Shown here one piece after another: positions 1 through 64,000 of a DNA stretch of 64,000 bases. The stretch is from Methanotrichaceae archaeon (GTDB taxonomy: Archaea; Halobacteriota; Methanosarcinia; Methanotrichales; Methanotrichaceae), in assembly GCA_963803145.1 (NCBI GenBank), contig CAWDLW010000025.1:64001-128000 (forward strand), written 5' to 3'. Every line of letters begins with the position of its first letter. Position 1 is the first letter of the stretch. A program made the position numbers and the translations under genes. The notes beneath the pieces were generated by a model. It was not told where the DNA came from and searched no databases. It saw only the letters and a program-made list of their open reading frames with translations.

Positions 1-1059
1 GTTCTGATCTATGGAGAATGTCAGCCATGCGGCGGAGGACCTTCGGCTGCTACATATGCCTACTGGCTTATGAAATACCTTGGACATGATAAAGTCAAGC
101 TGCTGGATGGAGGAATTGATGACTGGGTCGCAGCCAAACTCCAAACGCAAGATAAGCCTGCGGTTCTTCCTCAAAAGGTCTATATACCCACAATCAAGCC
201 GGAGCTACTTGCCAACTATGATTATGTAAAGAGCGGTATTGCTCAGATCGTTGATGCGAGGACGGTAGAGGAGTTTGAAGCAGGCTCTATAACCGGATCT
301 GTAAATATACCCTATGATAAGGTGCTGGACGGCAAGAGACTAAAAGAGGAAGCAGCTGTCGAGAACATCTTCTCAGGCCTGAGCAAAGATAAGCCTGTTG
401 TAGTATACACAAACACTGGAGTCAAAGGATCAATGATCTGGCTCGCCCTGAATTTGCTGGGCTATGATGCCAGGCTATACTCTTGGCAGGACTGGATGGA
501 TCATCAGTCCCTTAACTTGAGCCTGGAAAGTGTGAAAGCTGATCCAAACCCTGCAAAGACAGGAGATATTGTCAAGATAACAGCCGTCTTTAGACAAAGC
601 AATGATAGTATGGTAAGTGCAAGCAGCCAGCCAACCACACCTTCAAGCAGTACCAATGGCAATGGAAATGAGACCATCCTCAAAATCAAAGGATGCTCAA
701 CTTGCGGAGCTGAAGGATTCTTCTTGGATACTGGAGGTATGCATACTGGCAATGGCTCTGGGGTTGTTCAGCTTGGCTCTGCGGGCACGGGCAGTTCCCA
801 GATGCAAATGGCATCTGGTCAGTCGGATATAAAATGTACAGCCACAATCATCAATTCTGATGGCACGGAAGTAGATAAGAGAAATATGCAGCAGGTATCG
901 GATCGTGAATTCTCAGGCATATGGAATGCTAATGTTGCCGGAGGATCTTATAATGTCACAATAACTGCATCTTCTCCTGGTATCACAAAGATCTTTAGGG
1001 ATAAGCTAGAGATAGTGGTGGCAGACTCTACCAGTAGGTATATGAACGTTGGAAAGTAA
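1..1059 (+). CDS. Tandem-rhodanese (sulfurtransferase-like) protein with C-terminal Ig-like/CxxC extension; 5'-partial
   Basis: Frame is open from base 1 (VLIYGECQPCGGGPSAATYAYWLMKYLGHDKVKLLDGG). Rhodanese motifs LGH..V..LDGG, IVDART..EF..G.I.GS.N and VVVY. Confidence 0.8.
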   Translation, partial: VLIYGECQPCGGGPSAATYAYWLMKYLGHDKVKLLDGGIDDWVAAKLQTQDKPAVLPQKVYIPTIKPELLANYDYVKSGIAQIVDARTVEEFEAGSITGSVNIPYDKVLDGKRLKEEAAVENIFSGLSKDKPVVVYTNTGVKGSMIWLALNLLGYDARLYSWQDWMDHQSLNLSLESVKADPNPAKTGDIVKITAVFRQSNDSMVSASSQPTTPSSSTNGNGNETILKIKGCSTCGAEGFFLDTGGMHTGNGSGVVQLGSAGTGSSQMQMASGQSDIKCTATIINSDGTEVDKRNMQQVSDREFSGIWNANVAGGSYNVTITASSPGITKIFRDKLEIVVADSTSRYMNVGK

Positions 1060-3001
1060 ACGGGGAAGTGTGAAAGCCGGCCTTATCATATCTATTCTAT
1101 TTTTGATAAGCGTCCTCAGCTCTGCGGCACAACCTTCACCCTTACCTTCAGTCATGCCTGATGATAAGGCTGTAAGATGGTTCCAGTCTGAATATAATAA
1201 CTACTTCAAGACGAGCCAGAACGATGACACACCGCCTGAAATCTTCGATGCGAGCATCACACCAGCAGTTCTCAAACAGGGTGAGCTTCCAAGCGAGATC
1301 AATGCATTTGTCTATGATCCTGCAGGAATTGAACTGGTCTATGCAGAGGTAGGCAACCGCATGAACCTCATGCTGGACCTGGATATGGATCACAAGTATA
1401 CTGGCTACTGCAACTCAAATCTTCCTCCTGGAACCTATAAAGTTACAATTGTTGCAACAGATAAGGCCGGCAATGCGGCACGCACTGAAGCGCCGTCTCT
1501 CAAAATCCTGGACCCAAGTGACCTCAACGGGAACGGAATTGAGGACTCCCTGGAGATGCAGAAGGATAAGAATCTCAGGGTTATAGTCTTGCATGATGGC
1601 AACCTCAGCGGCTTTGGCCCTGCCAGCAAACAAGACAACTTAAAGATTCTTCCAGGAAGCTCCATGACACTCCCAGGGGATAAACTCGCTGAGCTGTCGA
1701 AGGTTAAGGGCGTCAAAGGCATCTATCAGGATCAGAAGCTTAAGGTGCTTGACGATTCAGGAGAGGACTTTCCTGATTTATCCGACAACCCATCAGTATC
1801 TGACAACCCCTCGGCTATTCCCGCCTCTACGGCATCCTCAGAGAAAAGCGGCATAGATGATCCTAGAAAAGAACGGAGCCTGAAGGGCGATGGGGAGGTT
1901 GTGGCATTAATAGATACGGGCGTAGACCCAAATCATGAGGCTTTAAAGGGAAAGGTCATTGCCTTCAAAGACTTCGTGAACAATCAGACAATGCCATATG
2001 ATGATAATGGCCATGGGACACATTGTGCGAGCCTCATAGCTGGTGGTGGTGATCTTCCCGGAGTTGCACCGGATGCCAAGCTGGTAGTTGTAAAGGTCAT
2101 GGATAGAGATGGAGCATGCTACCTCTCAGATGCAATCAGGGCACTAGCCTGGTGCCTTGACAACAAGGATCGATATGGGATAAAGGTAATATCTTTTAGC
2201 GTTGGTGGTGAGAGCCCAACTGAGAGTACATCGCTTTTGGACGAGGCATGCAACAGAATGGTAGATCAGGGTATGGTCATGTGCGTGGCTGCGGGAAACT
2301 CTGGTCCGGCATCAAGCTCGATAGTTATACCTGGCGATGCCGAGAAGGTGATAACTGTGGGGGCCACAGACAAAACTGGCACTATATTCGACCGCTCATC
2401 GCGTGGGCCTGTAGACAATGGTGAGATCAAACCGGACATCGTCACAGTGGGAGTGAATGTTATATCTGCGCTGGCAGGCTCAAAGACCGGCTACAGCTCA
2501 ATGAGCGGCACATCCATGGCTGTTCCGCAGATTGCAGGTGCTGCTGCGCTTCTTCTTGAGGCTGCGCCTGACCAGCAACCTTCGGATATAAAAAGGATTC
2601 TTCTTAAAACGGCAGATGATCTCGGCCAACCTGGGCCGGATAATAATTACGGTTATGGGGCTCTAAACCTGACGAATGCGTTAGGTGATATGAAGGGCAA
2701 GAACTTAGAAGCACCCAGCCTTGAAACGCTAAAATTGAGCAGCAATGATGCAACTGTGGGTGAGCCTGTGATGATAGAGGCCAGAGCATCCGGGGACATA
2801 AAAGCCGTTAACTCAGAGGTTATAGGTCCGGATAGAACTCTAGAGATACCTATGGATGACTTTGATGCGAATGGCATATACTCTGCGCGCTGGGAAACAA
2901 GCTTTTGGTCTCCTGGAGATTACAAAATAACGGCAGAGCTTCAGGGCGAATACGGAGAGGTGGCGTCGAATACGGTCCCTTTTCGTCTATTGAAGAGATG
3001 A
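1049..3001 (+). CDS. Secreted S8 (subtilisin-like) serine peptidase with N- and C-terminal Ig-like domains
   Basis: Signal peptide; catalytic motifs IDTG, HGTHCA, AAGNSG and SGTSMA. The start may be GTG at 1070. Confidence 0.92.
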   Translation: MESKRGSVKAGLIISILFLISVLSSAAQPSPLPSVMPDDKAVRWFQSEYNNYFKTSQNDDTPPEIFDASITPAVLKQGELPSEINAFVYDPAGIELVYAEVGNRMNLMLDLDMDHKYTGYCNSNLPPGTYKVTIVATDKAGNAARTEAPSLKILDPSDLNGNGIEDSLEMQKDKNLRVIVLHDGNLSGFGPASKQDNLKILPGSSMTLPGDKLAELSKVKGVKGIYQDQKLKVLDDSGEDFPDLSDNPSVSDNPSAIPASTASSEKSGIDDPRKERSLKGDGEVVALIDTGVDPNHEALKGKVIAFKDFVNNQTMPYDDNGHGTHCASLIAGGGDLPGVAPDAKLVVVKVMDRDGACYLSDAIRALAWCLDNKDRYGIKVISFSVGGESPTESTSLLDEACNRMVDQGMVMCVAAGNSGPASSSIVIPGDAEKVITVGATDKTGTIFDRSSRGPVDNGEIKPDIVTVGVNVISALAGSKTGYSSMSGTSMAVPQIAGAAALLLEAAPDQQPSDIKRILLKTADDLGQPGPDNNYGYGALNLTNALGDMKGKNLEAPSLETLKLSSNDATVGEPVMIEARASGDIKAVNSEVIGPDRTLEIPMDDFDANGIYSARWETSFWSPGDYKITAELQGEYGEVASNTVPFRLLKR

Positions 3002-3008
3002 GACTCGT

Positions 3009-3581
3009 ATGCCTCTAGAGCCATGGATGGAAATCGCTAGGTTTGGCAAAAAGGTAGTTCAGTCGGGATTGACAAGCTCGCGCTTCGGTAATATCAGCAT
3101 TCTTAAAGGCGAAGATATTATCATCACGCGCACAGGAACTATGCTTGATGAAATATATGAGGATCAAGTTATAGATGTTGATCTACTGGGATCTTGTATA
3201 AATGATAAGATCGCCAGCACAGAGGTGTGCGTGCATAGGGCAATATACAGCAAAACCTCTGCGAAGGCTGTAATACACACACATTCGCCTTATGCCGTTG
3301 CCCTTTCGCTTATAGAGGATGAAGTTGAGCCAATAGATAGCGAGGGAAAGCAATTCCTGGGGTCCATGCCTGTTGTCGATGGCGGCTTCGGCACCGATAT
3401 GCTTGCTGATCATGTTTCTTCGGCGCTTATAGATCATAATGCATGTATTGCCCGCGGACACGGTGCATTTGCCGCTGGGAAGTGCCTTGCTGAAGCGTAT
3501 ACAATAGCCTGCATGGCAGAACACAGCTCTCAAGTGCGCTATCTAGTAAATGTATATAAGGGAATTAATCGTAATATATAA
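3009..3581 (+). CDS. Class II aldolase (fuculose-1-phosphate aldolase-like)
   Basis: GNIS, STE..VH..IY, VIHTHS and RGHG motifs. Confidence 0.88.
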   Translation: MPLEPWMEIARFGKKVVQSGLTSSRFGNISILKGEDIIITRTGTMLDEIYEDQVIDVDLLGSCINDKIASTEVCVHRAIYSKTSAKAVIHTHSPYAVALSLIEDEVEPIDSEGKQFLGSMPVVDGGFGTDMLADHVSSALIDHNACIARGHGAFAAGKCLAEAYTIACMAEHSSQVRYLVNVYKGINRNI

Positions 3582-3795
3582 TATTATGTGATATCTAATC
3601 TATGGTGCAATAATATGTATTATTATTATCCTTATTTGTTTTTGTGTATTATTGTGCTCAGTGACATACCTTCAAAAAAGCTTATTATCGATAATAAAGG
3701 CATAAATCTAAGCTGAATAATAATCCTCATTCGTCTGTTTTATGTCTTCATAGGGATTCCACCCAGTGCCTATCCGGCATTGGAGACCTCTCAGG

Positions 3796-3810
3796 GAAAG
3801 ATTTATATCT
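3796..3810 (+). promoter_or_regulatory. Archaeal BRE/TATA promoter
   Basis: GAAAGATTTATATCT lies ~25 nt upstream of a hairpin at 3832-3888. Confidence 0.6.
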
Positions 3811-3981
3811 TAACTATCCAACGCAATAGTCGAGCGGGTATTCCTTATTTTCAAAATCCACACTGAACCCCCACTCTCCTACCCGCTCACATTATTCCTG
3901 AGGCACATTTTATCAATAGGTCTATTTATCTTGAGTAAAGTTATCAAAAGATCTATTAATGTTGCAGGCAGTTTTGTTAGT

Positions 3982-5097
3982 ATGAACTCCTCGTTCCAGA
4001 TAGGGAAGATCTGGGGCATACCTATCAGGCTCCATTGGACATTTATCCTGGGAATCATTTGGGTTGCGATAATCTATGCATCGGTAAGTACCACAGTGAA
4101 CGGCATGATCTACGGCTTCGCGTCGGTAGAGCCCACGGAGGTAAGGTGGATTTACTCATTTGTTTTTGCAATCCTCCTCTTCATATGTGTGGGCTTACAT
4201 GAGCTGGGCCATTCGTATATTGCCAGGCACCATGAGATAGGCATAAGGAGTATAACCCTGTATATATTCGGCGGCGTCTCCGCAATGGAAGAGATTCCCA
4301 GAAACCCAAAACTGGAACTCCTAATGGCAGCAGTAGGGCCTGGAGTCAGCGGGCTTCTTGGGATCGTTTGCATATTGCTCTATTTCGAGTCCGCTGTAGT
4401 ATTGGGAGGAAGTCACCCATTCAGCATACTTCTGTGGACCCTCGGGTTGATAAATCTGATATTGATGGCATTCAACCTTCTTCCAGCCTTTCCGATGGAT
4501 GGAGGCCGTGTTCTCAGGGCCTGGTTTGCTGAGCGTATGCCTTATGAAATCGCTACTCGCAGGGCGGCAGGAATAGGGAAGGCGTTCGCAATTCTGATGG
4601 TGGTATTTGGAATAATCTCCCTCAACTTCGTTCTGTTATTGATTGCATTTTTTATATATATAGGGGCATCTGAAGAGGAGAGGGCGACCACTGTGGATAT
4701 CTGCCTTTCGGGCATAAAGGTCAGGAATATAATGTCCTCAGATGTTCGCACGGTCACCCCAGATAAGAATCTGTTGGATCTAACGGATCTCATGTTCAGA
4801 GAAAAGCATAGAGGCTATCCTGTTATTGATAATGGTGCTCTGGCAGGAATAGTTACCCTGGATGATGTCCAAAGGGTTCCGGAGGATCAGCGCGGTTCGA
4901 CGACTGTCGGACAGGTTATGAGCAAAAACCTATATGTAATCGGACCTGATGAAGAGGCATCTACTGCAGCAAAAATGATGACCGAACGGAAAATTCGCAG
5001 GCTTCCTGTTATAGAGAATAAGAACTTGATAGGAATCGTCTCCAGAGAGGACCTGGTGAGGGCCATGGAGCTCTGCTCTGAGCGCTCTGAGCGATGA
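3982..5097 (+). CDS. Site-2 protease (M50) with C-terminal CBS pair
   Basis: HELGH and FNLLPAFPMDGG motifs, TM segments, two CBS domains. ATG 3982 (MNSSFQIGKIWGIPI) is preferred over TTG 3931. Confidence 0.93.
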   Translation: MNSSFQIGKIWGIPIRLHWTFILGIIWVAIIYASVSTTVNGMIYGFASVEPTEVRWIYSFVFAILLFICVGLHELGHSYIARHHEIGIRSITLYIFGGVSAMEEIPRNPKLELLMAAVGPGVSGLLGIVCILLYFESAVVLGGSHPFSILLWTLGLINLILMAFNLLPAFPMDGGRVLRAWFAERMPYEIATRRAAGIGKAFAILMVVFGIISLNFVLLLIAFFIYIGASEEERATTVDICLSGIKVRNIMSSDVRTVTPDKNLLDLTDLMFREKHRGYPVIDNGALAGIVTLDDVQRVPEDQRGSTTVGQVMSKNLYVIGPDEEASTAAKMMTERKIRRLPVIENKNLIGIVSREDLVRAMELCSERSER

Positions 5098-5118
5098 CCG
5101 TACCAAGAGGTAATCGAT

Positions 5119-6399
5119 TTGGAGAATACAGATAATCAAAATGGAGATTCTACGCCACAGCTGTGCGAAACGAACGTTTCGAGCCAGGGTACCGGTACAA
5201 GTTCTCCATCAGGCGAGCGTCATGAAGTGATAATAGTGGGGACAGCCCACGTCTCAGAGAAGAGTGTCCAGGAGGTCACCAAAGCTATTGAAGAATCGAG
5301 GCCCGATATAGTTGCGGTGGAGCTGTGTCCTGCGAGGTATCGGGCGCTTACCGGCCAGGAGGAGGAACAGGAGATAAAGATAAGCGAGCTTCTGAGTGGC
5401 GGTAAGCTCTACTATCTTCTTGTCCAGTGGTTCCTCGCATATATCCAAAAGAAGATCGGCTCAGAGCTGGGCGTGAAGCCCGGATCTGAGATGCTTGCGG
5501 CAATTGAATCAGCTAAAAGGGTGGGCGCGCGTGTAGCTCTTGTCGATCGAGATGTGGGCATAACTATACAGCGCTTCTGGTCCGCTATGGGAACTGCGGA
5601 TAAGGCAAAGCTGATTTTCTCGCTTCTGCCTGCAGTCTTCGGATGGGGTAATGAAGAGATCGATATAGATAGTATCACTCAGGAGGACATCGTCTCCCAA
5701 ATGATATCAGAGTTCAGGAAGGTATCACCAGCAGCCGCAAATGTGCTCGTTGATGAGAGGGATGCCTACATTGCCAGAAATCTATACCAGCTCTCGATGC
5801 AGGGCAAAGTTTTAGCTGTTGTAGGTGCAGGTCACAAAGAGGGCATAACCAGACATCTTGCACATCCTGAGGCTATTCCCGCCATAGAAGCCCTAAAGGA
5901 GCGGCCGAAAAAGAGAATAACTTTTGCCAAAGTCTTTGGGGCTGCAGTAACTCTGCTTATACTGGCGACCATTGGGCTTGTACTATTAGAGGCTAGGTCA
6001 AGTCAGAACCTACTTCTTGCCTTCGGCATCTGGTTCATCGTGACGGGAGGTTTGAGCTGCCTGGGTGTTGTTTTGGCAAGAGGCCATCCATTCTCAGCAT
6101 TAACAGCGCTTGCAGTTGCCTGGATGACGACTCTCAACCCCTTCGTAGCTGCTGGCTGGTTTGCAGGTATGGTCGAGGCTTGGAAGTTAAAGCCAACAGT
6201 AAGCGACCTTAGGCGTCTGGCCCAGGCCGAGAGCTTCGATGACATGATGGAGAATAAGTTCTTCAAGGTGATCTTGGTTGCTGCTTTAGCAAATCTGGGG
6301 GCAATGGCGGGGACATTTCTTGGAATTTACTTGATATGGCAGAAGCTTGGATTGGTCAACCCGTCGGAACTAGTAGCAAATATAACACATATGATATAA
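5119..6399 (+). CDS. TraB/GumN (pheromone shutdown) family membrane protein
   Basis: VGTAHVS, VAVELC..R, PGSEM, DERD and VVGAGH motifs; C-terminal TM helices. Confidence 0.9.
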   Translation: MENTDNQNGDSTPQLCETNVSSQGTGTSSPSGERHEVIIVGTAHVSEKSVQEVTKAIEESRPDIVAVELCPARYRALTGQEEEQEIKISELLSGGKLYYLLVQWFLAYIQKKIGSELGVKPGSEMLAAIESAKRVGARVALVDRDVGITIQRFWSAMGTADKAKLIFSLLPAVFGWGNEEIDIDSITQEDIVSQMISEFRKVSPAAANVLVDERDAYIARNLYQLSMQGKVLAVVGAGHKEGITRHLAHPEAIPAIEALKERPKKRITFAKVFGAAVTLLILATIGLVLLEARSSQNLLLAFGIWFIVTGGLSCLGVVLARGHPFSALTALAVAWMTTLNPFVAAGWFAGMVEAWKLKPTVSDLRRLAQAESFDDMMENKFFKVILVAALANLGAMAGTFLGIYLIWQKLGLVNPSELVANITHMI

Positions 6400-6451
6400 A
6401 CGATGCAGTAAAAAGGTTAATGATTCGATATTATTACCCTTTATGGTATCA

Positions 6452-7117
6452 TCACTTCTCTTCGACTATTTTTACGCCTGTATTCTTGAGCTTATTGCGC
6501 TTTGCCAAATTCAGGAGCATAGGAGTGAGGCTCTCTATTTGGGCAGATACGGGAAGAGGGCCTACGTCGAGCGGCCGAAGATCCTTTATCTCCCTCGCAA
6601 ATCCTGCTACAACATCTTTGGACTCCTTGTCATCGCCGCAGATCATGGCGTCTCCCTTCAGAGCCAAATCCCTGTTATGAAGAGCGCTCGCGCAGATTGT
6701 GTGAAAGGCAGATACTATTCTCATGCCCTCTGGCAGAAGAGCCTTCGCCTGAAGTGCCGCGCAGCCTTCGGAAGGAGGGTTGTATTCAAAATATTTTCCG
6801 CTATAGCTCATAGGCACCACAGGAGATACAACTATCTGATCAGAGTATGATGCCTTGAGATCTGAAGTCACTGAGATAAGATGCTCATAAGGTATGCAAA
6901 GTACAACGATATCTGCGGCCTTGATGGCACTGCCGTTATCAGTTCCCCAGATGTTTCCAACACCGTCTAAAATAGCCATCACCTCTTTAACGCTTTCCTG
7001 AGCTTTCTCACTTTTCCTCGAGCCTATAATGATCTCATGCGCAAGCGACCAACGAACTGCAAAGCCAGTACCTATGTCGCCAGTACCACCAACAAGAGCG
7101 ATCTTCATGGCAAGCAT
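6452..7117 (-). CDS. npdG: NADPH-dependent F420 reductase (F420H2:NADP+ oxidoreductase)
   Basis: MKIALVGGTGDIG, IIGSR, SAFHTI and CGDD motifs. ATG at 7108 is the likely start. Confidence 0.9.
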   Translation of the reverse strand: MLAMKIALVGGTGDIGTGFAVRWSLAHEIIIGSRKSEKAQESVKEVMAILDGVGNIWGTDNGSAIKAADIVVLCIPYEHLISVTSDLKASYSDQIVVSPVVPMSYSGKYFEYNPPSEGCAALQAKALLPEGMRIVSAFHTICASALHNRDLALKGDAMICGDDKESKDVVAGFAREIKDLRPLDVGPLPVSAQIESLTPMLLNLAKRNKLKNTGVKIVEEK

Positions 7118-7136
7118 TTAGGATATGCCTATTATT

Positions 7137-7517
7137 TCACGGTTTTGAGCCGAGAATAAGCTCCTGCATTATTCTTGAAAGCACGATGTAGATTACGACT
7201 CCGAGACCCAGGCTCTTGAATATCCCAAGCCTTTCGATCCCCAGGATAACTGTCGCAACGTAGCAGAGCCACGGGGGTGTGAAAATGATTAGTCCGCGAG
7301 CGTAATCAATCACAGTATCCTTTCCGCTCTCTGTATAGATCAGTATAAAGGTAAAAACAGTCAGAACTGGCAGTGTGGCTATGAAGGCTGCGGTTGCACC
7401 TCTGCCTATGCTTGCGAGGTAAATGGTAAGCACAGTTGTAGTCCCGCCAAGAAGAAAATATACGGCAAGCCGGGCCTCAGAGCTAGCTAGGAATGCGAAG
7501 TAATTGAGCAACTGCAT
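7137..7517 (-). CDS. Small 4-TM membrane protein (DUF3147-like)
   Basis: FLLGG...AAFIATLP hydrophobic pattern. Confidence 0.65.
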   Translation of the reverse strand: MQLLNYFAFLASSEARLAVYFLLGGTTTVLTIYLASIGRGATAAFIATLPVLTVFTFILIYTESGKDTVIDYARGLIIFTPPWLCYVATVILGIERLGIFKSLGLGVVIYIVLSRIMQELILGSKP

Positions 7518-7706
7518 GTCTAAACCTTTTTAGAAGGGATGGCACGAGATGCGAAAGGGAGTAGCAATGAAGGGGGTAATAAACGTCACCTCGTGCCGCT
7601 CAATCTGCAGTGTAGGGTTACATTGCAGTTATCACTATTACGTATCTTCTCCTTTATTAAGTTTTAGGTTGCGAAAATGGACGAGTTTTTATAAATTTTG
7701 TAAATC

Positions 7707-8768
7707 TCAGGCACTTTTTACTGCAGCCTCTACCTCGCTTATACAGGCATCGGTTTTGATGCCGATTCCGCTGAAATGCGTTCTCGATGCCTTCCAACCG
7801 GATGCTAGGAGGAGATCAACTACAGCATCGATCTTTGAGGGAGTAATCTTCAGTCTCTCGCAGATACTATGATGATCATAGTATAATGGAGTATCCACCT
7901 CAGATGCGCAAGTCTCGATCAGCCTTAAGGCCCGGGCATTTCCATCGCCCAAGGAAGCAATTGCACTGCAGATCGCGCTTGCCTCCTGAATCCGCCCAAG
8001 CCAGAGCGGTCCTGCCAGCATAGTTCTACATCCGCATGCACTGCATGTTCCAACAAATCTAAAATCTCTCAGGCAGATGAAGCTGCCGCATGCCGTGCAG
8101 TGCTCAACATAGCCCATATTCTCGAGGCACTTATCCGCCAGACGAGCTCCCTTTCTCAATCGAAGGTATAAGCGCACATAATGATCTGTGGCGTGTGTGA
8201 GCATCGGTTCCATTGACTTATCCAGGCGTGCAAGCTCCCTCGCGGCAAGGCCCAGCAATATCCGAGCGCCCATCTCAGGATGGTAATCTGTATTTAACGG
8301 CATTGCCATATACTTCCTGATCCCGCTTTTAAGATGAGCACCACAGAGCGGGGCCGTATCAGTGGCTGTGATGAATAAGTAGGATAGGGCTGATCTTGAC
8401 CCTGCCGAGAGATAAGGCGATGGTGAACCAAAAGGATCTAGATCAACGGCCTGGAAATGCCTCTGATGCATGAGCACGTTTGCATTGCTGCACACTGCCT
8501 CGCAGTTTATGGCATCGTTTCTTGCTATGTTTTTCAGAATTGCCTCATATGCCTGGGGGCTAACATCATTCAGCGTAACGTGATTTGCATTTGCCTCCTT
8601 TGCTACTCTTAGGCCACGGATGCCGCTGGCTGAGAGGGCATCAAGATAATCGGTTATGCCCAGGGATTTTGCCATTGCCACACCGATATCTCTGTTGAGC
8701 TTCATCCTGGGGTTATAGAAGATTCCATCTGACTCGAAGGCTATTGCGCCTTCTTTAACCAAACTCAT
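7707..8768 (-). CDS. trm1: tRNA (guanine26-N2)-dimethyltransferase
   Basis: FYNPRMKLNRD, DALSASGIRGLR, DLDPFGSP, TATD and GPLWLG motifs. Confidence 0.95.
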   Translation of the reverse strand: MSLVKEGAIAFESDGIFYNPRMKLNRDIGVAMAKSLGITDYLDALSASGIRGLRVAKEANANHVTLNDVSPQAYEAILKNIARNDAINCEAVCSNANVLMHQRHFQAVDLDPFGSPSPYLSAGSRSALSYLFITATDTAPLCGAHLKSGIRKYMAMPLNTDYHPEMGARILLGLAARELARLDKSMEPMLTHATDHYVRLYLRLRKGARLADKCLENMGYVEHCTACGSFICLRDFRFVGTCSACGCRTMLAGPLWLGRIQEASAICSAIASLGDGNARALRLIETCASEVDTPLYYDHHSICERLKITPSKIDAVVDLLLASGWKASRTHFSGIGIKTDACISEVEAAVKSA

Positions 8769-8935
8769 AGCGTCAAGAGAAAGGCAGGGCCGGGGATATA
8801 ATGCTTTTCTTAAAACATTGGGGGTGGCACAAAGTATAAAATTGAAGATAGTGATAAATATAATAGCAGCAGAAGTAGTGTAGCTGAAGAATGGCCGAAC
8901 TTAGGCTTAATTAAACGATTTATGAGGTATATGCG

Positions 8936-10819
8936 CTGAGCCAGAATAACGAAACGAGATGGGATCATTTTCGGAAGCTTTGGCCTGAAAAGATCGAGGA
9001 TGAGAATAAGATATTCCAGCATATCCATCCAGGAGCAAGGATATTTATCGGCACTGCGTGCTCAGAGCCTCAACATCTGGTGAAGGCATTTATCGATTAT
9101 GTCCAGGCATATCCACATGCAATCTTTGATGCAGAGCTGATTCAGGTCTGGCCTTTAGGCATAGAATCATATACAGATGGCAAATTCAAGGAGAATTTCA
9201 GGATCAACTCATTCTTTGTAGGTGAGGGCATAAGAGATGCAGTTAACAACACATCTGCAGACTACACACCCATATTTCTCTCGAGCGTGCCCGATCTAAT
9301 CTACAGGGGGATATTACCGATAGATGTTGCACTCATACAGACATCTCCTCCGGACGATGTTGGGAATATGAGCCTGGGCATAGGCGTAGATGTTGCCAAG
9401 GCGGTAGTTGAGAATGCCTCCATTGTTATCGCCCAGGCAAATTCGAACATGCCTTACATTCAGGGAGATGGTATCATCAATATCGATGATGTGGACTTCA
9501 TTGTTCCTAAGAATGAGAGCCTTTTGGAATACAACAATAATATCGGTTTCCCGGATGAGATCTCCCAGAGAATTGGAATGCATGTGGCTCGAATAATCGA
9601 GGATGGCTCAACGATCCAGGTGGGATATGGAAGTATGCCCAACGCCATTCTTTCAAATCTGAGAAACAAAAGGCACTTGGGACTTCATAGCGAACTCTTT
9701 AGCGATGGTATCGCAGATCTTATGAAAGCTGATGTTATCGATAATTCAAGAAAGAGCGTGGATATTGGCAGAGCAGTTGCCTCATTCTGTATCGGCAGAA
9801 AGGAAATATACGACTACCTGGATGAGAATCCCAATGTGGAGTTCAAAACCATCGATTACACCAACAGCATCCGAAATATAATGGCACAAAAGGGCATGAC
9901 TGCTATAAACAGCGCCATAGAGATAGATCTGACAGGCCAGGCAACCTCCGAATCTCTAGGCGGCATATTCTACAGTGGTGTGGGGGGCCAGACAGATTTC
10001 ATGCGCGGAGCAAACCTTGCGCCTGGAGGAAAGAGCATCCTAGCGCTATCATCAACGTCGGAGGACGGAAGCTCTTCAAGAATAGTGCCTCAACTGAGCC
10101 TTGGTGCGAGCGCCACTCTCCATAGAGGGGATATCAGATACGTTGTGACAGAGTATGGGATAGCCTACCTTCATGGAAAGAGCATTCGTGAGCGTGCGAT
10201 GGACCTGATTGCGATAGCTCACCCGAAGTTCAGGCCATGGCTGGTATCTGAAGCAAAGAGGCTTTCACTGATATATAAGGATCAAGAGTATTTGCCTGGG
10301 GAGTATCCAGAGTCCTTCGAGACCTGTAGGATCACAAAAACGGGCTTGAAAATATTCTTGAGACCCGCGAAGATAAGCGATGAGCCACTGCTAAAGGATT
10401 TCTTCTACTCTTTATCGGATCAAAGCATGTATCTGCGATTCGCCTCTGCAAGGAAGGACATGCCTCACAAGAGGCTTCAGGAGTTTGTTGCTGTGGATTA
10501 TTCCAGGGATCTTGTGATACTCGCTGAAGTCACGTTGAATGAAAGGGAGGTAATTATTGGCGTCGGTCAGTATAGCGTAAATGAGGATATGCACACTGCA
10601 GAGTTCGCCTTTGTCGTGAGGGATGATTACCAGAACAAGGGAGTTGGAAGAGAGATTCATTCCTATATGAAATATCTGGCAAGAAGGAAAGGTCTTCTTG
10701 GATTCACAGCCGAGGTGCTTGAGGATAATGCCGTCTCGTTCAGCCTCTTGAAGAAAATGGGTTATGAGGTTGCGGCTAAGGATGGCGGATCATATAGTAT
10801 GAGACTTATATTCAAATGA
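8936..10819 (+). CDS. Acetyl-CoA hydrolase/transferase fused to C-terminal GNAT acetyltransferase
   Basis: GxGGQxDF and VVTEYGIA hydrolase motifs; GNAT YQNKGVG. The frame is open upstream of GTG 9080 through the conserved IHPGARIFIGTACSEP to a CTG at 8936, preceded by GAGGT. Confidence 0.88.
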   Translation: MSQNNETRWDHFRKLWPEKIEDENKIFQHIHPGARIFIGTACSEPQHLVKAFIDYVQAYPHAIFDAELIQVWPLGIESYTDGKFKENFRINSFFVGEGIRDAVNNTSADYTPIFLSSVPDLIYRGILPIDVALIQTSPPDDVGNMSLGIGVDVAKAVVENASIVIAQANSNMPYIQGDGIINIDDVDFIVPKNESLLEYNNNIGFPDEISQRIGMHVARIIEDGSTIQVGYGSMPNAILSNLRNKRHLGLHSELFSDGIADLMKADVIDNSRKSVDIGRAVASFCIGRKEIYDYLDENPNVEFKTIDYTNSIRNIMAQKGMTAINSAIEIDLTGQATSESLGGIFYSGVGGQTDFMRGANLAPGGKSILALSSTSEDGSSSRIVPQLSLGASATLHRGDIRYVVTEYGIAYLHGKSIRERAMDLIAIAHPKFRPWLVSEAKRLSLIYKDQEYLPGEYPESFETCRITKTGLKIFLRPAKISDEPLLKDFFYSLSDQSMYLRFASARKDMPHKRLQEFVAVDYSRDLVILAEVTLNEREVIIGVGQYSVNEDMHTAEFAFVVRDDYQNKGVGREIHSYMKYLARRKGLLGFTAEVLEDNAVSFSLLKKMGYEVAAKDGGSYSMRLIFK

Positions 10820-10983
10820 ATGTATCAACATTCGACTATTTGCCTAATAGATTCATGCTTTTAAATACATTCGTTGTGCTTTCCTATGAAAAATGATACT
10901 GCCCCTCGTTTTTTGTACTTATGGCACGGTTCATCGAACCATGACGATTTTGTGGTGAGCGTTCAATGTCGGCCAACCACAAA

Positions 10984-12381
10984 CTGTACTCTCCAACTTT
11001 TTCATAGCTTTATATTTATAGCTATATTTTCTTTTACCATTAAAATTAATTCTTGATACAAAATAGATTTATTTATAAAAGTATTTTACTATGTCATGAT
11101 CAAATTAGTTAAGATTCCATCACAGTTAGAGCCATTTCTAAAAGAATTTAAAGATTTATTCACCATACCGAGCTATAATTCTTTCTGTGATATGATTTCA
11201 GCATTGAGCGTATGTGATAAATCTAAGACCATCGCACACCTTAGTGATGCTATGGCAAAGGATCGAGAAGGTACGAAATCACGCTCTTCCTATAATTGGT
11301 TCTTTAGTGATGCAATCTGGGATGAGAACGAAGTAGCTCAGCGCAGTGCGGATCTATTTATAGAAGCTCTTCAGTTAAGTGCAAGCGACAAAATATTATT
11401 AATTATAGACGATACATATAATGAAAAGGAAGGGAAATGTACTGATGGCGTGGGCAAGTTTTACGATCATTGCAAAGATGACTATATTATGGGTAACAAC
11501 TTTGTTACCTCAGTCCTCCAATCTAGAGGTATATTTATACCACATAAAGCAAAAATGTATACTAAAGAGATAGACAGCAGTGAAGATTTCATGACTAAAA
11601 TAGAAATCGCTTATAAAGATATCATCGAGCCCTTAAAAATACCAAAAGGCTTGAGTCTTTATGTTGTTTTCGACAGCTGGTGGTTTTCTGCTGATTTTAT
11701 AACTAAATGCCTGAACTTAGGTCATCAAGTCGTTTGTGAAATTAAGTCTGATAAAAAGGTATGGATAAATAAGGATATGTCCTTCCAGGTCAGGGACTTG
11801 GCAAATCAGATTGACGAAATTTATTATAGAAGAACTACAGTCCAAGTTCGCGGCAAGAAGAAGGTATATTATGCAATCGAAAAAGAAGTCATCTTAGATA
11901 AGATTGGCAAAGTAAAGCTAGTCATCTCAAAGAAAAAGAAAAATGGTGACGCCAACTACTTTATTAGCACCAATTGTTCACTATCTTTGGTAGAAATCCT
12001 TTCTATTTATGAGGATAGGTGGGATATTGAGACTGCTCATAGAGAGTCAAATCAAAAATTGGGATTCAAGGATTATCAATTAAGAGGAAAACGATCAATT
12101 GAAAGATTTATTCAGATGGTTTTCTCAGTCTGGACAGCTATCGTTTTATATGAACTCAAAAACCCACCAGTGGAAAGAAATCAACAAAATAGAACGATTG
12201 GAGATATGATAGATAGTATAAAGGCTCAAGCATTCATTGATGCCTTTATATATGTATTACAATACTTTAATTTGCCAGTTCCTGATAGTGGTTTACTCTA
12301 TCTAATCAAAGAACAGGGATATAAGATATGACTTGATATAGAATGGAGATTATAAATTGGTGAGAAACTTGGAGAGTACAG
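10984..12381 (+). mobile_element. IS701-like insertion sequence (1398 bp)
   Basis: Terminal inverted repeats CTGTACTCTCCAACTTTTTCA / TGAGAAACTTGGAGAGTACAG (19/21 match), flanked by direct repeat CACAAA; AT-rich interior. Confidence 0.92.
11096..12331 (+). CDS. DDE transposase (IS701/IS4-superfamily)
   Basis: IIDDT, FDSWW and Y..RWDIE..HRESNQ.LG motifs. Confidence 0.93.
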   Translation: MIKLVKIPSQLEPFLKEFKDLFTIPSYNSFCDMISALSVCDKSKTIAHLSDAMAKDREGTKSRSSYNWFFSDAIWDENEVAQRSADLFIEALQLSASDKILLIIDDTYNEKEGKCTDGVGKFYDHCKDDYIMGNNFVTSVLQSRGIFIPHKAKMYTKEIDSSEDFMTKIEIAYKDIIEPLKIPKGLSLYVVFDSWWFSADFITKCLNLGHQVVCEIKSDKKVWINKDMSFQVRDLANQIDEIYYRRTTVQVRGKKKVYYAIEKEVILDKIGKVKLVISKKKKNGDANYFISTNCSLSLVEILSIYEDRWDIETAHRESNQKLGFKDYQLRGKRSIERFIQMVFSVWTAIVLYELKNPPVERNQQNRTIGDMIDSIKAQAFIDAFIYVLQYFNLPVPDSGLLYLIKEQGYKI

Positions 12382-12420
12382 CACAAAGTCATAAATAATT
12401 AAAATATTTAACTTAATAAG

Positions 12421-13542
12421 CTAGAATATCTTATGAACGCTCGAAAGCTTTTGTTTAAGCCCTTGAAGTGTCTCTGCCAGCTCTGCATTAATCCTTTTTT
12501 TCGTTTCGTTTCCGACCATTATATTGATGTCTGGGGGGCATAAGGGCTCGGAGCCAACATAGTTTATGAAGAACTCGACCCAATAAGGGGGCAGATATTC
12601 AGGCAAAGGTTCGCCCCTCATAATACGCAGAACGCCAGCCCATGCAACCGGCACCACCTCGAGATTGTAGCCTCCGCCTCCAAGTGCAAGAAGCCTGCCG
12701 TTTGCATACTTATTGGCCAGCTCAACGATCCTGTTTACAAGATAGCTGTAGCCTGTGAGCGTTAGATTAAGGCTAGTCAGAGGGTCAAGATAGTGTGTAT
12801 CAACTCCAAGCTGGGCAACGACCATATCAGGTTTGAACCACTCCAAAAGAGGAGGAACAATCTCCTCAAACGCTAGGTGGTATTCATCATCTCCCGCGTA
12901 CATGGGCATTGGAATATTTACCGAGTAGCCTAGACCTGGCCCTGAGCCGATCTCGTCTATGAAGCCTGTTCCCGGGAAGATGTACATGCCGGATTCATGA
13001 ATAGATATGGTGAGTACATTAGGGTCCTCATAGAATATCTGCTGAACACCGTCTCCGTGGTGGCCGTCTATGTCTATATAGAGAATGTTTTTAAACCGCT
13101 CCTTTAGAATGCATATTGCCAGCGCAGGATCATTGAAGACGCAGAAACCCGATGCCTGAGTGGGCATTGCGTGGTGAAGACCGCCACCGATATTAAAGGC
13201 TTTACAATCCTCGGAGATTATTCGCCTTGCCGCATCGATGCTTCCGCCCGCCAGGAGCCGGGATGCATCGTAGATGCCTTTGAAGACCGGAGTATCATCG
13301 GTGCCAAGTCCGAATGCAAGGTCAGGCTGCTCTGCCATGACAGAGGCCAGATATTCAAGGGTGTGTACCCGTAAGAGATCGGCATCGCTTGCAAAGCTGG
13401 GCTCTATACGGCATGTAGTGCCGTCGAGCATTCCACACTCTTCAATCAGCTTGTAGGTCAGCATCAGACGCACTGGCTTCAGTGGATGCTCAGGGCCAAA
13501 GTTGTAGCCCAGGAATCTGTCTGTATAATAGAGATAAATCAT
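12421..13542 (-). CDS. Zn-dependent deacetylase, AcuC/HDAC class I family
   Basis: HPLKP.R, GGLHHA, GFCVFND, DIDGHHGDG and GGGGY motifs. Confidence 0.93.
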   Translation of the reverse strand: MIYLYYTDRFLGYNFGPEHPLKPVRLMLTYKLIEECGMLDGTTCRIEPSFASDADLLRVHTLEYLASVMAEQPDLAFGLGTDDTPVFKGIYDASRLLAGGSIDAARRIISEDCKAFNIGGGLHHAMPTQASGFCVFNDPALAICILKERFKNILYIDIDGHHGDGVQQIFYEDPNVLTISIHESGMYIFPGTGFIDEIGSGPGLGYSVNIPMPMYAGDDEYHLAFEEIVPPLLEWFKPDMVVAQLGVDTHYLDPLTSLNLTLTGYSYLVNRIVELANKYANGRLLALGGGGYNLEVVPVAWAGVLRIMRGEPLPEYLPPYWVEFFINYVGSEPLCPPDINIMVGNETKKRINAELAETLQGLKQKLSSVHKIF

Positions 13543-13736
13543 TTATAGCCTTTCTCTATCAGCCCTTCGCTCCAGTAATTGTCGCATTTCCGGCAGTAAA
13601 AGATGGTTTCGATTACTATCTTCTGCCACCTTTCAACATCGAGAGCGCGCCTAAGCTCTTTTGATTCGCATTCGTTGCCGCATTTGGGGCAGAAGGGAAC
13701 GAACTCTTCAAGCACTGCCTGATCCTCATTAGGCAT
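13539..13736 (-). CDS. Small zinc-ribbon protein
   Basis: CPKC...CRKC; GAGGA upstream of ATG 13736 (alternative TTG 13766); stop overlaps the HDAC start. Confidence 0.65.
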   Translation of the reverse strand: MPNEDQAVLEEFVPFCPKCGNECESKELRRALDVERWQKIVIETIFYCRKCDNYWSEGLIEKGYK

Positions 13737-13797
13737 TATTATTCCTCTTAATTCAGAGTAATGCAATCAAGGCAAAAAAGGTATCGGTGATCTGAAG

Positions 13798-14083
13798 GGC
13801 ATTAGAATGGCATTAGAATGGCATTACGATGGCATTACGATGGCATTACGATGGCATTACGATGGCATTACGATGGCATTACGATGGCATTACGATGGCA
13901 TTACGATGGCATTACGATGGCATTACGATGGCATTACGATGGCATTACGATGGCATTACGATGGCATTACGATGGCATTACGATGGCATTACGATGGCAT
14001 TACGATGGCATTACGATGGCATTACGATGGCATTACGATGGCATTACGATGGCATTACGATGGCATTACGATGGCGTTAGAAT
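13798..14083. repeat. 11-bp tandem repeat array, 26 units
   Basis: 2x GGCATTAGAAT + 23x perfect GGCATTACGAT (13820-14072) + 1x GGCGTTAGAAT. There are no spacers, so this is not a CRISPR. Confidence 0.98.
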
Positions 14084-14955
14084 GGCCTCACACCTGCCAG
14101 TATGCATCCTGCGAGAAATCCAAGTATTGCACCTGAATCCAGGAATGGAAGGCCGGCCTGAGGTTTGTCTCGCGATGTCATCATCAGGGCTAGAAAGCCT
14201 AAATATGTTCCGACCATTGCGCCAATTGCAGGTATATTCACTCCGTAAATGCTCGCAGCATGGAGCGACCAGTTGGCTGATATTACCAATATCGTGGGCA
14301 TTATGGCGTCTCCAAGCCCAAGGAAGTAGGCACCTTTGGCTTTTTCAGCTGACTGGCTTGAAATCGATACCTGATCCTCCCTGAAGCTGTAACCCTTGGA
14401 CTTAGGAACAACGAAAAGAAGCGGAGCTTTTAGGTTTATCACACCTTCTGCCAGGGTGACCATATGCCTTGTCTTATAAACTGAGATGGCATCATAGACC
14501 GCCAATATTATCAGTAGTATCAATGCTGGAAGGGTGGTCATACTTATGCCGAAGAGGGAGGCAATCCCACCGCATATGAAAATGCCTATGATATCAATAA
14601 CATACCATTCAGGATAGAAGCGCAGTAGAATGAGCATTACTATTGTGAGCACTAACGAGATGACCAGCGGCAGGAATGCTGTCAGGATATAGAATATGCT
14701 TGTTGCCACAGATATCAGTATGAATCCGCCTATGACCCATCCACGCCTGAGCCTCATGGCGATAAGCAGAAGTAATGTGAATCCCACTATGAGAATCACA
14801 TAAATAAAGGGGTTTGCGGCAGATGATGGATTTTCGAATACCCTTGTGTTGCTGATCTCAAAGGAAGGCATGAATGCTAGGGCTAAAAGCTGTACGATTA
14901 TCATGAAGAACAGCATTGCAAGCATAGGCGTGCGGCTTTCTGAGCTTTCTGTCAT
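14077..14955 (-). CDS. Presenilin-family intramembrane aspartyl protease (PSH)
   Basis: YD and GLGD catalytic motifs, PQAGLP (PAL-like) motif, multiple TMs. Confidence 0.92.
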   Translation of the reverse strand: MTESSESRTPMLAMLFFMIIVQLLALAFMPSFEISNTRVFENPSSAANPFIYVILIVGFTLLLLIAMRLRRGWVIGGFILISVATSIFYILTAFLPLVISLVLTIVMLILLRFYPEWYVIDIIGIFICGGIASLFGISMTTLPALILLIILAVYDAISVYKTRHMVTLAEGVINLKAPLLFVVPKSKGYSFREDQVSISSQSAEKAKGAYFLGLGDAIMPTILVISANWSLHAASIYGVNIPAIGAMVGTYLGFLALMMTSRDKPQAGLPFLDSGAILGFLAGCILAGVRPF

Positions 14956-15010
14956 TATATTAATAGTATCTGGCCTAGATTATCTAGATTATTACTCTAT
15001 ACCTTCATCT

Positions 15011-15529
15011 CTAACTTTCGCGTTCTAGAAGCAGCTCTAGATATGATTTTCTTATAGATTCACCCAAGCCAAGTTTTATCATAAGGTCTTGAAGCAGTCT
15101 CTTCTTCTCGAGCCAATCATCGCCTCCGCCGATCTCTATCTCTATGAATGACCCAAGGCCCGAAACATCATCCATAGCGAAAATGATATCGCCTAGGGCA
15201 TACTTTGTCCTGCTCTTTATCACCTCGCCAGAGGGCACAAAACCCAAGGATAGAAGTATCTGTGTCATTGCGTCAGGGTCATCTATCTTGATTGTCAGCT
15301 CCTTCCTGGACTTTGTCTCACTATCGAGCTTAGGCCCTTTGTAGGTTAGACGTGCGCCCTCATCTTTAATCCTTATACGCAGGGCCTCATCGCTCCCCTT
15401 AAAATCCCGAACAGGCGAGTTAAAATAAATATCGCGATGGTGCTCTGTGCCAACAAGAACTGCACCGAGCGCCTTTATCCTCGGAAGCGTATCAGGTTTT
15501 AAGCGCGCCTTGACCTCGACCTCTATCAT
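15011..15529 (-). CDS. cyaB: CYTH-domain protein (class IV adenylate cyclase-like)
   Basis: EVEVK, D.YF, ALRIR, LTYKGP and FIEIE motifs. Confidence 0.9.
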   Translation of the reverse strand: MIEVEVKARLKPDTLPRIKALGAVLVGTEHHRDIYFNSPVRDFKGSDEALRIRIKDEGARLTYKGPKLDSETKSRKELTIKIDDPDAMTQILLSLGFVPSGEVIKSRTKYALGDIIFAMDDVSGLGSFIEIEIGGGDDWLEKKRLLQDLMIKLGLGESIRKSYLELLLERES

Positions 15530-18102
15530 TTTCTAACCAGCACAGTTGCTGTCCCAACCTTCAGTACATCCACTGCAGTGCCCGCGGAAAGTGTTTCTGT
15601 GATGATCTCGACAGAATCGGGAGCCACCTCAATCGTCTCGCCATCTAAGCTGATTTTGATAGAGCCAGCTGCCTTCTGCTCTGCGACCTCACCAGGATTC
15701 ATAGCTAAAAGAGCCTTGATGACTTTCCCGCTTTTATCCTTGAACCTTGGGCCAAGTATCTTCATTTGGGGCTTAGTCTCAATTGGCCTCATCTCTATAT
15801 CAGGCAGGCCCTTTCTGCTTTCTACTTGAGAGTTTGCCACACCCTGAAGGTCCATGGTCTCCAAATCCATATCGGAGTTTATGATTATTCCAGGCAGAGG
15901 TGAGTTCAAAGCCATGCCCTTCTCGGACTTGTACCTGCGCAACGCAGCAGCGATCTCCTTTATCAGCATACCTGCGGGATCTACGGCAATACCAGATGTC
16001 TCCGGCCAACTCTGGACATGAACGCTCTCGCCTGTGAGGGAGCGGTAGATCTCCTCGGCGATGAAGGGAATGAAAGGTGCCATCATTCTTGTAAGAGTCT
16101 CTATGGCAGTATACAGTGTGTTCTGCGCTGCTCTTTTCTCATGGCTGTTCTGCCCATAGAGCCTGGCCTTAACTAGCTCAATGTAATTATCTGCCAGCAC
16201 CTCCCAGGTGAAGGTTCTGATTGCCCTGAATGCCTCATCAAACTGGTACTTATCCATTGCACCTGTAGCAGCCTTAACCAGTGAATCAAGCTCGCCAAGC
16301 AACCATCTATCGACTTGTCCAGGGGACTCTCCCGTAGGAGCCATCAAGGGCGTCGAGAATCTGTAGATCGACCACAGCTTCTGCTGGAACCTGCTGGCTG
16401 CAGTTATCTCCTTCCACTGAAACATTACATCGTTTCCTGGACTGCCGCCTAAGGCTGCCCACTGCCTCAGTGCATCAGCCCCATTAGCCTCGAAAACCTG
16501 CTCCGGTATTATAAAATTGCCCAGGGACTTAGACATCTTTCGTCCGTCTTCTCCCAGAACCATGCCGTTAATAAGAATTGCGTCCCATGGCCGAATGCCT
16601 ACAAGATCCATGCATCTGAGTATTGTGTAGAACGCCCAAGTCCTTATGATATCATGGCCCTGCGATCTGAGCTGAGTTGGAGATCTCAGGTCAGGCCGTG
16701 AGGGCCATCCTGCAACTGCCAAGGCAGATATAGAGCTATCCATCCATGTATCAAGCACATCCTCCTCGGGCTTAAACTCACTACATCCGCATTTGCATTT
16801 TGTGGGCGGCTCTGCCCTGGTAGGATCAAGGGGAAGCCAGTCCTCTTCTGCAACTAAAACCTCGCCGCAGTCTTTGCAGTACCAGACGGGTATTGGTGTT
16901 GCGAATATCCTCTGCCTCGATATACACCAGTCCCATTCGACGGAGTCAGCCCAGTTCTTTAGCCTTGTCTCCATATATGGGGGTATCCAATCGATCTCCT
17001 TGGATGTCCTCTTGATCTCATCAGGATCTATCTTGACGAACCATTGTCTACCCGATAGAATCTCTATAGGCGTTTTGCATCTCCAGCATAGTCCGACGTT
17101 CTGCTCCAGAGGCTCCTGCTTATAGATGATGCCCTTGTTCTTCATGTCCTCAATAATCGCATGCTTTGCCTCGTCAATAGAGAGACTCGCATATTTCCCG
17201 GAAATTTCAGTTAGCCTGCCGTTTCTATCTATAGCCTGGCGTAAGGGGAGATCATGCTCCATCCACCATCTAACATCCTGCTTATCGCCAAAGGTACAGA
17301 TCATAACTACGCCCGTGCCGAACTTCGGATCGACGGCGACGTCAGTCAATACTGGAACATCATAACCAAAAAGAGGCACAGTCACCTTTGTGCCTGCATA
17401 TCCTTTGTACCTCGCGTCCTCTGGGTTTATTGCAACAGCAACGCATGCGGGCAAAAGCTCAGGCCTTGAGGTGGCGATTTCCAAAAATCCGTACTCGCTC
17501 GGAAAACGCATATAATTAAGAGCAGTGTTACGAGAATCGTATTCGACTTCTGCAAGGGCGATTGCAGTGCCGCAACGAGGGCACCAGTTGACTGGGTGAT
17601 CTTCACGATATATGAGTCCCTTTTTATACATTTGAACAAATGAGCGTTGTGTCTTAACGTAGTACTCAGGACTCATCGTCACATATTCGTTTGACCAATC
17701 TGTCGAAATCCCAAGCCGATTTATAGTTCCTCTGAACCTCTCTATAGCCTCTGATGTCATCTGCTCGCAGAGCCTTCTGAACTCATCCCGGGGGATCTCG
17801 TTCTTCGTTATATGGTACTTCTCCTCAACCTTAACCTCTGTGGGAAGTCCGTGGCAATCCCAACCCTGAGGGAACATGACATTGAATCCTTGCATCCTCT
17901 TATAGCGGGCGGCGAAATCCATATAGCACCAGTTGAGTGCATTGCCTATGTGGAAGTTGCCAGTAGGGTAAGGCGGAGGCGTATCTATTATGTATTGGGG
18001 CTTCTTGGATACCCAATCGAAGTAGTAGATGGACTTATCCCAGCTATCAACCCATTTCTCCTCTGTTTGCTTGAAGTTGTACTCTTTTGAGACCTCGCTC
18101 AT
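15526..18102 (-). CDS. valS: Valine--tRNA ligase
   Basis: DTPPPY, HIGN, GWDCHGLP, DWCISRQR and KMSKS motifs. Start moved to ATG 18102 (MSEVSKEY). Confidence 0.97.
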   Translation of the reverse strand: MSEVSKEYNFKQTEEKWVDSWDKSIYYFDWVSKKPQYIIDTPPPYPTGNFHIGNALNWCYMDFAARYKRMQGFNVMFPQGWDCHGLPTEVKVEEKYHITKNEIPRDEFRRLCEQMTSEAIERFRGTINRLGISTDWSNEYVTMSPEYYVKTQRSFVQMYKKGLIYREDHPVNWCPRCGTAIALAEVEYDSRNTALNYMRFPSEYGFLEIATSRPELLPACVAVAINPEDARYKGYAGTKVTVPLFGYDVPVLTDVAVDPKFGTGVVMICTFGDKQDVRWWMEHDLPLRQAIDRNGRLTEISGKYASLSIDEAKHAIIEDMKNKGIIYKQEPLEQNVGLCWRCKTPIEILSGRQWFVKIDPDEIKRTSKEIDWIPPYMETRLKNWADSVEWDWCISRQRIFATPIPVWYCKDCGEVLVAEEDWLPLDPTRAEPPTKCKCGCSEFKPEEDVLDTWMDSSISALAVAGWPSRPDLRSPTQLRSQGHDIIRTWAFYTILRCMDLVGIRPWDAILINGMVLGEDGRKMSKSLGNFIIPEQVFEANGADALRQWAALGGSPGNDVMFQWKEITAASRFQQKLWSIYRFSTPLMAPTGESPGQVDRWLLGELDSLVKAATGAMDKYQFDEAFRAIRTFTWEVLADNYIELVKARLYGQNSHEKRAAQNTLYTAIETLTRMMAPFIPFIAEEIYRSLTGESVHVQSWPETSGIAVDPAGMLIKEIAAALRRYKSEKGMALNSPLPGIIINSDMDLETMDLQGVANSQVESRKGLPDIEMRPIETKPQMKILGPRFKDKSGKVIKALLAMNPGEVAEQKAAGSIKISLDGETIEVAPDSVEIITETLSAGTAVDVLKVGTATVLVRK

Positions 18103-18174
18103 CAGAAAGCTCCTGCTCTGTGGCTGTATGGGAGTTGAACACAATGTTAATAGGATTATCGGTGGATCATTATT

Positions 18175-18684
18175 ATGATGGAGCTTGTAATATATCATGC
18201 AAACCAGTGCGACCCCAAAAAGTGCTCAGGAAAAAAGCTGGCACGCTTTCATCTTGCCAGGCTTACAAAGCGCATAAATGATCTGCGACCTTACATCGTC
18301 CTAAGCCCATTCTCAGAGAAGGCGATATCGCCTGAGGACCGCAGCGTAAGGGGCATTGCTGCGCTAGATTGCAGTTGGGCTCATGCAGAGGAGGTTTTCA
18401 AGAGGTTGAACCTTAGGACAAGAGCGTTGCCATATCTCATTGCGGCCAATCCAGTGAATTTTGGAAAACCATTTCAACTCTCTACCGTAGAGGCTTTGGC
18501 AGCTGCTTTAGTCATACTTGGTGAGCCCGGGAAGGCAGAGGAAATATTGAGCAAATTCTCGTGGGGACATGTCTTCCTCGAAGTCAATCGTGAACCTTTA
18601 CAAGAGTATGCTTCAGCCAAAGACTCCACCGAGGTTGTTAAAATTCAGATGGCATATCTAGGATATCTATCGGAACAAATATAA
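18175..18684 (+). CDS. tsr3: 16S/18S rRNA aminocarboxypropyltransferase Tsr3 (DUF367)
   Basis: [29 protein letters not shown] and F.WG..F motifs. Confidence 0.93.
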
Positions 18685-18718
18685 GCTGCTAGAGCATATA
18701 TCCTTGGGGTGATGCTAT

Positions 18719-19219
18719 TTGGCGGGGATAATTCCCTTAGATGATCTCAGGCGCCTCCAAAAGAGCATGAACAGGCTCATGGAGGATTTGGGTCTGTCTG
18801 ACTGGGAATCCAGATATCTTGGAGAGATGCAGAGAATCCAGAAGAGAATGAATGATGTTATGGGAGAGATGGAGGTGCCGAAGGTGGAAGGCAACATAAT
18901 GATGCCCATGGCGGATGTTAAGGAAACAGACGATGCTATCGTAGTTACAATGGATCTGCCTGGCGTAGATAAAGGTGATGTAGATATATCTGTAACGGAT
19001 AATGAGCTACGTGTCGTTGCAGAGAAGAGTGCTGAATCGGAGACCTCTGATAAGGACTATCATAAGCGTGAGCGCACATACAATAGGTTTGAGCGTGTTG
19101 TTGCCCTGCCTGTAGCTGTCAAGGCGGATGAGGCAAAGGCAAGGCTTGAAAGTGGCGTGCTTGAGGTTACACTTCCCAAAGAGGTTACCACAACAAGAAA
19201 GAAGATAAATATAGATTAA
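18719..19219 (+). CDS. Small heat shock protein Hsp20
   Basis: Alpha-crystallin domain (DLPGV, A.L.SGVLEVTLPK) and C-terminal IxI motif. Confidence 0.93.
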   Translation: MAGIIPLDDLRRLQKSMNRLMEDLGLSDWESRYLGEMQRIQKRMNDVMGEMEVPKVEGNIMMPMADVKETDDAIVVTMDLPGVDKGDVDISVTDNELRVVAEKSAESETSDKDYHKRERTYNRFERVVALPVAVKADEAKARLESGVLEVTLPKEVTTTRKKINID

Positions 19220-19233
19220 TCTAAATAATATTT

Positions 19234-20439
19234 TTAGCGTTCTTTCTGGAGGAGGAGGTGGTGCAGTTTATCCCTCTTTGTCTCCAAATAATGCCTGTTT
19301 ATGCTGTTCGGCGGAATTTCAAGAGGGACACGCTCAACTATCTTCAGTCCGTAGCCCTCGAGGCCAATTATCTTTCTTGGATTATTCGTGAGAAGCCTCA
19401 TCTTCCTTATGCCCAGATCAACGAGGATCTGTGCTCCGATCCCATAATCCCTTAGGTCTGGAGGATAGCCGAGCTTCGTGTTTGCCTCAACTGTGTCAGA
19501 ACCCTGGTCCTGCAACGTATATGCACGCAGCTTATTTGCAAGGCCGATTCCCCTGCCCTCCTGGTGCATATACAGAAGCACACCGTTGCCGTTCTCACTA
19601 ATGAGCTGCAGAGCCTTGCTGAGCTGCTCGCCGCAATCACAGCGCTTGGATCGAAATACATCTCCGGTAAGGCATTCCGAGTGCACTCTGACAAGAGCAT
19701 TATCCGCAGTAGGATCACCTGCCACAAGTGCGATATGGCACATGCCATCAAGAACTGACTCATAGCCTATTGCTGTGAAATCACCATATTCTGTAGGCAT
19801 GCTGACCTCTGCAACCTTGGAAACGAGCTTTTCCCTCTTCATCCTAAACTTGATGAGGCTTTCTATTGTCATCATCTTGATGCCGTGCTTCTCTGCGAAA
19901 ACCTCGAGCTGGGGCAGCCTTGCCATAGTCCCGTCCTCGGCCATGATCTCGCAAATTACGCCGCTCGGATAAAGGCCGGCTAACCTGGCAAGATCCACGC
20001 AAGCCTCAGTATGTCCTGTTCGTCTCAGAACGCCGCCACTCTTTGCTTGAAGGGGAAACATGTGGCCAGGCACAGAAAGGTCTCGCCTAGTTGTTGCAGG
20101 ATCGATAAGAGCTCGCGCTGTGGTTGCCCTATCAAAGGCTGAAATTCCTGTGGTTGTATTATGCTTGGCATCAACCGATACAGTGAAGGCAGTGCCCATC
20201 GATTCTGTGTTGGTTGATGTCATAAGCGGAAGATCAAGCTCACGAAGGCGTTCAGCAGTCATAGGCATGCAGATAAGGCCGCAGCCATAGCGGGCCAAGA
20301 AGTTGATCGATTCTGGGGTGACCTTCTCGGCTGCCATCATAAGATCGCCCTCGTTCTCGCGGTTCTCGTCATCCAATATTATTATGAATCTGCCGCTTCT
20401 GACATCTTCAATGGCCTCTTCAATACTGCAAAATGGCAT
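19234..20439 (-). CDS. ribBA: Bifunctional DHBP synthase / GTP cyclohydrolase II
   Basis: [38 protein letters not shown] and TNNP.K motifs. ATG 20439 is preferred. Confidence 0.95.
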
Positions 20440-20490
20440 ATAGAATCGTTGCCGTATCCTCGGATACTTAAACCTATCCAAAATCTATTC

Positions 20491-21510
20491 TCAAGCCCAA
20501 ACACCTGATATCTTCGTACCACACTTAGGGCATGAGCCATCAACCACTGAGTTCTTCATGACCCTGTATCCCAGGCGCTCAATAAGCATTTCTCCGCAAT
20601 TGGGGCATCTAGTGCTCTCGCTTTCGCCTGTAATGTTCCCTGCATAAACATATTTTAGGCCCGCCTCATGCCCTATTCTAATGCCCTTTCTCAGGACCTC
20701 TGGGCCTGTTCTAGGCACATCCTTTAGCTTATACATCGGATAGAATGCTGAAACATGCCACGGCATATCTGTGCTCACACTCGCCAAGAATTTCGCTATT
20801 CCTTGGAGCTGATCATCTGAATCATTGTATCCAGGTATAATTAGCGTCGTGACCTCAACCCAGACGCCGCTATCCCAGAACAGCTTTATGTTCTTCTCTA
20901 CGGGTTCAAGCCTCGCCCCACAGATACGCCTGTAAAACTGATCATCGCCCTTGAGGTCTATATTATTTGCATCCATTAGGGGAATGATCTTTTTTGCTGC
21001 CTCTTCTCCCGTATATCCGTTGCTTATGAAAACATTCTTCAGGCTCTTCTCCTTTGCGAGAGTTGCCACATCATAGGCGTACTCAAAGAACATTGTGGGC
21101 TCAGTATATGTATACGCAATAGATTGGCAGCTGTTGAATTCTGCCCGCGCTACAACCTCCTCAGGAGGGACATAATCGCCCATTATTTTGCCTGTCTCCT
21201 TCGGCAACTGGGAGATATCTGAATTCTGGCAGTGAAGGCATCTGAAGTTGCAGCCCATTGTAGCTATGGAATAGGCAAGGCTTCCCGGCAGAAAATGAAA
21301 GAACGGTTTCTTCTCTATAGGGTCCACATTTGCGGCTATGAGATTTCCATAGACAAGCGTCATGAGTTTGCCAACCTGGTTCTCCCGCACACCGCAAAGG
21401 CCACGGTTGCCTGGCTTTATGTGGCAGAACTGGTTGCAAAGAGTACACTCGACATCAGCGCCCTCAAGCTTATGCCAGAACTGTGCCTCTCTAGTGCTCT
21501 CTTTAACTAT
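20491..21510 (-). CDS. amrS: AmmeMemoRadiSam system radical SAM enzyme
   Basis: DPIEKKP.FHF.PG, CNFRCLHCQN, YTYTEP and C-terminal CxxC pairs. The in-frame N-terminal CTLCNQFC..CGVR lies upstream of the ORF-track start (21390); exact start uncertain. Confidence 0.88.
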   Translation of the reverse strand: MVKESTREAQFWHKLEGADVECTLCNQFCHIKPGNRGLCGVRENQVGKLMTLVYGNLIAANVDPIEKKPFFHFLPGSLAYSIATMGCNFRCLHCQNSDISQLPKETGKIMGDYVPPEEVVARAEFNSCQSIAYTYTEPTMFFEYAYDVATLAKEKSLKNVFISNGYTGEEAAKKIIPLMDANNIDLKGDDQFYRRICGARLEPVEKNIKLFWDSGVWVEVTTLIIPGYNDSDDQLQGIAKFLASVSTDMPWHVSAFYPMYKLKDVPRTGPEVLRKGIRIGHEAGLKYVYAGNITGESESTRCPNCGEMLIERLGYRVMKNSVVDGSCPKCGTKISGVWA

Positions 21511-21713
21511 AATATCACCACAAGAGTTTTACTATTCATATTATGATATTATGACATATAATGCTATTTCTTAACGAGGTTCCCATAAAACTAGATCTTA
21601 ATAAACGCTTTATATTTTGTACTTTCCTGGTCTGAGGTTTCCTTAGCCGTCGCTATGATTTATTGCGAAGGCGTGAAAATGTTTCAAAGACGCATAGAAA
21701 AAGAGAAAGGCTG

Positions 21714-21732
21714 TGGAGAGCTTTGCTCTCCA
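21714..21732 (-). terminator. 3' stem-loop plus U-tract after S-layer gene
   Basis: TGGAGAGC-TTT-GCTCTCCA, followed on the minus strand by CTTTCTCTTTTT. Confidence 0.6.
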
Positions 21733-21742
21733 GCATCCAAAT

Positions 21743-23983
21743 TTACTGTTTCCTTCCAAGGACGAGATATGCGACTGCCATCAAGCCAGTTATGGCGAAG
21801 ATGCTCTCGAATCCGGGAGCGGGCTTGGCTGGTGTTGTTGCATTGGCCGGCTTTGTTGCGTTGGTTGGTGTCACGTTCTGTACTGGTGCGGGTGTGACAT
21901 TCTCAGTTGGTGTGACATTCTGGGCAGGTGCTGTTACGTTGGTTGGCGCTGTGACATTGGTGGGTGCAACAGGTGTTACTGGTGCGGCACCAGCGATTGT
22001 AGCGGCCTTGTATATGTAGAACCTGAGTGGATTGGCTGCAGAGATGTTATCCTGATCTGCGGTCTGGATGTATACATTCTGCATCAGGACTGTGTTCTGG
22101 TTCTTGCTCAGAGTGACTGAGTTATCCTTGTTATCCATTGTGATGGTCTTTGTTGACGGGTCGACGTTCCTGATGGACATCTTGTCGTACTGCTGATCCG
22201 TCTGGACCGTCAGGGGTGTATCGGATATCTGGTACTCTCCATCGATAGTGGCGATGTTGGTGTCAGAGCCAAGGAAGGCGTTCTTGAAGTGAACAGCTAC
22301 CTGGATGATCTTAGCTGTTTGTCCAACTGTCGTCTTATAGTAGTATGTCCGATCGCCCATTCCAGCGTTGTCTATGGACGGCTGGATGACCTGATCGTCA
22401 ACTACCTGGCCGTTCTTGGTGAGCTCGACATATACCTTGTTGCCCTTGGTATCTATGGACTTGACAGCGAGCTGATAGCCCTCTTGCAGGACCAATGGGG
22501 TAGCAGATGTGATTGTTCTCTCTGTGTTATCATCCACAAGGACCTTGCTGATCTGGTTGTTTGTCATTAGGTTCCTGTTTGTGGATGTATCATACAGATA
22601 GGCTACCTTTGCGCCAGCATTTGTAACATCTGATGTTACAGTGGGCTCATAAGCGGCAAAGTACTTGTCAGCGAGGAATCCAATTACATCATAAGTGCCC
22701 CATGCCTTGAACTTGAACTTCGCGGCCTGAGCAGTTGTGTTGTAGATGATGCCTCTGTTGCCACTGGCATCAGCGGTACCGCTGAGGGTTGCACTGGACA
22801 TATCTCCGGCTACTTGGGATGGTATAACTGTTATCGTTTCAGTGCCTATGTTCTTGTTTATATCGTAGAAGAAGCCGGCGAATGTTGACGGGTTCCAAGT
22901 AAAGCTCTGGGCGGATAGGTCAGCGACTGTTCCCCTGATCTGATATGTGCCTGGCGCTGTGTACTTCTTATATATGTAGTACCTGAGCGGATTGTCGGCA
23001 GATATGTTATCCTGATCAGCGGTCTGGACGTATACGTTCTGCATTAGAACCGAGTTCTGGTTCTTGCTCAGAGTGATTGCGTTATCCTTGTTATCCATCG
23101 TGATGGTCATCGCAGATGGGTCGACGTTCCTGACGGACATCTTGTCATACTGCTGGTCTGTCTGGACCGTTGTGGGTGTATCAGATACCTGGAATTCTCC
23201 ATCGATAGTGGCGATGTTTGTGTCAGCGCCGCGGAAGGCATTCTTGAAGTGGGCAGCTATCTGGATGATCTTAGCTGTATTTCCAATTGTTGTCTTATAG
23301 TAGTATGTCTGATCGCCCATTCCAGCACCGGTTACGGACGGCTGAATAACCTTGTCGTCAACTACCTGGCCGTTCTTGGTGAGCTCGACATATACCTTGT
23401 TGCCATCTGTATCTATGGACTTGACAGCGAGCTGATAGCCCTCTTGCAGGACCAATGGGGTAGCAGATGTGATTGTCATCTGTGTGTTATCATCCACAAG
23501 GACCTTGCTGATCTGGTTGTTTGTCATTAGGTTCCTGTTTGTGGATGTGTCATACAGATAGGCTACCTTTGCGCCAGCATTTGTAACATCTGATGTTACA
23601 GTGGGCAGATAAGCGGCAAAGTACTTGTCAGCGAGGAATCCAATTACATCATAAGTGCCCCATGCCTTGAACTTGAACTTCGCGGCCTGAGCAGTTGTGG
23701 AGTAGACGATACCTCTATTGTTACTGGCATCCGTCTGATCGCTGAGGGTTGCAGAGGACATATCTGCACTTACCTGGGATGGTCTAAATGTTAGCGATTC
23801 ATTTCCTATGTTCTTGTTTATATCGTAGTAGAAGCCAGCGAAGGTTGATGGGTTCCAAGTAACTGTGCTCTCTCCGAGATTGTGAACAGTACTGCGAACA
23901 TCCACCTCCTGTGCTGCTACAGCCATCGCTGATGCGATTAAAACTATCATCGCGGTGAGCGTGATTGCAGTCATTCTCTTCAT
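21743..23983 (-). CDS. S-layer protein with two DUF1608 repeats and PGF-CTERM anchor
   Basis: Signal peptide; W....FAGFYYDINKN repeated twice; Pro/Thr linker with NxT sequons; PGF + TM + RKQ tail; GGAGG RBS. Confidence 0.93.
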   Translation of the reverse strand: MKRMTAITLTAMIVLIASAMAVAAQEVDVRSTVHNLGESTVTWNPSTFAGFYYDINKNIGNESLTFRPSQVSADMSSATLSDQTDASNNRGIVYSTTAQAAKFKFKAWGTYDVIGFLADKYFAAYLPTVTSDVTNAGAKVAYLYDTSTNRNLMTNNQISKVLVDDNTQMTITSATPLVLQEGYQLAVKSIDTDGNKVYVELTKNGQVVDDKVIQPSVTGAGMGDQTYYYKTTIGNTAKIIQIAAHFKNAFRGADTNIATIDGEFQVSDTPTTVQTDQQYDKMSVRNVDPSAMTITMDNKDNAITLSKNQNSVLMQNVYVQTADQDNISADNPLRYYIYKKYTAPGTYQIRGTVADLSAQSFTWNPSTFAGFFYDINKNIGTETITVIPSQVAGDMSSATLSGTADASGNRGIIYNTTAQAAKFKFKAWGTYDVIGFLADKYFAAYEPTVTSDVTNAGAKVAYLYDTSTNRNLMTNNQISKVLVDDNTERTITSATPLVLQEGYQLAVKSIDTKGNKVYVELTKNGQVVDDQVIQPSIDNAGMGDRTYYYKTTVGQTAKIIQVAVHFKNAFLGSDTNIATIDGEYQISDTPLTVQTDQQYDKMSIRNVDPSTKTITMDNKDNSVTLSKNQNTVLMQNVYIQTADQDNISAANPLRFYIYKAATIAGAAPVTPVAPTNVTAPTNVTAPAQNVTPTENVTPAPVQNVTPTNATKPANATTPAKPAPGFESIFAITGLMAVAYLVLGRKQ

Positions 23984-24578
23984 CTTTTAACCTCCTATTA
24001 TCCCTATTCGGAATACTTTTGCAGCATACAGTCTGATTACTCTTAAAACTATTGCTTGGCTAAAGTCTTCGATCGCCACGAACTAATTCTGGCACCCAAG
24101 TTCCTACATGGCTACCACTGCTTTGGCGTCTCTCAGACATGTATTAGCTACATCACCCTCCTAATCCCATAGGGGATTATAGGGTAGTGATAGGTTATTT
24201 CCCTATTATATCTTTTTTGGTCCTTCAATTGCGGTTTGCGACCACAGCTTCTGATATTCTGATCCCTAAGTCAGATGCGGGCCTTATACATGATAGGTCT
24301 GATCTTTAAATGCTATTTTTAATCGATATAATTCAACCGGGGCCTGAAAAAGGCGTATCTATAAAAAAGATAGCAATTAACTGCTATTACTGAGTATAAT
24401 GCATTGCTTTCCCATTTATCGGATTAATTTAGCTTATTGATGCACAAACCATCTCATCCTCCGAGGCTGAACAAGATGTTATAGAGTAATTGTACCCAGG
24501 CTATTTAAGCCGGAAACGGCAGCGAGCATCCCTTCTAAAGGAAAACTGTTTTACTTTGAAGCTTTATTTAATCTAAAT

Positions 24579-25595
24579 ATGACAGGGACAGGCATAGTCT
24601 ACCATCCCATTTATCTGGAACACGATACCGGTGGGCATCCGGAAAGAAAGGAGCGGCTCACTGCAGTACTCGAAAGGATCAAGCTAGAGAACTTAAAGGT
24701 CGAATATATCACGCCTGAGCCCGTCACTATTGATCAGATTGCTACAATTCACGGACGAAGATATATAGACCAAGTTAAGGCCATTTGCGAACATGGCGGA
24801 GGCTATTTGGATATGGACACCATACTCTCCAAGGGCTCCTATGATGCGGCACTAACCGCTGCTGGCGGGGCTATTGCAGCCGTAGACGCCGTGCTGAATG
24901 GTTTCGATAGTGCCTTTGCCTTAGTGAGGCCGCCGGGGCATCATGCAATGCCCAATCGCGGCATGGGTTTTTGCATCTTCAACAATGTGGCTATCGCGGC
25001 GAAGCATGCGCAGGCAAAAGGTCTCACGAAGATACTTATTGTGGACTCTGATGTACACCACGGCAATGGCACAAATGCCGTATTCTACTCAGATCCTTCA
25101 ATCTTATACTTCTCCACTCACCAATTCCCCCATTACCCCGGCACAGGACGAGCTACAGATGTAGGGTCGGATGGGGCCGAGGGGACAAAGGTAAATGTAC
25201 CTCTACCATCAGGCACTGGCGACGAAGGCTACGTTATGGTCTTCAAGGAGATCCTCGAGCCTATTGCTCTCGAATTCAAACCGGATATAATACTAGTATC
25301 TGCAGGCCATGACACTCATAAGGATGACCCGCTCGGAGGCATGAGAATGACGTCTGCAGGCTTCGGAGCAATAGCAAGCATAGTAAAGGGAATCGCAGAT
25401 GATTGTTGCCAGGGTAGGCTTGCCGCGACGCTTGAGGGCGGCTATAATTTGGCTGCACAGGCTGATGCGGTCGTTGCTGAGCTTAAAGCCTTTCAGGGAG
25501 CCTCTTACAGTATCCAGGGCACGGATGTTAAGGTAGTTCAGCGGATCGAAGAGATCAAGAAGATCCAAAGCCGATACTGGAAATGCTTCCGCTAA
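24579..25595 (+). CDS. Histone deacetylase-family (class II-like) Zn-dependent deacetylase
   Basis: [29 protein letters not shown] and LEGGY motifs. Confidence 0.94.
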
Positions 25596-26908
25596 CAGAT
25601 TTTAGCTCTCTTTTCCAGGTAATCGCCTAGGAAAATCCTGAATGCCTTGTCCTTTATTTGAGCAAGTTCTTGGCCCATATATATTTTGTAGCCTTTTTTA
25701 ATCTCGGCAGATAAGTGCTTTCCAAGGGATATGCTCAAGATCTCAGTTTCGAGAAGATCTTTGGCCTGCGTATATTTTCTTGCCACATCAACAACAGCTC
25801 TGCCATTCTCAATATAGGGCCCTGAAAGAACATCGGGATGGGCTTCCAGGAATCTGCTAAGATTCTGCTCATCCCATACAGGCGGTCCAATCCGCCTGAT
25901 GACATTTGGCCTCTCCCATAAATCCAGCTCTAGAAGCATGCTTGCCCTTTTACTATAACTGCATACATCGCTACGCAGTACTGAAAACTCATTTCTTTCG
26001 AGGAGAGCTCTCACCGATTCCTCAGCCTTCCTGAGCTGAGGAAAAAGGATATCCTCGACCACGTGTGGAGCATCGAACTCTATAACGATGAAGCAGCTTT
26101 TTCTCTTCTGCATAGCATCTATCAAATGCTCATCAGACAGAGGCATCTGCCTTTCAGGGAAAAAGAAGTGGATATCAGGTGCATCTAGAAAGCAACGCGA
26201 TGTTGCTGTGAACTGAAGCATCTTATCCAGTGTCAATGCCGCTGCAACATTTCTCGCAGGATCAACGGGATCTACTACTATGAGTGGCTCATCGTGTTGC
26301 AACGTGGAATGCTTCTCTAGGTCTATGATCTCGCCAGGTCGCCATGATGAAGCCGCCTTGAGGGTACTTACAAAAGAGCCGTAACGAAGAATGAGCAGCT
26401 CGGCCAGATAACCTGAAAAGCCTCCAACCTTAAGCTCTGACCCATAGACTCCGATGCCCTTCATAAACTGCTTTAGTAGAAGGACCTCATCCTCAAGGCC
26501 GGCTATGCGGGATGATATATATTGTGTATGAAAGGGAGTGCGATCAACTGCCGATTTAATGCAAGTAGCACTCTCAATGAGATAGCAGGGGACTAAATCG
26601 ACATCAAAGCCTTCTATAGAAGCATGGACATAGGCATGCTCGGCATATTTCTCCTCGTGCTCAGGGGCGACAAGCCTGGCAAGCTCAAGGGCTCTATTTA
26701 GGTCCGATTCCCCGGTAACTGCGATAAATATGTCGAGATCGTGATCTCCAGCGAGCCAGGTGTTTCGAGCGGCAGACCCGACGAGGATAGCCTTACAATT
26801 TAATCCCAATGATTCTGATAGGCGATTTATACGGGATAATATGGATTCTGCTACCGATATCATCCGCTCGCGGTTTTCTGCCTTTGGCCTAACCCTATCG
26901 AGCACCAA
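25592..26908 (-). CDS. cca: Archaeal CCA-adding tRNA nucleotidyltransferase
   Basis: [27 protein letters not shown] and GGFSGY motifs. Confidence 0.95.
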
Positions 26909-26909
26909 C

Positions 26910-27464
26910 TCACTGATCTGAGAGTGGGAATTCTGCGAGATCTTCGTAGATCGGGCCTCCGCTAGTTATGGTGCTCTTCTTCAAGAGAAAGCGATCGACA
27001 TGGAAGCTTCCTAAATCGATATCCCCTATCTGCGATATCTTCCGGGAGATCTGTTTTGAAATCTCAGGGCTCGGACTTTTCACTCTGCCTAGCGTTACAT
27101 GCGGGCTGAAGCCACGTTTATCGCGTTCAAAGCCGAATGGGGCCAAAGCATTTTCTACAGCCTGATAAAGCTCCAGGAAATTTCCTTCGAGCCCGAGCCA
27201 TACTACCCTTATGGATCTTCCAGGGAAAGATCCCATGCCCTTCAGTGATGCATCGAATGGCGTAGATCTTATGCTTCCTAATGCTTCAGTAATTTCACCC
27301 AATCGCTCTTCAGGAACATTTCCAAGGAACTTCAGTGTGACATGTACAAGCTCAGGCCTGACGAGCCTCAGCCCTCCTATTGCGATCTCCCTCTGGATGC
27401 GTGCGATATCGTCGCGCATTCCGGCAGGGAGATCAACGGCAACAAAGCTTCTGATCGAAGTCAT
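26910..27464 (-). CDS. thpR: RNA 2',3'-cyclic phosphodiesterase (2H family)
   Basis: Two HVTL motifs, R.FVAV and GPIY. Confidence 0.93.
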
Positions 27465-29107
27465 CTAAGCACGCTGCCAATGCTCGCAGAGGTCACAGAA
27501 TTCCTGTATCTGGCAAGGATTCCAGTCTTTATCTTGGGTTCAGGAGGCAACCATTTATTCCTGCGCCGCCCAAGCTCCTCTGCGCCGACTTGTAGATCCA
27601 GCTTTCTTGCGGGAATATCTATGCTTATCATATCTCCTGGCTCTACAAGAGCTATAGGACCGCCGACTGCGGCCTCTGGTGAGACATGCCCTATACATGG
27701 CCCCCTCGTGCCTCCGCTGAACCTTCCGTCTGTTATAAGCGCAACAGATTCGCTTAGACCAGCGCCCGCAATAGCAGATGTGGGTGCAAGCGTTTCCCTC
27801 ATGCCTGGCCCACCCTTCGGCCCTTCATATCTTATTACCACAACATCTCCGGGCTTCACGCCTCCGCCGACGATGCCAGCCATCGATTCCTCTTCAGAAT
27901 CGTAGATTACTGCAGGTCCCGCGTGCTTAAGCATAGATTTTGATACCGCAGTCTGCTTCACCACGGCCCCTTCGGGCGCAAGGCTGCCATGCAGTATTGC
28001 TATTCCGCCTTCGGAGTGTACTGGTGAGTCCAGAGTAGCTATGACCTCAGCGTTCGCCAACGGATTTACGGGCTTGAAATCGGCCAGCTCTTCCCCGAGG
28101 GTACGACCTGTGACCGTGAGGGCATCCAAGTTCAGCCTGGACTTGAGTCTGTCAAGGACTGCAGGTATGCCTCCTGCCCTATCAAGGTCTATCATATGGT
28201 GCTGCCCGCCCGGCCTTAGGTTGACAAGGTGAGGCGTTTCTCGGCTTAGGCTATCGAACTTATCCAGGTCAAGGTTCAATCCGAACTCTGCAGCTATCGC
28301 AGGCATATGGAGCACTGTGTTCGTGGATCCTCCTATTGCCATGTCTACGCGAATAGCGTTTTCTATTGCCTTATCCGTGACGATTTGCCTTGCTGTGATG
28401 CCACGCTCGATAAGCTCCATAAGCTTCATTCCTGATTTTTTCGCAATACGTATCTTCCGTGCATCTACTGCGTGGGTTGTTGCACATCCTGGAAGGCTCA
28501 GGCCCATAGCCTCTATGAGACAGGCCATGGTATTTGCCGTGAAAAGGCCAGCACATGAGCCTGCGCCTGGGCAGGCCATCTCCTCTAAAGCTGCAAGCGA
28601 TTCGCCGCCAGATTGCCAGCTCTCAAAAACATTGATGAGGTCCAAATCCTTATCACAGGCGTGGCCTGGAAGCATCGGCCCTCCTGTCACGACTATTGTT
28701 GGAAGATTCAGTCTGCCGGCGGCCATTACATGACCGGGCGCAATCTTATCGCACGATGGTATCATCACAAGGCCATCCAGCTGGTGGGCTTCGACCATTA
28801 TTTCTATTGAGTCTTCGATAAGCTCACGGCTTGGCAAAGAATACCTCATTCCACGATGTCCCATCGCTATTCCATCGCAGACTCCTATAGTCTGGAACTC
28901 GAAAGGAACTCCGCCGGCTGAACGCACCCCTGCCTTCGCTGCCTGGCCGATCTTATCTAGATGTATATGTCCGGGTATGAACTCATTCCATGAGTTTACT
29001 ATGCCTATAAAGGGACGTTCTATCTCCTCATCCGTAAGGCCGGTAGCCTTGAATAGAGCCCTGTGAGGCGCGCGCTCTGCCCCGACCTTGGTTATGTCAC
29101 TTCTCAT
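27461..29107 (-). CDS. ilvD: Dihydroxy-acid dehydratase
   Basis: [28 protein letters not shown] and TDGRFSG motifs. Confidence 0.97.
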
Positions 29108-29240
29108 CAAACAACCTCTGTATTAAATTAATCAACCGAATTTGAGGCTCAAGAAACTTGAGCTGAATAGTCTTTCCTCCGGAAAACTGTCGTCCTACAT
29201 ATTAAATATACCCAGATCTTATGCTTCCCCTCGTGATCGA

Positions 29241-31157
29241 ATGGCTCCCTACCATCTATTCCTAATATTCCTCGCGATTTATATAGCGATGCTTGTAGCC
29301 ATAGGGCTGCTATCATCCAAACGCCAGAGATCTGTGACGGATTTCTGGCTGGCTGGTAGAGAATTGGGAGCTATCACCATAGGCTTCTCTGCTGCAGCAT
29401 CATGGATAACTGCAAGCGCGCTGCTGCTGGCCACAGGTCTCTTTCTATTGATGGGCATGAGTTCTATTTGGATCTGGGTATTTCCGAATATTGCGGCGTT
29501 AGTAGTGATCGCTGCGATCTCGGGAAGAATCAAGAACATACCTGCTCTGACTCAACCCGAACTCATGGAGATAAGGTACGACCCCATGGTTCGCGCGCCT
29601 GTAGCGCTTGCCATAGCGATCATGATGATTCTCTTCTCAGTCGTGGACTTTATAGGCTTCAAGCTGGTACTCGGAACCTTCTTCGGTGTAGAGCCTGTTT
29701 ACGCAATATTAATAATGGCAGCCTCGGTCGCATTCTATGTCAGTATTGGAGGCTTTCGCGCAGTCGTTTGGACAGATCTGCTGCAATACGTGCTTCTAGC
29801 AGGTCTGGCTATATTCGTTGGATACATGGCTATCGCGATTCCCATCCAACATGGAATCTCGTTTACAGCTACGGCCATCGCGCAAGGTTCTGATTGGTGG
29901 GACCCATTCGTTATCGGTGGTATCCTGGGGGCGCTGATATTTCAGCTCGCGCTCATGCCCGGCTGGATTGCAGAGCAGGACCCTTGGCAAAAGATATGGG
30001 CTGCCAGAGATGATAAAACCGCTAAGCTCGGCATTCTTTTCGGGGCAGTGCTTCTAGCGCTGGTCTACTTCTGCTGCTTCCTTACGGCCATTGGCCTAAG
30101 AGCGCTCTATCCCATGCCAAAGGGCGAGGTCGAAGCAGATATGCTGTATCTTAAGTTCATCAGCGATAATACCTCTCCTGTTATCATTGCGCTTTTGACT
30201 ATAGGCTTCGCGGCGGCATCTATGTCCTGCACTGATACATTCGCGACATCAGGGGCATCATGTATCTCCCGCGATATTATACAGAGGCATCTGTGGCCAG
30301 CGGCGACGATGCGAAAGATGATGGTTGTGAATAGGGTATTGGTAGTAATAATGATAGCAATCTCAGCATTCATAGCCCTGAATGTAGACAGCATTATGGA
30401 TGCCGTCATCATTGCTACTGTCATAGGCACGACATCTTACTTTTTCCCAATAATAGGTGGGCTTTACTGGAGGCGTGCAACTAAGTGGGGCGCGCTCGTG
30501 GCAATCATCATCGGTGGGGTGACACAGATTGCCATTATTATGTATGAGCTGTTCTGGATAAAGCAGCCTTTAAGCACAGCCTACCCTCAGTTCTCAGATC
30601 TCCTCACTGAACACGGCGTTCTGGTCGGCCTATCGCTAAGTGCACTGTTTTTCGTAGGAGTATCGCTTATAACGCCTGCTACAGAGAGGATACGTCTCGC
30701 ACCATTCTTCCCTGAAATAGCGGAGGATATATTCGGAGGCAGGAACCTAGCAGTGAACAGAAGCAGCGCGCGATATAAGGAGATACTTGAATCAATAGCA
30801 GAGAAAATCATAGGAGATAGGGCACACCTTCGCCTTTATGTCAATCTTAAGCCCGTTCAAGCTGATGGGGCGAAAATATTGGGCGAGCTGAGATGGGATG
30901 AGTTTGTTGAAAAGCTCAAGGCCATGCACGCAAGCTGGTATACGCCAACCGGAAGCCATATTGCATATAGGCTCTCGCAGGCGGATATGCTGGCATGCGT
31001 TAAGATGGTGCATGGCGATCTACGTCAGATCTGGCTCTCGGCTGAGCCGCGCCTGAGCCAAATAGAACGCCAGAAGAACGAGCTTTACCTCGCTTACGAG
31101 GAGATTGAGGATGTGTTGCTTGAGTTCGGGCTCTCCGCATCCCTCTCGAAGGCATGA
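29241..31157 (+). CDS. Sodium:solute symporter family protein with soluble C-terminal domain
   Basis: DF.LAGR, GG.RAV.WTD.LQ and AA.MS..DT motifs; many TMs. ATG 29241 is preferred. Confidence 0.9.
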   Translation: MAPYHLFLIFLAIYIAMLVAIGLLSSKRQRSVTDFWLAGRELGAITIGFSAAASWITASALLLATGLFLLMGMSSIWIWVFPNIAALVVIAAISGRIKNIPALTQPELMEIRYDPMVRAPVALAIAIMMILFSVVDFIGFKLVLGTFFGVEPVYAILIMAASVAFYVSIGGFRAVVWTDLLQYVLLAGLAIFVGYMAIAIPIQHGISFTATAIAQGSDWWDPFVIGGILGALIFQLALMPGWIAEQDPWQKIWAARDDKTAKLGILFGAVLLALVYFCCFLTAIGLRALYPMPKGEVEADMLYLKFISDNTSPVIIALLTIGFAAASMSCTDTFATSGASCISRDIIQRHLWPAATMRKMMVVNRVLVVIMIAISAFIALNVDSIMDAVIIATVIGTTSYFFPIIGGLYWRRATKWGALVAIIIGGVTQIAIIMYELFWIKQPLSTAYPQFSDLLTEHGVLVGLSLSALFFVGVSLITPATERIRLAPFFPEIAEDIFGGRNLAVNRSSARYKEILESIAEKIIGDRAHLRLYVNLKPVQADGAKILGELRWDEFVEKLKAMHASWYTPTGSHIAYRLSQADMLACVKMVHGDLRQIWLSAEPRLSQIERQKNELYLAYEEIEDVLLEFGLSASLSKA

Positions 31158-32308
31158 TCCAGGTAGTTGTGATAGGTGCCGGGCCTGCTGGATCAACTGC
31201 TGCAGAGATCGCTGCAGTTAGCGGCGTGGAAGTGGCGTTGATAGATCGCAAGAATGAAATAGGATCGCCTGTCGAGTGTGGCGGCTTTCTACCCGCTGTC
31301 CATGAGCTAAGGGATCTTATGCCTGGAGCAGTTCTGCCGGATACTCTTGTGAACATCCCCGAGCGCTGTATATTTCACAGGACAAAGCTGCAAAGGTTAT
31401 ACGCGCCCTCTGGAAAATCCAAAGAGTTTGCTGTTGATGGTCGCGTTGTAGACCGCAGAGCCTTCGACAGATATCTCGCATACAGGGCGGCGCGCGCAGG
31501 CGCGACAGTCATGCCGGGAACGCGTGCAGAGCTAAATTCAGGAGAGGTTCGTCTCTCAGGCCATTTCTCTGATAAGATCAAACCTACTGTTGTGGTAGGA
31601 GCAGATGGTCCCGGCTCCGGTGTCGGCAGATCGATTGGGAGGCAGACAGGTGAAATGGGCGTCTGCCTAGAGTATGAGATGGCGGACGTCGATATCGATG
31701 CTGACGCGGTGGAAATGTATTTCGGCACACGCTATGCGCCCGGAGGCTATGCCTGGATAATACCCCAAGGGCAGGATGTCGCGAACGTAGGGATAGGGGT
31801 AAGGGTCTCATTTTTAGGCAAGCAGAAGCTTCCTCAGGTTCTTGGAAGATTCATAAAAGAACACCCTGTCGCAGGCAGAATTCTTGGGCATGGAGAAGTT
31901 CTTGCAGTCATGCGTGGTATAGTGCCTTCAGATGGAATGCGAGGGGATATCCAAAAGGATAATGTGCTTCTGGCAGGCGATGCCGCAGGGCATGTTATGG
32001 CGACGAGTGGAGGAGGAATACCCCTTGCAATGGTTGCAGGAAGGATTGCAGGCGAGGTTACAGTCGGTTTCTTAAGAGGCCAGACTAGCTTAAAAGAATA
32101 TCAATCACGTATCCAGGCAGAGTTCGGAAGGGAGCTTGAGAGATCTGTGCAGATCAGGCGGATTGTGGATCTTGCTATGCATAACGACCGAGCAATGGAT
32201 GCCATTTTCGGAACCCTTGAAGCAGATGATATAAAATCCGTAATGCGGGGCCAGATTCCCGATGCATTGCATATGGTTCAGCAGCTGGTAACAACAGGCA
32301 AGCGTTAA
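31154..32308 (+). CDS. Geranylgeranyl reductase family flavoprotein
   Basis: GAGPAG, PVECG, R..FDR, VGADG, PGGYAWI.P and GDAAG...GGGI motifs. Confidence 0.88.
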   Translation: MIQVVVIGAGPAGSTAAEIAAVSGVEVALIDRKNEIGSPVECGGFLPAVHELRDLMPGAVLPDTLVNIPERCIFHRTKLQRLYAPSGKSKEFAVDGRVVDRRAFDRYLAYRAARAGATVMPGTRAELNSGEVRLSGHFSDKIKPTVVVGADGPGSGVGRSIGRQTGEMGVCLEYEMADVDIDADAVEMYFGTRYAPGGYAWIIPQGQDVANVGIGVRVSFLGKQKLPQVLGRFIKEHPVAGRILGHGEVLAVMRGIVPSDGMRGDIQKDNVLLAGDAAGHVMATSGGGIPLAMVAGRIAGEVTVGFLRGQTSLKEYQSRIQAEFGRELERSVQIRRIVDLAMHNDRAMDAIFGTLEADDIKSVMRGQIPDALHMVQQLVTTGKR

Positions 32309-32367
32309 TATAAATCTAAACCAATACCGAATAATTCAACACCAAATATTTTCAGTAGCCCTTTCGG

Positions 32368-32769
32368 CTACTTTGTCTCTTCCTTGGGTGCAGATTTAAG
32401 AAGCTCTTCTATGGGCTTTGATCCTGCCTCAGTGATTTTGACGTTGATCTGCCCAATATCAGGCGAAATCTCTCTTCCATGGAGGCTCTTCCGCCGTCTC
32501 ATGCCTGCAGCAGTCGGGTTGTAGCCAGTTCCACTCGAAACCAAGATCCTCTTGCGCCTTGTGCCTGGAAGGTCTGCGCGCATGGGGAAACCCTCACGGT
32601 CGCTTCCTCCAGTTATCTTAACTGAATATCCGGGCATGCCCAAGACATCGCCCTCAACAGTATCGCCTATATGGCGTCCCAGAAATCTGTTTGCGCCAGG
32701 GTCCTTTAACTCTACCTGGTATGATTTACCGCTTTTCGGATCTGATACTACAACTCTAAAATTGGCCAT
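32368..32769 (-). CDS. rps6e: 30S ribosomal protein S6e
   Basis: SDPKSG and ITGGSD.EGFPMR motifs; G.R.RK..HG. Confidence 0.95.
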   Translation of the reverse strand: MANFRVVVSDPKSGKSYQVELKDPGANRFLGRHIGDTVEGDVLGMPGYSVKITGGSDREGFPMRADLPGTRRKRILVSSGTGYNPTAAGMRRRKSLHGREISPDIGQINVKITEAGSKPIEELLKSAPKEETK

Positions 32770-32906
32770 TTTTATTCCTCATATGTAAATGCGACTCTAG
32801 ATGTAGGGATCATCGCCATATAAAGCTTTATCCTGGACAAAGGGATTAGGATAAGGGGTCCGACGTATGCTCTCATATTAATGTATCAATATGCCTATCT
32901 AGATTG

Positions 32907-33899
32907 CTATTTTAGCTCCCTCATCTTGCTGTAATCCACTATCGCGGAGATGGGCATCGTGCTTATCCCTATCCCTTGCTCCTCCGCCGCAACGACAGCG
33001 TTTACGCCTGCGCAAAGAGTTATACCGATCTTGCCAGAGCCTATAGGACAGCCCAAATTGGGCTCCCCAGGTGCGCTTATTTTTATAAGGCCGCGAAGGC
33101 CTGCAGATTTCAACTGCTTGATGAGATTATCTGCGAGGTCTGCTGCTGCGAGGGGTACTTCTCTCACGTTTGCGAGTATTTTTCCCGTTCCATTGTACGT
33201 CGAGCTTGCGACACTCGTCATCTTGCGCGCCATGAATATCTTCATCGGGTCCAGGGAGGATCCTGCATAGGCAATTAAATCCGTGAATTCTGAAGGCGCT
33301 CTGCCGTCTATCTCAATAACACCAGCAAAAGTGGTATTGACAGGAATGCCTTTTTTCAGCAGGATGCCATCGATAGTGATGCTGCAAAGTGTAGCGATTC
33401 CTAGAGAGCCCTCTGGTATCTCAATGTTCGCAAGCTCTTCGGCCTCATCCAGTATTAGGACTCTTCTGCTTATCGTATAACCTGAGTCGAATACATTTTT
33501 AAGGAGATCAATGACCTTTTCGTAATCACTCTTTTTTATGATGCTGGTGTTGACGATTACATCCCCTCTCAGGCTTCGCGGATCAAAGCTTGTCCTGTAC
33601 ATATACTCCTCGATCCTGGTATTTACGAAGCCCATTCTATCGTCAACGAGAGCATCGCTCAGCTCACGAGCGCCAATTGGAGTTAGTGTCCTGCCGCTAT
33701 AGCCTTGTCTCTCAGTGAATCCCAGCTCATCCAGGATCTTGAGGTTATATCTGACAGCACGTTCTCCCAGCTCATAACCTCTATTGCTCAATAAATCGGA
33801 TATCATCCTTGCCCCAATGGGCTTATCCGCGCTATCTATGACTCTCAGGATCTCTATAAGCCTGCGTTGGCTTGTATGCTCCTTTGTGAGAAGCTTCAT
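32907..33899 (-). CDS. nrpR: Nitrogen regulator NrpR (wHTH + single NRD, NrpRI-type)
   Basis: N-terminal HTH (ERAVRY.L..LDE.G.T); NRD motifs TLCSITIDG.L and I.Y.G.SLDP. Confidence 0.85.
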   Translation of the reverse strand: MKLLTKEHTSQRRLIEILRVIDSADKPIGARMISDLLSNRGYELGERAVRYNLKILDELGFTERQGYSGRTLTPIGARELSDALVDDRMGFVNTRIEEYMYRTSFDPRSLRGDVIVNTSIIKKSDYEKVIDLLKNVFDSGYTISRRVLILDEAEELANIEIPEGSLGIATLCSITIDGILLKKGIPVNTTFAGVIEIDGRAPSEFTDLIAYAGSSLDPMKIFMARKMTSVASSTYNGTGKILANVREVPLAAADLADNLIKQLKSAGLRGLIKISAPGEPNLGCPIGSGKIGITLCAGVNAVVAAEEQGIGISTMPISAIVDYSKMRELK

Positions 33900-33955
33900 C
33901 CATCTGAAACTCCGGGAAAGACAATATATATCTTATGGGATTACATCAGGGTTGA

Positions 33956-34028
33956 AGTCCCGTGGGGTAGCGGTCAAGCCTGAAGGCCTTTGGAGCCTGC
34001 GACGGCGGTTCGAATCCGCCCGGGACTA
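33956..34028 (+). tRNA. tRNA-Gln(TTG)
   Basis: Acceptor stem AGTCCCG/CGGGACT, anticodon loop CTTTGGA, T-loop GGTTCGAATCC; CCA not encoded. Confidence 0.93.
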
Positions 34029-34188
34029 CTATCGCTATGTCTGTATTGCTGTATGCCGCTCGGAAACGTACATATATCTATGAGATACATATCCATAGGA
34101 GTCTTTAATATGTGTGTGGCTGCAAGGCTTAATGGAACGGGAATCTGGCCAGATAGGGCGATAATTTCAACCAATGAGTAAAATAAGT

Positions 34189-34263
34189 GCTCCGGTAGTG
34201 TAGTCCGGTCAATCATTCCGGCCTTTCGAGCCGAAGACTCGGGTTCAAATCCCGGCCGGAGCA
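34189..34263 (+). tRNA. tRNA-Glu(TTC)
   Basis: Acceptor stem GCTCCGG/CCGGAGC, anticodon loop CTTTCGA, T-loop GGTTCAAATCC. Confidence 0.94.
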
Positions 34264-34430
34264 TCGATACATTTTGGGTACGTAAAATGTCGTAGTCGTT
34301 ACATGTGGGCAGCGGTTAGCGTTATTTTCTCGATTTTTATTCACTATATATCATCTATTTATCAGAATCGGATTAAGTATGGCCAAAGAATTATATCATC
34401 AGAGTTGTATTTTAATAAGCTTAGATTATA

Positions 34431-34729
34431 CAGATGTCGATTATTCCATTAAAATGCTCGATATGTTTATATTCCATTAAAATCCATAAGGGCTATGTGC
34501 CTGAGCAAAACACTCAAATATCAGCCATGAATCATGGGATCAGGTACACCATACCACAAGGGGCTGAATAATCACATCATCGGCTATGTAATCAGCCATG
34601 ATCGAGACGGGGATCGCTTCTCTGTATAGCATTTCCGGCTAAAAAGTCCAGGTGGGGTGGTACCATGGACCGAAAGCCACCGGTAAAGGCGGCCTCGGGC
34701 CCAAGGTTAATCAAGGAGGTGGGAACGAA
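34431..34729 (+). promoter_or_regulatory. Promoter and ~230-nt structured 5' leader of secreted paralogue 1
   Basis: TTTATAT at 34466; GTGCCTGA (34497) can pair with TCAGGTAC (34540); GGAGGTG RBS. The same layout occurs upstream of paralogue 2. Confidence 0.6.
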
Positions 34730-35485
34730 ATGAAGAAGGAACTAGTTGTTTTGGCAATTATTGCAATAGCCCTGGTAGGCATGGCTGGAGCAGCCAACTA
34801 CATGTACGAGAAGGCAAGTATAAAGGGCGTAGGATACAAGAACGTAGAGACGATCATTTCTACACAGTATGGATTCTCTGGCCAGAAGCTGGTTGAGAAG
34901 GAGTCAGGCTCTGGTAACGTAATTACAGAGAACACTGAGATCGAGGCAGAGAGACAGCTGGATATTAACGGCTACGCATTGCCCTGGAATTGTCCATATT
35001 CTAACACAAACTGCCGGATGGACTACATCAACTTCACCAAGGAAGCTGAGTTCGAGTACATGCCAGTCTCATACCAGACCGGTGAGTACAACCAGAAGTG
35101 GATAGAGAAGCTGTGTGTCCAGAACTACAGGATCGGCGCCGTGTTGACTGAGATGTACACTCATGCAGAGCACCTGCAGAAGGATACTGAGGTCAAGACA
35201 AGAGGATATGGCGTTAACCAGGTCGGATCTGGCTCGCAGTGCCCACTCTGCTGTACAGGCGTTCTCGAGGCCAATCTGAACAGCAACGTCATAGGCGTTG
35301 CCCATATCGGATGGCTATCCAGGGACCCGCTCGCAAACAGCCCGACTGCACTTAAGGGACGCCACGCAGAGTATGGCAGGTCCGTTGAGGATCTGACCGG
35401 TGTCTTCTCAATCGAGAAGTTCATCCAGCTCTGGGGCAACTCCACATGCGGCGCAATCAGCGTTGATTGGCTGCCTTGCGTGTAA
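34730..35485 (+). CDS. Secreted Cys-rich structural protein, paralogue 1 (putative sheath protein, MspA-like)
   Basis: GGAGGTG RBS, then ATG 34730. Signal peptide, 251 aa, 8 Cys, beta-type alternating pattern, ends DWLPCV. The sheath assignment is an inference. Confidence 0.6.
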   Translation: MKKELVVLAIIAIALVGMAGAANYMYEKASIKGVGYKNVETIISTQYGFSGQKLVEKESGSGNVITENTEIEAERQLDINGYALPWNCPYSNTNCRMDYINFTKEAEFEYMPVSYQTGEYNQKWIEKLCVQNYRIGAVLTEMYTHAEHLQKDTEVKTRGYGVNQVGSGSQCPLCCTGVLEANLNSNVIGVAHIGWLSRDPLANSPTALKGRHAEYGRSVEDLTGVFSIEKFIQLWGNSTCGAISVDWLPCV

Positions 35486-35861
35486 ATAACATAAAAACTT
35501 AGACGTATAAGCTCCCAGGCATCGTCCTGGGGCTTGTTTCTATATTTTTAAACCTAGCACCCCTACAGCTTGCTGTGCTGGGTTAAGGGTGTCATTATCC
35601 CGTTTTGGGGATGGATCCTTTAGTTAACTGCAACTTTAACGCTGTGACACCTTGCATCTATACTGCTAGAGTAGTGTGTGTTGTAGCCGTTTGATTTTAA
35701 ATCGCTCTCTATTCTAACATTTGGCAACCTTGAGACTAATCCTGATCGACATAATTAGCGGTTAAAGGATCGGGATACTGCAATATTATGGAATTCCACT
35801 CTAGAAAAACTTATAAGCTGTAAGGGTCAATATTTAGAGGATAATATGTATCTGTATAGAC

Positions 35862-36193
35862 CAGATGTCGACATGAACCGCCTGGTGACATATTCGATAG
35901 GTTTATATGCTATTAATCTAATTGAAAGGTCTGTGCCTGAGAATTATGCTCAAATATCGGCTAGAAACTGCAATATCAGGCGCCTCACACCTGAGTGGGT
36001 GGCCCTAAATACTTTCGGTTGCCTCCCCGAGGCGGGATCAAGCGTTATAGTTTCATCTTTTTTGATGGGACTTGCCCGGGAGCCGGAACCTGAAATTCGG
36101 CCATCAGGCAAGTGTGATGTACAGATGGATCTTATGGTGCCGTCTCTGGGCGGCTTTGGATCCTGAGTATTATAGATTGGAGGTGGGAACGAA
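35862..36193 (+). promoter_or_regulatory. Promoter and ~260-nt structured 5' leader of secreted paralogue 2
   Basis: TTTATAT at 35902; GTGCCTGA (35933) can pair with TCAGGCGC (35976); GGAGGTG RBS. Confidence 0.6.
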
Positions 36194-36949
36194 ATGAAGA
36201 AGGAACTAGTTGTTTTGGCAATTATTGCAATAGCCCTGGTAGGCATGGCTGGAGCAGCCAACTACATGTACGAGAAGGCAAGTATAAAAGGCGTAGGATA
36301 CAAGAACGTAGAGACGATCATTTCTACACAGTATGGATTTGCTGGCCAAAAGTTAGTCGAGAAGGAGTCAGGCTCTGGTAACGTAATTACAGAGAACACT
36401 GAGATCGAGGCAGAGAGACAGCTGGATGGTAATGGCTACGCATTGCCCTGGAATTGTCCATATTCTAACACAAACTGCCGGATGGACTACATCAACTTCA
36501 CCAAGGAAGCTGAGTTCGAGTACATGCCAGTCTCATACCAGACCGGTGAGTACAACCAGAAGTGGATAGAGAAGCTGTGTGTCCAGAACTACAGGATCGG
36601 CGCCGTGTTGACTGAGATGTACACTCATGCAGAGCACCTGCAGAAGACAACCGAGGTCAAGACAAGAGGATATGGCGTTAACCAAGTCAATACTGGCTCG
36701 CAGTGCCCACTCTGCTGTACAGGCGTTCTTGAGGCCAATCTGAACAGCAACGTCATAGGCGTTGCCCATATCGGATGGCTATCCAGGGACCCGCTCGCAA
36801 ACAGCCCGACTGCACTTAAGGGACGCCACGCAGAGTATGGCAGGTCCGTTGAGGATCTGACCGGTGTCTTCTCAATCGAGAAGTTCATCCAGCTCTGGGG
36901 CAACTCCACATGCGGCGCAATCAGCGTTGATTGGCTGCCTTGCGTGTAA
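36194..36949 (+). CDS. Secreted Cys-rich structural protein, paralogue 2 (near-identical to paralogue 1)
   Basis: Differs from 34730..35485 at 5 residues (S>A, I>G, D>T, GS>NT). Confidence 0.6.
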   Translation: MKKELVVLAIIAIALVGMAGAANYMYEKASIKGVGYKNVETIISTQYGFAGQKLVEKESGSGNVITENTEIEAERQLDGNGYALPWNCPYSNTNCRMDYINFTKEAEFEYMPVSYQTGEYNQKWIEKLCVQNYRIGAVLTEMYTHAEHLQKTTEVKTRGYGVNQVNTGSQCPLCCTGVLEANLNSNVIGVAHIGWLSRDPLANSPTALKGRHAEYGRSVEDLTGVFSIEKFIQLWGNSTCGAISVDWLPCV

Positions 36950-36989
36950 GCTTACCGCTAAATAGCCAATAGATTTATATAAAATAAAA

Positions 36990-37010
36990 GCTCCAGATCT
37001 TATCTGGAGC
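36990..37010 (+). terminator. 3' stem-loop after paralogue 2
   Basis: Perfect GCTCCAGAT-CTT-ATCTGGAGC, followed by a T-tract at ~37021. Confidence 0.6.
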
Positions 37011-37080
37011 ATATCTTACCTTTTTCAGGTAAGAAGGGATTTAAAACTAAACGTCATACCAAATAGGGGGTGAACGAAAA

Positions 37081-37872
37081 ATGAAGGGAGTAGTAGCAGC
37101 GATTATTATCGCGGCTCTTCTAGCCTGCTGCGGCATTGTGGTGGCAACGCCACCGATTATACCGCCAGTCCAGTTCGAGCAGTTCTGTGAGGATCAGAAG
37201 GTATCAGGAACAGGTGTAGTCGATGTGAGCACATCGATAGTAGATAAAAAGATAGCTCTTGAATATTATAACACTATGGCCGGTGATGGTGACATAGAGC
37301 TTAATCAGGAGCATGCATATTCTCAAGATGCCGATAAGCTTAAGAGAAATATATCATCGGTCAACGGTGGAAACCAATCAGCTCTAAATCTATACGAAAA
37401 TACCCAGCTTACATATTCGGGCCAAACACCCTTGACAGGTGGAAAATACCTCAACTCGAAGGAGTTCTATGGAGGAATTGGCGCCGATGTCCAAGAGATG
37501 TTCTCAGTAAATCAGATGGAGAAGCAGGAGACAGGGTTCTTCGCTTCAACAACGCCCTACAATCCGCCTGGAACAACGCCAGAGGGTCTCATAAAGGATC
37601 TGAAGAATGCAGGACGAGACACAACAGCAGTTAATGAACTCATGACGACAAATGAGGGTGTCAATGTGCCGTCGCACCTGATAGGCATTGATACCAAGAA
37701 CACATTCAACGGTACATGGGGCACTGATGCCAAGTGGCATAAGATATTCTACAAGGATATAAAGGCCCACGAGATGTTCACTGGACAGTTCGAGGCAGAG
37801 AAGACAATCAAGTTCCATGAAAATCCCGTGCCTGAGAACGAGCAGCCACCTTGTGCAGGCATAGATTGCTAG
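37081..37872 (+). CDS. Secreted protein, divergent member of the same family
   Basis: GGGGGTG RBS, signal peptide, motif series collinear with paralogues 1-3, C-terminal PCAGIDC. Confidence 0.7.
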   Translation: MKGVVAAIIIAALLACCGIVVATPPIIPPVQFEQFCEDQKVSGTGVVDVSTSIVDKKIALEYYNTMAGDGDIELNQEHAYSQDADKLKRNISSVNGGNQSALNLYENTQLTYSGQTPLTGGKYLNSKEFYGGIGADVQEMFSVNQMEKQETGFFASTTPYNPPGTTPEGLIKDLKNAGRDTTAVNELMTTNEGVNVPSHLIGIDTKNTFNGTWGTDAKWHKIFYKDIKAHEMFTGQFEAEKTIKFHENPVPENEQPPCAGIDC

Positions 37873-37906
37873 ACTTTGGACTAGCAATCGATTCTTTTTT
37901 TATTTT

Positions 37907-39091
37907 ATGGGGGTTAGTATGATAAGATTGATGACATTATCGATGTTAATTCTCATAATGGGTCTGGCGTCTGCCACAGTCGAGGATTTGGGCAATAACG
38001 CTGACACAGGAACAGGCAGCATATTGCCCACTTCACTGATTACACCATCGCTTCCATCCATGCCTATACCAGCGCCCGACATATGCACATCCACAGGCTA
38101 CTTAAAAGTCAATGTGGCGCTAACAGGCCCGCAATCTGAGAAAGATAAAGATTATACAACTCAAGGAAAAAGCTTGACCTTCGTGGTGACTGTGGAGAAC
38201 GATGGCTCATCAGATGCAAATGCCGATCTCAGCATAGATCCCGAGAGCTGTGCTCTCGAATGGTTTAGCTGGACTACATCGAGTCTGAAGATTCCATCAG
38301 GCTCATCACGCTCGGAGAATCTAGAAGTAAAACCCGATATTAACGCTGTCGCGGGTGATTATAGCTTCAAAGTAACTGCATCCGCAAAATGCTATAGATC
38401 AGGGTCAGCTGAGGCACCCTTCAAAGTACAGGATTACGATTATGCGTCTGAAACTGCGATAAGCGGGACAGGCCAGTTCCAGCTCAATAAGGACATCAGC
38501 TCAATGGATACCGGTATCAAATCAAACAAGGATATCTCATTCAGCGGGAGCGCAGATGCTATTGTCAAGAACGAGTATCTAGTAGATCAGGCAAAGGGCC
38601 GGAACCCCAACTTCGAAGAGCAGGATGCAGTTGATAACTATATGGCCATTAACCCGGGAGATGCGTTTCTGGGAACGGAGAAGTTCAAAAGTTCTGCCAT
38701 TTTCGGAGGAGTGGGTTCCACGATGACTGAGGCATATAACGTTAAGCAGATGGAGTTCAAGAACGCGGATTACAATCTGTACCAGACAGGATCACTGAAA
38801 AAGATGGCCGAGCTTAGAACAGCTGATAACTTCACTGGATACTATCTCATCGATGCCAAGCAGACAATTCCCGGTCAGAAGAACCTGAAGGAGCATGAGG
38901 AGTACCTCGGATCCTTCGAGATAAACAGGAGAATACTCTTCAAAGATAAACCAACAGTCACTACCACATGCGCTGATGGCCCTTGCACCGGCAGCACAAG
39001 TATCGCCAAACCGAACTTTCCCAGCCCATGTCTAAGCAGCTCATGCAGCAACTTCGCAAATAGCTTGAATGCCTTTTCGAAGTCTGCATGA
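37907..39091 (+). CDS. Secreted protein: Ig-like domain fused to a divergent copy of the same family domain
   Basis: Signal peptide; Ig-like segment (F.VTVEN.G...GDYSFKVTAS); then SGTG / GGVG...E / E.LGSFEI motifs; Cys-rich tail. Confidence 0.7.
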   Translation: MGVSMIRLMTLSMLILIMGLASATVEDLGNNADTGTGSILPTSLITPSLPSMPIPAPDICTSTGYLKVNVALTGPQSEKDKDYTTQGKSLTFVVTVENDGSSDANADLSIDPESCALEWFSWTTSSLKIPSGSSRSENLEVKPDINAVAGDYSFKVTASAKCYRSGSAEAPFKVQDYDYASETAISGTGQFQLNKDISSMDTGIKSNKDISFSGSADAIVKNEYLVDQAKGRNPNFEEQDAVDNYMAINPGDAFLGTEKFKSSAIFGGVGSTMTEAYNVKQMEFKNADYNLYQTGSLKKMAELRTADNFTGYYLIDAKQTIPGQKNLKEHEEYLGSFEINRRILFKDKPTVTTTCADGPCTGSTSIAKPNFPSPCLSSSCSNFANSLNAFSKSA

Positions 39092-39334
39092 GTTATATTT
39101 TTCTAAGAATTTTTCAACTATTTGCCGACCTAGCCAGCCTTTTGGGATGTATTTGTTGTACTTTATATAGCAGCCACAAGCTTGAAATAGGTACCTGATT
39201 GTCTTAGCCTCGGGTGTTAGGGTTATCAGGAGAGGAGGTTCAGCCTGGTACGCCAGAACCATAAATCCGCCAAATAGGTTGGATTACAATATTCTGGGCT
39301 TATTATATCCAGGCCTAAAGGAGGTAAGTGTGGA

Positions 39335-40066
39335 ATGAATCAAAAGTTGGTTGTTCTTGCGATCATCATAATTGCCCTAGTGGGAACGGTGAGCGCTGCC
39401 AACTACATGTATGAAAAATCATCTGTAAAAGGCGTAGGTTACAGAAACCTGGAGATTATAATCTCCACCCAAAGTGGCTTTGGCGGAGACAAGCTGGTGG
39501 AGAAGCAATCCGGATCGGGAAATGTGATAACATCGAATATCGAGGTTGAAGCAGAGAGACAGCTGAATCCTGACGGCAGCGCACTTGCGAATTGCAATTA
39601 CGCAAATTCAATTCCAATGGACTACATTAACTTCACTTCGGATCAAGAGCTAGAGTACATGCCTGTCTCATATCAGACTGGAACATACGATCAGAAGTGG
39701 ATAGATAAGCTATGTGTCCAGAACTACCAGATCGGCGCCGTCATGACAGAGATGTACACTCATGCAGAGCACCTGCAGAAGACAACTGAGGTCAAGACCA
39801 GATCTTACGGCACTCAGACAGCCACACCTTGCTGTACAGGCGTTCTCGAGGCCAACATCAACAGCAACGTCATAGGCGTTGCCCATATCGGATGGCTATC
39901 CAGGGATCCGCAAGCAAACAGCCCGACATCGCTCAAGGGACGCCACGCAGAATATGGCAGGTCCGTTGAGGATCTGACTGGTGTCTTCTCAATCGAGAAG
40001 TTCATCCAGCTCTGGGGCAACTCCACGTGCGGCTCAATCAGTGTTGATTGGCTGCCCTGTGTGTAA
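39335..40066 (+). CDS. Secreted Cys-rich structural protein, paralogue 3
   Basis: GGAGGT RBS; ANYMYEK N-terminus; C-terminal half almost identical to paralogues 1 and 2; ends DWLPCV. Confidence 0.6.
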   Translation: MNQKLVVLAIIIIALVGTVSAANYMYEKSSVKGVGYRNLEIIISTQSGFGGDKLVEKQSGSGNVITSNIEVEAERQLNPDGSALANCNYANSIPMDYINFTSDQELEYMPVSYQTGTYDQKWIDKLCVQNYQIGAVMTEMYTHAEHLQKTTEVKTRSYGTQTATPCCTGVLEANINSNVIGVAHIGWLSRDPQANSPTSLKGRHAEYGRSVEDLTGVFSIEKFIQLWGNSTCGSISVDWLPCV

Positions 40067-40171
40067 ATAAGCTTAAATGAAAAACGGCTCCAGAATAAAC
40101 TGGAGCTGCAATCCTTTTATGAAAAATGTTTCATAAGCCTAAAGCATCCGATCGTTCAGATGCATTTAGTA

Positions 40172-42406
40172 TTACGACCTATTAGTGTTATTTCCTGGTT
40201 CAAGACTCACGTTTATAATCCTGCCCTCAAGGACATCCTTCTCGCTTACGCTTATATTCTGTGTTCTTATGCCTTTGTCGTTGCCAGAGAATATCATATA
40301 TGGATCAAGGGCATGAGTCCCATATTTGTTCTCTGTGGAATAAGGAACCCTTATCTCATACTTGCCGTCTCTTGGCGATCCCTCGTTAATATAATAGAAC
40401 TCTTTGCCTTGATTGGAGGTCAAGTTCAGTAGTGCGCCTACCTTCTGATTGGGTGCTGTGCTCACCTTTATTAATGCGCCCGGAACATATTCGAAGATCT
40501 TTATCATACTATCGGGATTCTCAGTGCCAATAAGCGTAGGCGATCCATAAACCAGCCTGAAGTGCCCCATGCCTGCACCATTGAAAAAGTAAAGGCGTGC
40601 CATAGTCGTGTTCATAAGCTTCTGTGTGGGTGTGGCTTCAAAATCCGAGCCAGAATCCTTAACCGATAAGTAGCTGGCGGGGTCCTCATTTGCCCAGGCT
40701 GCAATGCCAGGCAGCTTGCTGTAAAGCATATTATAGTCCACGAGAACATACTTGGATTTTTTCGCATCAAGCACTGCAGTTGAGGCCGATTCATCACTAG
40801 AGAGATAGAATTTCACAGAATCCGCCACCCCAGACTGGAAATTGTCTGCAATCACCGGCCGCTTTGCGAGGTAAACCACCCAGTTTCCATAATCCCAGAA
40901 GTTCATAATGCCGTACTCAGGGGTTTTTTCGGGGTTTTCATAAAAACTGGTGGAATTGCTGTTACTCTCAAGCCAGTTTAAGGACTCGTACCAATCACCT
41001 ACTGTCTGTGGGACATTGCTTGTGAAATTCATGGTCTCAGATACGGTAGGCAAGATCAAAAGCAATAGCAACACTGTAGCCAGGGCTTTCGAGGACTTCC
41101 CCAAAGCGTCACGTTTGCTAATTGCATCTAGTGCCCAGAAGAAGAGAACGCTTATCAGTATTCCCATTGCAATTGTGGAGAGGTAGAGGAATCTTATCTG
41201 TGATACTGTCAGCAAAAGAGATGCAACTGCCCATGTTAGAATAAAGAGCTGGCCCTTCTCCTCCGCACCTTTTTGTTTGATATATATGGCTAGAACAACA
41301 AGCCCGACCAAAGAGAGGAGCAGGTTCAAGATAAGGTTCCAGCCCAAACTGGAGACGAGCGAGTATGAGAACAGATTCCCGGAATTGGATAAGAGGGGTT
41401 CTGCCTCAGAGATCTTTCCGCTCATTCCCCCTGAAAAGAGAAAATCACCGCCTGATTGAATGAGCGCACCCATATCAAATAAGCTGCCAAAGAGCCTGAA
41501 GAGAACTGTAATGGCACCGGCAATGGCTAATAGAGCCAAAGGGAAGATGGTCCAGTTAATATTCTTCTCGAGGCAAACTTTAGATATTGCGAACATAAGC
41601 AGCATTGCCACAATTGAAGCAGCTATTCCTACGAAGGATGGCAGGAGCCAGGGCGCATTCCAGAAAGGCAATGTGAAGATTAACGCAACTCCAAAAGCCA
41701 ATAAAAATGTGGTTGCAAACTCTTTTGATTGTATCCCGCTCTTCAAATTATATGCCGTTTGAATGGCTACATAAACTAGAATTATCCCCAGATAGATATC
41801 TGCGCCCAACCATGTATAAGCCAGTGCAGCCATCATTATGCCTGAGACTATAGCGAAGACATTTCTCTTTTCTGTCCTTTTGAGGGCCAAAATCAGAAAT
41901 AGAATAGAACTAAGGAAAAGCAAGACCTCTAGTCCATGATGATCAGTCGCACCAATATCTGTTTTCGGTATATAGTAAGGAGATATTGCTGCCATGAATG
42001 CTGAAAAAAGTGCAATATTGCTGTTGAAGGCAGCTTTGGCCAAATAATAGACGACTACAACGGCTACAGTCCCGATAACTACAGGAACCATAGCAGCTAC
42101 CATCGCAATCCCGGGCGGTGTATGCTGGCCCAAAGCAATAGAAAACAATGCGGATAGCTGATCGAAGAGGGGAGGCCACGTCAGGCTTAGGCCGTGGGGA
42201 TAATTAAGATACGAATCGAACCAGAGTGTGTTGGGGAAGTGGTTTGCGGTATATAAAATTCTGCGCATATGATAATACTCATCAGCACCATCCGGTAGAA
42301 TGCCATTTTCCGTAAGGGAGTATCTTCCTGCAAACAACCTTAACAAAAGGCCCAGCAGGGCTACTGCCAACACTTCCGCTGGCTCATACCTTTTCGCACG
42401 GTCCAT
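40172..42406 (-). CDS. aglB: Oligosaccharyltransferase AglB (STT3 family)
   Basis: D.YYH.R, DHH, ISE..PL, FWDYG (WWDYG variant) and DNFQ motifs; many TMs. Confidence 0.92.
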   Translation of the reverse strand: MDRAKRYEPAEVLAVALLGLLLRLFAGRYSLTENGILPDGADEYYHMRRILYTANHFPNTLWFDSYLNYPHGLSLTWPPLFDQLSALFSIALGQHTPPGIAMVAAMVPVVIGTVAVVVVYYLAKAAFNSNIALFSAFMAAISPYYIPKTDIGATDHHGLEVLLFLSSILFLILALKRTEKRNVFAIVSGIMMAALAYTWLGADIYLGIILVYVAIQTAYNLKSGIQSKEFATTFLLAFGVALIFTLPFWNAPWLLPSFVGIAASIVAMLLMFAISKVCLEKNINWTIFPLALLAIAGAITVLFRLFGSLFDMGALIQSGGDFLFSGGMSGKISEAEPLLSNSGNLFSYSLVSSLGWNLILNLLLSLVGLVVLAIYIKQKGAEEKGQLFILTWAVASLLLTVSQIRFLYLSTIAMGILISVLFFWALDAISKRDALGKSSKALATVLLLLLILPTVSETMNFTSNVPQTVGDWYESLNWLESNSNSTSFYENPEKTPEYGIMNFWDYGNWVVYLAKRPVIADNFQSGVADSVKFYLSSDESASTAVLDAKKSKYVLVDYNMLYSKLPGIAAWANEDPASYLSVKDSGSDFEATPTQKLMNTTMARLYFFNGAGMGHFRLVYGSPTLIGTENPDSMIKIFEYVPGALIKVSTAPNQKVGALLNLTSNQGKEFYYINEGSPRDGKYEIRVPYSTENKYGTHALDPYMIFSGNDKGIRTQNISVSEKDVLEGRIINVSLEPGNNTNRS

Positions 42407-42476
42407 ATGGCCCGATAAGAGAGATCCATATATAAGAATATGGCTTCAATAGCTTGGATCGAAAAATGCTTAACGG

Positions 42477-43756
42477 GTCAGTTACCTGCTACCTAAAGGA
42501 AGCGGGCTTGCCTCCTGATTATATCGAGGCTTCAGAGAATACTGACGAATCCTCACTAGCCCGAAGGCTAGTAAATCTGTTTCGAATGTTGAAGGCGGCA
42601 TTGAGGTCTGCATGAATCGAGAAACCGCAATGAGGGCAAGAGAAAGCATGTCTGTTCCTATTTCCATGAAGGCCACACCTGGAGCATATCTTAGAGGTAT
42701 TCTTGGGGTCAATCTTGGCTACGACGCCCTTTCCCTGCACCTTGTAGCTGACCATGTTGAAGATCATGCCACGAGGCCAGACAGAGAACCGCCTATCCCA
42801 TGCCTTAGTACCGTGCTTCCCTTGCTCAAAATCCAGATCCTCGAATACAAGAACGCAATTCTCAGGAGCCCATTCGACAAGCTTCTTAGAAGCGCAGTTA
42901 CAGAAGTCTTTTGTTCTACGAGATCGCTTGACTTTCAGCCGTTTGAGGGCTCGAGCAACACTTCGAGTATTTTTTCCCTCTGCCTTTCTTTGAGCAAGCT
43001 TTCTCTGGAGTCGTTTTATTGTCTTAGAAGTACGCCTGTTCTTAATTTTTCGATCCAGACCGCTTATGAACAGCTCATTTCCATCAGCATCAACAGCTAC
43101 AATAGCATTGGTTTCGTTGAGGTCGATTCCGATAGGATGAACTCCTTTAACATCAGGAAATTCAATCGTGTAGGCGACATAACCAACGAGCTTACCACCG
43201 AGATTCTTGACTATGATACTATCGAATTCAGTAGCATTATAAAACTCTTCGTTGAACGCTTCAGGGATAATATACTTAAGGTGCTTTCTACCGTCGATTG
43301 TGGAAATGCTCAAAATTCCATCCCTCATGAAGTTGGCATCTCTTCCTCTCTTTCCAACAAGGAAAAGAGCAAAAGGTCGATGCCAATTGAAAGGATGATT
43401 CAATGCATGTCCATTCTTCTTAGCCGAAGCATAAGCACCGGCAGTCAACCTAATGCTAGTGCAAGTAAGCTGGCTGGAAACAGTTCCTTTGACAATATCA
43501 TAAACTCTTCGATGCAGATCAAGAGCTTTGAGAGGTTTGCCAAAATTCCAGGCAGTTTTGGATATGCTATTGCATATCTGAGTGAAGCTATCGAGCGTAT
43601 TGATGAGGGATTCATCATACTCGATAACTATCTGCAAGGTTTTTTGATCAAACATCAATTAGAAGATACCACTATACGAATAAATACTTTACTGATATAT
43701 GGAGGTGTGTAAGGCGCAATTTCTCCTTTTAAGGGAGTGATCTCCTTGTGCCGACG
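42477..43756 (-). mobile_element. tnpB-only IS200/IS605-family (IS1341-like) element
   Basis: Right-end hairpin GCAAGCCCGCTTCCTTTAGGTAGCAGGTAACTGAC on the minus strand; left-end-like motif GGCGCAATTTCTCCTTTTAAGGGAGTGATCTCCTTGTGCC at ~43713-43752; no tnpA. Left boundary approximate. Confidence 0.75.
42519..43655 (-). CDS. tnpB: RNA-guided endonuclease TnpB
   Basis: RuvC D (GIDLN), E (VFEDL) and D (HADLNAA); Zn finger CSRC/CPHC; TSK motif. Confidence 0.93.
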   Translation of the reverse strand: MFDQKTLQIVIEYDESLINTLDSFTQICNSISKTAWNFGKPLKALDLHRRVYDIVKGTVSSQLTCTSIRLTAGAYASAKKNGHALNHPFNWHRPFALFLVGKRGRDANFMRDGILSISTIDGRKHLKYIIPEAFNEEFYNATEFDSIIVKNLGGKLVGYVAYTIEFPDVKGVHPIGIDLNETNAIVAVDADGNELFISGLDRKIKNRRTSKTIKRLQRKLAQRKAEGKNTRSVARALKRLKVKRSRRTKDFCNCASKKLVEWAPENCVLVFEDLDFEQGKHGTKAWDRRFSVWPRGMIFNMVSYKVQGKGVVAKIDPKNTSKICSRCGLHGNRNRHAFSCPHCGFSIHADLNAAFNIRNRFTSLRASEDSSVFSEASI

Positions 43757-43759
43757 ATT

Positions 43760-44905
43760 ATGGAACTACAACTGGAACGCGTGCCCCTTGTAAGCCTGAT
43801 AATTCCTACCAGAGACGAAGCAAATGCTGTTTGCGAATGTATCCAGCGAGCTAACGAAATCTTCGATGAGATTGGCATAGAGGGAGAGACCATAGTTGCA
43901 GATAGCTCCACTGATGGAACTGCAGAGATAGCCTCCTCCTGTGGGGCAAGAGTTGTCAAGCCTAAAAAATTGGGCTATGGGAATGCATATCTTGCTGGGT
44001 TTGAGCAGGCAAAGGGGAAGTATATCGTGCTTATGGATGGCGATTTGACATACGATCCCAGAGAGATGAAGGGCATGCTTTCACTCCTTCAGAATGGCAA
44101 CTTCGATATGGTCATTGGATCGAGGCTGAGGGGAAAGATAAGACCTGGAGCAATGCCTGCACTCCATAGGTATATAGGAAATCCGTTCTTAACCTGGCTG
44201 TTGAATACGCTGTTTTACACTGGAATATCCGATGCCCACTGCGGCATGAGGGTGATAACCAGGGACTCGCTGGACAGGTTAAATCTCAGGACCGGGGGAA
44301 TGGAGTTCGCCTCAGAGATGGTGATCGAGGCATCCCGTAAAGGTCTAAGGATAGCAGAGGTTCCAATCACCTACTACCCACGCAAAGGCGAATCTAAGCT
44401 AAGTTCCTTTTCGGACGGCTGGAGACATATCCGATTTATGATGCTCTACAGGCCAGTACCCTTTCTTCTCATTCCCGGAGGAGCAGCCTTAGCATTGGGC
44501 CTAAGCCTGGCCATTGGAGTTCTGATGCAGGGTGGATCCAGAATGCACTCCTTAATCCTGGGCAGCCTATTACTCGTAATAGGATACCAGATGCTCCTTG
44601 CAGGCCTTTACTTCGGCGCATTCGGTGAAGCCTATGGCGTATCGGGCAGATCCAAAATTATAAAAAAGCTAATGAGCTACCATTCTCTGGAGAAGGAGCT
44701 AGTTCTTGGTATGATATTGCTGGTGTTTGGCATTGTACTAGGAATAAAGGTTCTTCTAAGCTGGAGCGCCGTGGGATTCGGCTCTCTTGATGCTGTTCAA
44801 AATGCAATGATGGCAATGATACTATCCATTCTGGGGATACAGACCATTTTCTCAGGGATGTTCATAAGTCTGCTTCTGCTGGGCAATGGACCTGAGGAGG
44901 TTTAG
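43760..44905 (+). CDS. GT2 glycosyltransferase (polyprenol/dolichol-phosphate glycosyltransferase-like) with C-terminal TMs
   Basis: SLIIP..DE, D.STDGT, GYG.A, MDGD.TY, G.RL.G and SD.H.GMR motifs. Confidence 0.9.
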   Translation: MELQLERVPLVSLIIPTRDEANAVCECIQRANEIFDEIGIEGETIVADSSTDGTAEIASSCGARVVKPKKLGYGNAYLAGFEQAKGKYIVLMDGDLTYDPREMKGMLSLLQNGNFDMVIGSRLRGKIRPGAMPALHRYIGNPFLTWLLNTLFYTGISDAHCGMRVITRDSLDRLNLRTGGMEFASEMVIEASRKGLRIAEVPITYYPRKGESKLSSFSDGWRHIRFMMLYRPVPFLLIPGGAALALGLSLAIGVLMQGGSRMHSLILGSLLLVIGYQMLLAGLYFGAFGEAYGVSGRSKIIKKLMSYHSLEKELVLGMILLVFGIVLGIKVLLSWSAVGFGSLDAVQNAMMAMILSILGIQTIFSGMFISLLLLGNGPEEV

Positions 44906-44931
44906 GGGGGATATCCTCCTCTGCGGCCAGA

Positions 44932-46055
44932 ATGAAAATCGCATACATCTACGATGCTGCGTATCCCTGGGTCAAAGGGGGCGCTGAGAAGAGGATCTAT
45001 GAGATCTCCCGTAGGCTTGCAGAGCGAGGACATGAGATCCATTGTTATAGCATGAAATGGTGGGAGGGCAGCAAAGATATCCTCGACGGGGGGGTATATC
45101 AGCATGGCATCTGCGAGCCCGTGAAACTCTATTCTGGAGAAAGGAGGTCGATTAAGGAGGCAGCTTACTTCGCCTCTAAGGTTCTCATTTCTATAGGCGA
45201 TAATTTTGATATCGTAGATTGCCAGAATTTTCCATATCTTCCCTGCTTCTCGGCAAAACTTCTGTGCAGCTTGAATAGACAGGAGCTATTCATTACCTGG
45301 CATGAGGTATGGGGAGATTACTGGCATGAGTATCTTGGAAGGAAAGGCGCCTTCGGCAGGTCGATTGAATTGGCAGCTTCCAGGCTGACAAACAAAAACA
45401 TTGCAGTTTCGAACAGAACCAAACGTGATCTGGAGGGATTGGGCTGCAGGTGCGTCCAGGTAGTTCCCAATGGCATAGATTTCGAGGGTATTGATAGGGT
45501 AAAGGCTTCTCGCAAGGAATCAGATATCGTTTATGTGGGGCGGTTAGTCAGGCATAAGAATGTGGACCTGCTGATCAGGGCTGTACACCTTATATCAAAT
45601 GAAGTCCCAGACATACGAGCGATAATAATGGGTGATGGCCCGGATATGGAGAAGCTAAAGGCTTTAACTCAAGATCTCAGTTTGGAGAGGAATGTGGAGT
45701 TCACTGGGTTTCTTGAGAGCTATGACGAAGCTCTGGCGTTAATGAAGTCCTCGCGTGTATTTGCATCGCCCTCGACCAGAGAGGGTTTTGGGATGGCAGC
45801 TTTGGAAGCGAATGCTTGCGGCTTGCCTGTTATAACTGTGAACCACAGAATGAATGCTGTGTGCGATCTCGTGACTGAGGGCACAGGGCGGGTCTGTGAG
45901 CCATCGGCAAAAGCATGGCTGAAGCGATCTTGGAAGAACTAAATTTGAGGGAAAATCTTAGCGCAAAATATATAGAGTGCGCGAGAGGCTATGATTGGGA
46001 TGAGATATCTCGCCTTGCTGAAATGTTCTACAAGACAGGGAAATCCAGAGAATGA
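44932..46055 (+). pseudogene. GT4 glycosyltransferase with a frameshift near the 3' end
   Basis: GGAE.R, VGRLV.HK and EGFG...LEA motifs. The ORF stops at 45942, but the typical C-terminus (…ARGYDWDEISRLAEMFY) continues in another frame to TGA 46055. Confidence 0.8.
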
Positions 46056-46750
46056 AACCACAATCCCTTTATCGTAGCGCGGAAAATGAGAACCGAAAGA
46101 TTATCCTGAGTATGATCGAGGAGAACTCCGGAGCTAAAATTATTGATTTGGGCTGTGGGGACGGAAGCTTCGCAATAAAGATAGCGGAAAAAGCTATGGC
46201 AAAAGATATTTATGGAGTTGAATTTCTCAATGAAGCTGCCAGAGCGGCTAGAGATAGAGGCATTCGGGCTTACAATGCAGATCTGAATGAAAGTCTCCCG
46301 TTCGAAAGTGGATCCTTCGATATTGTTCACGCAAACCAGATCATAGAACACCTAGTCAATACAGACACTTTCATTAAAGAAATTTACAGGATATTAAAGT
46401 TTGGCGGATATGTTGTGGTTTCTACCCCCAATCTGGCCAGCCTTCATAATATCTTTTCTCTTGTTTTAGGAAAGCAGCCCTTTCCAGCTCATGTAAGCAA
46501 CGAGATCATTCTTGGGAATATCTTCAATCCAAATCATGGAATGAGGTACGGGAGTAAGGGCGAGGTTCATCTGAGAATTTTCACCCATGAATCTCTCAAG
46601 GAGTTATTCGAGTATTATGGTTTCAAAGTTGAAATGATAGTTGGGGTGGGATTTTATCCATTTCCCCGGACAATTGCCTCTATTCTATCCAGGATTGATG
46701 GAACTCATTCTGTGTACCTTACCATGAAAGCAAGAAAGGTAGAATCGTAG
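46052..46750 (+). CDS. Class I SAM-dependent methyltransferase
   Basis: IDLGCGDG, LPF...SFD, IIEH and LK.GG motifs. Confidence 0.9.
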   Translation: MKPQSLYRSAENENRKIILSMIEENSGAKIIDLGCGDGSFAIKIAEKAMAKDIYGVEFLNEAARAARDRGIRAYNADLNESLPFESGSFDIVHANQIIEHLVNTDTFIKEIYRILKFGGYVVVSTPNLASLHNIFSLVLGKQPFPAHVSNEIILGNIFNPNHGMRYGSKGEVHLRIFTHESLKELFEYYGFKVEMIVGVGFYPFPRTIASILSRIDGTHSVYLTMKARKVES

Positions 46751-46928
46751 GAAATAATGATTTTGATAGTAATTCTCCGACTTTGTGTTTATTTAGACAA
46801 GCATGTACAGAACCATTTCAAGAACTACGCTAAGCATATGCTGGCAAATCCAGAAATACTACGTTTGGGCCTGTAAGTATGTTTTAGGTAGCTTAAAATA
46901 GGGCGAGAACAGGCCTAAACTGGCCATC

Positions 46929-48059
46929 ATGAAGATATTGCAGACTCCAGTGAGGTTCTATCCTTACATAGGCGGGGTTGAGAATTATGTCTATAACCTG
47001 AGCAAGGCGCTGGTGGAGCTGGGCCACGATGTGACTGTCATCTGTGCCGACGAGCCCGATGGCTCTACAAGCGAGCAAATACACGGCATCAAGGTCAAAC
47101 GGCTGTCCTATTTTGGGAAAATTGCCAATACGAATATAACCCCTGGACTTCCACTTGCCATTCTGAAAGAGGACTTCGACATCATTCATACCCAGTTACC
47201 CACGCCATGGAGTGCTGATTGGAGCGCTCTTTTGGCAAAGGCCAAGGGAAAGCCTTTGGTTTTAACGTATCAAAATGACATTGTGGGAAGAGGGTCTGCA
47301 GGTATTATCGCTGGGCTTTACAACTTCACAGGATTACCGCTTCTGCTGAGGACTGCGTCTCGAATAATAATTACACAGCCAAATTATATGAATTCGTCAG
47401 CTTATTTAAAAAGATATAAAAATAAACTTAACGTAGTGCCTGTTGGCGTGGATACTGATATATTCATGCCTAGTGTCATAGATGAGAAAAGAGCCAAAGG
47501 CGAAAAAGTACTTTTCTTTCTTGGATTATTAGATAGATTTCACAGATATAAGGGTCTCGATATCCTTCTCCAGGCTATGGTGATAGTGACAAGGCAGATG
47601 CCTGATGTCAAGCTGCTTGTCGGCGGAAATGGGGATCTTTTAGGCCATTATAGGGATGTTGCCGCTAGTCTGGGCCTTTCAAAAAACATAGAGTTTCTGG
47701 GGTTTGTGCCCGATGACATGTTGACGGAATATTATAACCGATGTGACGCCTTTGTCCTGCCTTCTGTATCTTCGGAGCAGGAGGGCTTCGGCATTGTTCT
47801 TTTGGAGGCAATGGCCTGTGAGAAGCCTGTGATAAGCACTGAGATCGTTGGTGTAGCAGATGATGTATTGAAGCTTAATACAGGGAGGATTGTTAAGCCG
47901 GGCGATATAAACGCACTGGCCAATGCCCTCCTTGAGATATTGGATGATGATGCTCTAGCGGAGGATATGGGACGCCGAGGGAGACGGCTTGTGGAGGAGA
48001 AGTATACCTGGAAGAAGGTAGGAAGGGATGTGCTGAGGATTTACGAGGAGCTTATATGA
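46929..48059 (+). CDS. GT4 glycosyltransferase
   Basis: P.IGGVE, YKG and EGFGIVLLEAMA motifs. Confidence 0.92.
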   Translation: MKILQTPVRFYPYIGGVENYVYNLSKALVELGHDVTVICADEPDGSTSEQIHGIKVKRLSYFGKIANTNITPGLPLAILKEDFDIIHTQLPTPWSADWSALLAKAKGKPLVLTYQNDIVGRGSAGIIAGLYNFTGLPLLLRTASRIIITQPNYMNSSAYLKRYKNKLNVVPVGVDTDIFMPSVIDEKRAKGEKVLFFLGLLDRFHRYKGLDILLQAMVIVTRQMPDVKLLVGGNGDLLGHYRDVAASLGLSKNIEFLGFVPDDMLTEYYNRCDAFVLPSVSSEQEGFGIVLLEAMACEKPVISTEIVGVADDVLKLNTGRIVKPGDINALANALLEILDDDALAEDMGRRGRRLVEEKYTWKKVGRDVLRIYEELI

Positions 48060-48859
48060 GCCCGCCCTTAGTCAGCGTCGTAATGAGTGTATACAATGAA
48101 GAGAATTATTTAAAGGAGACTATAGACAGCATATTGAATCAGACCTTCTCGGACTTCGAGTTTATTATCGTCAATGATGGATCTACTGATGGAACAGTCA
48201 GACTTTTAAATAAATATAAAGAAGTTGATAAAAGAATAAAGACGATCTCTAACCAGGAAAATATAGGCATAGCTGGATCAACGAACCGCGGCATAAAATA
48301 TGCCGCTGGCAAGTACATCGCCATTATAGATGCAGGAGATCTTGCCCACCCCCAGAGGTTGGAGAGGCAGGCGAATTTCCTGGAGTCTCACGATGATGTG
48401 TTTATCCTTGGGACGCAAGGGATATGGATCGCTGAGGATGGCCGAAGGATCGGAGATTGGAGGATGCCCTTGAAAGTTGACAGCAAGGCACTTTATGGAA
48501 TGGGTGGGGCGATTCATCCTTCGATCATGGCTAGAAGAGCCCTTTTTGATATTATTGGATTTTACGATGAGGGACTTGTTATGTCGCAGGAGTTCGATCT
48601 TTATATGCGGTGTCTTGAGAGCGATCTAGGCATGGCCAACCTTGATGATGAGCTTGTCTCCATAAGGGAAAGAGAAAAGGGGATGACTCTAAGTCATTTG
48701 AAGACTATACAGAGGAACCAGCTAAATCTCAAAATAAAGTATTTGCCACGATTTATTGGCGTTTGGAATATCTTCTATACCTTCAGAAGTTTTATCGGTT
48801 ATATTCTACCCTCTTTTGCGCTTTCGAGAATAATCAGGTCCAATCGAAGATCTAGGTGA
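48056..48859 (+). CDS. GT2 glycosyltransferase
   Basis: VSVVMSVYN, NDGSTDGT, D.GD...P.RLE.Q motifs. Confidence 0.9.
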   Translation: MSPPLVSVVMSVYNEENYLKETIDSILNQTFSDFEFIIVNDGSTDGTVRLLNKYKEVDKRIKTISNQENIGIAGSTNRGIKYAAGKYIAIIDAGDLAHPQRLERQANFLESHDDVFILGTQGIWIAEDGRRIGDWRMPLKVDSKALYGMGGAIHPSIMARRALFDIIGFYDEGLVMSQEFDLYMRCLESDLGMANLDDELVSIREREKGMTLSHLKTIQRNQLNLKIKYLPRFIGVWNIFYTFRSFIGYILPSFALSRIIRSNRRSR

Positions 48860-49814
48860 GGCTCTGTTTAAGTTTAGAGGCAGCAGGCAGAACTCTCGAT
48901 ATTGCGATTTCCTTGGCAATGCTATTAAAGAAGTATGCCGAACAGAAAATTATTTTCAAAGAATCTAAGTTGCTTAGGGGGTTTGCTTTTATATAGCACG
49001 GGAAGAGCTGGATTGTAAAGTTAACCACTTGCCATATCTTTCGAGGCATGCCGAAAACGGGCGAATTAGCGATATCTATAGGAGTAATGACTTCATCTGA
49101 TGGAGCATAACCCAGCAGCTTAGAGACCATCTTTTGTCTTATGCGAATTACAGCTCTATTTCTTGGCAGAGAGTTTAATGAACTGGCACATCCGTCCCAG
49201 ATCCTATATTCCACCAGGGCTTCGCCTAAAACTGATATTTGAGTTACTTCGGCAGCTCGAACCCAGAGATCGTAGTCCTCTGCAGGCAGAGCTTCTTGAT
49301 AATAAAAGCCCAGGTTTCTGATGATATCCATCCTCATCATGACTGTGGGATGGCTAATGCAGTTCTCAAAGTAGAGATACCATTTAATAATCCTTGGATC
49401 GGTAAATGAGCGAGCGACCTTTCTTAGCCTGCCTGCAGCGTCGATGTACATTATCCAGGTGCCCAGTATGCCGATATCGGGGTGTCCCTCGAGATAATGG
49501 ACCTGCTTCTCTAATCGTTGTGGCAGGCTCCGGTCATCGGCGTCCATGCGAGCGATATATTTTCCTCTGGCCAAGCGGCAGCCCTGGTTGAGGGCTGGAA
49601 CCAGACCGCTTCCCTCCTGGTAAACTACCCTTATGCGGGGGTCCTTGAGGCGATAGAATTCCAGGATGGCATCTGTGCGGTCTGTCGATTTATCGGCTAC
49701 TATTATCAGCTCAAGATCATGAAATGTCTGACCAAGGATGCTCTCAATAGCCTCCCCAAGATAGCGCTCGCAGTTGTATACAGGCATGACCACGCTGACA
49801 AGGGGAGATGACAG
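48852..49814 (-). CDS. GT2 glycosyltransferase
   Basis: VSVVMPVYN, ARMDADD and EDYDLW motifs. Likely CTG start at 49814 behind GGAGGTG. Confidence 0.88.
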   Translation of the reverse strand: MSSPLVSVVMPVYNCERYLGEAIESILGQTFHDLELIIVADKSTDRTDAILEFYRLKDPRIRVVYQEGSGLVPALNQGCRLARGKYIARMDADDRSLPQRLEKQVHYLEGHPDIGILGTWIMYIDAAGRLRKVARSFTDPRIIKWYLYFENCISHPTVMMRMDIIRNLGFYYQEALPAEDYDLWVRAAEVTQISVLGEALVEYRIWDGCASSLNSLPRNRAVIRIRQKMVSKLLGYAPSDEVITPIDIANSPVFGMPRKIWQVVNFTIQLFPCYIKANPLSNLDSLKIIFCSAYFFNSIAKEIAISRVLPAASKLKQSLT

Positions 49815-50960
49815 CTATAGCACCTCCGAGGTTCTTCCGGGAGCCACATCTCCCTTCAAAATGGCATCGACAGGTTCTGATGGGAGTCCTATGTGCCGGA
49901 ATATCAGATCAAAACGGTGGACATAAGTGTGCTCGTGCAGGGTTCGTTCGTACCCAGTCCTGGCTATGACTGCACGTTTCTCCTCATGCTCCAGGTAGTA
50001 TCGAACCTTCCCCACAAGATCCTCCTTATCCTCAAAACATACCACATCTCTTCCAGGCTCATAATATTCCTCCAGATTTTCTGCACTGCCTGTTAGAGTG
50101 AATCCGCCACAACCGGGCACCTCAAAGTTTCTGCCTTTGATCTGATCTGCAAGTTGTATACGATCCGCCTCGGTGGTTTTATTCAAGGCGGATAGGCATC
50201 GTTTGCCTACGCTCTTGATTCCTGAACCAAAGGGCATGGTGTTCAGAGATTTTGAAATCAGGCCGCAGGCGGAGTTCACGGTGGGTGATGAGGCATAGAT
50301 AGAGGCGTTGGAAAGGTTTAGATTGATCCGGCTCTGGTTGAATACTCTGATCATATCCTCTTGTGAGATCCTGCCCGACTCCCAGCCCGAACCCCATGCT
50401 TTGGCATCTATTCCTGCATCTATAAGGGCGTCGATGAATTCTCTTCTGTTCCCATGAGGCTGGCCAACGAATGTGACATCATATTTCAATGGCAGATCCA
50501 GCTTGCGATAGAGAAATGTATTGCATGCCCACTGGCTTTTGATGACATTTTTATAGCCTCGTGCAGCATACTTTGGCAGGGCGCTCTTTGCTGTTGTGAT
50601 AACCCAGTTAAAACACGGCGCCCAATCGCAAGAGAAGTTATCGAAACGCCAATGGTCATCGCAAAACCAATTTATGGTAGTAGTATCTGTGCTCTTGGAT
50701 ATTTCCTTGATCACAGCCTTATCAAGCTCATCTTTGAAGAGGACGGTGAACATAATATCCGGCTTCTCTGTCAGTACAACATCAAGCAGCCTGCGGTTCA
50801 TCTCCTTCTTGCCGTGCTCCTGCATAATGGTCATGAAGTCGAAGTAAATGATGTCGTGGCCCATATGCAGTAGAGAATGATAGAAGTTATAGTGCTCAAA
50901 GCTGTAGCCACGGTCGGACTGGCCATAATCATATTTCAAAGCAGCATATAGAATTCTCAA
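49815..50960 (-). CDS. CgeB-like glycosyltransferase (Glyco_trans_1_2)
   Basis: WF.DD.W, DVTFVG, INLN and R.FEVPGCGGF motifs. Confidence 0.85.
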   Translation of the reverse strand: MRILYAALKYDYGQSDRGYSFEHYNFYHSLLHMGHDIIYFDFMTIMQEHGKKEMNRRLLDVVLTEKPDIMFTVLFKDELDKAVIKEISKSTDTTTINWFCDDHWRFDNFSCDWAPCFNWVITTAKSALPKYAARGYKNVIKSQWACNTFLYRKLDLPLKYDVTFVGQPHGNRREFIDALIDAGIDAKAWGSGWESGRISQEDMIRVFNQSRINLNLSNASIYASSPTVNSACGLISKSLNTMPFGSGIKSVGKRCLSALNKTTEADRIQLADQIKGRNFEVPGCGGFTLTGSAENLEEYYEPGRDVVCFEDKEDLVGKVRYYLEHEEKRAVIARTGYERTLHEHTYVHRFDLIFRHIGLPSEPVDAILKGDVAPGRTSEVL

Positions 50961-51028
50961 TGTGCGCTCCTTCTCTTTGCTGTTATGCTTATTTCTCTAT
51001 CAGGGTTTTAGGATGATTCCAAGACATA

Positions 51029-52018
51029 TTATTGAAAAACACCCTTTGCATATTCAAAGATATGACGTACCTTTAAGAATGGATTGATAAAGGCAGATTC
51101 CGGCTTGAGTACAACTGTCTCAATAGAAGTTGAAATCGGTTCCATTTCATTGCATATGTGTGCAAGCATAGGAAATAGGTTATACCGATCAAGCACTAAA
51201 CGCTTAGCATCTATTATATCTTCTATCGATCTTTCATAGGTTTTATTTTTAATAAGTTCTTCGATAACAGATATTGCTTGATCTGGATTATCGATAGAGA
51301 TCGAAGTAAACGATCCTTCTGGGAAATAGTTAGATAAATTTGTGCATCCATAATAAATTGGGTAAGCGTGGGCGAGGAAGGCATCAGAGATTTTTTCAGT
51401 CCAATAATCCGCAATACTACAGTTCTCCAAGGCAATATGGTACTTGTAGGGATAAATCGCGTCCCATTTATCCGGTATGGGATTAAACCCCCTTCCAAAA
51501 ATATCAATACTAGACCCGAAGTGCGATTTTAACCTATCTACGAATTGAAGACGCAGCCTGTGGCCAGGCGTTTTTGATTTGGATGAACATATAACGGATA
51601 AAAGCTTGGTTTTATGAACTTCTTTGAGATTTTGGAAGTAATCGTAATCTAATTTAGCGATATTTTCTCCTTTCGGCATTCGAATGACACCTGCATGCCA
51701 TGGTTGTGATTGTTGGCTACGAATAACATGGGGATGGTTTATATTAGTTTGACAGGTAATAACAGTGCTGAATTGTGCCAGAAAGCCAGGAGAATATCTT
51801 TTTACGGTCGGAGGCTCACCGGTTATAAGGATGATATTTTGCGGAGGACAGCGAGTGCTTTCTTCTGTTTTCAGACCCTCATAAACTATCCAATAATCGC
51901 ACTCGGGAACTTCATCATTAACAAAGAACTTGCAATCTCCCCAAATACCATTTGAGCCTGGAGTTTGCCGTATTACAGGCCAAGATGTGAATGGATCGGA
52001 TAATTTTATGCGAGTCAT
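51029..52018 (-). CDS. GT10-like (fucosyltransferase family) glycosyltransferase
   Basis: GEPP, K...I.PYKY.IALEN...DYWTEKI.D and PIYYG motifs. Confidence 0.82.
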   Translation of the reverse strand: MTRIKLSDPFTSWPVIRQTPGSNGIWGDCKFFVNDEVPECDYWIVYEGLKTEESTRCPPQNIILITGEPPTVKRYSPGFLAQFSTVITCQTNINHPHVIRSQQSQPWHAGVIRMPKGENIAKLDYDYFQNLKEVHKTKLLSVICSSKSKTPGHRLRLQFVDRLKSHFGSSIDIFGRGFNPIPDKWDAIYPYKYHIALENCSIADYWTEKISDAFLAHAYPIYYGCTNLSNYFPEGSFTSISIDNPDQAISVIEELIKNKTYERSIEDIIDAKRLVLDRYNLFPMLAHICNEMEPISTSIETVVLKPESAFINPFLKVRHIFEYAKGVFQ

Positions 52019-52106
52019 TTAAATTCCAGTTTATTAAAGTGAGTTAAGACTGTAACGCTTACAAGTATATAATTATTTGGAGAGTTATTACATTTTGAAA
52101 ATAGCT

Positions 52107-52976
52107 TTAAAATACAATTTTAATATTCCGTAGTACTCGGGAACCGAGTTCGTATAATATACATTTGATGTTTAAAATATGATAAAGCCTATATTTGTCG
52201 GCAGTATGATTAGGATCTGTGAATTCCTTTGCTATCTGGCCGCCGGACTCACTGCTCCCATTATAAAAAGATCCTGTCCACTTATCCAAATAGCTCTTCC
52301 AATCTTCTCTTTCTCTTTCAGCATTAGACCTTCGTAAAAATGGATCTGCGTGAGAATAGTGCTCAACGTAAGAATCAGGGGAATCTACAATACGATATCC
52401 CTTTTCCCATATTTTTAGACAAAGGTCGCCGTCTGCATAATAAAAGTGGTATGTTTCTTCATCTATGAAACCAATATCTTCCAGAGCCTTTTTTAAATAC
52501 ATTCCATGATTAACGAACATCTTATTACCTAATGTCAATCCTACCCAATATTTCCCTTTCTCTGGCCAATGACGCCAATAGAATGCTAAAGCGCCGACTT
52601 TTTGACCTGCATTGATTTTTTCTTCAAATAAATTATATCCGTTTATTATAGATCCAGGTACGATAAGGCAGTCATCGCTTAACATACATATGTATTTGCC
52701 ATGAGCGCATTTGAACCCAAGGTTCATAAAATATCCCCATGGCTTGCGATCTAATTTCTCACCTTTCCATCTTCCACGATTATGCTGGATGATAGTAATG
52801 ATATCTTTCTGTTTCATTAACCATTTCAAGGCTCCATCAGTCGATCCACCATCCACGATGATCATCTCGTGGGGGATTGATTTCAGCTCATCTCGAACGC
52901 TTTCGATGGTAAGCTTTAGAAGTTTAGAACGGTTATAGCTGCCAATTACGACGGAGATTATTGGTTTAGTTTCCAT
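52107..52976 (-). CDS. GT2 glycosyltransferase
   Basis: ISVVI.SYNR, VDGGSTDG, LSDD and D.DLCLK motifs. Confidence 0.88.
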   Translation of the reverse strand: METKPIISVVIGSYNRSKLLKLTIESVRDELKSIPHEMIIVDGGSTDGALKWLMKQKDIITIIQHNRGRWKGEKLDRKPWGYFMNLGFKCAHGKYICMLSDDCLIVPGSIINGYNLFEEKINAGQKVGALAFYWRHWPEKGKYWVGLTLGNKMFVNHGMYLKKALEDIGFIDEETYHFYYADGDLCLKIWEKGYRIVDSPDSYVEHYSHADPFLRRSNAEREREDWKSYLDKWTGSFYNGSSESGGQIAKEFTDPNHTADKYRLYHILNIKCILYELGSRVLRNIKIVF

Positions 52977-53071
52977 CCTTCCTCATTAGATAGGCTTACT
53001 CTGCTATTGGATTATTTATACGTGCTATCTTGCCATATATAGAAACCTGATTTGGATAAGAACAAATAGGT

Positions 53072-53851
53072 TTATGCTTTCTTTCTAAACCAGAAGCATC
53101 CGCATCCATACGTACAGGAATCGGCGAGCGCTCTCGGGGCGTTTCGTATAAGGCCGCCGATTTTAGGATCATCTGGGATTAAAGCAAATTCAATCAAATC
53201 CGTGTCTGAAAAATAACTTAGAATTTGATCATATGAGTATATTCTATGGGCATTGAACATTATCTTCGGCATTTTCCCCAGAGGAACTACGAAAAGCAAA
53301 TTACCTTCCCGAGATAGTACTCTTTTTAACTCAGATATAGCTCTTAAATCACCATCTGGATTTAAGGGGTCCCCGTATCTTCCCAAACCCACATGTTCCA
53401 CTACATGCATACAGGATAAAGAATTAATGCTTTCATTATCAAAGGGTAATTTAAGAAGATCTGCAGAGCCTGTATATAGATTATCTAGGGATAAATCCGT
53501 ACGGCGGTAATCATAGAACTTGATTGGAATAAACGCGGAAACAATAGCGCAGAAATACAGTGTAGAAGAGATATCTACATGAAATGCAGGTTTAGTCTGG
53601 GATAAGATTCTGGCAGCCCATGCTGCATGATAGACATAATGTCTATCAAATTCGGTCATTGATGTTTTTTCTGTAAGGCATGGATACCAATCACTTTGTC
53701 GAAGCTGAAATCGTTGCTTAGTGTTAATGGACAACGATTTAAATTGGTAATAGTCTTTTATAAAAGGGCAATAGGCGATATTCTTGCGTAGCCGCAGATA
53801 TAGCGATGCTAATACAGTATCCTTGAAGGCAGATTTAATATTATCGCACAT
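53072..53851 (-). CDS. DUF268-like SAM-dependent methyltransferase-fold protein
   Basis: HVDISS, SCMHVVEHVGLGRYGDP and FNAHRIY motifs. Confidence 0.8.
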   Translation of the reverse strand: MCDNIKSAFKDTVLASLYLRLRKNIAYCPFIKDYYQFKSLSINTKQRFQLRQSDWYPCLTEKTSMTEFDRHYVYHAAWAARILSQTKPAFHVDISSTLYFCAIVSAFIPIKFYDYRRTDLSLDNLYTGSADLLKLPFDNESINSLSCMHVVEHVGLGRYGDPLNPDGDLRAISELKRVLSREGNLLFVVPLGKMPKIMFNAHRIYSYDQILSYFSDTDLIEFALIPDDPKIGGLIRNAPRALADSCTYGCGCFWFRKKA

Positions 53852-53996
53852 TTTAATATTATTATAATATTTACTACGAAGGTTTTTCGGTCATCATGAG
53901 GGATATGAAATCATGTATCGATTGGGATTATCATTCGCATTCGCACTCCTTTATACAACCACATGTATGTTTAATACATCGACATTTACATCTACT

Positions 53997-55310
53997 TTAG
54001 CACCATTTTTTAATGATATCCTTGTACCAACATAAATAATCATTGACCTGCTTGTCCAAGTTAAATTTATTATTAACCACCTTTGAGCCATTGTATCCCA
54101 TTTTATCGGTCAAACAGTCATCTTGCAAAAGTTCCAAAATCTTATGGCTCATTTCCGTTGAATCCCCTTGCGGTACAAGAAAACCTGTATGGAAATCATC
54201 TACTTGTTCAGGTATGCCACCAACAGATGTTGCTACGACGGGTGTTCCACACGATAAAGCTTCAAGTATAGTATTAGGAAATGTATCTGCTCGTGCAGCA
54301 TGAATATATATATCCGCAGATTGATAATAACGTGCGACAATTAAAGGGTCTTTTTGATAATCAATAAATTGAACTCTTGCTGATCCTATCTTTTCTGGTA
54401 CGCTATTCTCACCCAAAGCAATGAATAAAATATCTTTTTTATATGACGACTTTGCAACCAGTGAAATAGCCTTTCTCAGTGTTTCGTAATCCTTCCATAT
54501 ATTTTCTTTTAATCCTGCAGCAGCAAAGAGAAGTATTTTGGTTCTTTGAGGTAGACCAAGTATCTCTCTTGCAAGCGTTTTCTCGGAATGGTTGAAGATC
54601 TTTCGATCTACTCCATTAGGTATCACCTTTGATTCCACGATAGCAGAAGTTAGCATAGAGCTTTTTACTTTGCTCATTAACCAACTGCATGGGGTAGTTA
54701 TATAGAGCCTGCTTCGAGCATAGATATTGCGTTTAAACATCCAATTATGCGCGGTAGAATCATGCCTGATCGAGGGGTTAATTTTAAGATCTGGACATTT
54801 TCCACAACCGCACATCCATCGTTCACATGAAAAAAAGTGCGCGCAATGACCAGTCAGCATCCAGGCATCATGGAGCGTAATCAATACCGGAACCTTATGG
54901 CTAATATGTGGTAATATGCGAAGATCGAAATATCCTCCATGAAGGTTATGACAATGAAGGATATCAAGATCTTCTAGCCTTGAACTGAGAAAAGTGTTGC
55001 TACCAGGAAAATCAAAATCCTCTCGCCCAATTAATATCTTCGAACATCGATAAGGTTGACCGATCCATTTTAAACTTGGAAAATTTGATGAATAACCTAG
55101 ATTTAACCAAATACGTGCCCAAGTGCTACGAAGATTATCGTTTGGTATTTGTAATACATCTTTATCATCGCTTGTCTTATTTCCAACTGCAAGATAAGAC
55201 TTATAGCCTTTTTGACGATACGATTGAAATAAGCTATAGGCTACCTTCCCAGCGCCCCCTACGGTATCTAGAGCATTTACCTGTAGGACGCTTAGGCTGT
55301 GGTTATCCAT
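53997..55310 (-). CDS. GT4 glycosyltransferase (WcaC-like)
   Basis: GGA, HNLHG, TLHD.W..TGHC and DTFPNTILEA motifs. ATG 55310 is preferred because it couples to the upstream stop. Confidence 0.88.
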   Translation of the reverse strand: MDNHSLSVLQVNALDTVGGAGKVAYSLFQSYRQKGYKSYLAVGNKTSDDKDVLQIPNDNLRSTWARIWLNLGYSSNFPSLKWIGQPYRCSKILIGREDFDFPGSNTFLSSRLEDLDILHCHNLHGGYFDLRILPHISHKVPVLITLHDAWMLTGHCAHFFSCERWMCGCGKCPDLKINPSIRHDSTAHNWMFKRNIYARSRLYITTPCSWLMSKVKSSMLTSAIVESKVIPNGVDRKIFNHSEKTLAREILGLPQRTKILLFAAAGLKENIWKDYETLRKAISLVAKSSYKKDILFIALGENSVPEKIGSARVQFIDYQKDPLIVARYYQSADIYIHAARADTFPNTILEALSCGTPVVATSVGGIPEQVDDFHTGFLVPQGDSTEMSHKILELLQDDCLTDKMGYNGSKVVNNKFNLDKQVNDYLCWYKDIIKKWC

Positions 55311-56376
55311 AAAACCAGTATCGTAACCTATGGGCAAATTCATCACCGTTCCAATCTCGAACCAAAAAACGAGGGAGATAATACAGATCGGATTGTTGGG
55401 TAACAGGGGCAGCAAAATTAGCGCATCCTCTAGAATAACCAGCATCCATAATTAACTGAACTATATTTCCTCTGGCATCGCTTTCGATCCCATATGGATA
55501 GGAAAAACTCTTCACTTTATTTCCAATTAGTTTTTCAAGGTATTTTTTACTCTCGAAGATTTCCTTTCTCTGGGCTTCTTTAGGCATCTTTAAAAGCATT
55601 GGATGAGTGACACTATGAGACCCTATCTCTATCAAACCACTGGAATTTAATTTCTTTATTTCTTCATTTGCTAGTGCTCTATAATCCTTACGCCCATATC
55701 GTGAAGCTCCAGACCATTCAATCAGTGTTTCTATCACTTCTTGTTGTTGTTCTTCCATTAAAGGGAGAAGCAAATGATGGAGATCGAGATATGTTTTTTG
55801 TCGAAGATTGGGTTTTGAGTGCATAGTGACATTCCACGAAGGCCTGAAATCTTGTATTTTATAACCATCACTTAGGTCTGTTTTTGATTCCAAATGCCTA
55901 TTTCCGTCATTAAGCTTCCAGTGATAGCTTTTGCCATCAATAACGAGATTAAGGTCTTTTGGGAGATTCTCCTGTAGAAGCAAGATTCTTTCTAACTCAT
56001 CCCACCAAAATTCTCTATTACTGCCCACATAACCAGTTGTAACAAATACAGTTGCACGTATACAATATTTCTCAAGAAGTGGTTTAGCATTCCACAAATT
56101 ATCTACATAGCCATCATCGAAAGTAATTGCAACAGAGTGCTGTGATATGCTCCCTGAAATGATATCTTGGCCTAATTTAGCTAAGCTTAATGGCTCGTAG
56201 TACTGCTGAAGGATATTTAGATGTTCTTCAAAATGCCGAGGTGTTACGCTAAGTAATTGCGGATCATTCCTTAAATTTGCTACCCTATGATAGGCCAAAA
56301 TAATCGTATGACTTGGTTTTTTCCCTTGTATCTTATTCATAAAATAATTTAATTTCTTAAGCGTGGGTAAATGCAT
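55303..56376 (-). CDS. Polysaccharide deacetylase (CE4)
   Basis: YHRV, TFDDGY, GSHSVTH and FSYPYG motifs. Confidence 0.92.
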   Translation of the reverse strand: MHLPTLKKLNYFMNKIQGKKPSHTIILAYHRVANLRNDPQLLSVTPRHFEEHLNILQQYYEPLSLAKLGQDIISGSISQHSVAITFDDGYVDNLWNAKPLLEKYCIRATVFVTTGYVGSNREFWWDELERILLLQENLPKDLNLVIDGKSYHWKLNDGNRHLESKTDLSDGYKIQDFRPSWNVTMHSKPNLRQKTYLDLHHLLLPLMEEQQQEVIETLIEWSGASRYGRKDYRALANEEIKKLNSSGLIEIGSHSVTHPMLLKMPKEAQRKEIFESKKYLEKLIGNKVKSFSYPYGIESDARGNIVQLIMDAGYSRGCANFAAPVTQQSDLYYLPRFLVRDWNGDEFAHRLRYWFYG

Positions 56377-56379
56377 AGG

Positions 56380-57108
56380 TTATCCGCTCTTAGGTTTTAT
56401 AGCACGGATAGTAATTAATACTTCATAATTAGGATCGTTATATTCTAATTCTTCTCTGAGAAGTTCTTCGGTAGCCAATCCATGTAGGGACGAGATAGCA
56501 ACAAGCACATTTCCGTATGATCGGACCTCGATATTTTTAGAAGGAAAATATGCCTCAAAAAGCCGTTTTGTAGATAATGTAGTAAACCTCCAGTAATCTC
56601 CCCATCTATCCATATCATAACGACTGATTTGGCAAATACCAGGGACCGTAGCTAATAATACCCCACCAGGTTTTAGCGCAAAATAACTATTCTTTATCGC
56701 AGAACTAACGTCATAAATGCAAAGCAATGTTTGAGTAAGTATCATGCAATCAAATACATCCTTTGGGATGCCCTCCCCCGTCGCTAGATTGCCGATAATA
56801 GTAGCTTCTTCATTGCTATAATCGGCATGGAGTATATCGATATGATCTATTTGTTTACCTCCAAATTTTCGTGAGTAATAATCATCGGCAATTTCCAATA
56901 CATTTCCTCTGATATCATCTGAATGCTCTGCTAAAAATTTTTCGATATAATATCTTCCAATAGGCGTTCCACGATCATAACCAAAAGCTGTACTAATAGG
57001 TTCTAATCTACGCAAACTTCCAAAACGAATAGTTTGCGAGCGATGGATATAATTGCCCAACAATTTCTTTAGATGATTTGATTTTGATAGAAAATTACAT
57101 CGGTCCAT
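56380..57108 (-). CDS. SAM-dependent methyltransferase
   Basis: FG.DRG.PI.RYY, FDC..LTQ, LKPGG and DYWRFT motifs. Confidence 0.85.
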   Translation of the reverse strand: MDRCNFLSKSNHLKKLLGNYIHRSQTIRFGSLRRLEPISTAFGYDRGTPIGRYYIEKFLAEHSDDIRGNVLEIADDYYSRKFGGKQIDHIDILHADYSNEEATIIGNLATGEGIPKDVFDCMILTQTLLCIYDVSSAIKNSYFALKPGGVLLATVPGICQISRYDMDRWGDYWRFTTLSTKRLFEAYFPSKNIEVRSYGNVLVAISSLHGLATEELLREELEYNDPNYEVLITIRAIKPKSG

Positions 57109-58441
57109 AATTTATAACCTTAGTTTTCATTTTTGCCAATTCCCTTAGCATCCAGTCATTATCTTCAATTATTTTCTCATTCACATTAAATATTTTCGCA
57201 CAAACAGTGTTATAATCATTTTCTATTTTCTTTACTGACTCGATGATCTTATCGTTGCCACAATCTTGCAAATCGATTGCAATATTAGGGCTGCCGTAGA
57301 ATTCAATTAAACCTTCGGATTTATACTTATAATAGGAGCCTGAAAATAAAATGATTGCTGGATGGCCTTGGGAAAGAGAAAATACATGAATATGATAGCT
57401 TAAGCCAAGTGAATATTTTGCCTTTCCCACAGCACCTTTAACGATACAAACGTCTTTGCACAAAGGCGCAATGAGCAGACGTTCTCGATGCGACATAAGG
57501 CTCTTAATTAAGGATCCATAATCCTTATCCCGACCGGAATGTTCATGATAGCTCATCGGGAAAAAAATAAAATAATGGGGAACACTTTCAGCTATAATAT
57601 CCAAGATCTCAGCGAGCCTTGCTGCCATGTGTGTTGTATCTTGAGTATAATCGCTTGAACGAAAATGGGTAGCAATATAAGAAGCACCATCTGGAAGCCC
57701 GCTATCATGAAGCAGTTTTTCTATAGCCTGCTCATTACCGGTAGGTAAGGTAAGTGCTTCGTCGCCTACTATTTTATAAATGACGTTTTCAGGCTTCTCT
57801 CTTTCGACTATCGATTGACTTACAGAATGGTCGCGAAAAGAGAGAAGATCTACATTGGAAAAAGCTTTGCGCATCATTTTTTGAGCCCATTCTGTCTTCA
57901 GAGGTCCTATTCCTTGGGAAGATATGGCAATTATTTTCACATATGATTTCGCAAATGTATATAGCCAACATTTGTATATAACGCCTGTGAGCCAAAAATC
58001 ATTGAAATCAGCAGCACCAACGCCATAAAAAATGTCGCACGTCTTTATCAGGGACAAAAAGCTTTTTAAATCGTTACTACTGGTTGGCGGCAATCCTGAA
58101 TTTAGCAAGTATAATCTTAAATTTAGCCACTTAGAAGCTAAAATTAACGAAGTCGCATAATCAAATATATGTAAATTGCTTAGTAAAGGCATCTTGCGTA
58201 TAATTGCAAATGGTAAATCAAAAATATTCCCCCATTTGATAAGTTCCTTATACGGAGAGGGCACTTTGATTACTTTAGATAGACCTTGGGGTAATGGATT
58301 ACTGGGTACATATGGCAAAACAAATTCGCATGGGCCTAAATATTTATCCAATCTTAACAGTGCATTAAGAAGCATGGCTTCATCACCGAGATTGCCATAG
58401 GCTTCACCATGATCTACATAAATTCTTAGTTTTTTATCCAT
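57095..58441 (-). CDS. Polysaccharide pyruvyl transferase family protein
   Basis: GNLGDEAM, QGIGP, FRD..S and SYH motifs. Confidence 0.8.
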   Translation of the reverse strand: MDKKLRIYVDHGEAYGNLGDEAMLLNALLRLDKYLGPCEFVLPYVPSNPLPQGLSKVIKVPSPYKELIKWGNIFDLPFAIIRKMPLLSNLHIFDYATSLILASKWLNLRLYLLNSGLPPTSSNDLKSFLSLIKTCDIFYGVGAADFNDFWLTGVIYKCWLYTFAKSYVKIIAISSQGIGPLKTEWAQKMMRKAFSNVDLLSFRDHSVSQSIVEREKPENVIYKIVGDEALTLPTGNEQAIEKLLHDSGLPDGASYIATHFRSSDYTQDTTHMAARLAEILDIIAESVPHYFIFFPMSYHEHSGRDKDYGSLIKSLMSHRERLLIAPLCKDVCIVKGAVGKAKYSLGLSYHIHVFSLSQGHPAIILFSGSYYKYKSEGLIEFYGSPNIAIDLQDCGNDKIIESVKKIENDYNTVCAKIFNVNEKIIEDNDWMLRELAKMKTKVINYGPM

Positions 58442-59357
58442 AAGCCTTCCGCGCAATACATGTTATTTCGGGAGTAATTTCTAAGCTTTCACACAGATTT
58501 CGTATAAGTGGCAAACTTAAAATTTTTCCAAGTGCGTGCTGGCTAATAATTCCACGGGTAAACCTGAAAGGAATAAGATAAGGATCTATATTTATTTCAA
58601 TATACTCTGATCCATTTGCCTTTCTGCAAATGCAGATATCATTAAATCCAACCATAGTTAAGTATTTTCGTAACTTGCTAGGAGTTATATAATTTAAGAG
58701 ATCATTAAATTTAGTAGGTCGCCTATATAGGTATAATGCAAATCGAGATATCTTCTTACCTAGAAATAAAGGCAAAATAGTACCATAATGCCCCTCATAG
58801 GGATAAAGATAATTGGGACATTGTATGAATAATAAACCCCCGGGTTTCAAAACTCGGTAGCATTCAGAAAGCATCTTTAAAGGGTTATTCACATGCTCAA
58901 GGGTTTGAAACGAAATTACAACGTCAAAAAAACGATTAGGGAATTCCAATTGCTCTCCTTTTCCTGGTTTAATAAGCTCAGTGGATAATCCATTTGAAGA
59001 TAAAACTCGATGTGATATTTTTATAGATTCCTGATAGTTCCCCTCGCTAGGTTCTATTCCTATGCAATTTAATCCAAGCATATTTCCTACAGCCGTGAAC
59101 ATCCCAAGGCCGCTACCTATCTCTAGATAAGATAGGGTTTGAGGATTATCGCTTGACAGCAAACTAAAAATCGTTTGCCACTGATTTTTGCGTATATTAA
59201 GTGACCAATATGCGCAAAGGCTGCTCTCAATCTCCTTTAGTCCTAGAAGTCTGGCCAGAGTAGTAGCGATCTCTTTAGACGCTACTAATGAATCCTTGGG
59301 GATCAAGACCTCATGGTTACCCACTTTGCCGACGATTAGATCCTCCATGTAATTCAC
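58434..59357 (-). CDS. Class I SAM-dependent methyltransferase
   Basis: LEIGSGLG, FDVV, LEHV, LKPGG and PNY..PYE.HY motifs. Confidence 0.88.
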   Translation of the reverse strand: MNYMEDLIVGKVGNHEVLIPKDSLVASKEIATTLARLLGLKEIESSLCAYWSLNIRKNQWQTIFSLLSSDNPQTLSYLEIGSGLGMFTAVGNMLGLNCIGIEPSEGNYQESIKISHRVLSSNGLSTELIKPGKGEQLEFPNRFFDVVISFQTLEHVNNPLKMLSECYRVLKPGGLLFIQCPNYLYPYEGHYGTILPLFLGKKISRFALYLYRRPTKFNDLLNYITPSKLRKYLTMVGFNDICICRKANGSEYIEINIDPYLIPFRFTRGIISQHALGKILSLPLIRNLCESLEITPEITCIARKAYG

Positions 59358-60364
59358 TTCTGTTCAAAAGAGCTTATGCACGCTTTGGCTAGCCTGGCGC
59401 ATTTCCAAAAGCCCCGTGCTACGTCAAGAGTTTCAATACAATCGCGACATATTGCGGGCCACTCGAATTTATTTTCTAATTGGGCCTTACGCTGCCTTAT
59501 CATCCGCTCTGAATTGAAGATCTTTAAAGGCGATTCATTTTTTATATTGCCTGCAGGATAATTTGAGTCGTAATCTTCGCAGCACATTTTCACTGTCCCG
59601 TCCCAATCAAATAAGAGTACCTCCCAAATATATCTGCAAGGCCATTGCTTTTTCTCCGTCCTGCTTCCAAAGATACCCCAGTTTATCCAGGGAGGAATTG
59701 CAATTGAATCTACCTTCTCAGACCAATATTTGCTAAATTCTTTAATCTCGCTCGAAGAACAGATGTCCGTAGGAACAAGCGAAACTTGCACCCAAATAGG
59801 GGATCCAGCCTCATCGTTTTTTGCCAAGAAATGCTGAACATTTTGTATAGTTTTTTCATATGGAAGTTTCATAACAGCCTCATAAGTTTCTTTTCGGAAG
59901 GCGTTTAGACTTATGGTTACCTGATCTATGCCTGAAGAAATCAGTTCAGAGGCTCTATTTCCGTCTAATAAACTAGCATTGGTATATATTCCAACTTTAG
60001 CTTCGTTGAATGCCTTTTTTTCATAAAGGATTTTATCGGCAAGCTGTTTGTCTATCAAGGGCTCTCCAATACCTGCATGAGTTATTAAGGAAATTGGTGC
60101 ACAAGTCTTCGCTACAGCATCAACTATTGTTCTGTGAACCTCCATGCTCATGATTCCCTTTTGACGTTTCATACTCCGCGAAGGACACATTATGCATTCA
60201 GCGTTGCAATAGTTTACAGTCTCTATTGCTAACTGCCTGGGTAGCAACTCAAAATTGCCGTCAACCTCTTTATTAATTCTATCTTCTAACATCATATCAG
60301 AGACAAAAGGCAATTCTGAATCCACTACCAAATCACTAATTGCTCTTAATATTCGTTTTGGCAT
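59354..60364 (-). CDS. Radical SAM protein with SPASM/twitch domain
   Basis: CNAECIMC, GEP and TN motifs; C-terminal PC..W...CC.D...G...C..C. Confidence 0.88.
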   Translation of the reverse strand: MPKRILRAISDLVVDSELPFVSDMMLEDRINKEVDGNFELLPRQLAIETVNYCNAECIMCPSRSMKRQKGIMSMEVHRTIVDAVAKTCAPISLITHAGIGEPLIDKQLADKILYEKKAFNEAKVGIYTNASLLDGNRASELISSGIDQVTISLNAFRKETYEAVMKLPYEKTIQNVQHFLAKNDEAGSPIWVQVSLVPTDICSSSEIKEFSKYWSEKVDSIAIPPWINWGIFGSRTEKKQWPCRYIWEVLLFDWDGTVKMCCEDYDSNYPAGNIKNESPLKIFNSERMIRQRKAQLENKFEWPAICRDCIETLDVARGFWKCARLAKACISSFEQK

Positions 60365-60381
60365 AAGAGTAATTACTCAGA

Positions 60382-61635
60382 TTATTTAGCGAGATTTTCA
60401 TGCGTCCAGTTCAGTTTCGGGCAAACAACCCCCCAGCCTCTTTGCATGGGATCTATTGAGCCGGTGGCGATCACATCAAAACTAAGGCACTCATGGGCAT
60501 AATGATATGCTTTAACATTCGGGATAACTGCTCCCAGATCCACATGGTACCTTCCAGGCAATAAGAAGTGTCCCGGGATTTCTACATAAGCTCGGTAAGT
60601 TCCAATATTCTCAAATGGTTGTTCATTATTCGTATCATCTCTATCTGCGGTGAATATTATTCGTATGCCAAGATCGTTTTTAAGTGCCACTGATATAGTT
60701 AACCCTCGCGGGATTTCTTTTATAGAATATTCTACGCCTATAAAAAATGAATGCCGAAAATCAATGTTTGAGGAGATTTGGTGATTATTATCTAAAACAA
60801 AGCAGCTAGTAATAACTACATCGCTCGGCTCTAACGGAGGATGTAATTTCACAACACCTTGCTTTTGTGACCGTGAATGCAGATATTCACTTACAACTGA
60901 TTGAGTCTCATCAAGGATTATAGCTTGACCTTTATCTAGCCATAAAGCGCTACTACATAAGCTGATAATCGCACCCATATTATGGCTCACAAATAATACA
61001 GTCCGCCCTTCCTTTGCCACCGTTCCCATTTTTCCCAGGCACTTCTTCTGGAACGCCGCATCTCCTACTGCTAAGACCTCATCAACTAGCAGGATCTCTG
61101 TGTCCAGGTGAGCAGCCACGGCGAAGGCAAGCCGTACATACATACCACTTGAGTAGCGTTTCACAGGGGTATCTAGAAACTTCTCTATTTCCGAGAACTT
61201 TACAATTTCATCGAATTTATCATCTATCTCCTTCTTTCGCATGCCAATGATAGACCCACTGAGATAGATATTCTCTCTTCCTGTCAGCTCAGGGTGAAAT
61301 CCTGTGCCCACTTCCAGCAGTGATCCCACGCGACCGTAAAGCTCTATATAGCCCTCTGTTGGCATGGTGATGCGTGAAAGGATCTTGAGCAGAGTACTTT
61401 TGCCAGCGCCATTCCTTCCGATGATACCTACTACCTCGCCCTGCTTTACATCGAAGGAGACATCCTTTAGAGCCCAGAAGTACCGATCTTCATTCCCTTG
61501 CTGGCAATTCAGCTTCCTAAAGGGCATAACAGCTAAGCTAGTGATTGCATCTCGAAAAGTCTTGTAGGGCTCCTGCTGGCCTATACGGTAGCGCTTGCCC
61601 AAGTTTTTAATATGAATCGCTATATTTTCTACCAT
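60382..61635 (-). CDS. wzt: Polysaccharide ABC transporter ATP-binding protein with Wzt_C domain
   Basis: WALKDVSF, GRNGAGKST, YSSGM, DEVLAVGD and VSH motifs; C-terminal carbohydrate-binding extension. Confidence 0.93.
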   Translation of the reverse strand: MVENIAIHIKNLGKRYRIGQQEPYKTFRDAITSLAVMPFRKLNCQQGNEDRYFWALKDVSFDVKQGEVVGIIGRNGAGKSTLLKILSRITMPTEGYIELYGRVGSLLEVGTGFHPELTGRENIYLSGSIIGMRKKEIDDKFDEIVKFSEIEKFLDTPVKRYSSGMYVRLAFAVAAHLDTEILLVDEVLAVGDAAFQKKCLGKMGTVAKEGRTVLFVSHNMGAIISLCSSALWLDKGQAIILDETQSVVSEYLHSRSQKQGVVKLHPPLEPSDVVITSCFVLDNNHQISSNIDFRHSFFIGVEYSIKEIPRGLTISVALKNDLGIRIIFTADRDDTNNEQPFENIGTYRAYVEIPGHFLLPGRYHVDLGAVIPNVKAYHYAHECLSFDVIATGSIDPMQRGWGVVCPKLNWTHENLAK

Positions 61636-61808
61636 CTACACCACATTAACGGAAATAATCCTTATCATTGAAGCTAAGCAATGAAAATGAGGGCTAATAT
61701 TCAGGTTACCCAGCTGAATAATCTACTTTAGTTACGTCTAATGATATTTACTTCTTTATCAATATATCTATAATATAATAGTATTACAAAGCAATATACC
61801 ATCCGCGG

Positions 61809-61921
61809 TTATCTTTCCGGCCCTCTTATCATCCAATCAATTCAGTACCGGCAACCTCTAATTTACTCTATTTCCTTCCTTCAAAGCCTTGTATAAATAT
61901 CTTTCTTTGCCGGAAAGATAA
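61809..61921. repeat. 113-bp segment bounded by perfect 13-bp inverted repeats
   Basis: TTATCTTTCCGGC (61809-61821) and GCCGGAAAGATAA (61909-61921). Confidence 0.85.
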
Positions 61922-62064
61922 TCTGATGTGTAGATGAGCAACTATCTGCCGATACTTGCCTTTTCGCAGGAGTTATGCTACTTGCATAAATCCTACTTAA
62001 CAACTGCAATTATTCTAATTTAGAATAAGCCTATGAGCTCCATTAGGAAAAAGGGGGATCCCGA

Positions 62065-64000
62065 TCAGGGTGTCACATTAATCGTCACGGGGTTACTCCA
62101 GGGGCCATATCCATCCTTATTCCAGGCATCGATATACCAATTATATTGGCCGCCTCCGAGCAATATAGAGGGAGTAACTTGGCAATTTACCCCATTGAAT
62201 ACATCATTCTCTTTATACCACTGATTAATGGTTGTTCCTGAGGGTGCATCCACTCGCAAGTTATACCATAACGTTCCAACTACGTTGCACCAATTGTAAG
62301 TTGGCTTTTGAGTGGTTATTGTACCGGACGGTGATATTAAAGTTGCTACGCCAGGAACACCGCCTTGAATACTAAACGACATAGGGTCGCTCCAAAGGCC
62401 ATATCCATCCTTATTCCAGGCATCGATATACCAATTATATTGGCCACCTCCGAGCGATGTAGAAGGAGTAACTTGGCAATTTATCCCATTGAATACGTCA
62501 TTCTCTTTATACCATTGATCAATGACTGATCCAGAGGCTGCATTAACCCGCAAGTTATACCATAATGTTCCGGCTACATCGCTCCAGATGAACGTTGTTG
62601 TCAGTGCATTTGTTTGACCCGTTGGTGAGATCAAAGTAGCTTTGCCAGGAACACCGCCCTGAATGCTAAATGACATGGGGTCACTCCAAGGGCCATATCC
62701 ATCCTTATTCCAGGCATCGATATACCAATTATATTGGCCACCTCCGAGCGATGTAGAAGGAGTAACTTGGCAATTTATCCCATTGAATACGTCATTCTCT
62801 TTATACCATTGATCAATGACTGATCCAGAGGCTGCATTAACCCGCAAGTTATACCATAATGTTCCGGCTACATCGCTCCAGATGAACGTTGTTGTCAGTG
62901 CATTTGTTTGACCCGTTGGTGAGATCAAAGTAGCTTTGCCAGGAGCACCGCCCTGGACGTAAAATGGCACGGGGTCACTCCAGGGGCCATATCCATCCTT
63001 ATTCCAGGCATCGATATACCAATTATATTGGCCACGTCCGAGCGATGTAGCGGGAGTAACTTGGCAATCGATCCCATTGAATACATCATCCTTTTTATAC
63101 CACTGATCAATGACTGTACCTGTGGGTGAATCTACTCGCAGGTCATACCATAAGGTTCCATCCAAATTGCTCCAGTTGTAAGTTGGCATCTCAGTGGTTA
63201 TTGAACCGGATGGCGATATCAAAGTAGTTTTGCCAAGTGTCAAAGGATACAGCAGCATTACTCCAGCTATATCTCCATTCCCAAGCGTTCTCTGCACATC
63301 ATTATAGGCGTTCATTATCTGGCTATAATCTGATTTGCGTGCGTCGCTGGAAGGTAAGGTATATAAATCTCCCAAACCTATTGTATGGCCCAGCTCATGC
63401 AAAGCGACGCCTTGAACATCCAAAGAATCGCCAGAGTGATAGGGCGTGCCATCTATGCCTGTCGTTGACCAGGGATATGCCGTATTGAGGCTTACATCCG
63501 ACTCGTACGCCGTCCAGTACCCATTAACTATCGGAGTATCATACCGTGTCCGTGTATAGGCAAGGGCTGAAGGAGCATCCGAGAGGTATTTCCAACCTAC
63601 GACATTATATCCGTCATATGGGTTATCTACGCTCTTGCTCGGATCGATAATCACAGTATTACCATCTGCGAAGAGGTTCTGGGCCACAGCATCATCCCAG
63701 GTATTTGCTGCATTAGCAATGGCGGTCTGGGCCTGCGTTGCCGTTAGCCCTGTTCCCGGGATAAGGCCATTATTATCATCCTTCAAGTAAAGCTGAATTT
63801 TTGGATCGAGGGTATTCCAACGCCATCCTGTCAATGCATATGATGAGGATGAGCCTCCTTGTGCCTGAGTCGCTACCTGGTCCATGCATCCCAGATCATT
63901 GGCATCGAGGCTTGCTGCATTCATCTCAAATGTTCCCATGCCGTCTGATACAGCTCTCAGCCCCTGCATAGATACGCCTCCGCCATTCTGTGCAACCTGC
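62065..64000 (-). CDS. Matrixin/M10-like metzincin protease with four C-terminal ~98-aa Ig/FN3-like repeats; 5'-partial
   Basis: HELGHTIGLGD plus a Met-turn-like QIMN. Repeats recur every 294 bp (62107, 62401, 62695, 62989). The frame is open to the window end. Confidence 0.85.
   Translation of the reverse strand, partial: QVAQNGGGVSMQGLRAVSDGMGTFEMNAASLDANDLGCMDQVATQAQGGSSSSYALTGWRWNTLDPKIQLYLKDDNNGLIPGTGLTATQAQTAIANAANTWDDAVAQNLFADGNTVIIDPSKSVDNPYDGYNVVGWKYLSDAPSALAYTRTRYDTPIVNGYWTAYESDVSLNTAYPWSTTGIDGTPYHSGDSLDVQGVALHELGHTIGLGDLYTLPSSDARKSDYSQIMNAYNDVQRTLGNGDIAGVMLLYPLTLGKTTLISPSGSITTEMPTYNWSNLDGTLWYDLRVDSPTGTVIDQWYKKDDVFNGIDCQVTPATSLGRGQYNWYIDAWNKDGYGPWSDPVPFYVQGGAPGKATLISPTGQTNALTTTFIWSDVAGTLWYNLRVNAASGSVIDQWYKENDVFNGINCQVTPSTSLGGGQYNWYIDAWNKDGYGPWSDPMSFSIQGGVPGKATLISPTGQTNALTTTFIWSDVAGTLWYNLRVNAASGSVIDQWYKENDVFNGINCQVTPSTSLGGGQYNWYIDAWNKDGYGLWSDPMSFSIQGGVPGVATLISPSGTITTQKPTYNWCNVVGTLWYNLRVDAPSGTTINQWYKENDVFNGVNCQVTPSILLGGGQYNWYIDAWNKDGYGPWSNPVTINVTP

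Follow-up and report, generated by a model that had tools for sequence, protein, structure and literature searches.

The locus analyzed here raises the question of why two neighbouring, nearly identical genes of a methanogen share a set of upstream elements in otherwise divergent DNA, and whether these elements act as DNA, as RNA or not at all. It lies in a 64,000-nucleotide stretch, hereafter the window, whose source is Methanothrix (Methanotrichaceae). Copy 1 (34730..35485) and copy 2 (36194..36949), both on the forward strand, encode proteins of 251 aa that are 98% identical, and their coding DNA is 97.5% identical, whereas the leaders that precede them are 58% identical and 80 nt of promoter DNA 61% identical, in agreement with the divergence announced in a preliminary description of this DNA. 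All the strings listed in that description were recovered at their positions in both copies and in a third one, copy 3. Such strings might be the functionless leftover of duplication or conversion, the genes being recent or homogenised duplicates. Yet, in many species-level genomes, each leader class persists and shows compensatory changes despite the low identity between the leaders, and we regard such a leftover as extremely improbable.

The proteins of copies 1 to 3 (251, 251 and 243 aa) begin with a hydrophobic N-terminus ending in AGA/AN, and tRNA-Gln and tRNA-Glu are located directly upstream of the genes. In Methanotrichales, sheath proteins are described as 150-350 aa long with a signal peptide, and their genes as tandem, near-identical, close to tRNA genes and most highly transcribed (PMC11576556, section 9). 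Size, N-terminus, tandem copies, neighbouring tRNAs and affiliation to Methanotrichales all correspond here to the gene context given for the sheath (SH) family in that part of the paper, and the encoded secreted proteins are probably SH subunits. The label "envelope" given earlier to these mRNAs is likewise probable, resting on the signal-peptide-like N-terminus and on the fit to the published description of sheath genes. Sequence searches of Pfam, NCBIfam and PDB yielded no family for the proteins and the ESM Atlas no usable match. The structural reference for the family is the SH core of Methanospirillum hungatei, in which six antiparallel strands make up each of two beta-sheets. AlphaFold2 predicts for the mature protein an all-beta fold with long strands (pLDDT 83.9, pTM 0.81), an earlier model built from 14 close sequences having been unusable (pLDDT 31.5). 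A Foldseek search with this model against PDB and BFVD returned nothing at E<=0.001, the PDB containing no SH model (maps only were deposited), and the supplements of the sheath paper list none of five MAG accessions for proteins of the family.

Upstream of the genes, the first shared element is the decamer CAGATGTCGA, found at 34431..34440 in copy 1 (-66 to -57 relative to the inferred start) and at 35862..35871 in copy 2 (-71 to -62); in copy 1 it includes TCGA and is a possible candidate for an upstream factor site. It is followed by TCGATAnGTTTATAT at 34458-34472 and 35894-35908, which forms the core promoter of each gene: TCGATATG, in a BRE-like position, with TTTATAT (34466-34472) in copy 1, and TCGATAGG with TTTATAT (35902-35908) in copy 2. 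As previously noticed, GTGCCTGAG begins exactly 31 nt past the TTTATAT start in both copies (34466/34497 and 35902/35933). The composite TTTATAT-N24-GTGCCTGAG-N7-CTCAAATATC, with at most 2 mismatches, is found at two places in the window and is absent from all of 100 dinucleotide shuffles. The bare octamer GTGCCTGA is present six times in the window for 1.8 expected; its other four sites (7707-, 25209-, 37828+ and 63861+) lack both a TATA box and a pairing partner and were dismissed.

Archaeal promoters of the BRE/TATA type are defined by an AT-rich TATA element centred ~26-28 nt upstream of the start, which is a purine preceded by a pyrimidine, and both this spacing and this initiator are found at the predicted start. 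Among 70 distinct promoters, TTTATAT is located at -31 in 54, at -32 in 9 and at -30 in 2, position -1 is a pyrimidine in 68 and position +1 a G in 69, while TCGA stands at -39 in 40 and at -58 to -60 in 15, mostly of class I. Since the TATA element lies 30-32 nt upstream in 65 of these 70 promoters, the start is placed at the G of GTGCCTGA; judging from promoter geometry only, transcription most likely begins at the G of GUGCCUGA, and the true start could lie a few nucleotides further upstream, in which case a short 5' overhang would remain.

The predicted transcripts begin with long leaders, which extend from this start to the base preceding the ATG. That of copy 1, of class I, comprises 233 nt (34497..34729, from G34497) and that of copy 2, of class II, 261 nt (35933..36193, from G35933). 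To determine their distribution, 76 related loci from 44 species-level assemblies were compared, the family stretches being the best 80 of 345 in GTDB; 74 of the 76 loci bear Methanotrichaceae-type labels. A covariance model of 61 positions (R1), searched at E<=1 on both strands of the 494,899 nt of these loci, gave 71 matches, among them copy 1 with 71.3 bits and copy 2 with 58.9 bits. All 71 are on the gene strand, 68 being located 72-271 nt upstream of the ATG of a paralogue, which is also the range of leader lengths, and the three others at locus ends; these three aside, no copy of the motif was found away from a family gene. A second model (R2), searched at E<=0.01, gave 77 matches in 39 loci and in 33 of the 44 Methanotrichaceae assemblies sampled, and aligned the copy 1 leader end to end (74.6 bits, E 2.5e-18; 208 bits for copy 2). 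Loci L007 and L012, which are labelled otherwise, look like cases of mis-binning.

The motif had been called undescribed, which agrees with the searches performed. At the gathering threshold of Rfam 15, two tRNAs and nothing else passed in the 64 kb window, and a permissive Rfam scan of 34266-39400 gave five chance-level matches, the best of which (E 0.3, 26 bits for a gathering threshold of 113) belongs to an unrelated eukaryotic family. Similarly, no description of this leader motif was found in a search of the literature. The leader motif is outside the catalogued RNA families and recurs across many Methanothrix species. To our knowledge, few conserved cis-acting mRNA structures have been described in archaea. 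The core of the preliminary description, in which the paralogues share a motif of structured 5' leaders lying upstream of family genes, is supported for copies 1 and 2 and withstands the refutation test set in that description. Its extension to copy 3 (promoter and leader at 39162..39334, forward strand) is not: TTTATAT (39162), GTACCTGA (39191) and TCAGG (39226) are all present, but the likeness is superficial, as neither R1 (E<=1) nor R2 (E<=0.01) matches there and the P1-like duplex (-8.0) is no better than chance (-6.8 +/- 2.3 in shuffles). Copy 3 instead bears a separate class III leader, with the pattern CTTGAAATAG ... GGGTGYTAGGGT ... AGGAGAG seen in 12 of 125 upstream regions; RNAalifold gave -1 kcal/mol and zero compensatory pairs for these 12 class III leaders.

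The leaders of classes I and II share a layout made of a helix P1, a long-range helix P2, a bipartite hairpin P3 and then a mostly free Shine-Dalgarno sequence, the three helices being the three stems initially reported. Mixed-class MAFFT alignments submitted to RNAalifold recovered P1 alone, so the classes were handled separately or by covariance-model (CM) alignment. In P1, nt 1-8 pair with nt 44-51, which in copy 1 (34497..34547) correspond to 34497-34504 (GUGCCUGA) and 34540-34547 (UCAGGUAC), and in copy 2 (35933..35983) to 35933-35940 and 35976-35983 (UCAGGCGC). Counted from the inferred start, which may lie a few nucleotides upstream, 96.8% of P1 cells are paired against 27-44% with slid partners, and 24 of 24 class I leaders have 8 of 8 pairs. 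In unconstrained ensembles, the mean unpaired probability of nt 1-8 is 0.15, with values below 0.2 in 49 of 66 leaders. The partner strand starts with TCAGGTAC at 34540 in copy 1 and with TCAGGCGC at 35976 in copy 2, and the statement that these changes preserve pairing needs some qualification: pairing is kept, through wobble only, GGUAC forming G.U and U-A and GGCGC forming G-C and U.G against an unchanged 5' strand. The same applies to the whole sample, in which P1 varies almost only by wobble and shows 2 compensatory cells, because its 5' strand is nearly invariant.

Such invariance could partly reflect an initiator or another role of P1 at the DNA level. In the extreme case, the block from +1 to ~+27 and the promoter motifs would form an initiator or operator and the downstream helices would have no function as RNA. 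Indeed, GTGCCTGAG starts exactly at the inferred start, TGAG-N7-CTCA and TGAAAA-N3-TTTTCA are palindromic as are the sites of dimeric factors, and a subgroup of loci (L016, L047, L064 and L029) exhibits a palindrome GCGTGTG...CACACGC across the predicted start. On the contrary, all variation in the P1 partner at +44 to +51 preserves RNA pairing, including G.U, which is meaningless in duplex DNA, and P2, whose strands are 100-130 nt apart, as well as P3b and a further hairpin, Ha, covary 50-250 nt past the start, for which a DNA site gives no account. A role restricted to DNA hence appears quite improbable to us.

P2 begins 1-2 nt past P1, finds its partner 100-130 nt downstream and encloses a variable domain, in which one to three hairpins form. 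In copy 1 (34549..34660), it joins 34549-34552 and 34554-34557 to 34652-34655 and 34657-34660, with the strands CCAU-A-CCAC and GUGG-G-GUGG (duplex energy -16.4 kcal/mol), is present in the MFE and centroid folds and in the CM alignment, and closes a domain of three hairpins. In copy 2 (35985..36117), it joins 35985-35988 and 35990-35993 to 36109-36112 and 36114-36117 around the variable domain, and is missing from the MFE fold. The long-range stems first proposed are thus located inside P2 for copy 2 (TCACAC 35985 / GTGTGA 36112) and represent an overlapping register of P2 for copy 1 (TACCAC 34552 / GTGGTA 34657). The variable domain of copy 2 contains the hairpin Ha (36050..36071; GUUUCAUC / GAUGGGAC) with a U6 loop at 36058-36063; its pairing holds in 98.3% of cells across 23 class II leaders, and it is gapped out in 42-43 of 75 leaders. 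P3 comprises in copy 1 (34667..34702) an outer stem, GGACC/GGGCC, that has a single mismatch, and a GC-rich inner stem with GGCGGC, and in copy 2 (36127..36163) a stem P3a (36127-36131/36159-36163, GGAUC/GAUCC) and a stem P3b (36139-36143/36150-36154, GCCGU/GGCGG). The GGCGGC-containing hairpin that had been placed before the ribosome-binding site corresponds to the inner stem of P3 in copy 1 and to P3b in copy 2.

A covariance model and a covariation analysis had been proposed in the preliminary description, and P2 and P3b both show compensatory changes. In an unbiased scan of column pairs, P2 ranked first among covarying helices, with compensatory changes at 4 of 8 pairs in the MAFFT alignment and at 8 of 8 in the CM alignment. 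Among 23 dissimilar representatives, cognate P2 strands have a duplex energy of -15.7 kcal/mol against -10.8 +/- 0.5 when swapped, and 0 of 2000 permutations were as extreme. In the class II MAFFT alignment, in which P2 was picked by a scan of the same alignment used to score it, 97.4% of cells are paired against 31-43% for slid partners, and 8 pairs are changed on both sides against 2.9 +/- 1.2. In the CM alignment of 75 distinct leaders, 94.2% of cells are paired and 19 of 34 pairs are changed on both sides, against 10.2 +/- 1.5 after shuffling (0 of 500 shuffles as high), these strongest counts depending on an alignment that was itself fitted to the model. Taken alone, class I shows no significant column-based covariation (3 pairs against 2.7 in shuffles), and the stability of single-sequence folds does not significantly exceed that of shuffles (z = -1.6 and -1.1).

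P1 and its conserved loop also form a self-contained hairpin domain, which might suggest that transcription stops inside the leader, for instance at the U-rich loop of Ha, and frees a stable RNA of ~60-130 nt acting as separate small RNA or attenuator. Oligo-T tracts can terminate archaeal transcription, and copy 2 has six T at 36058-36063. However, the U-run does not exceed 4 nt in most class II leaders, class I and short leaders lack Ha, and the 495 kb searched contained no motif distant from a family gene. Moreover, the covariation of P2 joins a strand just after P1 to a strand just before P3 and therefore requires full-length leaders, so that we consider a stop inside the leader very improbable.

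The Shine-Dalgarno sequence GGAGGUG is located at 34715..34721 in copy 1 (ATG 34730) and at 36179..36185 in copy 2 (ATG 36194), with ensemble unpaired probabilities of 0.76 and 0.32, respectively. In 51 of 66 leaders its accessibility exceeds the mean of the leader, the average unpaired probability being 0.53 for the Shine-Dalgarno and 0.37 for the leader. As the riboswitches, ribosomal-protein leaders and RNA thermometers of Rfam 15, the leaders have a conserved 5' UTR structure with compensatory changes and a placement specific to a gene family. Unlike these cis-regulatory families, the size of the P2-enclosed domain varies and the Shine-Dalgarno is unsequestered in the consensus fold. A riboswitch would have a fixed architecture and a conserved ligand core with invariant unpaired bases, whereas here the P2-enclosed domain counts one to three hairpins and the conserved unpaired stretches are class-specific. 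An RNA thermometer is not suggested either, since the consensus P1, P2, Ha and P3 leave both Shine-Dalgarno and AUG unpaired. Two coding alternatives were also rejected. The first is a leader peptide: other leaders lack the ATG that copy 1 has in its P1 loop, and a 106-aa open reading frame at 35846-36166 overlaps promoter and leader, the indels among class II leaders not being multiples of three. The second is a 277-aa GTG extension of copy 1 (34652), unlikely because both Shine-Dalgarno and N-terminus are conserved.

The leader might nevertheless be a regulatory switch, on which a putative trans factor would act through the invariant P1 loop or the variable domain. The 5' strand of P2 (CCUC in class II, CUCC in class I) would then move between P2, leaving the ribosome site free, and the Shine-Dalgarno GGAGGUG, blocking it; a protein, a small RNA, temperature, or secretion or assembly status are candidate triggers. 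Indeed, RNAalifold preferred over P2, in class II, a pairing of GCCUC (columns 53-57) with GGAGG (columns 260-264) possible in 19-23 of 23 sequences. However, C-rich strands pair with any G-rich site, such anti-Shine-Dalgarno pairing is beyond covariation testing because the Shine-Dalgarno never varies, and several divergent leaders, e.g., L041:3984, lack CCUC or CUCC in the P2 5' strand. The P1 loop of class I is invariant over ~17 nt while the variable domain diverges, which suggests a specific binding partner that a pure stabiliser would not need. This loop, conserved in copy 1, offers a local UGAG/CUCA hairpin that overlaps nt 6-8 of P1 and shows compensatory changes (pair 9-17: GC 30, AU 6, GU 5; pair 8-18: AU 44, GC 1, UA 1), and the class I GGUGCC following P2 is able to pair with the 3' strand of P1. 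These alternative helices are short and class-specific, and a P2-closed domain ranging from nearly absent to ~130 nt is unlike a ligand pocket. The presence of distinct leader classes on near-identical genes suggests differential control. Altogether, we consider a switch possible but doubtful. Its most specific form is, in our opinion, rather unlikely: a new archaeal riboregulator class on the main sheath-subunit genes of Methanothrix, in which a trans partner would read the class-specific P1 loop and toggle the P2 strand and the Shine-Dalgarno. A small RNA could be such a partner, as could a protein that signals the status of secretion or sheath assembly, and near-identical tandem genes with different leader classes would then be expressed at condition-dependent ratios.

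On balance, we lean towards a role in 5'-end protection, in which each tandem gene would be its own transcription unit and the leader would protect the 5' end and insulate the ribosome site, thereby stabilising abundant mRNAs. The promoter, with TCGA at -39, TTTATAT at -31 and a pyrimidine/purine initiator, would drive each gene separately. As nt 1-8 are paired in P1, the 5' end of the predicted transcript would be buried in a helix, and this buried end and the compact fold may shield the mRNA from 5'-end-dependent decay, e.g., by 5'-3' exonucleases of the archaeal RNase J type. With P2 and P3 as a scaffold, the long leader would not obstruct the ribosome-binding site. A protected 5' end together with a free ribosome site might permit a very high and sustained output of secreted, probably sheath-forming proteins.

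Stem-loops at the 5' terminus are known to stabilise mRNAs in the leaders of Escherichia coli ompA, Bacillus subtilis aprE and the S-layer gene slpA of Lactobacillus. These leaders share with ours a substantial length, an accessible ribosome-binding site and an own promoter, and they resemble it in the paired 5' end and the abundant exported structural product that are predicted here. They differ from the Methanothrix leader, which is far larger, with three domains, a long-range helix and a variable insert, depends on archaeal promoter and decay machinery, and has no sequence or structural homology to them; its stabilising effect is a proposed one. Closer in lineage, related methanogens such as Methanosarcina mazei and Methanolobus psychrophilus often have long 5' UTRs (PMC5378194), examples being the mtaA/mtaC and ribosomal-protein leaders. 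Leaders above 150 nt are carried by 24% of the mRNAs of M. psychrophilus, and effects of long leaders on stability and translation were either proposed or demonstrated (PMC5378194, PMC5499594). These leaders stem from single-species transcript mapping without a conserved covarying consensus (PMC5378194, PMC5499594). In M. psychrophilus, leader removal by processing raised stability and translation, a polarity opposite to that of a stabiliser (PMC5378194, PMC5499594), and processed short-UTR transcripts were more stable than long primary ones, so that a long leader need not stabilise (PMC5499594).

Methanothrix is a major acetate-using producer of methane in wetlands, rice soils and digesters. 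We know of no genetic system for Methanothrix and, therefore, its gene control has to be approached mainly through comparative evidence. Should the genes studied here encode sheath subunits, the combination of promoter and leader would be a control unit for envelope building and a candidate high-expression part for methanogen engineering, the genes then being among the most highly transcribed of the cell according to section 9 of PMC11576556. As a large modular motif with a well-covarying long-range helix, the leader also represents a tractable model for the protection of archaeal 5' ends or their reading by the decay and translation machineries. Across species, class I and class II leaders keep the first-gene and second-gene positions, respectively, and stay distinct next to homogenised coding sequences, a pattern that points to selection on the leader; conversion between the copies ends ~20 nt upstream of the ATG. 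Absent from class I and present in class II leaders is a C-box/D-box-like string, GUGAUGUACUGA.

Copies 1 and 2 (34730-35485 and 36194-36949, both on the + strand), two paralogous genes for probable sheath proteins, encode products that are 98% identical, copy 1 serving as the reference here and for copy 3. Their coding DNA is 97.5% identical, whereas their leaders (58%) and 80-nt promoters (61%) are diverged, as the preliminary description had stated, so that the islands shared upstream stand out from real divergence. Every motif listed in that description sits in the window at the coordinate reported for it, and the combination TTTATAT-N24-GTGCCTGAG-N7-CTCAAATATC (≤2 mismatches) has two occurrences there, against none in 100 shuffles. 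Identity between the two copies falls off steeply some 20 nt ahead of the ATG and right past the stop codon, the following 120 nt being 47% identical, and gene conversion looks to have been limited to the coding sequence and the ribosome-binding site.

A scan of GTDB with one genome per species identified 345 stretches encoding a relative, the best 80 of which were kept and gave 76 loci from 44 assemblies. Methanotrichaceae-type labels are carried by 74 of these loci; the other two, L012 (CAYUJU010000111.1, filed under a Methylobacillus bin) and L007 (JBAZDV010000003.1, under a Methanomethylophilaceae bin), look like mis-binned contigs. Across its first 110 nt, the class I leader of L012 matches that of L015, a contig binned as Methanosaeta. 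Gene starts were placed by tblastn (n = 128), 125 of them with roughly 150 nt or more of sequence ahead of them, and TTTATAT (≤1 mismatch)-N24-GTGCCTGAG (≤2 mismatches) was found in 54 of these 125 regions, 72 to 271 nt from the ATG. R1, a covariance model of 61 positions covering the 5' part of the leader, was run against both strands of 494,899 nt and yielded, at E≤1, 71 matches, every one on the gene strand; 68 sit 72-271 nt upstream of a family start codon and three near locus ends where no gene could be called. Within the window, R1 matches only 34497-34557 and 35933-35993. A full-length model built from class II leaders (R2; 257 positions, 34 pairs) recovers leaders upstream of family genes in 33 of the 44 assemblies, with 77 matches in 39 loci, again all on the gene strand and one of them the Shine-Dalgarno end alone. 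R2 also fits class I leaders over their whole length, with 74.6 bits (E 2.5e-18) for copy 1.

Many genomes place a class I leader, recognised by GGUAC and the invariant loop GAGCAAAAYACUCAAAUAU, on the first gene of the array and a class II leader, recognised by GGCGC, on the one after it. The window keeps this order, with class I at copy 1 (34497-34729) and class II at copy 2 (35933-36193). Coding sequences are homogenised within a genome and leaders are not, an argument for selection acting on the leaders in their own right.

Promoters were counted over 70 distinct upstream sequences. TTTATAT starts at -31 in 54 of them, at -32 in nine and at -30 in two; TCGA stands at -39 in 40, a pyrimidine at -1 in 68 and G at +1 in 69, and +1 is also where sequence conservation sharply sets in. 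Given this standard archaeal promoter geometry, we infer that G34497 and G35933 are likely the transcription starts, with a possible error of a few nucleotides. Another motif containing TCGA (ATGTCGAT at 34431-34440, ATATCGAT at 35862-35871) precedes the TCGA at -39 by some 20 nt, and TCGA stands at -58 to -60 in 15 of the 70 promoters, mainly at class I loci; the two TCGA sites may be paired transcription-factor binding sites. A palindrome, GCGTGTG...CACACGC, spans the predicted start in a subgroup of loci (L016:2740-2775, L047:2745-2775, L064:950-985 and L029:2770-2800), and L047 is devoid of the GUGCCUG 5' strand. Either transcription starts a few nucleotides upstream in this subgroup, giving a local 5'-terminal hairpin, or the palindrome is a site at the DNA level.

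When 52 leader 5' parts were folded with RNAalifold, a single helix (P1) was obtained, joining nt 1-7 to a segment about 44 nt downstream. With an eighth pair (nt 1-8 with nt 44-51), 96.8% of cells are paired, against 27-44% for slid partners. The 5' strand is nearly invariant, and the proposal that base changes preserve pairing holds only through wobble, as GGUAC and GGCGC alternate in the 3' strand; truly compensatory cells number only two, A-U (L041:3984) and U-G (L030:3807). In unconstrained ensembles, the unpaired probability of nt 1-8 averages 0.15 and is below 0.2 in 49 of 66 leaders. Right after the long-range helix P2, class I leaders present GGUGCC, a mimic of the 5'-end GUGCC that is able to pair with GGUAC, the 3' strand of P1; 88-100% of class I sequences pair per column (columns 50-55 with 208-213 of alignment A7), and in copy 1 the segment reads GGUACC, at about 34659-34664, and pairs perfectly with 34543-34548. 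This pairing could be an alternative to P1 in class I. It leaves room for the leader to act as a regulatory switch, as do the invariance of the P1 loop in class I, an alternative local hairpin UGAG/CUCA with compensatory changes of its own, and the CCUC/CUCC element of the P2 5' strand, for which the Shine-Dalgarno sequence is a potential pairing partner.

The long-range stem of the preliminary description does covary across genomes, both in a class II alignment and in a test made without alignment. In the MAFFT alignment of 23 class II sequences including copy 2 (A6), RNAalifold predicted an internal hairpin inside the P2 domain (Ha) and a bipartite hairpin ahead of the Shine-Dalgarno sequence (P3, formed of P3a and P3b), and an unbiased scan of all column pairs placed P2 far ahead of everything else, at 15 compensatory cells. 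Over P1, P2, Ha, P3a and P3b, 97.4% of cells are paired (31-43% when slid), and eight pairs are changed on both sides, against 2.9 +/- 1.2 after shuffling, none of 500 shuffles reaching as high; four of the eight P2 pairs are compensatory. In the alignment-free test, the 16 nt that follow P1 were paired with the 30 nt that precede P3 in 63 of 66 distinct leaders, the other three being too short or without the anchor. Mean pairing was -15.1 kcal/mol, compared with -11.6 for non-cognate partners and -8.9 +/- 3.0 for shuffled partners. In a set of 23 representatives, all differing from one another at more than four of 16 positions of the 5' strand, cognate P2 reached -15.7 against -10.8 +/- 0.5, and none of 2000 derangements was as strong. 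Many P2 helices are wholly different in sequence, such as UCCUCGUGACGGA/UCUGUCAACGAGGA in L052. The R2 alignment, which is fitted to the structure, gives over 75 distinct rows 94.2% of cells paired (30-43% slid), 19 of 34 pairs changed on both sides (10.2 +/- 1.5 expected), 123 compensatory cells (27.4 +/- 5.1) and compensation in all eight P2 pairs. An element acting purely at the DNA level does not explain such covariation, which joins strands 100-130 nt apart. Class I alone, in its own MAFFT alignment, shows 91.1% pairing and no significant covariation (3 pairs vs 2.7), and leaders folded singly do not reach significant stability (copy 1, z = -1.6; copy 2, z = -1.1); the minimum free energy fold has P1, P2 and P3 in copy 1, and P1 without P2 in copy 2.

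The best-supported reading is of a leader with two roles, which would stabilise the messenger and insulate the ribosome site. The buried 5' end and compact fold would shield a very abundant mRNA from 5'-end-dependent decay, and the P2/P3 scaffold would stop a long leader from occluding the ribosome site. In the ensembles of 66 leaders, the Shine-Dalgarno sequence has an unpaired probability of 0.53, versus 0.37 for the rest of the leader, and in 51 of them its accessibility exceeds the leader mean. Shorter leaders, of about 185 nt, have no Ha. The Ha loop of the copy 2 leader is T6 (36058-36063), most other class II leaders having T4 or fewer there; oligo-T can terminate archaeal transcription. 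The segment following P2 in class II (36114-36125) reads GUGAUGUAC(U/A)GA, a string absent from class I, which we take to resemble the C box (RUGAUGA) then D box (CUGA) of archaeal C/D RNAs and to be a possible K-turn/L7Ae site.

Copy 3 (39335-40066, + strand; protein 79% identical to copy 1) had been described as sharing the motif. The strings are present, but both R1 and R2 miss it, and its P1-like pairing is no better than that of shuffles, so it was rejected as a member. Its upstream region (39150-39334) belongs to a different conserved set of 12 among the 125 regions, with CTTGAAATAG ... GGGTGYTAGGGT ... AGGAGAG, also seen at L008:6243-6391, L013:6213-6359, L019:3911-4056 and elsewhere. 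At copy 3 and the genes in the corresponding position, the order is a TATA box, GCAGCCA(A/C)AA(C/G)CTTGAAATAG, the likely start, GGGTGYTAGGGT and finally AGGAGAG; a conserved sequence in the interval from TATA box to likely start is unusual. RNAalifold gave no convincing fold for this set.

The motif had been called undescribed, and this stands: no Rfam 15 family reached its gathering score for the leaders in the window, and a permissive scan of 34266-39400 gave matches at chance level only (best E 0.3). As far as titles and abstracts show, the literature on Methanothrix/Methanosaeta and archaeal S-layer UTRs holds no published description of a Methanothrix leader or RNA motif. Related methanogens often have long 5' UTRs, those over 150 nt being found on 24% of M. 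psychrophilus mRNAs (PMC5378194), and in that species stability and translation rose on leader processing (PMC5499594). We therefore regard the element as a new conserved, structured mRNA leader, of a sort already known.

The paralogues have no sequence match in Pfam, NCBIfam or solved structures. A protein search gave 2532 relatives among 3380 candidates, those with names being without exception hypothetical proteins of Methanothrix or Methanotrichaceae, and the family is narrow, since an exhaustive profile search of 1.84 billion yielded only 229 cluster representatives at E≤0.001. A 220-aa relative annotated to an Archaeoglobaceae MAG (cluster of P0178) is 40% identical to mature copy 1 and hints that the family extends past Methanotrichaceae; a 2024 survey of archaeal sheaths reports the same wider reach for ANME-1 (PMC11576556). 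According to this survey, SH sheath proteins occur in all Methanotrichales, measure 150-350 aa with a signal peptide, and are encoded in tandem clusters whose neighbours are up to 100% identical and which often adjoin tRNA genes (PMC11576556). The gene cluster of the window matches every one of these context features. The words "promoter" and "UTR" are both absent from PMC11576556. AlphaFold2 predicted for mature copy 1, from a 40-sequence alignment, a confident all-beta model with long strands (pLDDT 83.9, pTM 0.81), for which Foldseek found nothing at E≤0.001 in PDB and BFVD; the Methanospirillum SH study deposited maps only. The predicted identity of the cluster products as sheath proteins is thus likely but unproven.

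The five genes, on one strand downstream of tRNA-Gln (33956-34029) and tRNA-Glu (34188-34265), form a single family cluster (34730-40066). An NrpR repressor (32907-33899) and an AglB oligosaccharyltransferase (40172-42406) are encoded on the minus strand of this archaeal window. Between copies 2 and 3 lie, on the + strand, a 263-aa relative (37081-37872; 24% identical) and a 394-aa protein (37907-39091), which is homologous to the former in its C-terminal half (E 6e-9) and has, at its N-terminus, a weak NEW3/Ig-like domain (Pfam E 0.0016, under the cut-off). This joining of a NEW3/Ig-like domain to a family C-terminal half is reminiscent of the "cap domain" diversity that sheath proteins are described to have.
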